Below are positions 1 to 14,429 of a stretch of DNA of 14,429 bases, piece after piece. The position numbers were made by a program, and so were the translations under genes. Source of the DNA: a virus (taxonomy: Duplodnaviria > Heunggongvirae > Uroviricota > Caudoviricetes); the IMG/VR virus record IMGVR_UViG_2630968766_000006, positions 1 to 14,429 of that record; one strand, 5' to 3'. The notes beneath the pieces were generated by a model, which was given only the letters and a program-made list of their open reading frames with translations, was not told the DNA's origin and made no database searches. The stretch's first letter is position 1, and each line of letters opens with the position of its first letter.

Positions 1-1221
1 ATGGCGGGCACTAACAAGCTGAGTGATAAAAAGCTAAAGGCGCTACAGGGCGTTGAACGTGATGCGCCTGCAATGTTTGCCGATGGCGAAGGATTGAGCG
101 CGAAAGCCTCCCGGCAAGGCCAATTAAGCTGGGTGTTTTCGTATCGGCTTGGTGGGCGTGGTAGCCGTCTGGAACGTCTGACACTTGGCCGCTACCCGGA
201 TATGTCGCTAAAAGCCGCGCGCGAAAAACGTGAACAGTGTCGGCAATGGCTGGCAAACGGCCATGATCCTAAAACCGAGCTGGTACTGAGTACCGAAGAA
301 ACGCTTAAGCCGGTGACGGTCAAAGATGCGCTGGAATACTGGTTAACAAAATATGCCAGGAAAAAGCGCACCGATGAGGAGCTGGTTAGAGCACAGTTGC
401 AAAAGCACATCTACCCGCGTCTTGGTCATTATCCGCTTACCCGCTGTGAAACTCGCCATTGGGTGGCGAGTCTGGATGAAATAGGTCAGAAGCAGCCAAA
501 AACAGCGGGGCGCATGTTCCAGATCTGCAAACAGGCGTTACGGTTCTGTAAGGTTCGCCGTTACGCTTCCAGTGATGCCCTTGCCATTCTCACCATTCAG
601 GACGTTGGCGAGCCTTCCGGCCAGCGTGACCGCGTGCTATCCGATAGAGAGCTGGCGGATGTGTGGCGCTGTACTTATAGCGATGACCAGCAAGCCTACT
701 ACCTACGGCTTTTAAAAATTCTGGTGCTGTTTGGCGCTCGAACGATGGAAGTGAGGCTGTCACGCTGGTCGGAGTGGGATTTTCATTCATGGATCTGGAC
801 GGTTCCCAAAGAACACAGCAAAACTCGTGAAAAAATTGTGCGGTCGATTCCCGAAGGCATCCGCCCATGGCTGGAAGAATTGAAAAGGCAGACGGGTAAA
901 ACGGGCCTTTTATTGGGTGAGGATCGTACTCGCCAATCGGTGTCACTTAAAGGGCGCAGATTGTATAAAGATTTTCACCATAACGAGCCGTGGACGCTTC
1001 ACGATTTACGCCGGACGTTTTCCACAGGGCTAAACAATATGGGGATTGCGCCGCATATCGTCGAGCTGCTGTTAGGCCATGCTTTGCCGGGAGTGATGGC
1101 GATTTATAACCGTAGTTTGTATCTGCCGGAGAAGCTGGACGCGTTGAATAAATGGTATGAACGTTTAGAACTGTTAATCATGGATTCATCTAATATTATC
1201 ATGTTGAATAGAGGAGCTTGA
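1..1221 (+). CDS. int: Tyrosine site-specific integrase, P4-like
   Basis: 406-aa ORF; C-terminal catalytic region with HDLRRTF...LLGH...AIYNRSLY pattern typical of tyrosine recombinases (R, H-x-x-R, catalytic Y); N-terminal arm-binding-like domain. Last ~60 nt are AT-rich unlike the rest of the gene. Confidence 0.9.
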   Translation: MAGTNKLSDKKLKALQGVERDAPAMFADGEGLSAKASRQGQLSWVFSYRLGGRGSRLERLTLGRYPDMSLKAAREKREQCRQWLANGHDPKTELVLSTEETLKPVTVKDALEYWLTKYARKKRTDEELVRAQLQKHIYPRLGHYPLTRCETRHWVASLDEIGQKQPKTAGRMFQICKQALRFCKVRRYASSDALAILTIQDVGEPSGQRDRVLSDRELADVWRCTYSDDQQAYYLRLLKILVLFGARTMEVRLSRWSEWDFHSWIWTVPKEHSKTREKIVRSIPEGIRPWLEELKRQTGKTGLLLGEDRTRQSVSLKGRRLYKDFHHNEPWTLHDLRRTFSTGLNNMGIAPHIVELLLGHALPGVMAIYNRSLYLPEKLDALNKWYERLELLIMDSSNIIMLNRGA

Positions 1222-1222
1222 G

Positions 1223-1882
1223 ATGGTTAGTTTTATTAAACTCGGCATTTTTGAAAGGGAAGCTAAAACACCAGCACTAAATATTAAACAGCTCTCATTG
1301 TTGCTATGTGGTGAAAGTCCAGATTTAAAAACCGCAGAAATACCAGATAATAAAATCGAAGCATATAATATTTATTATAAGCACATAGGAAAGTGGTTTC
1401 AGTCATCTGGGGTATTTAAAGGGGGGTATACAGTACCACAGTCAGCCGATTACATGTTCGCAATGGCTTACCCAATGATAGACGAAGAACTAACCCCTGA
1501 GCCTATCAAGCGGCGTTGCCTTGAAGCGGTTGCTTCTATAGCTGGTAAAAAAAACGGTAAAGATCTGTTATTAGTTCTTGGGGGAGAGGAATTATATCTC
1601 AAAGGTGTTGAGCTAAGTCGTAATCAGCGGGGGTTACATCGCAAAGAAGATGAACAAGATAATTCAGCAAAGTTGATTGGTTTAATGGCCAAGCTACTGG
1701 CTAAAAAAATAGGACACTCATATGGCAGTGTTGATAAACCAATAACATCTGCTATTTATAATGATATTATTAAAATTGCTGACGATGAGAAAATATCAAA
1801 GAGAGGATTATCAAAATCTACCGTCTATAAAAAATTTTCTGATGCCTCCGCGTTGTTGTCAGTGAACGATGATATGGAATGA
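1223..1882 (+). CDS. Hypothetical protein (219 aa), AT-rich cargo gene with C-terminal HTH-like motif (ISKRGLSKSTVYKKF)
   Basis: ATG at 1223 two nt after int stop (TGA 1219-1221), GAGGAG Shine-Dalgarno at 1211-1216; long ORF in a markedly AT-rich segment (about 1150-2170); no antisense ORF of comparable length; C-terminal segment resembles Hin/resolvase-type HTH recognition helix. Confidence 0.6.
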   Translation: MVSFIKLGIFEREAKTPALNIKQLSLLLCGESPDLKTAEIPDNKIEAYNIYYKHIGKWFQSSGVFKGGYTVPQSADYMFAMAYPMIDEELTPEPIKRRCLEAVASIAGKKNGKDLLLVLGGEELYLKGVELSRNQRGLHRKEDEQDNSAKLIGLMAKLLAKKIGHSYGSVDKPITSAIYNDIIKIADDEKISKRGLSKSTVYKKFSDASALLSVNDDME

Positions 1883-1919
1883 TGAACAATCAACAACAAA
1901 GCTCATGTTGGGTATCGTT

Positions 1920-1966
1920 GCATAATCTGCATAATCTGCATAATCCACAAAATTTGCGAATTATGC
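1920..1966. repeat. Tandem 9-bp repeat GCATAATCT x3 (1920-1946) plus inverted copy ATTATGC (1960-1966)
   Basis: Read directly: gcataatct gcataatct gcataatcc, then attatgc 14 bp downstream. Confidence 0.8.
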
Positions 1967-2050
1967 TATTTTTTGCTTGTTTTCAGTGAGATACGTTAGG
2001 AATTAATGCAATAACATGTTGTATTGAATGATAAACACAAGGGATATTTT

Positions 2051-2118
2051 TTTCACTGGAATTATTATGTTTCACTGGAATAGTTACCTGTTTCAAAAGA
2101 TTCCAGACTTGCTGGAAT
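2051..2118. promoter_or_regulatory. Repeat cluster upstream of alpA: TTTCACTGGAAT direct repeat (2051-2062, 2070-2081) and inverted pair ATTCCAG / CTGGAAT (2100-2106, 2112-2118); putative operator/promoter region
   Basis: Four copies of the CTGGAAT core within 70 bp, ending about 55 bp before the alpA start codon; AT-rich. Confidence 0.45.
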
Positions 2119-2174
2119 TACTGAGTATGCATCCATTAGTATTTGCCCGAAAGCAATGAAACAATGGAGACAGC

Positions 2175-2459
2175 ATGTCTAATATTATCTTTACCCCACC
2201 GAATGCCGAACAGCGTCGCGCTCTTCTGGAAGAATATGGCTTCAAGTTCGAACGTCGCATCCGTGAGGATGAGTGTATCGAGATAACCAGCCTTTCCCGC
2301 TCTACACGTTGGAAAATGGAACAAGAAGGCCGCTTTCCGGCGCGTTGCCACTTTGGTCGTAATTCCTGCGCCTGGCTGCTTTCGGACGTTCTCTGGTGGG
2401 TGCGCAATCCGCCAACCGTTGAGAACGTAAATAACCCTTACAGCCGCAAATCCGCATAA
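2175..2459 (+). CDS. alpA: AlpA-family (P4 Vis-like) prophage transcriptional regulator / excisionase
   Basis: 94-aa ORF, TGGAG RBS at 2166-2170; sequence pattern (ITSLSRSTRWKMEQEGRFP...) typical of AlpA/Vis winged-helix small regulators; conserved position after int in P4-like and PICI elements. Confidence 0.8.
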   Translation: MSNIIFTPPNAEQRRALLEEYGFKFERRIREDECIEITSLSRSTRWKMEQEGRFPARCHFGRNSCAWLLSDVLWWVRNPPTVENVNNPYSRKSA

Positions 2460-2590
2460 TTCATAACAGGTAAATAGCGATGAAAAAAATAAATGCCCTC
2501 ACCGGGCAGGGATTCGATCAGCCTGAAAACAGGCACAAAGCTATTTTGTCACCAGTTTTGAACGGTTGAGGAAAACCACTGATGTTGATT

Positions 2591-2618
2591 AAAACAAAGG
2601 CGGCCTTGCCGGGCCGCC
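2591..2618 (-). terminator. Rho-independent terminator for the minus-strand RHH gene
   Basis: GC hairpin GGCGGCC-ttgccg-GGCCGCC (2599-2618); on the minus strand it is followed immediately by TTTGTTTT (complement of 2591-2598). Confidence 0.4.
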
Positions 2619-2709
2619 AGTGCAATGACACTAAACCTATTCATATCACCAGGCTGATCGCTGGTGGTCAAATCGTGAGCAAAGCTCTAAAAATAGCTTC
2701 GAAACAAAA

Positions 2710-2892
2710 TCAACCTTTTGGCTCGATTCCTTTTGCTCGCAATTTTTCTCGGCAAGCATCTTTCACCCACGCGCTGAATTGCCCTTGCCCTGCGGCTGCG
2801 TTGATTTGCGCCAATAGTTCATCTTCAAAGCGTATGTGCTTCATTGTACTGCCTGATCGGTCAAAATCTTTTTTTGCCTTGGATTGTTGCAT
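2710..2892 (-). CDS. Small ribbon-helix-helix-like DNA-binding protein (60 aa; alternative start at internal Met giving 44 aa)
   Basis: MKHIRFEDELLAQINAAAG...FSAWVKDACREKL fits beta-strand plus two helices of RHH (CopG/Arc-like) proteins; own terminator downstream; start codon abuts an 11-bp inverted repeat. The overlapping + frame 2582-3226 looks non-protein-like. Confidence 0.45.
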   Translation of the reverse strand: MQQSKAKKDFDRSGSTMKHIRFEDELLAQINAAAGQGQFSAWVKDACREKLRAKGIEPKG

Positions 2893-2893
2893 T

Positions 2894-2936
2894 GGTAGTT
2901 ACCACCAGTGTAAAGTTATTATCAATGGTAACTACC
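2894..2936. promoter_or_regulatory. Perfect 11-bp inverted repeat GGTAGTTACCA-N21-TGGTAACTACC in the divergent promoter region between the RHH gene and the first Icd-like gene; putative operator
   Basis: Read directly from sequence; arms at 2894-2904 and 2926-2936. Confidence 0.45.
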
Positions 2937-3027
2937 ATGAAAATGTAAAGCAACTTAAAACAGCGAAGCCCGCGAGTGCTACCAACACTTGCGAGCTTCT
3001 GACCACAACATTATCCGAGGTAACGCT

Positions 3028-3234
3028 ATGGCTTCCGCTAATAGTACCACATCCGCGCGCCCTGAAAATCGCGTGTTTCTCTTCCTTGCCTTATCCCGTG
3101 CCGATCAGAACGCCAGGCCACACCGTGAGCAAGTTATTGCTACCAGCGAACGCGAAGCGCGTCTTATGCTGGTGGGCCGCTACGTGCTTTCTTTTGCTGG
3201 TCGCCTGCCAGTATCGGAGGCTTATCATGAATAA
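3028..3234 (+). CDS. Icd-like small protein (host cell division inhibitor Icd-like family), 68 aa
   Basis: ATG at 3028 with GAGG RBS at 3017-3020 (ORF track opens at TTG 2989); FLFLALSRADQNARP...SEREARLMLVGRYVLSFAGRLP pattern recalled from Icd-like proteins of P4-like elements; stop overlaps next start. Confidence 0.5.
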   Translation: MASANSTTSARPENRVFLFLALSRADQNARPHREQVIATSEREARLMLVGRYVLSFAGRLPVSEAYHE

Positions 3235-3628
3235 GCCAATTACCGCTGCTGCTTACCTGCTTCACACTGCTGATATGTGCGCCTCGCAGGTGTGCCAACT
3301 GGTTGAATGCCACGACGCCGCCGGACACCATGCGCTATGCCAGACATTAGCGGCGGGGCTGACCGCGCTTAAGCTGGCTTGTGATGCGGATATCCAGTCT
3401 TCACCAGTCGCGGAAACAACACTGCCACTTAGCCTGGAGGCTTACTGGCCTGATAATAGTTTGACGCTGGAATACTGCGAAGCACTGGTAAAGGTGCTGT
3501 CTGTTGATGCCTTGCCCCCCGAATTGATCCAGCCGCTTACCGGGCTGTTGCATGACCTGGTGAATATGCTGGCCGACCAGTGGAAAGAAGAACTGAAAAC
3601 CACAGATGCAGGGGGCAATCATGAATAA
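3227..3628 (+). CDS. Hypothetical protein (134 aa)
   Basis: In-frame ATG at 3227 overlapping the stop of the preceding gene; the upstream part of the 348-aa ORF-track entry (2582-3226) is Cys-rich, low-complexity and overlaps better-supported genes, so only 3227-3628 is called. Confidence 0.5.
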   Translation: MNKPITAAAYLLHTADMCASQVCQLVECHDAAGHHALCQTLAAGLTALKLACDADIQSSPVAETTLPLSLEAYWPDNSLTLEYCEALVKVLSVDALPPELIQPLTGLLHDLVNMLADQWKEELKTTDAGGNHE

Positions 3629-3911
3629 GTTCACCTGGCTTTTTCAGGCTATCTACGCCGACCACCAGCCCCCTGTTGTTATGCGCACACAGGCTGATAC
3701 CGAAGAGGATGCCCGCCGCCAGCTTTCCGGCGCATGGTCCTTAACATTTGTCGCCAAACTTAATACGGCCTGCCCGGTTAACCATCAGTTTTACGCAGAA
3801 GAAGATCAATCTATGTGGGGGATTGTTGCCACCAGGCTGACTCATGACGACATCACGCAGTGGGGCAATGAGGTGTTCGGGAATCGTAATAACTTGCGGG
3901 CTACCTGGTAA
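3621..3911 (+). CDS. Second Icd-like small protein (paralog of 3028-3234), 96 aa
   Basis: ATG 3621 with AGGGGG RBS at 3611-3616, overlaps previous stop (ATGAATAAG); shares the motif T-E-E-x-A-R-x-x-L-x-G-x-x-x-L-[ST]-F-x-A-K/R-L with ORF 3028-3234. Confidence 0.5.
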   Translation: MNKFTWLFQAIYADHQPPVVMRTQADTEEDARRQLSGAWSLTFVAKLNTACPVNHQFYAEEDQSMWGIVATRLTHDDITQWGNEVFGNRNNLRATW

Positions 3912-3939
3912 TTCTTCCGGCTAAATAAGGCATTAAATA

Positions 3940-4263
3940 ATGGCTAAAAAAATCAATCAGGTTAAACCTGAGGGCAAAACTCACCCTTTAATTGAGATTA
4001 ACACCCGCTGGAAAGATAACTGGGGTATCAAAATCACTATTTGCAAGGTGGAAGAAAACCGCGTGATGTATATCCGCGACGGGTACAAACATGAATGCGT
4101 ATGCTCACCGGATCGCCTGCGTCGTGAATTTTCTTTCCTCCCGGAAGAGAGCAAGGAATATCAGGCTGCAGCCATCGCCAGAGGCCGTAAACGCGCCGCC
4201 GAACTGCGTCATAGTTTGCCGGTTACCTTTGGATCGGCTGGCTGGGATAAGGGGCTGGTATGA
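3940..4263 (+). CDS. Hypothetical protein (107 aa), translationally coupled to the replication gene
   Basis: ORF ends with ATGA overlap onto the pri-rep start (4260); basic C-terminal region; no recognisable motif. Confidence 0.5.
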   Translation: MAKKINQVKPEGKTHPLIEINTRWKDNWGIKITICKVEENRVMYIRDGYKHECVCSPDRLRREFSFLPEESKEYQAAAIARGRKRAAELRHSLPVTFGSAGWDKGLV

Positions 4264-6080
4264 AGAACGCGCCGAATCTTAAACATCAACCGAAAGATAA
4301 ACATGTTGCGGTGGTTATCTTTGCCGGGGCTGATGCCTTCGCTCACGCTAAAACATGGGAAGAAGGCTGGGGATTAAAAATTGCCGCAGATAAAACACCG
4401 CCTGTCTGGCTGGGGACAAAGCAACTGGCAGAGCTGGCGAACCTGCGCATTATCGACCAGGGGCGTAAGTATGTTCGCATCTATCTTGCCGGAGATATCG
4501 AGTCTGTCCTGATTAACGCCATTGCTGAAAAACTGGCGCTGGCGGGCGTAGAGGAAGCGAAATTATATAAGGGGATACCTGACCAGAACCCGGAAGACTG
4601 GCGCGACTACCTTAACCGGATACGCGGAGAGCATGTGCGTGGTGAAGTCGGTCCGGTGGCGCAAATGATCAAACAGGAATTGGCCGTGACGCTGCCACTT
4701 AACCAGATGGGGCCGAGTCAGCGCGGTGATGTGCTGGCGGCGCATTATGGTAACGATCTGGCAATTGATGGTGATTCCGACACCGTTCACCACTATAACG
4801 GCATGGTCTGGAAACCGTTGCAGGATAAGGAACTGCAAAGAGTAATGGCGCGGATCTTCATTAAGGCAGATATCGCCTATTCACCCGCCAGTGTAAAAAA
4901 TGCGGTGGATGCCATGAAGTTAAGCCTTCCGCAGATGGGAGCGCCAGCCCGCCACCTTATCGGATTTCGTAATGGTGTATTTGATACCCGCGCCGCACAA
5001 TTCCGGGCGCATGACAAAGATGACTGGTTGCTTGTAGCCAGTGATGTTGATTTCTGCCAGCCAGAGAACGGCGAAAGCCTGGAAGCTCACGCGCCTAACT
5101 TCTGGCGCTGGCTGCAACATGCGACGGCGAAAGATGCCCGAAAATCGGATCGTCTTCTGGCCGCGTTGTTTATGGTGCTGGCTAACCGCTACGACTGGCA
5201 ATTGTTCCTTGAAGTGACGGGACCGGGTGGCAGCGGTAAAAGCGTTATGGCGGAAATCTGTACCATGCTGGCCGGCAAGGGTAACACGGTGTCGGCGAGT
5301 ATGGGCGCGCTGGAAGTACCACGCGAAAGGGCGCTGGTGGTTGGTTATTCACTGATTATCTTGCCGGATATGAGCCGTTACGCCGGAGATGGCGCAGGCA
5401 TTAAAGCCATAACAGGTGGTGACCGGGTATCTATAGATCCGAAGCATAAAGCGCCGTATTCCATTCGTATTCCCGCTGTGGTGCTGGCGGTTAATAACAA
5501 CGCGATGACATTCAGTGACCGCAGTGGGGGGATCTCCCGCCGCCGGGTGATTTTCAACTTCCCGGAGGTTGTGAACGAGAAAGACCGCGATCCTATGCTG
5601 GTGGAGAAAATCGAGGCGGAATTACCGGTCATCATCCGCCATCTGTTAACCCGCTTTACCAGGCAGGACGACGCCCGCCAGTTACTGGCTGAACAGCGTA
5701 AATCCGAGGAGGCCTTAGCCATTAAGCGCGAAGGTGATTCGCTGGTGGACTTTTGCGGCTATCTGATGGCATTGCTTGAATGTGAGGGAATGATTGTGGG
5801 TAATGCGGAAATGACGCCATTCAGCCCGCGCCGTTATCTCTATCACGCCTATCTGTCATATATGTCAGCGCATGGTCTGGGAAAGCCAGTATCACTGACC
5901 CGCTTTGGTACTGATATGCCGGGGGCGATGGCTGAATATGGCGCGGAGTATAAGCGCAGACAATGCACCAGGGGACCAGATAAAGGCCGCACTATTTCAA
6001 ACGTTCGGTTAAAGGATGAGGCGGATACATGGCTTCCGGCGGCAACGGGTATTAATACTGAACTTAACGAGGAAAATTAA
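4260..6080 (+). CDS. Replication initiator: primase / SF3 helicase (D5 N-terminal-like plus P4 alpha C-terminal-type helicase domain), PICI pri-rep
   Basis: 606-aa ORF; Walker A GPGGSGKS (LEVTGPGGSGKSVMAE) and downstream Walker B-like hydrophobic stretch ending in D (LIILPDM) as in SF3 helicases of phage/plasmid primases; followed immediately by an iteron-rich AT-rich region. Confidence 0.85.
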   Translation: MKNAPNLKHQPKDKHVAVVIFAGADAFAHAKTWEEGWGLKIAADKTPPVWLGTKQLAELANLRIIDQGRKYVRIYLAGDIESVLINAIAEKLALAGVEEAKLYKGIPDQNPEDWRDYLNRIRGEHVRGEVGPVAQMIKQELAVTLPLNQMGPSQRGDVLAAHYGNDLAIDGDSDTVHHYNGMVWKPLQDKELQRVMARIFIKADIAYSPASVKNAVDAMKLSLPQMGAPARHLIGFRNGVFDTRAAQFRAHDKDDWLLVASDVDFCQPENGESLEAHAPNFWRWLQHATAKDARKSDRLLAALFMVLANRYDWQLFLEVTGPGGSGKSVMAEICTMLAGKGNTVSASMGALEVPRERALVVGYSLIILPDMSRYAGDGAGIKAITGGDRVSIDPKHKAPYSIRIPAVVLAVNNNAMTFSDRSGGISRRRVIFNFPEVVNEKDRDPMLVEKIEAELPVIIRHLLTRFTRQDDARQLLAEQRKSEEALAIKREGDSLVDFCGYLMALLECEGMIVGNAEMTPFSPRRYLYHAYLSYMSAHGLGKPVSLTRFGTDMPGAMAEYGAEYKRRQCTRGPDKGRTISNVRLKDEADTWLPAATGINTELNEEN

Positions 6081-6094
6081 AAATAGTCTTTAAA

Positions 6095-6391
6095 CTGTCT
6101 ACCGTATCTACCAGATAATTAATTGATATATAAATCAGTGAGTTAAATTGGTAGATACCTGGTAGACAGTAAGAGACTAAGTGTCTTCTGTATCTACTTT
6201 ATTTTTTATTAAAGCTCTAAAAGCCAAAGTGCAAAAAAGCACTCTGGAACAAATTCAATCGCTTATGTGACTATCTTACATTTATAAGTAGAGGGTCTGG
6301 TAGAGAGTAGTAGATACATCAAAGGGTAAGTGTTTACCACTTAACTTAATGAAAATAATAGTAAATTTCATGGGGGTAGACAGGTAGACAG
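6095..6391. repeat. Putative replication origin: iterons GGTAGACAG / GGTAGATAC in direct and inverted orientation within AT-rich DNA
   Basis: CTGTCTACC-GTATCTACC (6095-6112); GGTAGATAC-ct-GGTAGACAG (6150-6169); GTATCTAC (6190-6197); GTAGATAC (6310-6317); GGTAGACAG-GTAGACAG (6375-6391). Located directly 3' of the primase/helicase gene. Confidence 0.6.
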
Positions 6392-6434
6392 TTTGAGCAC
6401 ATAAGTTTATTTTTTCTTATTTACGAGGATTTTA

Positions 6435-6713
6435 ATGATGTTTAATTTTAAGGATGTTCTGGAATATCGCGAATTTTATGGAATGAATAATAATTTTCAG
6501 GACATGGGCCTGTCTGATTATGCCGAAGCTCTCAAAAATGAAGCGATAGTGCATATTGATTGTCATGGTTTTTTGGTTGATGCATTCAGCGGTATGGTGC
6601 TTGCTGCCGATGGTGAGCAACTGGATTTATTTATCGCGCACCTGCAAAAAATACGCCGTGAATTACCTGACGGAATGCGTGATAAAAATCTGAGGGACTC
6701 ATTAAGAAAATAG
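6435..6713 (+). CDS. Hypothetical small protein (92 aa), AT-rich
   Basis: GAGGA RBS at 6425-6429, ATG 6435; followed by a hairpin terminator; no recognisable motif. Confidence 0.5.
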   Translation: MMFNFKDVLEYREFYGMNNNFQDMGLSDYAEALKNEAIVHIDCHGFLVDAFSGMVLAADGEQLDLFIAHLQKIRRELPDGMRDKNLRDSLRK

Positions 6714-6732
6714 TTTTGTAAATTATTTGTTC

Positions 6733-6786
6733 GCCTGTTTTCACCGTTGTTCACGCCGGAAACAGGCTATTTACTTCAACTTTTTC
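6733..6786 (+). terminator. Putative rho-independent terminator after ORF 6435-6713
   Basis: Stem GCCTGTTT (6733-6740) / AAACAGGC (6760-6767) with 19-nt loop, followed by T-rich tract tatttacttcaactttttc. Confidence 0.3.
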
Positions 6787-6933
6787 ATGTATATGTTAAC
6801 GGGTGGCACTCAGACGTGAGCCGCCACCGATCCCCCGGTTTCCTGCCGTATCTGCAACGGTTCCTTTTCCGGGGGATCATCTCCCTTCCGTGCTGGTTTC
6901 ACGTCTCCTCTTATTTTTTGCGAGAAACCACAC

Positions 6934-14429: not shown

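What the first reader, a model, noticed from the sequence alone, without database searches (positions are those of the whole stretch)
1150..1882. AT-rich cargo gene fused behind the integrase: 219-aa protein with C-terminal HTH-like motif, no recognisable family
GC content drops sharply from about position 1150, inside the last ~20 codons of int, and stays low to about 2170. The ORF starts 2 nt after the int stop with a strong RBS, so it is co-transcribed with int. Its N-terminal ~170 aa show no motif I recognise; the C-terminus (DIIKIADDEKISKRGLSKSTVYKKF) resembles a resolvase/Hin-type HTH recognition helix. The int-proximal slot is where satellites carry accessory or interference genes, and the compositional break suggests separate acquisition. 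It may be an island master regulator (a functional analogue of the SaPI Stl repressor, which enterobacterial PICIs have been described as lacking) or a DNA-binding anti-phage/interference protein. This is the best candidate for something undescribed in the window.
Basis: partly seen in the sequence, partly recalled or inferred. Interest (0 to 1): 0.75.

Follow-up and report, generated by a model that had tools for sequence, protein, structure and literature searches.

The report
Satellite gene paired with alpA-promoter repeats
The 219-aa gene behind the integrase of this E. coli phage satellite is real and uncharacterised, and it always travels with four DNA repeats on the promoter of the satellite's master switch alpA, so it is probably an undescribed regulator of that switch rather than loose cargo.

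Summary
An AT-rich (37% GC) 219-aa ORF at 1223-1882 starts 1 nt after the int stop codon, behind a GAGGAG ribosome-binding site. It has no Pfam, NCBIfam or PADLOC match, only PHROG 30524 (unknown function).

The window is a capsid-forming PICI between gcd and hpt in E. coli. The family is small (48 clusters at 50% identity) and Enterobacterales-only in every named or fetched case. In every intact locus read, down to 27% identity, it sits directly after int and before an alpA-like gene.

The int-alpA slot is an exchangeable cassette. All 79 readable loci of 80 with a near-identical AlpA hold one AT-rich gene there, from at least six families.

ORF219 cassettes alone carry four phased TTTCA[AC]TGGA[AT]T boxes (window 2051-2118) over the predicted -35 of the alpA promoter: 12/14 dereplicated loci against 0/24 (p = 3e-8). 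The boxes follow ORF219, not AlpA or Int.

Support for an HTH is weak, and confident AlphaFold models have no PDB neighbour.

Best reading (about 0.4): a cassette-specific DNA-binding gatekeeper of alpA. The main rival is anti-phage cargo. All of this is inference; no binding or phenotype was tested.

The parts
1150..1221 (+). 3' tail of int (last ~24 codons), which is the left boundary of the exchangeable cassette
   Evidence: GC falls here. Homology to KSC9-type integrases stops at 1172. Homology to other ORF219-type E. coli islands starts at 1150. The C-terminal tail IMDSSNIIMLNRGA differs from AGNHSNIVILKAGEK in the 87%-identical KSC9 integrase.
1211..1216 (+). Ribosome-binding site GAGGAG of ORF219, inside the end of int
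   Evidence: Read directly from the sequence. In 13 of 13 family loci the start codon lies within -4 to +4 nt of the int stop codon.
1223..1882 (+). ORF219: a 219-aa all-alpha protein of PHROG 30524, the proposed cassette-specific regulator
1919..1945 (+). Three tandem copies of TGCATAATC (a 9-bp iteron), with a partial inverted copy GCATAATTC at 1958-1966
   Evidence: The sister island L004 has two copies. Iterons of 9-10 bp with other sequences were seen at the same place in nearly every family locus examined (TRF called none in L015).
2051..2062 (+). Box 1, TTTCACTGGAAT
2070..2081 (+). Box 2, TTTCACTGGAAT, 19 bp from box 1
2091..2106 (+). Box 3 / central element TTTCAAAAGATTCCAG. It holds the inverted heptamer ATTCCAG (2100-2106), which forms a 7-bp inverted repeat with box 4
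2107..2118 (+). Box 4, ACTTGCTGGAAT (heptamer CTGGAAT at 2112-2118), overlapping the predicted -35 position of the alpA promoter
2137..2142 (+). Predicted -10 hexamer TAGTAT of the alpA promoter (inferred)
   Evidence: The pattern TAnnnT holds in 12 of the 13 aligned loci (A and final T invariant), 17-19 nt after box 4. No transcription start site has been mapped.
2131..2169 (+). alpA leader: anti-SD ATCCATT (2131-2137) pairs with SD AATGGAG (2163-2169)
   Evidence: This is a side observation, and the fold energy is not significant on its own (z = -0.83).
2175..2459 (+). alpA, the master activator of Gram-negative PICIs and the proposed target of regulation
   Evidence: Pfam Phage_AlpA E 2.1e-10. 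Role taken from PMC6092414.

Best explanation
ORF219 is the protein half of an exchangeable regulatory cassette that sits between int and alpA in enterobacterial phage satellites.

Proposed mechanism:
- It is translated together with the integrase, so it is made while the island is quiescent.
- It binds, probably as an oligomer, to four TTTCA[AC]TGGA[AT]T boxes spaced about two helical turns apart. The last box lies over the -35 position of the alpA promoter.
- It thereby gates expression of AlpA, the activator that triggers excision and replication.
- The most likely sign is repression, relieved when a helper phage is active. That would make it functionally comparable to the Stl/Rpr repressors of Gram-positive PICIs.

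Shown here: the synteny, the coupling to int, and the exclusive co-occurrence of the protein family with the box array, independent of AlpA and Int type.

Inferred: DNA binding, the exact promoter position, the sign of regulation and the link to the helper phage.
For: 1. Fixed position.
- The intact family loci read have the order int, ORF219 homologue, alpA-like gene; two decayed copies (L013 IS1-truncated, L021 partial) have lost alpA.
- This holds across at least six insertion sites, integrases down to 23-26% identity, protein identity down to 27%, and three satellite types (cf-PICI, classical PICI, P4-like with P2 capsid/Ash/Ogr genes).
- The only hits in the phage and plasmid collections are also satellites.

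2. Coupling to int. The start codon lies within -4 to +4 nt of the int stop in 13 of 13 loci.

3. The box array.
- Four boxes sit at fixed distances from the alpA start (about -123, -104, -83, -67). They are conserved where the rest of the spacer cannot be aligned.
- After dereplication, 12 of 14 family loci have at least 2 boxes against 0 of 24 loci with other slot genes (Fisher p = 3.4e-8).
- Among 80 IMG/VR loci selected only for an AlpA at least 77% identical to the window's, box hits on the forward strand occur in the ORF219-family loci (plus L062, an island with the family's spacer where the gene itself was not recovered), and in none with another slot family.

4. Double dissociation from AlpA.
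- L002 and L025 have AlpA 87% identical to the window's and no boxes.
- L030, L032 and L117 have a different AlpA clade (L030 and L032 21% identical; L117 a short 71-aa type) and keep the boxes.

5. Separation test. In Salmonella pS2122_1, 3.2 kb of other genes separate the homologue from alpA. A three-repeat array with the same spacing still abuts alpA. Its 3' half is changed (CCGGAC), and the protein's C-terminal motif is changed as well (GLGRGTFYEV).

6. Parallel variation of boxes and motif. TGGAAT goes with KSTVYKK, T[AG]GAAA with R[SA]T[IL]DKK, and TGGATT with KSTF[SA]xK.

7. Promoter position. Box 4 lies 17-19 nt upstream of a TAnnnT hexamer present in 12 of 13 aligned loci.

8. Weak HTH signals.
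- hhalign places residues 187-207 on the AlpA HTH, P 0.0034.
- Pfam Phage_AlpA E 0.024 at the same place in P0037.
- HTH_20 E 0.053 at residues 19-42 of P0044.
- Brinker HTH E 0.38 at residues 44-70.

9. Literature. Whether Gram-negative PICIs have a global repressor is stated to be unclear, and alpA is switched on by the helper phage through an unidentified route (PMC6092414).
Against: - No recognised DNA-binding domain passes any threshold.
- The C-terminal motif is modelled as helix, 9-residue loop, helix, not a canonical tight turn.
- The protein is not markedly basic, pI 6.7-8.9.
- Gene and boxes are neighbours, so co-inheritance is partly expected from linkage. The motif/box co-variation rests on few independent lineages.
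- The slot is AT-rich and variable like a defence hotspot. The PICI literature places immune genes at the 5' end (PMC11364771).
- Islands with other slot genes, and per the 2018 description apparently EcCICFT073 with no slot gene, regulate alpA without these boxes.
- Pantoea L029 lacks a recognisable array, and Proteus has only a variant form.
Confidence: 0.4

Rival explanations
1. ORF219 is accessory anti-phage or interference cargo in the 5' hotspot of the satellite. It would be a single-gene defence or helper-interference protein expressed with int. The box array would simply be this cassette's version of the alpA upstream region, bound by some other factor.
For: - The slot holds at least six unrelated AT-rich single genes between conserved int and alpA. 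That is the signature of phage and satellite defence hotspots.
- PICIs are reported to carry immune systems at their 5' or 3' ends (PMC11364771).
- Int type is shuffled against slot type.
- The gene would be expressed in the quiescent state.
- The fold is unrecognised, as is common for new defence genes.
Against: - ORF219 and seven other slot proteins have no PADLOC hit.
- The family was never seen in prophage hotspots, defence islands or true plasmids, only in this slot.
- This reading does not explain why a conserved, phased four-box array over the alpA -35 accompanies only this family. The array persists across different AlpA clades and across a 3.2-kb insertion.
Confidence: 0.25
2. ORF219 is a helper-responsive positive regulator. 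It would be a sensor-activator bound at a class-II position overlapping -35, switching alpA on only when a helper-phage product is present.
For: - The box and promoter geometry is the same as for the best explanation.
- The predicted promoter has a poor -35 (TGGAAT) and a weak -10, typical of activator-dependent promoters.
- alpA is known to be activated by the helper phage through an unknown route (PMC6092414).
- The protein has two domains, an N-terminal domain with no structural relatives that could be a sensing module and a more conserved C-terminal part.
Against: - There is no direct evidence for DNA binding.
- AlpA itself autoactivates.
- Islands with other cassettes lack the boxes yet must also respond to helpers.
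- Constitutive co-expression with int fits a keeper of quiescence at least as well.
Confidence: 0.15
3. ORF219 is an integrase partner: an architectural or directionality factor for integration and excision.
For: - It is invariably adjacent to int and translationally coupled to it.
- One distant homologue has a weak Mu I-gamma Pfam hit, E 0.012.
Against: - It pairs with integrases from 23% to 100% identity and with many att sites.
- Closely related integrases (87% identical) work with quite different slot genes.
- The conserved DNA motif lies at the alpA promoter, nearly 2 kb from the int-proximal end of the island, not at att.
- AlpA already supplies the excision function in these elements.
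Confidence: 0.07

Closest known systems
Stl / Rpr master repressors of SaPIs and other Gram-positive PICIs
   Same: Both are satellite-encoded, lie next to int, and are highly variable between islands. Both are expressed in the quiescent state. The candidate operator lies over the promoter of the gene set that starts the satellite cycle. The proposed role as keeper of quiescence is the same.
   Different: Stl is transcribed divergently from the operon it represses and has a recognisable HTH_XRE-type domain. ORF219 is co-directional with int and alpA, is translationally coupled to int, and has no recognisable domain or fold. Neither binding nor derepression by a helper protein has been shown here.
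Immunity cassettes of lambdoid phages (repressor plus cognate operators exchanged as a unit)
   Same: A protein and its nearby repeated DNA sites are swapped together between conserved flanks, giving mosaic elements with alternative specificities.
   Different: There is no homology to CI or Cro. Here the sites are four direct or partly inverted 12-mers spaced about 19-20 bp apart, and the regulated gene is an activator/excisionase.
PICI 5'-end accessory immune genes (Fillol-Salom et al. 2022, as cited in PMC11364771)
   Same: Both occupy an int-proximal position, are AT-rich, vary between related islands, and are single genes of unknown function.
   Different: There is no match to known or candidate defence families. 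The family is confined to one slot and tied to a promoter-proximal DNA array. No phenotype is known.
AlpA / HTH_17-type helix-turn-helix (PF05930)
   Same: The C-terminal segment ISKRGLSKSTVYKKF aligns with the AlpA segment IEITSLSRSTRWKME, the turn and recognition helix (hhalign P 0.0034; Pfam E 0.024 in P0037).
   Different: The match is below every curated threshold and covers only 21 columns. The rest of the protein is unrelated, and the predicted loop between the helices is 9 residues.
PHROG 30524
   Same: Full-length match, E 5.6e-77. Distant homologues P0047 and P0076 match as well.
   Different: The PHROG has no assigned function, so membership explains nothing.

Membership tests
PHROG 30524 (unknown function) | Significant full-length match to the family profile | tested here: met
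   E 5.6e-77, residues 1-208 on profile positions 4-212 of 220.
Resolvase/Hin-type HTH (HTH_7) or any curated HTH family | Pfam or NCBIfam match above the gathering threshold | tested here: not met
   The window protein has 0 Pfam and 0 NCBIfam families. Across 25 family members there are only single sub-threshold hits: HTH_Tnp_Mu_2 0.012, Phage_AlpA 0.024, SpoIIID 0.037, HTH_20 0.053.
Resolvase/Hin-type HTH (HTH_7) or any curated HTH family | Tri-helical fold with a tight turn before the recognition helix, and structural similarity to solved HTH proteins | tested here: not met
   [not shown]
AlpA/HTH_17-type HTH | Profile-profile similarity of the motif to the AlpA HTH | tested here: inconclusive
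   hhalign probability 9.5%, P 0.0034, 21 columns, 38% identity. For the full-length profile, E 0.04.
Stl/Rpr-type PICI master repressor | Divergent transcription from the regulated operon | tested here: not met
   int, ORF219 and alpA are all on the + strand.
Stl/Rpr-type PICI master repressor | Cognate operator sites over the promoter of the induction genes | tested here: inconclusive
   A family-specific four-box array overlaps the predicted -35 of alpA. Occupancy by ORF219 was not tested.
Stl/Rpr-type PICI master repressor | Derepression by direct binding of a helper-phage protein | not testable with these tools
   This needs genetics or biochemistry.
Known or candidate anti-phage defence systems | Match to a PADLOC-DB model | tested here: not met
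   ORF219, two distant homologues and seven other slot proteins all give 0 families.
Known or candidate anti-phage defence systems | Occurrence in several kinds of hotspot or mobile element | tested here: not met
   Every locus read is a satellite with the gene directly after int.
Known or candidate anti-phage defence systems | Reduction of phage plaquing on expression | not testable with these tools
   This needs an experiment.
Excisionase / recombination directionality factor | Small basic winged-helix protein specific to its integrase, with sites at att | tested here: not met
   The protein is 219 aa with pI 8.3. It pairs with integrases of 23-100% identity. Its associated motif is at the alpA promoter, and AlpA is present in the island.
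Other slot-gene families (DUF6387; phrog_7144-like; 'MAIPLREYY' group) | Detectable homology to ORF219 | tested here: not met
   hhalign probability 0.14%. Only two of the seven other slot proteins match Pfam DUF6387.

The most novel reading that the evidence does not exclude
The int-alpA slot of enterobacterial PICIs, cf-PICIs and some P4-like satellites holds interchangeable regulator cassettes. Each cassette would be a fast-evolving protein plus its own DNA sites at the alpA promoter, and would decide when, and for which helper phage, the satellite switches on. ORF219 with its four-box array would be the first recognisable example. It would be the long-missing counterpart of the Gram-positive Stl repressor, built on a fold with no known relatives.
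Probability: 0.25. Interest if true: 0.8.

Novelty: new variant of a known kind. Interest (0 to 1): 0.6.

Why it matters
How Gram-negative PICIs stay silent, and how a helper phage turns on alpA, is an acknowledged gap. [quoted passage not shown]

A protein family that always sits between int and alpA, and is exclusively paired with a phased repeat array over the alpA promoter, gives a concrete candidate. It can be tested in a few days with a gel shift, a reporter and a deletion.

If confirmed, it would explain helper specificity and the mosaic structure of these islands, and it would add a DNA-binding fold with no solved relative. It would also bear on engineered PICI 'drones'.

If the gene instead proves to be a defence gene, it is a new single-gene system that current defence catalogues miss.

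Tried and rejected
- Spacer repeats as the PICI replication origin: rejected. The origin-like iterons are GGTAGAYA at about 6090-6395, downstream of the primase, and are unrelated to TGCATAATC or the boxes.
- Boxes as AlpA autoregulation sites: rejected by the double dissociation.
- Boxes or iterons as integrase arm-type sites: unlikely. The integrases range from 23% to 100% identity, and the sites lie nearly 2 kb from the int-proximal end of the island.
- Homology between ORF219 and the other slot families: not detected. A shared N-terminal 'xxLLGC' look and a similar C-terminal pattern were noticed by eye only.
- Inverted repeats after the other slot genes as operators: most look like intrinsic terminators (hairpin followed by a T run, read by eye), so no claim is made.
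- PDB sequence searches with the full and C-terminal profiles: only Brinker at E 0.38 and chance xylanase hits.
- The search for related loci with the divergent alignment A2 failed for lack of a conserved stretch. The closer alignment A1 worked.
- Co-variation of the 9-10-bp iterons with ORF219 or AlpA: none convincing. A 2-fold enrichment of the box half-site [GT]TTCA[CT] in the distal spacers is inflated by tandem copies and is absent from the window itself.
- Literature: no held paper describes this family, DUF6387 in PICIs, or a gene between int and alpA, apart from the unrelated small EcCIMP1_002. The Cell 2022 paper on PICI immune systems is not held.
Full report
**What the window is**

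The window carries, in order:
- a P4-type tyrosine integrase (1-1221; Arm-DNA-bind_3, Phage_int_M and Phage_integrase domains);
- the 219-aa ORF (1223-1882);
- alpA (2175-2459);
- a D5/primase gene (4260-6080);
- HK97-type capsid, protease, portal and connector genes, an HNH gene, and small and large terminase genes;
- the host gene hpt.

An identical stretch lies between gcd and hpt in E. coli draft genomes. The element is therefore a capsid-forming PICI of the kind described in bioRxiv 10.1101/2022.09.08.507074.

**Checking the observation**

- The ORF, its GAGGAG ribosome-binding site and the 1-nt gap after the int stop codon are as described.
- GC drops from about 0.52 to 0.37 in the ORF and 0.34 in the spacer, then recovers in alpA.
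- The drop begins inside the end of int, and that point is a real mosaic junction. Homology to the nearest complete-genome E. coli integrases (79% nt) stops at 1172. Homology to other E. coli islands with an ORF219 homologue starts at 1150.
- Pfam, NCBIfam and PADLOC give nothing. PHROG 30524 (unknown function) matches at E 5.6e-77.

**The protein family**

- The family is small: 26 clusters at 90% identity in 5.8 billion proteins and 48 representatives at 50% identity in 1.84 billion.
- Wherever a source names the organism, or a locus was fetched, it is a member of the Enterobacterales. Genera include Escherichia, Klebsiella, Enterobacter, Citrobacter, Salmonella, Yersinia, Rahnella, Brenneria, Pectobacterium, Serratia, Pantoea, Xenorhabdus, Proteus, Providencia and Morganella.
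- The most conserved positions are T91-P92, G120-G121, R136-G137-x-H-R-K-x-D-E144, L159, G195 and K204.
- AlphaFold2 gives a confident all-alpha model of nine helices (pLDDT 86). It has an N-terminal domain (1-128; modelled alone, pLDDT 89 and pTM 0.82) and a C-terminal three-helix part. They are joined by a long helix whose most conserved motif has the lowest confidence.
- Evidence for a helix-turn-helix is weak and sub-threshold:
  - an hhalign match of residues 187-207 to the AlpA HTH, P 0.0034;
  - Pfam AlpA at E 0.024 at the same place in one distant homologue;
  - HTH_20 at E 0.053 and Brinker at E 0.38 for an N-terminal segment.

**Genomic context**

In every intact locus read the gene lies directly after int and before an alpA-like gene; two decayed copies (L013, cut by IS1, and L021, partial) have lost alpA. 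This holds in:
- E. coli at two sites (gcd-hpt and yhdJ), Citrobacter, Klebsiella, Enterobacter, Yersinia, Proteus, Rahnella, Brenneria and Xenorhabdus;
- Serratia L115, Pectobacterium and Providencia;
- the 27-35% identical homologues in Pantoea, Xenorhabdus and Morganella, which sit in P4-like satellites with P2-type capsid, Ash and Ogr genes.

The neighbouring integrases range from 100% down to 23% identity. The start codon lies within -4 to +4 nt of the int stop in 13 of 13 loci.

The single hit in the phage collection is an induced cf-PICI deposited as a phage. Those hits in the plasmid collection that were opened are satellites too, including a 12-kb circular record that looks like an excised island.

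**The slot is a cassette**

- The closest E. coli island at the same gcd site has an integrase 87% identical in protein and an AlpA 87% identical, but a DUF6387 gene in the slot.
- I fetched 80 IMG/VR loci using only the criterion of an AlpA at least 77% identical to the window's. One starts at alpA, so its slot cannot be read. Each of the other 79 has a single candidate gene called between int and alpA.
- That gene belongs to the ORF219 family, DUF6387-like proteins, a phrog_7144-like family, or several others.
- Integrase type (about 87% or about 55% identical) is shuffled against slot type.
- All slot genes are AT-rich, 0.35-0.40 GC.
- None matches PADLOC, and ORF219 shows no profile similarity to the other families.
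The low GC is a property of the slot, not of this gene.

**The main new result: a DNA array specific to ORF219 cassettes**

- In the window the array consists of:
  - TTTCACTGGAAT at 2051-2062 and at 2070-2081;
  - TTTCAAAAGATTCCAG at 2091-2106, which holds the inverted heptamer;
  - CTGGAAT at 2112-2118.
- CTGGAAT occurs 9 times in the window against 2.0 expected, and 0 of 200 shuffles reach that count.
- Thirteen divergent loci align across this stretch although the rest of the spacer cannot be aligned. The alignment gives four repeats spaced 19-20 bp apart. A TAnnnT hexamer present in 12 of the 13 loci (its A and final T are invariant) follows 17-19 nt after the fourth repeat. I take this hexamer to be the -10 of the alpA promoter (window 2137-2142), so box 4 covers the -35 position.
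- After dereplication, at least two boxes are present in 12 of 14 ORF219-family loci and in 0 of 24 loci with other slot genes (Fisher p = 3.4e-8). The exceptions are Proteus, which has a variant array (CTAGAAAT) of the same layout, and Pantoea.
- The array does not follow AlpA. Islands with 87%-identical AlpA but another slot gene lack it. Islands with a different AlpA clade (L030 and L032 21% identical; L117 a short 71-aa type) but an ORF219 homologue have it.
- It does not follow Int either.
- In Salmonella pS2122_1, 3.2 kb of other genes separate the homologue from alpA. An array with the same spacing still abuts alpA. Its 3' half-site is changed, and the protein's C-terminal motif is changed too.
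- Box variants and the C-terminal motif vary in parallel in three further groups. These groups are few and phylogenetically nested.

**Interpretation**

The simplest account is that ORF219 binds this array and controls alpA.
- AlpA is the activator whose expression starts excision and replication.
- It is turned on by the helper phage through an unknown route, and its uncontrolled expression harms the cell (PMC6092414).
- ORF219 is made together with Int in the quiescent state. A repressor that is neutralised on helper activity is therefore the most likely form. A helper-dependent activator bound at a class-II position is the main variant.
- Everything beyond co-occurrence and geometry is inference.

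The strongest rival is that the slot is simply the 5' defence hotspot reported for PICIs (PMC11364771), with ORF219 as an unrecognised defence or interference gene. That reading fits the AT-richness and variability. It does not explain the family-specific array or the family's confinement to this slot. An integrase-cofactor role is unlikely, given the range of partner integrases and the position of the motif.

**Other features of the spacer**

- Upstream of the boxes, nearly every family locus examined has tandem 9-10-bp iterons; TRF called none in L015. Their sequence differs between loci, and their copy number differs between near-identical islands:
  - the window has 3 copies of TGCATAATC and its sister island has 2;
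  - Yersinia has 4 or 6;
  - the Klebsiella type has 4 or 6;
  - one IMG/VR locus has 12.
- They are not the origin iterons and track neither AlpA nor, clearly, ORF219. They remain unexplained.
- No intrinsic terminator is predicted between ORF219 and alpA. Most other cassettes, read by eye, show a hairpin with a T run after the slot gene and a spacer of only 79-207 bp.
- The alpA leader can pair an anti-SD with its SD in all locus types, with compensatory changes. The predicted -10 overlaps the anti-SD. Read-through transcripts might therefore be untranslatable while promoter-initiated ones are not. This is a side observation and was not tested further.

**Verdict**

'Undescribed', 'variable slot' and 'candidate regulator acting on the downstream repeats' hold up. 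'Hin-type HTH' and 'cargo' do not.
- The thing itself is best described as a new, structurally unassigned regulator candidate, forming one of several alternative cassettes in front of alpA.
- It is a new variant of a known kind (satellite master-regulator modules) rather than a new category.
- It makes an open question about Gram-negative PICI control directly testable.

Noticed in passing
window 6934-8100: The major capsid gene carries an in-frame premature stop. The ORFs 6934-7743 and 7771-8100 are in the same frame. The sister island L004 has an intact 388-aa gene that is 99% identical with no gaps. This cf-PICI copy, identical to L003, may be unable to build its own capsids.
   Followed up: partly
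window ~6090-6395: Origin-like region downstream of the primase. GGTAGAYA iterons lie in both orientations around an AT-rich stretch (GC 0.32-0.35). They are unrelated to the int-proximal repeats.
   Followed up: partly
window 2131-2169, and the same position in L001-L112: In the alpA leader an anti-SD (ATCCATT) can pair with the SD (AATGGAG). Other loci keep the pairing with compensatory changes (ATCCACT/AGTGGAG; CCTCCAC/GTGGAGG). The predicted -10 overlaps the anti-SD, which suggests that only promoter-initiated transcripts are translated. The fold z-score for the window alone is not significant (-0.83).
   Followed up: partly
window 1919-1945; L004, L005/L006, L001/L012/L022, L076: The 9-10-bp tandem iterons upstream of the box array behave like a VNTR. 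Copy number differs between near-identical islands (3 vs 2, 4 vs 6, up to 12). The period is conserved but the sequence is not.
   Followed up: partly
L002, L023-L028, L033-L112 (between int and alpA): All 79 readable IMG/VR loci of 80 with this AlpA type, and the seven E. coli genome loci opened, carry exactly one AT-rich gene of unknown function in the slot (DUF6387-like, phrog_7144-like and others). None is in PADLOC. Several share an N-terminal 'PLREYYxIxRAAxLLGC' motif. Most are followed by what looks by eye like a terminator hairpin.
   Followed up: partly
window 331, 3467, 6459, 11269, 13417: Five further exact CTGGAAT heptamers lie outside the array, all on the + strand. The window total is 9 against 2.0 expected. 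Whether any is a secondary site is unknown.
   Followed up: no
L118 (NZ_CP148430.1, 12,152-bp circular 'plasmid') and L117 (NZ_CP093490.1): Some PLSDB 'plasmids' that hold distant homologues look like an excised circular PICI (L118). L117 has chromosomal genes (bamB, der) beside the island.
   Followed up: no
L013 (E. coli S163-2) and L062 (IMG/VR): These are decayed copies. In L013, IS1 truncates the ORF219 homologue and the alpA-to-primase region is missing. In L062 only an 86-aa ORF with no similarity was called upstream of alpA, while the L001-type spacer and box array remain.
   Followed up: no
[not shown]
   Followed up: no

Follow-up and report, generated by a model that had tools for sequence, protein, structure and literature searches.

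In described PICI-type satellites alpA is the master activator gene, which is turned on by a helper phage and activates itself (PMC6092414, PMC11773190). Helper phages induce alpA transcription in EcCICFT073 (PMC6092414) and EcCIMP1 (PMC11773190), AlpA activates the alpA promoter, PalpA, in EcCICFT073 (PMC6092414) and probably in EcCIMP1 too (PMC11773190), and the protein is required for excision and transfer in other islands (PMC6092414, PMC11773190). So far neither an island repressor nor a phage inducer has been identified for alpA (PMC6092414, PMC11773190, PMC10111431). The region upstream of alpA in known PICIs has been shown functionally to respond to helper phage and to AlpA (PMC6092414, PMC11773190), and the searchable literature yielded no account of PalpA cis elements or of a link to the ORF219 protein considered below. 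In the P2-P4 pair, P2 Cox derepresses the satellite, and at least six Cox boxes spaced 10–11 bp lie upstream of the P4 promoter PLL (PMC3936717); the helper signal is read through these boxes.

The stretch of DNA analysed here (the window; 14,429 nucleotides, positions 1 to 14,429 of IMG/VR record IMGVR_UViG_2630968766_000006) is, on its gene content, a capsid-forming PICI-type satellite (cf-PICI) with int, ORF219, alpA, primase, head and terminase genes, all on the + strand. This assignment is made because int lies at one end, alpA, a primase and an own head and packaging module are present, and tail genes are missing from the family matches among the window ORFs scanned. The genes most relevant to the analysis are the following.

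1–1221, + strand: int, tyrosine integrase (Pfam Arm-DNA-bind_3, Phage_int_M and Phage_integrase)
1223–1882, + strand: ORF219, also termed X, an uncharacterised all-helical protein of 219 aa (phrog_30524, E = 5.6e-77)
2175–2459, + strand: alpA (Pfam Phage_AlpA, phrog_2790), with the Shine-Dalgarno sequence GGAG at 2166–2169
4260–6080, + strand: D5-type primase

The window also encodes an Icd-like protein and a DUF4222 protein (+ strand), and its full head and packaging module comprises capsid, prohead protease, portal, head completion protein, connector, HNH, TerS and TerL, the capsid gene having an in-frame stop at codon 270. A phosphoribosyltransferase (hpt-like) host gene lies at the right edge. 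An identical ORF219 protein is found in E. coli draft genomes, where the island adjoins gcd (at the left flank in locus L069), and a megablast of the spacer between ORF219 and alpA gave no match in complete E. coli genomes, the identical module being found in draft assemblies only. The product of alpA is an excisionase-family regulator, the island master activator by the role established elsewhere (PMC6092414). ORF219 starts 1 nt past the int stop, and thus the two genes are probably one operon; the int-X junction is equally tight in all related loci. In CP4-57 of E. coli K-12 (intA-yfjH-alpA) an uncharacterised same-strand gene also lies between int and alpA, its product YfjH being presumably unrelated in size to ORF219.

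The array described here lies in the same place as PalpA of EcCICFT073, EcCIMP1 and EcCIEDL933, between the int side and alpA, in a satellite of the same kind. EcCICFT073 differs in that no gene separates int from alpA, hence it has no X gene, and in that TGGAAT sites are missing, phased ACAAC-type repeats occupying the spacer instead (six units straight after int). The likeness to P2 Cox and P4 PLL consists in multiple short repeats upstream of a satellite switch promoter and, for the distal arrays only, in one unit per helical turn. In contrast to the Cox boxes, the window lacks the consensus TTAAAG/CNCA and its distal repeats comprise three units at 9 bp (two in L070, an otherwise identical E. 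coli island), while the proximal sites are 12-mers, 16–21 bp apart, with a dyad over the -35 position. A Cox-box-type array is not found in the window; phasing of that kind is found in related islands. The arrangement is also like that of SaPI Stl, with a variable island gene beside int and a multi-site control region before the activation genes (PMC6092414), and the variable part of the protein could similarly sense helper proteins. ORF219 adjoins int and is probably co-transcribed with it, and an IS1-disrupted allele is tolerated. However, Stl carries an evident HTH and is transcribed divergently, whereas ORF219 is read in the same direction as alpA and no DNA-binding fold was detected in it, so that a Stl-like master repressor recognisable by its HTH is not found here.

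Architecture of the alpA-proximal array

Both repeat families named in the original prediction are present between ORF219 and alpA: TGCATAATC in three copies with an inverted ATTATGC, and CTGGAAT in four. The heptamer CTGGAAT lies on the + strand at 2056, 2075 and 2112 and on the − strand at 2100–2106, and TTTCACTGGAAT occurs twice exactly, at 2051–2062 and 2070–2081. Four copies within 63 bp have a Poisson probability of about 1e-10 by our own arithmetic. Across the whole window CTGGAAT has 9 matches against 1.97 expected, a count reached by 0 of 200 shuffled sequences. The array at 2051–2118 consists of the two direct TTTCACTGGAAT sites followed by the inverted pair ATTCCAG-N5-CTGGAAT, and a third, degenerate direct copy, TTTCAAAAGATT, is found at 2091–2102, its 3' end overlapping the inverted ATTCCAG. 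This results in four sites of about 12 bp each, with start-to-start spacings of 19, 21 and 16 bp.

2051–2062, + strand: site A, TTTCACTGGAAT (columns 17–28 of alignment A3)
2070–2081, + strand: site B, TTTCACTGGAAT (A3 columns 36–47)
2090–2106, + strand: site C', GTTTCAAAAGATTCCAG, the degenerate direct copy ending in the inverted ATTCCAG (A3 columns 56–72)
2107–2118, + strand: site D, ACTTGCTGGAAT, forming a dyad with C' (TTCCAG-N5-CTGGAA)
2137–2142, + strand: putative -10 hexamer of PalpA, TAGTAT (A3 columns 103–108)

Alignment A3, made with MAFFT from 12 non-redundant promoter-proximal regions, is almost gap-free. The TGGA cores of sites A, B and D, the AGATTC of site C' and the key positions of a TAnnnT motif are invariant, and C' is the best-conserved element of the whole spacer (G65, A66, T67, T68 and C69 of A3 within AGATTC). 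The pairing of C' with D is kept in 88% of cells, compared with 16–55% when the partner column is slid, and is reinforced by two pairs with compensatory changes on both sides. In Proteus the dyad is altered on both arms, from TTCC...GGAA to TTCT...AGAA, a compensatory CG-to-TA change. A structured RNA reading of the region was rejected, no Rfam family matching at gathering score within 1800–2650.

The TAnnnT motif, with T at column 103 in 90% of sequences and A104 and T108 invariant, stands 17–18 nt after site D and some 32 nt ahead of the ATG. On account of this conservation it is read as the probable -10 of PalpA; the assignment draws on conservation since a simple consensus scan leaves this promoter uncalled. 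The TGGAAT of site D (2113–2118) falls at the -35 position. The fit to the sigma-70 promoter consensus is weak (-35 in 3 of 6 positions, -10 in 4 of 6, with an 18-nt spacer), and a weak PalpA is compatible with activation as well as repression. The alpA transcript would start near 2149, which would centre the C'/D dyad near -41, over the -35, and place site B near -74 and site A near -93.

Distribution of the array and its association with ORF219

Loci encoding relatives of this AlpA were fetched from one genome per species, giving 68 loci, most of which have unrelated sequence upstream of alpA. A subset displays, at the same distance to the start codon, the order site, about 7 nt, site, about 9 nt, TTTCAAAAGATTCCAn, about 5 nt, nTGGAAw. 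When the 68 loci were searched by tblastn with the proteins of the window, this subset proved to be exactly the loci with an ORF219 homologue (L003–L007, L011, L017, L061 and L064). Further ORF219 homologues, obtained by protein search from Yersinia, Rahnella, Citrobacter, Proteus, Edaphovirga, Serratia, Pectobacterium, Providencia and other E. coli strains, show every time the order int, X, spacer with array, AlpA-family gene. The array layout is thus found in all 16 independent islands with an ORF219 homologue, which span about 12 genera, among them Escherichia, Xenorhabdus and Proteus, and in 0 of about 45 other alpA loci. The original prediction was to be refuted by repeats missing or unconserved in homologous islands; for CTGGAAT this is not the case, repeat number and spacing being kept, together with the order and orientation of the sites, across the 12 islands aligned in A3 and four more.

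A position weight matrix derived from the sites gives at least 3 hits per 100 bp at alpA in ORF219-type loci and in no other locus, the exceptions being Proteus, with only 2 hits, and two other loci, whose 3-hit clusters do not lie at alpA. Because the positives themselves went into the matrix, it is circular for them, and only its negative result is independent. A BLAST search of the array against 50,697 phage genomes, of limited sensitivity, found no copy, and in IMG/VR the dyad pattern was found in two satellite-sized contigs only. A looser A-B pattern has more than 119 hits in IMG/VR, which by rough arithmetic is about the chance level for a pattern so degenerate. The array is very likely a conserved, module-specific, multi-site control element on the alpA promoter, and its role as a functional control element of PalpA is rated highly probable. 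Among known types of element it would correspond to an array of operator or activator sites at the switch promoter of a mobile element, and its four sites would serve one sequence-specific protein.

Sites within one array are more alike than they are to the sites of distant arrays. Within an array the cores change together, and the change follows the divergence of ORF219, not that of Int or AlpA.

ORF219 64–70% identical to that of the window: core CTGGAAT
ORF219 57% identical (Klebsiella, Enterobacter, Citrobacter type, E. coli L079): core ATGGAAT
ORF219 55% identical (Proteus, Providencia): core CTAGAAAT
ORF219 29–30% identical (Erwinia, Pantoea, Acerihabitans): core TGGATT at sites A and B

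Thus, L006 has an Int 83% identical to that of the window, an X protein 29% identical and a different motif, while in L061 and L064 Int is just 25% identical and the motif is unchanged. Arm-type sites of the integrase were rejected on this ground, Int showing no covariation with the motif, and also by position, the sites lying about 2 kb from the int-proximal end, too far from att. A host factor as binder was likewise rejected, by inference, since the motif differs within one species (CTGGAAT in the window, ATGGAAT in E. coli L079).

The array is proposed to be part of an exchangeable int-side cassette comprising ORF219, a variable spacer and the array itself. The linkage of array and ORF219 could then be trivial, the whole non-homologous cassette being swapped through the conserved int and alpA flanks; because a cassette has no homology to other cassettes, recombination would occur only in these flanks, and the motif variants could follow ORF219 by common descent alone. 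Other gene families found between int and alpA have private, family-specific short repeats beside the alpA core promoter. L001 and L013 both keep ATTAAGG repeats with X proteins just 27% identical, and L002 and L020 both keep TTTTCCGGAA with X proteins 31% identical. These private repeats speak in favour of a general regulator-plus-operator logic.

The distal 9-bp repeats and the hairpin

The second repeat family lies between ORF219 and the CTGGAAT array.

1919–1945, + strand: three tandem copies of TGCATAATC, period 9, head to tail
1929–1984, + strand: hairpin in which repeat unit 2/3 pairs with the inverted copy GCGAATTATGC (last position 1966), with the T-rich run TATTTTTTGCTTGTTTTC after it

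Read as 9-mers, copies 1 and 2 are GCATAATCT and copy 3 is GCATAATCC, an 8/9 match, and the inverted ATTATGC occupies 1960–1966. In the window GCATAATC occurs four times against 0.64 expected, three of the four being adjacent. The original prediction had assigned both families to the alpA control region; this is supported for the CTGGAAT array, with its retention in 16 islands and its -35/-10 geometry, and is not supported for the GCATAATCT family, whose sequence is missing from every homologous island and whose copy number varies between otherwise identical E. coli islands (three in the window and L069, two in L070). The GCATAATCT block (1919–1966) is best read as a slippage-prone 9-bp mini-array, separate from the CTGGAAT block.

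Every ORF219-type spacer contains one to several tandem blocks with a period of 9–10 bp, the sequence of which is island-specific; they are phased with the turn of the helix, and the GCATAATCT block is one example of them. Unit numbers differ among near-identical islands, with 4.8, 3.8 and 5.8 copies in L003, L004 and L005, respectively, and also within the pairs L073/L074 and L079/L080. Recurrence of 4-mers at lags 9–11 gives z = 4.5–44 in all ORF219 loci, compared with z of at most about 5, from few counts, in 45 other AlpA-family loci. A phased TCAY core is common to about half of the islands and is absent from the window. The spacer of the window is the shortest of the family (292 bp, compared with 340–730 bp), and its distal array therefore looks like a reduced version.

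Outside the spacer between X and alpA no unit recurs in any of the loci. A role as replication-origin iterons was rejected on this account, the units also having no match to the GGTAGAYA iteron-like repeats; such repeats are found in the window at 6092–6400 and are unrelated to the spacer units. An inverted 8/9 copy of TGCATAATC is located at 2123–2131, between the -35 and the -10. Recurrence of distal units at the core promoter was rejected, core promoters matching the units of their own spacer no better than those of other islands (mean 6.4 compared with 6.28 of 8), and the copy at 2123–2131 is treated as chance.

The hairpin has an RNA fold of -13.1 kcal/mol (z = -1.8) with an AU-rich stem, is followed by TATTTTTTGCTTGTTTT, and received no call in a terminator consensus scan. 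In L061, L064 and L073 clearer hairpins come after the end of the X gene; in some other islands they are not found. Together with its T-run, the hairpin is probably a marginal candidate terminator of the int-ORF219 transcript.

ORF219 and the candidate binders of the array

The family of ORF219, phrog_30524, is functionally uncharacterised and small: 1.84 billion proteins include just 45 cluster representatives, almost all of 205–240 aa. Searches of Pfam, NCBIfam and PADLOC gave no hit, and the AF2 model (pLDDT 85) gave no fold match. The label of an HTH-bearing protein, given to ORF219 in the original prediction, is not supported, as no DNA-binding (HTH) domain or fold was detected by sequence or structure searches. 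Sub-threshold hits to Phage_AlpA or SpoIIID (E of about 0.01–0.02) appear in two of 19 ORF219 members, and hhalign returned a non-significant 16-residue match of GLSKSTVYK to the AlpA recognition helix (probability <1%). Both clades conserve the C-terminal half of ORF219, which is mildly basic, and diverge strongly over the first 120 residues, a pattern which fits a constant DNA- or effector-module joined to a variable sensor. At least one complete E. coli chromosome (strain TUM9754) carries an IS1-interrupted ORF219 allele that has lost the C-terminus, with the island still in place, and the tolerance of this allele makes ORF219 awkward as an indispensable repressor. The prototype EcCICFT073, which is helper-inducible (PMC6092414) and has no X gene, speaks against such a role as well. 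A second genome, H21, shows an equal partial match to ORF219.

The candidates for binding the array are ORF219 and a helper-phage factor. By its linkage to the sites ORF219 is the best single candidate, and its binding may be entertained tentatively, at somewhat below an even chance. The best explanation of the locus as a whole combines an ORF219-bound four-site array at PalpA with a separate 9-bp block given to slippage and possible termination, and is rated just short of evenly balanced. Here, ORF219 would be made together with the integrase in the quiescent island and would bind all four sites, setting the state of PalpA, most likely by occlusion of the -35, and alpA would be kept off or poised. 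Infection by a helper phage would alter the activity of ORF219, alpA would fire and AlpA would amplify itself. If ORF219 does bind, repression would be only slightly favoured over activation; the sign of regulation, like the promoter assignment, the binding of any protein and its identity as ORF219, is what we infer, and what is seen directly is the repeats, their conservation, their place relative to a conserved -10, their joint occurrence with ORF219 and the variation in copy number. A broader and doubtful extension takes ORF219 as an island-encoded regulator or sensor of some Gram-negative PICIs and cf-PICIs, a functional analogue of Stl with a previously unseen DNA-binding fold. In this view the conserved C-terminal half of ORF219 would recognise the TTTCAnTGGAAT sites over PalpA, and a helper-phage protein would be sensed by the N-terminal half, which diverges fast. 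The variable genes between int and alpA would then be, instead of cargo, exchangeable regulator-plus-operator cassettes by which helper specificity is set.

An activator encoded by the helper phage may instead bind the four sites, the dyad near -41 being class-II-like and the upstream two sites auxiliary, with ORF219 reduced to hitch-hiking cargo, for example a defence gene in an int-alpA hot spot. Such an activator would suit the induction of alpA by helper phages in EcCICFT073 and EcCIMP1 (PMC6092414, PMC11773190), the first of which is helper-inducible without an X gene (PMC6092414), and the treatment of EcCIMP1_002, at the same position, as an accessory gene (PMC11773190). The weak PalpA, the lack of a detected DNA-binding fold in ORF219 and the tolerated IS1-disrupted allele point the same way. 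A hijacked phage regulon should, however, have its sites in phages, and the search of phage genomes (within its limited sensitivity) and of IMG/VR yielded nothing beyond the two satellite-sized contigs. Moreover, in 45 loci the array never accompanies another X family or the absence of X, and E. coli and Xenorhabdus, which should have different helper phages, share one motif. The defence-gene part was rejected, PADLOC giving no hit for ORF219 and none for five other X families. A helper activator is regarded as rather unlikely, though as the main rival to ORF219.

AlpA itself had been named among the possible binders in the original prediction, and autoregulatory sites would agree with its self-activation of PalpA in EcCICFT073 (PMC6092414), probably shared by EcCIMP1 (PMC11773190), and with the binding of direct repeats by Cox (PMC3936717). 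The sites are nevertheless absent from islands with AlpA 85–93% identical; L001 and L002, at 90–93%, have no CTGGAAT and entirely different upstream repeats. Conversely, CTGGAAT is kept where AlpA is 63–67% identical (L071 and L073), and in Xenorhabdus and Edaphovirga (L061, L064 and L081) the array precedes a different AlpA paralogue of 68–71 aa. AlpA belongs to the excisionase family, members of which bind direct repeats; as owner of these sites it is nonetheless very improbable. For the distal repeats, the TGCATAATC units and related 10-bp arrays could be Cox-box-like nucleation sites on which a small excisionase-type protein, helper Xis, Cox or Apl, or AlpA, polymerises along one face of the helix and remodels the region upstream of alpA. 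The occurrence of one unit per helical turn throughout the ORF219 modules, the phased ACAAC units of EcCICFT073, the TCAY core in about half of the islands and the precedent of P2 Cox at P4 PLL (PMC3936717) are in keeping with such a role. It is set against just two or three 9-bp units without a TCAY core in the window and its near-identical relatives, unit sequences that are unrelated between islands with nearly identical AlpA, a unit number that drifts freely among near-identical islands and a frequency of units at the core promoter not above chance, and is considered quite unlikely. That both families are functionless slippage or chance repeats would agree with a spacer that is AT-rich and clearly slippage-prone, but the CTGGAAT architecture is kept across about 12 genera, with concerted change and a fixed geometry to the -10, and this reading is scarcely credible.

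How helper phages switch alpA in Gram-negative PICIs is an acknowledged question, which the present finding makes directly testable: the likely control element is narrowed to some 70 bp that contain four defined sites and a predicted promoter, and the small, uncharacterised ORF219 family is the prime candidate partner. With ORF219 as the partner, satellite-helper specificity would be determined by the 'hypothetical cargo' genes that separate int from alpA; with a different partner, the sites would still be the place to fish for the helper-encoded inducer. Among deposited phage records ORF219 is found in vB_KppS-Ant only, a 16.5-kb 'phage' record that is itself a cf-PICI with the ORF219 module, and, since this record came from an induced prophage, such islands are probably inducible and packaged.

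Genes between int and alpA and the repeats next to the alpA promoter

The int-alpA position is occupied by several gene families, and in families other than that of ORF219, the uncharacterised protein gene of the window, private repeats adjoin the alpA core promoter (compared loci L001, L013, L002, L020, L012, L019 and L033). Because each of these families carries repeats of its own beside that promoter, comparison of the sequences suggests that the int-alpA genes and their private repeats may constitute exchangeable regulator-plus-operator cassettes. The repeats of these loci, and the further features considered in this section, are as follows.

within the 170 bp upstream of alpA, L001 and L013: ATTAAGG repeats
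within the 170 bp upstream of alpA, L002 and L020: TTTTCCGGAA repeats
within the 170 bp upstream of alpA, L012, L019 and L033: TTCTAA/TTAGAA repeats
8188-8252 and 8449-8473, EcCICFT073 (L208, NC_004431.1): spacer repeats
1120-2365, E. coli TUM9754 (L080, NZ_CP128939.1): IS1A inside the ORF219 homologue

The prototype island EcCICFT073 lacks any gene in the int-alpA interval, which is a spacer of 365 bp. Immediately 3' of int this spacer displays six ACAAC-core units with 10-bp phasing, and a related copy, ACACCCTGACACAATCCGACACAAC, precedes the alpA start by ~55-75 bp. In E. coli TUM9754 the site array, alpA and the remainder of the island are intact despite the insertion of IS1A in the ORF219 homologue. 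This allele is a natural knock-out, of use in testing ORF219 function.

The alpA leader and AlpA paralogues

An inverted repeat, CCTCCAC and GTGGAGG separated by 14 nt, is located in the alpA 5' leader of L002, L008, L014, L018, L020 and other loci, where the upstream anti-Shine-Dalgarno arm would be predicted to pair with the Shine-Dalgarno sequence. The window counterpart is formed by TCCATT and AATGGA (2132-2137 with 2163-2168). Its upstream arm overlaps the inferred -10 and may therefore lie outside the alpA transcript. On the minus strand, a promoter-like match at 2028-2056 (GTGAAA, 17 nt, TATCAT) is a consensus match only, of a kind occurring at chance frequency; its -35 is the complement of TTTCAC in site A of the array.

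The gene next to the array in Xenorhabdus and Edaphovirga encodes a short AlpA/HTH_17 paralogue of 68-71 aa; in Xenorhabdus an AlpA of 88-94 aa comes after it, resulting in two AlpA-family genes in tandem. The loci in question are as follows.

~5790-5985, L061, and in L064
3144-3359, L081

Downstream genes and related islands

Directly after alpA the window carries a single 348-aa ORF (2582-3628), with a 97% identical E. coli match labelled RepA-family helicase. The E. coli islands L069 and L070 display instead a 68-aa ORF and a 133- or 153-aa ORF (4806-5460). The islands are otherwise identical to the window, and this difference in ORF content indicates mosaicism directly downstream of alpA. 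Iteron-like GGTAGAYA/TRTCTACC repeats in both orientations occupy the AT-rich gap 3' of the primase gene (6092-6400), probably the replication origin of the island.

The major capsid gene (6934-8100) is interrupted by an in-frame stop at codon 270 (7741-7743, context LYKLK*KYRKNAV), and each half matches Phage_capsid. Nonsense mutation, pseudogene status and sequencing error are all possible readings of the stop, and the island may be unable to produce its own capsids. The int-X-array-alpA module, X being the int-alpA gene, is also carried by a cf-PICI deposited as a phage, the 16.5-kb record 'Escherichia phage vB_KppS-Ant' (LR881103.1, L087); the label 'tape measure protein' on one of its genes looks like a mis-annotation.

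Follow-up and report, generated by a model that had tools for sequence, protein, structure and literature searches.

A probable replication origin with P4 ori- and crr-like modules behind the initiator gene of a capsid-forming PICI of Escherichia coli

What is the repeat-rich, AT-rich DNA behind the replication gene of this island for? The window, i.e., the whole stretch of 14,429 nt (14.4 kb) analyzed here, contains a cluster of short repeats at 6095-6391. An earlier note, made from the letters of the window, read the cluster as an iteron array and a probable origin of replication. We conclude that it is very probably the vegetative replication origin of a capsid-forming PICI (cf-PICI) of E. 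coli, a reading that is built on sequence comparison. The finding is correct but largely ordinary, as such an origin has already been shown to work in a related island. What goes beyond the earlier note is the homology of the array to both ori and crr of P4, a rule that connects a segment of the initiator to the iteron, and a KilA-N gene fragment in the center of the array.

Judged by its gene content, the window is a complete satellite island, a cf-PICI of E. coli (Table 1). The gene set of cf-PICIs includes int, alpA, pri-rep, capsid, protease, portal, head-tail adaptor/connector, HNH, terS, and terL, without tail or holin genes (PMC10085698). All components listed there are present in the window, and among the ORFs scanned we found no match to a family of tail or lysis proteins. 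E. coli is the recorded source of the initiator sequence, the island is present in draft E. coli assemblies, and two of these assemblies share an identical stretch of 7.8 kb with the window. When positions 5800-6700 were searched by megablast in 5426 complete E. coli genomes, the array was not recovered, and only a primase fragment and the KilA-N piece were found. Related initiator genes were found in 2019 of the same 5426 genomes.

Table 1. Features of the window and their coordinates (iteron strands in parentheses).
Feature	Position	Strand	Basis or remark
Integrase	1-1221		Start of the gene order
phrog_30524 protein			Between integrase and AlpA-type gene
AlpA-type excisionase/regulator	2175-2459
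Icd-like ORF	3606-3911
DUF4222	3940-4263
Initiator gene Pri-Rep, 606 aa	4260-6080	+	P4-alpha/D5-type SF3 helicase; Pfam, phrog, and TIGR matches
Putative origin-binding domain, residues 492-593	5733-6038	+	phmmer against PDB 1KA8 (C-terminal part of P4 alpha), E 2.2e-18
Iteron-specificity segment, residues 564-590 (...EYKRRQCTRGPDKGRTISNVRL...)	5949-6029	+	Sole part of the protein that tracks iteron class
Left (P4-ori-like) module	6095-6198	none	Aligned column for column to P4 ori type-1 repeats and EcCICFT073 ori
Left-group iterons	6095-6103(-), 6104-6112(-), 6150-6158(+), 6161-6169(+), 6181-6189(-, decayed), 6190-6198(-)		Motif scans and alignment
AT-rich spacer 1, 37 nt	6113-6149	none	~79% A+T; between oppositely oriented iteron pairs
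IHF-consensus matches in spacer 1	6116-6128(-), 6133-6145(+)		Consensus WATCARNNNNTTR
KilA-N gene fragment, ~60 nt	6205-6268		In the central spacer; lacking in the closest relatives' arrays (alignment)
Right (P4-crr-like) module	6287-6391	none	Aligned to P4 crr 120-bp units
Right-group iterons	6287-6295(+, decayed), 6299-6307(+), 6309-6317(+), 6330-6338(-, decayed), 6375-6383(+), 6383-6391(+)		Motif scans and alignment
AT-rich spacer 2, 36 nt	6339-6374	none	~78% A+T; between 6330(-) and 6375(+)/6383(+)
Promoter-like site for the downstream operon	6385-6413	+	Consensus match; -35 hexamer TAGACA inside the last iteron
phrog_1957 ORF	6435-6713	+	First gene of the morphogenesis operon; GAGGA ribosome-binding site before ATG 6435
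HK97-type capsid, prohead protease, portal, head completion protein, connector, HNH, TerS, TerL			In this order after the phrog_1957 ORF
Chromosomal hpt-like gene	13893-14429		Flanks the island, which ends before 13893

The repeats themselves are far too frequent for chance. The core GTAGAYA has 10 exact matches on the two strands of the window, eight of which lie within 6096-6390; 1.52 (sd 1.16) are expected in the whole window, and 0/200 shuffles reached 10 (maximum 5). Allowing at most one mismatch to the 9-mer GGTAGAYAS adds the sites that begin at 6190, 6299, 6309, and 6330, and alignment with relatives revealed two further decayed copies, at 6181 and 6287. The array totals 12 iteron sites in both orientations, eight with exact cores and four degenerate, so that the at least eight repeats claimed earlier are there, and the first and last sites coincide exactly with the proposed limits, 6095 and 6391. 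The near-perfect inverted pair of 18 bp is likewise real (6095-6112 against 6150-6169, perfect except for a 2-nt insertion). Folded as single-stranded DNA, the pair reaches -17.7 kcal/mol (z = -7.7 against shuffles). An Rfam scan of 5900-6700 at E-values up to 1 returned only sub-threshold matches of the hairpin type, chance matches that are due to the inverted iterons, and we rejected the array as an RNA element.

The surrounding DNA is AT-rich and non-coding, as described before. No ORF of at least 40 aa lies in 6081-6434, and the gap is 32% GC overall (0.29-0.37 along its length, compared with 0.50-0.58 for the neighboring genes). The array is also directly 3′ of the replication gene, the first iteron beginning 15 nt past the stop codon (6078-6080). 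Iterons of opposite orientation face each other across an AT-rich spacer twice, first as 6095(-)/6104(-) and 6150(+)/6161(+), then as 6330(-) and 6375(+)/6383(+). The first spacer is a candidate DNA-unwinding site. The IHF consensus has five matches in the whole window against 0.95 expected. Only 3 of ~25 arrays have the strict consensus in the first spacer, and a CA-N5-TTA core is invariant in eight aligned arrays, across iteron classes and the P4 ori. Since only this core is conserved and the IHF matches are consensus hits in AT-rich DNA, we propose a role for IHF tentatively. The array contains no DnaA box (TTWTNCACA). Elsewhere in the window, an inverted pair of GGTAGTTAC sites at 2894 and 2928 was considered as a second P4-ori-like cluster and rejected; each is a palindrome of 12 bp (TGGTA-N2-TACCA), both lie in a divergent promoter region and are confined to copies of the island itself, and GGTAG alone is common to them and the iteron.

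The gene that precedes the array had been called a primase/helicase. The helicase part of this claim stands, as the product is an SF3 helicase-initiator with the Pfam domains D5_N (residues 157-287), DUF5906 (320-428), and Pox_D5 (491-567). It matches phrog_864, ‘DNA primase’ (E 4e-143), and, under the curated cut-off of the model, TIGR01613, ‘phage/plasmid primase, P4 family’ (E 5.5e-27). Primase activity is not established by a domain match: the N-terminus has a weak Toprim_3 match below the cut-off (E 0.07, 14 bits), no zinc-binding domain was detected there, and tblastn gave no match to the N-terminus of P4 alpha. The helicase core also matches the SaPI5 PriRep structure 7OLA (E 1e-10), the core being the only part matched. 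At the other end of the protein is the domain that aligns with 1KA8, which we take to be the winged-helix origin-binding domain of P4 alpha; that P4 alpha binds its origin through such a domain has reportedly been described. The structure models of this domain reached a pLDDT of 52 from the single sequence and 57 from an alignment of 33 sequences. As neither model is good enough for a fold search, we used only the three confident helices of the 33-sequence model (residues 494-504, 523-537, and 546-558), to locate the variable segment. Residues 564-590, modeled at pLDDT <50, directly follow the third helix, and by this topology the segment would be at the wing position of a winged-helix fold.

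Is the array a property of this island, or of the initiator family? We compared 25 loci: 20 from species-representative genomes, three from complete E. coli genomes, EcCICFT073, and P4. In all of them the ~350 nt past the initiator stop are AT-rich and contain a short repeated motif. The motifs fall into four mutually exclusive classes, with 5-12 copies of its own motif per array and 0-1 of any other. GGTAGAYA is the motif of the window, L001, L005, L006, L009, L011, L016, L017, L019, L025, and EcCICFT073. The class GGTGAACA comprises L002, L003, L004, L007, L008, L010, L014, L015, L026, L027, and P4, the class GGTGGAGA comprises L012, L013, and L018, and GGGACAAC is found in L020. Site order, orientation, and spacing are conserved across the classes, a typical array being (-)(-), ~44 nt, (+), ~20 nt, (-)(-)(-), ~45 nt, (+)(+), ~65 nt, (+)(+). 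By alignment the arrays are one homologous structure in which the recognized bases appear to have been exchanged.

The exchange does not track most of the initiator or of the island. Iteron class is independent of the N-terminal domain (L020 shares 80% identity with the window in this part, and has another C-terminus and another iteron), of the helicase core (72-83% identity to the window in all classes), of alpA (88-89% identity to the window both in L009, with GTAGAYA, and in L008, with GTGAACA), and of the head/capsid genes. A sliding comparison along the initiator found one strongly class-discriminating segment, at the extreme C-terminus, with an identity of 0.65 within and 0.39 between classes. 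In the alignment, residues 564-590 are class-specific in both sequence and length. Segments of the form ...CT[RK]GPDKGR[TV]I[ST]N pair with GGTAGAYA, ...KTK[HQ]G-[ILM]RSN with GGTGAACA, and ...KST-KG[NH]MRSN with GGTGGAGA. A natural swap can be seen in L018 and L015, which are in the same metagenome-assembled genome. Their initiators are identical at 345/350 positions of the helicase core and 68/73 of residues 491-563, but at only 11/23 of residues 564-590, and the iteron is GTGGAGA in L018 and GTGAACA in L015. The three E. coli loci, examined once the classes were defined, match segment to iteron in the same way.

Sequence cluster and iteron are not one-to-one, because two distant C-terminal lineages share the GTAGAYA core: the C-terminal domains of L016 and L017 are 35% identical to that of the window, and the C-terminus of EcCICFT073 resembles theirs. 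The co-variation was seen in a sample of ~26 phylogenetically related arrays, whose mosaicism argues for independent co-variation events and is no proof of them. The earlier note had proposed that iterons should be conserved where the initiator is conserved. Run on the 25 loci, this comparison places the conservation more precisely, as the iterons hold with the C-terminal specificity segment and switch only when the segment switches.

The array ends 43 nt upstream of the first morphogenesis gene, and the repeats could be operators for a transcription factor of the capsid/packaging operon, with the region as a regulated late promoter. The last iteron contains the -35 hexamer of the sole promoter-like match on the + strand, and a terminator scan found no terminator between pri-rep and the array. 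Promoter-like matches are at the chance level, however (3 against 2.4 expected), and the array stays behind the initiator gene whatever follows it. Capsid genes lie downstream of the array in L004, L007, L008, L009, and L013, but the same architecture precedes ProQ/PerC/SSB genes in L025, L026, and the classical PICI EcCICFT073, and the att site and int in P4. In L004, L007, and L008 as against L009, the C-terminal part of the capsid is 86-88% identical to that of the window and the iterons differ. Nor does iteron class track alpA or any other island protein compared. We therefore consider operators very unlikely. In a secondary role, binding of the initiator to an origin could in addition modulate the downstream promoter.

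The array is even less likely to be a packaging (cos/pac) site of the island terminase, an explanation that would account for repeat-rich non-coding DNA adjoining the morphogenesis genes. The motif is absent near HNH, terS, and terL, the same arrays are found in islands and in P4 without these terminase genes, and islands with similarly related head genes carry different iterons.

An origin of replication agrees with what is known of Gram-negative PICIs. [quoted passage not shown] A rep-ori segment of EcCICFT073 maintains a temperature-sensitive plasmid, and its delta-ori and delta-rep versions fail to do so (PMC6092414). Since EcCICFT073 shares the iteron core and the layout, the array of the window belongs to a functionally validated kind of origin. 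All predictions that the origin reading makes at the sequence level, i.e., a helicase-initiator, a PICI context, the EcCICFT073 layout, and co-conservation of iteron and initiator, hold.

The same array is related to two elements of P4. The P4 facts used here come from the GenBank annotation (NC_001609), the 1KA8 match, and general knowledge. The annotated ‘ori type 1 repeats’ of P4 are TGTTCACC, the reverse complement of GGTGAACA (NC_001609). They are located in ori (9086-9809) and in crr (4291-4590), the latter directly 3′ of the alpha gene. P4 alpha has the segment KRHTKQGIQTN, similar to KRKTKHGIRSN of the GGTGAACA class, and thus the pairing of segment and iteron proposed here is in line with the only case studied by experiment. 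In the alpha-gene orientation, P4 ori is colinear with the left module of the PICI arrays, including those of EcCICFT073 and the window. The iterons fall in the same columns, and the spacer motif CAGTnAGTTAA is common to P4 ori and the left modules. The 120-bp units of P4 crr align to the right module as a (-) site, a ~45-nt spacer with ...TGAA..., and (+)(+). BLASTN of P4 ori hits the sister arrays L003, L010, L007, and L008 at ~+10 to +130 (E 7e-11 to 1e-7), and that of P4 crr hits L007, L027, and L014 at ~+190 to +265 (E 1e-6 to 3e-4). The sister loci that use the P4 type-1 iteron are L002-4, 7, 8, 10, 14, 15, 26, and 27.

In P4 it is crr that directly follows alpha on the 3′ side, and the mapped ori is ~4.7 kb off, upstream of the left operon. 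By analogy the array could be only a crr-like cis enhancer, with the true origin elsewhere in the island, and the alignment of its right half to crr units is compatible with this. The scan that recovered the second iteron cluster of P4, at -4.7 kb, found no second cognate cluster, either in the whole 14.4 kb of the window or, in the loci, up to ~4 kb from the initiator. The left half is colinear with P4 ori, spacer motif included, and it is this half that sister loci share with P4 ori at the BLASTN E-values given above. Moreover, pri-rep and the 3′ region of EcCICFT073 sufficed for plasmid maintenance (PMC6092414). An enhancer with a distant origin is accordingly a highly improbable explanation, if anything slightly weaker than that of operators. 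Because the left half is colinear with ori, the right half with crr, and there is no second cluster, the islands appear to carry both P4 cis elements side by side.

A working origin has as its main rival a dead one. The array may be a relic, an origin that once worked and was inactivated as its island decayed. Of the 12 iterons, four deviate from the core. The central spacer contains the KilA-N fragment, which is 85-93% identical to internal parts of KilA-N genes from P22-like Salmonella phages and an E. coli prophage. In the major capsid gene, an in-frame TAG (7741-7743) stands at a position that is Ala in relatives, and the same TAG is found in natural assemblies. Thus, the island may be decaying and the origin may be weakened or dead. 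Against this, eight exact cores are left, including every paired site flanking both AT-rich spacers. Given that P4 tolerates 4.5 kb between ori and crr, another 60 nt between the modules should do no harm. The initiator ORF is intact, and several independent E. coli assemblies contain the island with identical sequence. We therefore regard a relic as unlikely, although it deserves more weight than any of the other alternatives, and continue with a working origin.

From the repeats, with their enrichment and conservation, the way they co-vary with the initiator segment, and the homology that connects them to validated origins, we infer binding, melting, and loading as follows. After induction and excision, the island's own initiator would bind the GGTAGAYA iterons (8-9 bp) via its C-terminal domain. 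The segment 564-590, at the predicted wing position, would set which iteron is read, and the domain is expected to be specific for GGTAGACAG over GGTGAACAG and GGTGGAGAG iteron oligonucleotides. The pairs 6095/6104 and 6150/6161 would bracket the first spacer, which IHF may bend. Next, the SF3 helicase part would assemble on the spacer, melt the DNA there, and self-load without host DnaA, DnaB, or DnaC, like P4 alpha and SaPI Rep. Priming and elongation of the P4 type are independent of host DnaA, DnaB, DnaC, and DnaG, and would proceed at the island origin as in P4. The right module would act in cis as a crr-like auxiliary block of alpha-type binding sites beside the initiation site.

More generally, the comparison leads us to favor, with some reserve, the idea that enterobacterial PICI and cf-PICI origins are compact fusions of an ori-like and a crr-like element read by an alpha-type C-terminal domain, with a specificity that has repeatedly been re-set by swapping the ~25-residue wing-position segment along with the iteron (GGTAGAYA, GGTGAACA, GGTGGAGA). 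If so, co-resident satellites, e.g., L015 and L018 in one metagenome-assembled genome, would replicate without cross-talk. This reading would also speak against the view of satellite primase-replicases as ‘analogs instead of homologs’ (PMC10085698). With the origin of the island marked, the rule that leads from the 564-590 segment to the iteron class would predict which initiator fires which origin. Such a rule would be useful for annotating satellites, which are very common (see the 2019 E. coli genomes above), for predicting cross-talk or incompatibility of co-resident satellites, and for building orthogonal initiator/origin pairs. The array further connects the PICI/cf-PICI replicon to the classical ori and crr of P4, and its adjacent modules are a natural minimal setting in which to ask what crr does.

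How does the array compare with known origins? Iteron-plasmid origins have direct repeats of 17-22 bp, DnaA boxes, a Rep protein of the WH1-WH2 type, and loading of host DnaB. The array shares with this type (RepA, pi, or TrfA) the repeated, here putative, initiator sites beside an AT-rich unwinding region. It differs in that its repeats are 8-9 bp long and in both orientations, that it is without a DnaA box, and that the initiator is itself an SF3 helicase.

SaPIs are closer. The SaPI ori is immediately downstream of rep and has 6-12 short iterons, at least two on each side of an AT-rich center and in opposite orientation (PMC9371898). The C-terminal winged-helix domain of Rep reads the iterons, and the helicase self-loads on either side of the center (PMC9371898). 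Position, iteron number, and opposed arrangement are alike in the window, and the helicase core matches 7OLA. SaPI iterons, however, are penta- or hexanucleotides of unrelated sequence, the match to 7OLA is confined to the helicase core, and colinearity of the origins is not among the shared features. The layout bears out the earlier comparison with SaPI/PICI origins, but the closest characterized relative is the ori/crr of P4, not SaPI.

With EcCICFT073 the window shares a GGTAGAYA core in colinear alignment and a site order of (-)(-), ~40-nt spacer, (+) sites, (-) sites, (+)(+), and final (+)(+). The position 3′ of pri-rep, the iteron sets around AT-rich DNA, and the architecture of the initiator are also alike. 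The initiators are only 43% identical and their C-termini differ, that of EcCICFT073 being of the L016/L017 kind. In the window array a second (+) site replaces one (-) site, and the ~60-nt central insertion is found in the window only. The island of the window is capsid-forming, whereas EcCICFT073 is classical.

P4 alpha is homologous in its helicase core (54% identity) and in its C-terminal domain (41%, tblastn), and P4, too, has 8-bp iterons in both orientations and an array right behind the initiator gene. The iteron of the window is GGTAGAYA rather than GGTGAACA, with no GTGAAYA copy inside the array, and the N-terminal primase region of its initiator appears to differ from that of P4 alpha, with the weak Toprim match and no zinc-binding domain detected. 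The main difference is one of arrangement. P4 has its ori and a duplicated crr ~4.5-4.7 kb apart, whereas the corresponding modules of the window are contiguous within ~300 bp.

The putative replication origin, an array of GGTAGAYA-type iterons downstream of the initiator gene pri-rep, carries an insertion in its central spacer (see table below). KilA-N domain genes of the P22-like Salmonella phages ST104, SE1 and ST64B and of an E. coli GN25 prophage contain, in their interior, a piece with which the inserted sequence shares 85-93% identity. The insertion looks like a gene fragment, the remnant of recombination with a phage. A promoter-like site lies at the right-hand end of the array. Because its -35-like hexamer, TAGACA, is inside the last iteron, predicted binding of the initiator there could also affect late transcription.

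Further features in the window
Feature	Position	Description
Near-palindrome pair, 12 bp each, TGGTAGTTACCA and TGGTAACTACCA	2893-2904 and 2926-2937	Spacing 21 nt
Insertion in central spacer of the array	6205-6268	About 60 nt; not present in closest relatives
Promoter-like site	6385-6413	Consensus match only; TAGACA (5/6 to the -35 hexamer) within last iteron, TATTTT 17 nt downstream; ahead of morphogenesis operon
Major capsid gene	6934-8100	In-frame TAG at 7741-7743
Two more exact IHF-consensus matches	13427-13439 and 13857-13869	Non-coding, between terL and hpt

Upstream of pri-rep, a pair of near-palindromes is flanked by a minus-strand DUF3950/YlcI-like ORF (2710-2892) and the plus-strand operon leading to pri-rep. 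The pair is restricted to copies of the same island, whose regulatory switch probably uses it as operator. A mechanical ORF call predicts a 348 aa product from 2582-3628. This ORF is probably not real, since public assemblies do not call one gene there. Their annotation of the region instead has a DUF3950 gene on the minus strand and, on the plus strand, two ORFs of 68 and 133 aa. The major capsid ORF is broken by its in-frame TAG into 269 and 109 aa. Five relatives encode Ala at the same position (KLKAKYR, vs. KLK*KYR in the window). The stop is not a sequencing slip of the window alone, as two natural E. coli assemblies have the identical base sequence at this site. Toward the end of the window, the likely att end of the island is the non-coding DNA that separates terL from hpt, where the two IHF-consensus matches of the table fall.

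The N-terminal region of the initiator (residues 1-140, window 4260-4680) is mosaic in the window and related loci, and about half of the loci have an unrelated N-terminus. The initiator of L020, a locus with its own iteron class, is 80% identical to the window's at the N-terminus and different at the C-terminus. No primase-type domain scored above threshold in the window's initiator, where the only match was Toprim_3 (E 0.07). Two islands reside in one genome, the MAG JBCNOW01, as loci L015 (contig 24) and L018 (contig 9). Their initiators are ~98% identical across the helicase core and differ in the C-terminal specificity segment, and their iterons are GTGAACA vs. GTGGAGA, respectively. Such divergence of both segment and iteron is as expected if co-resident satellites avoid cross-talk between their origins.
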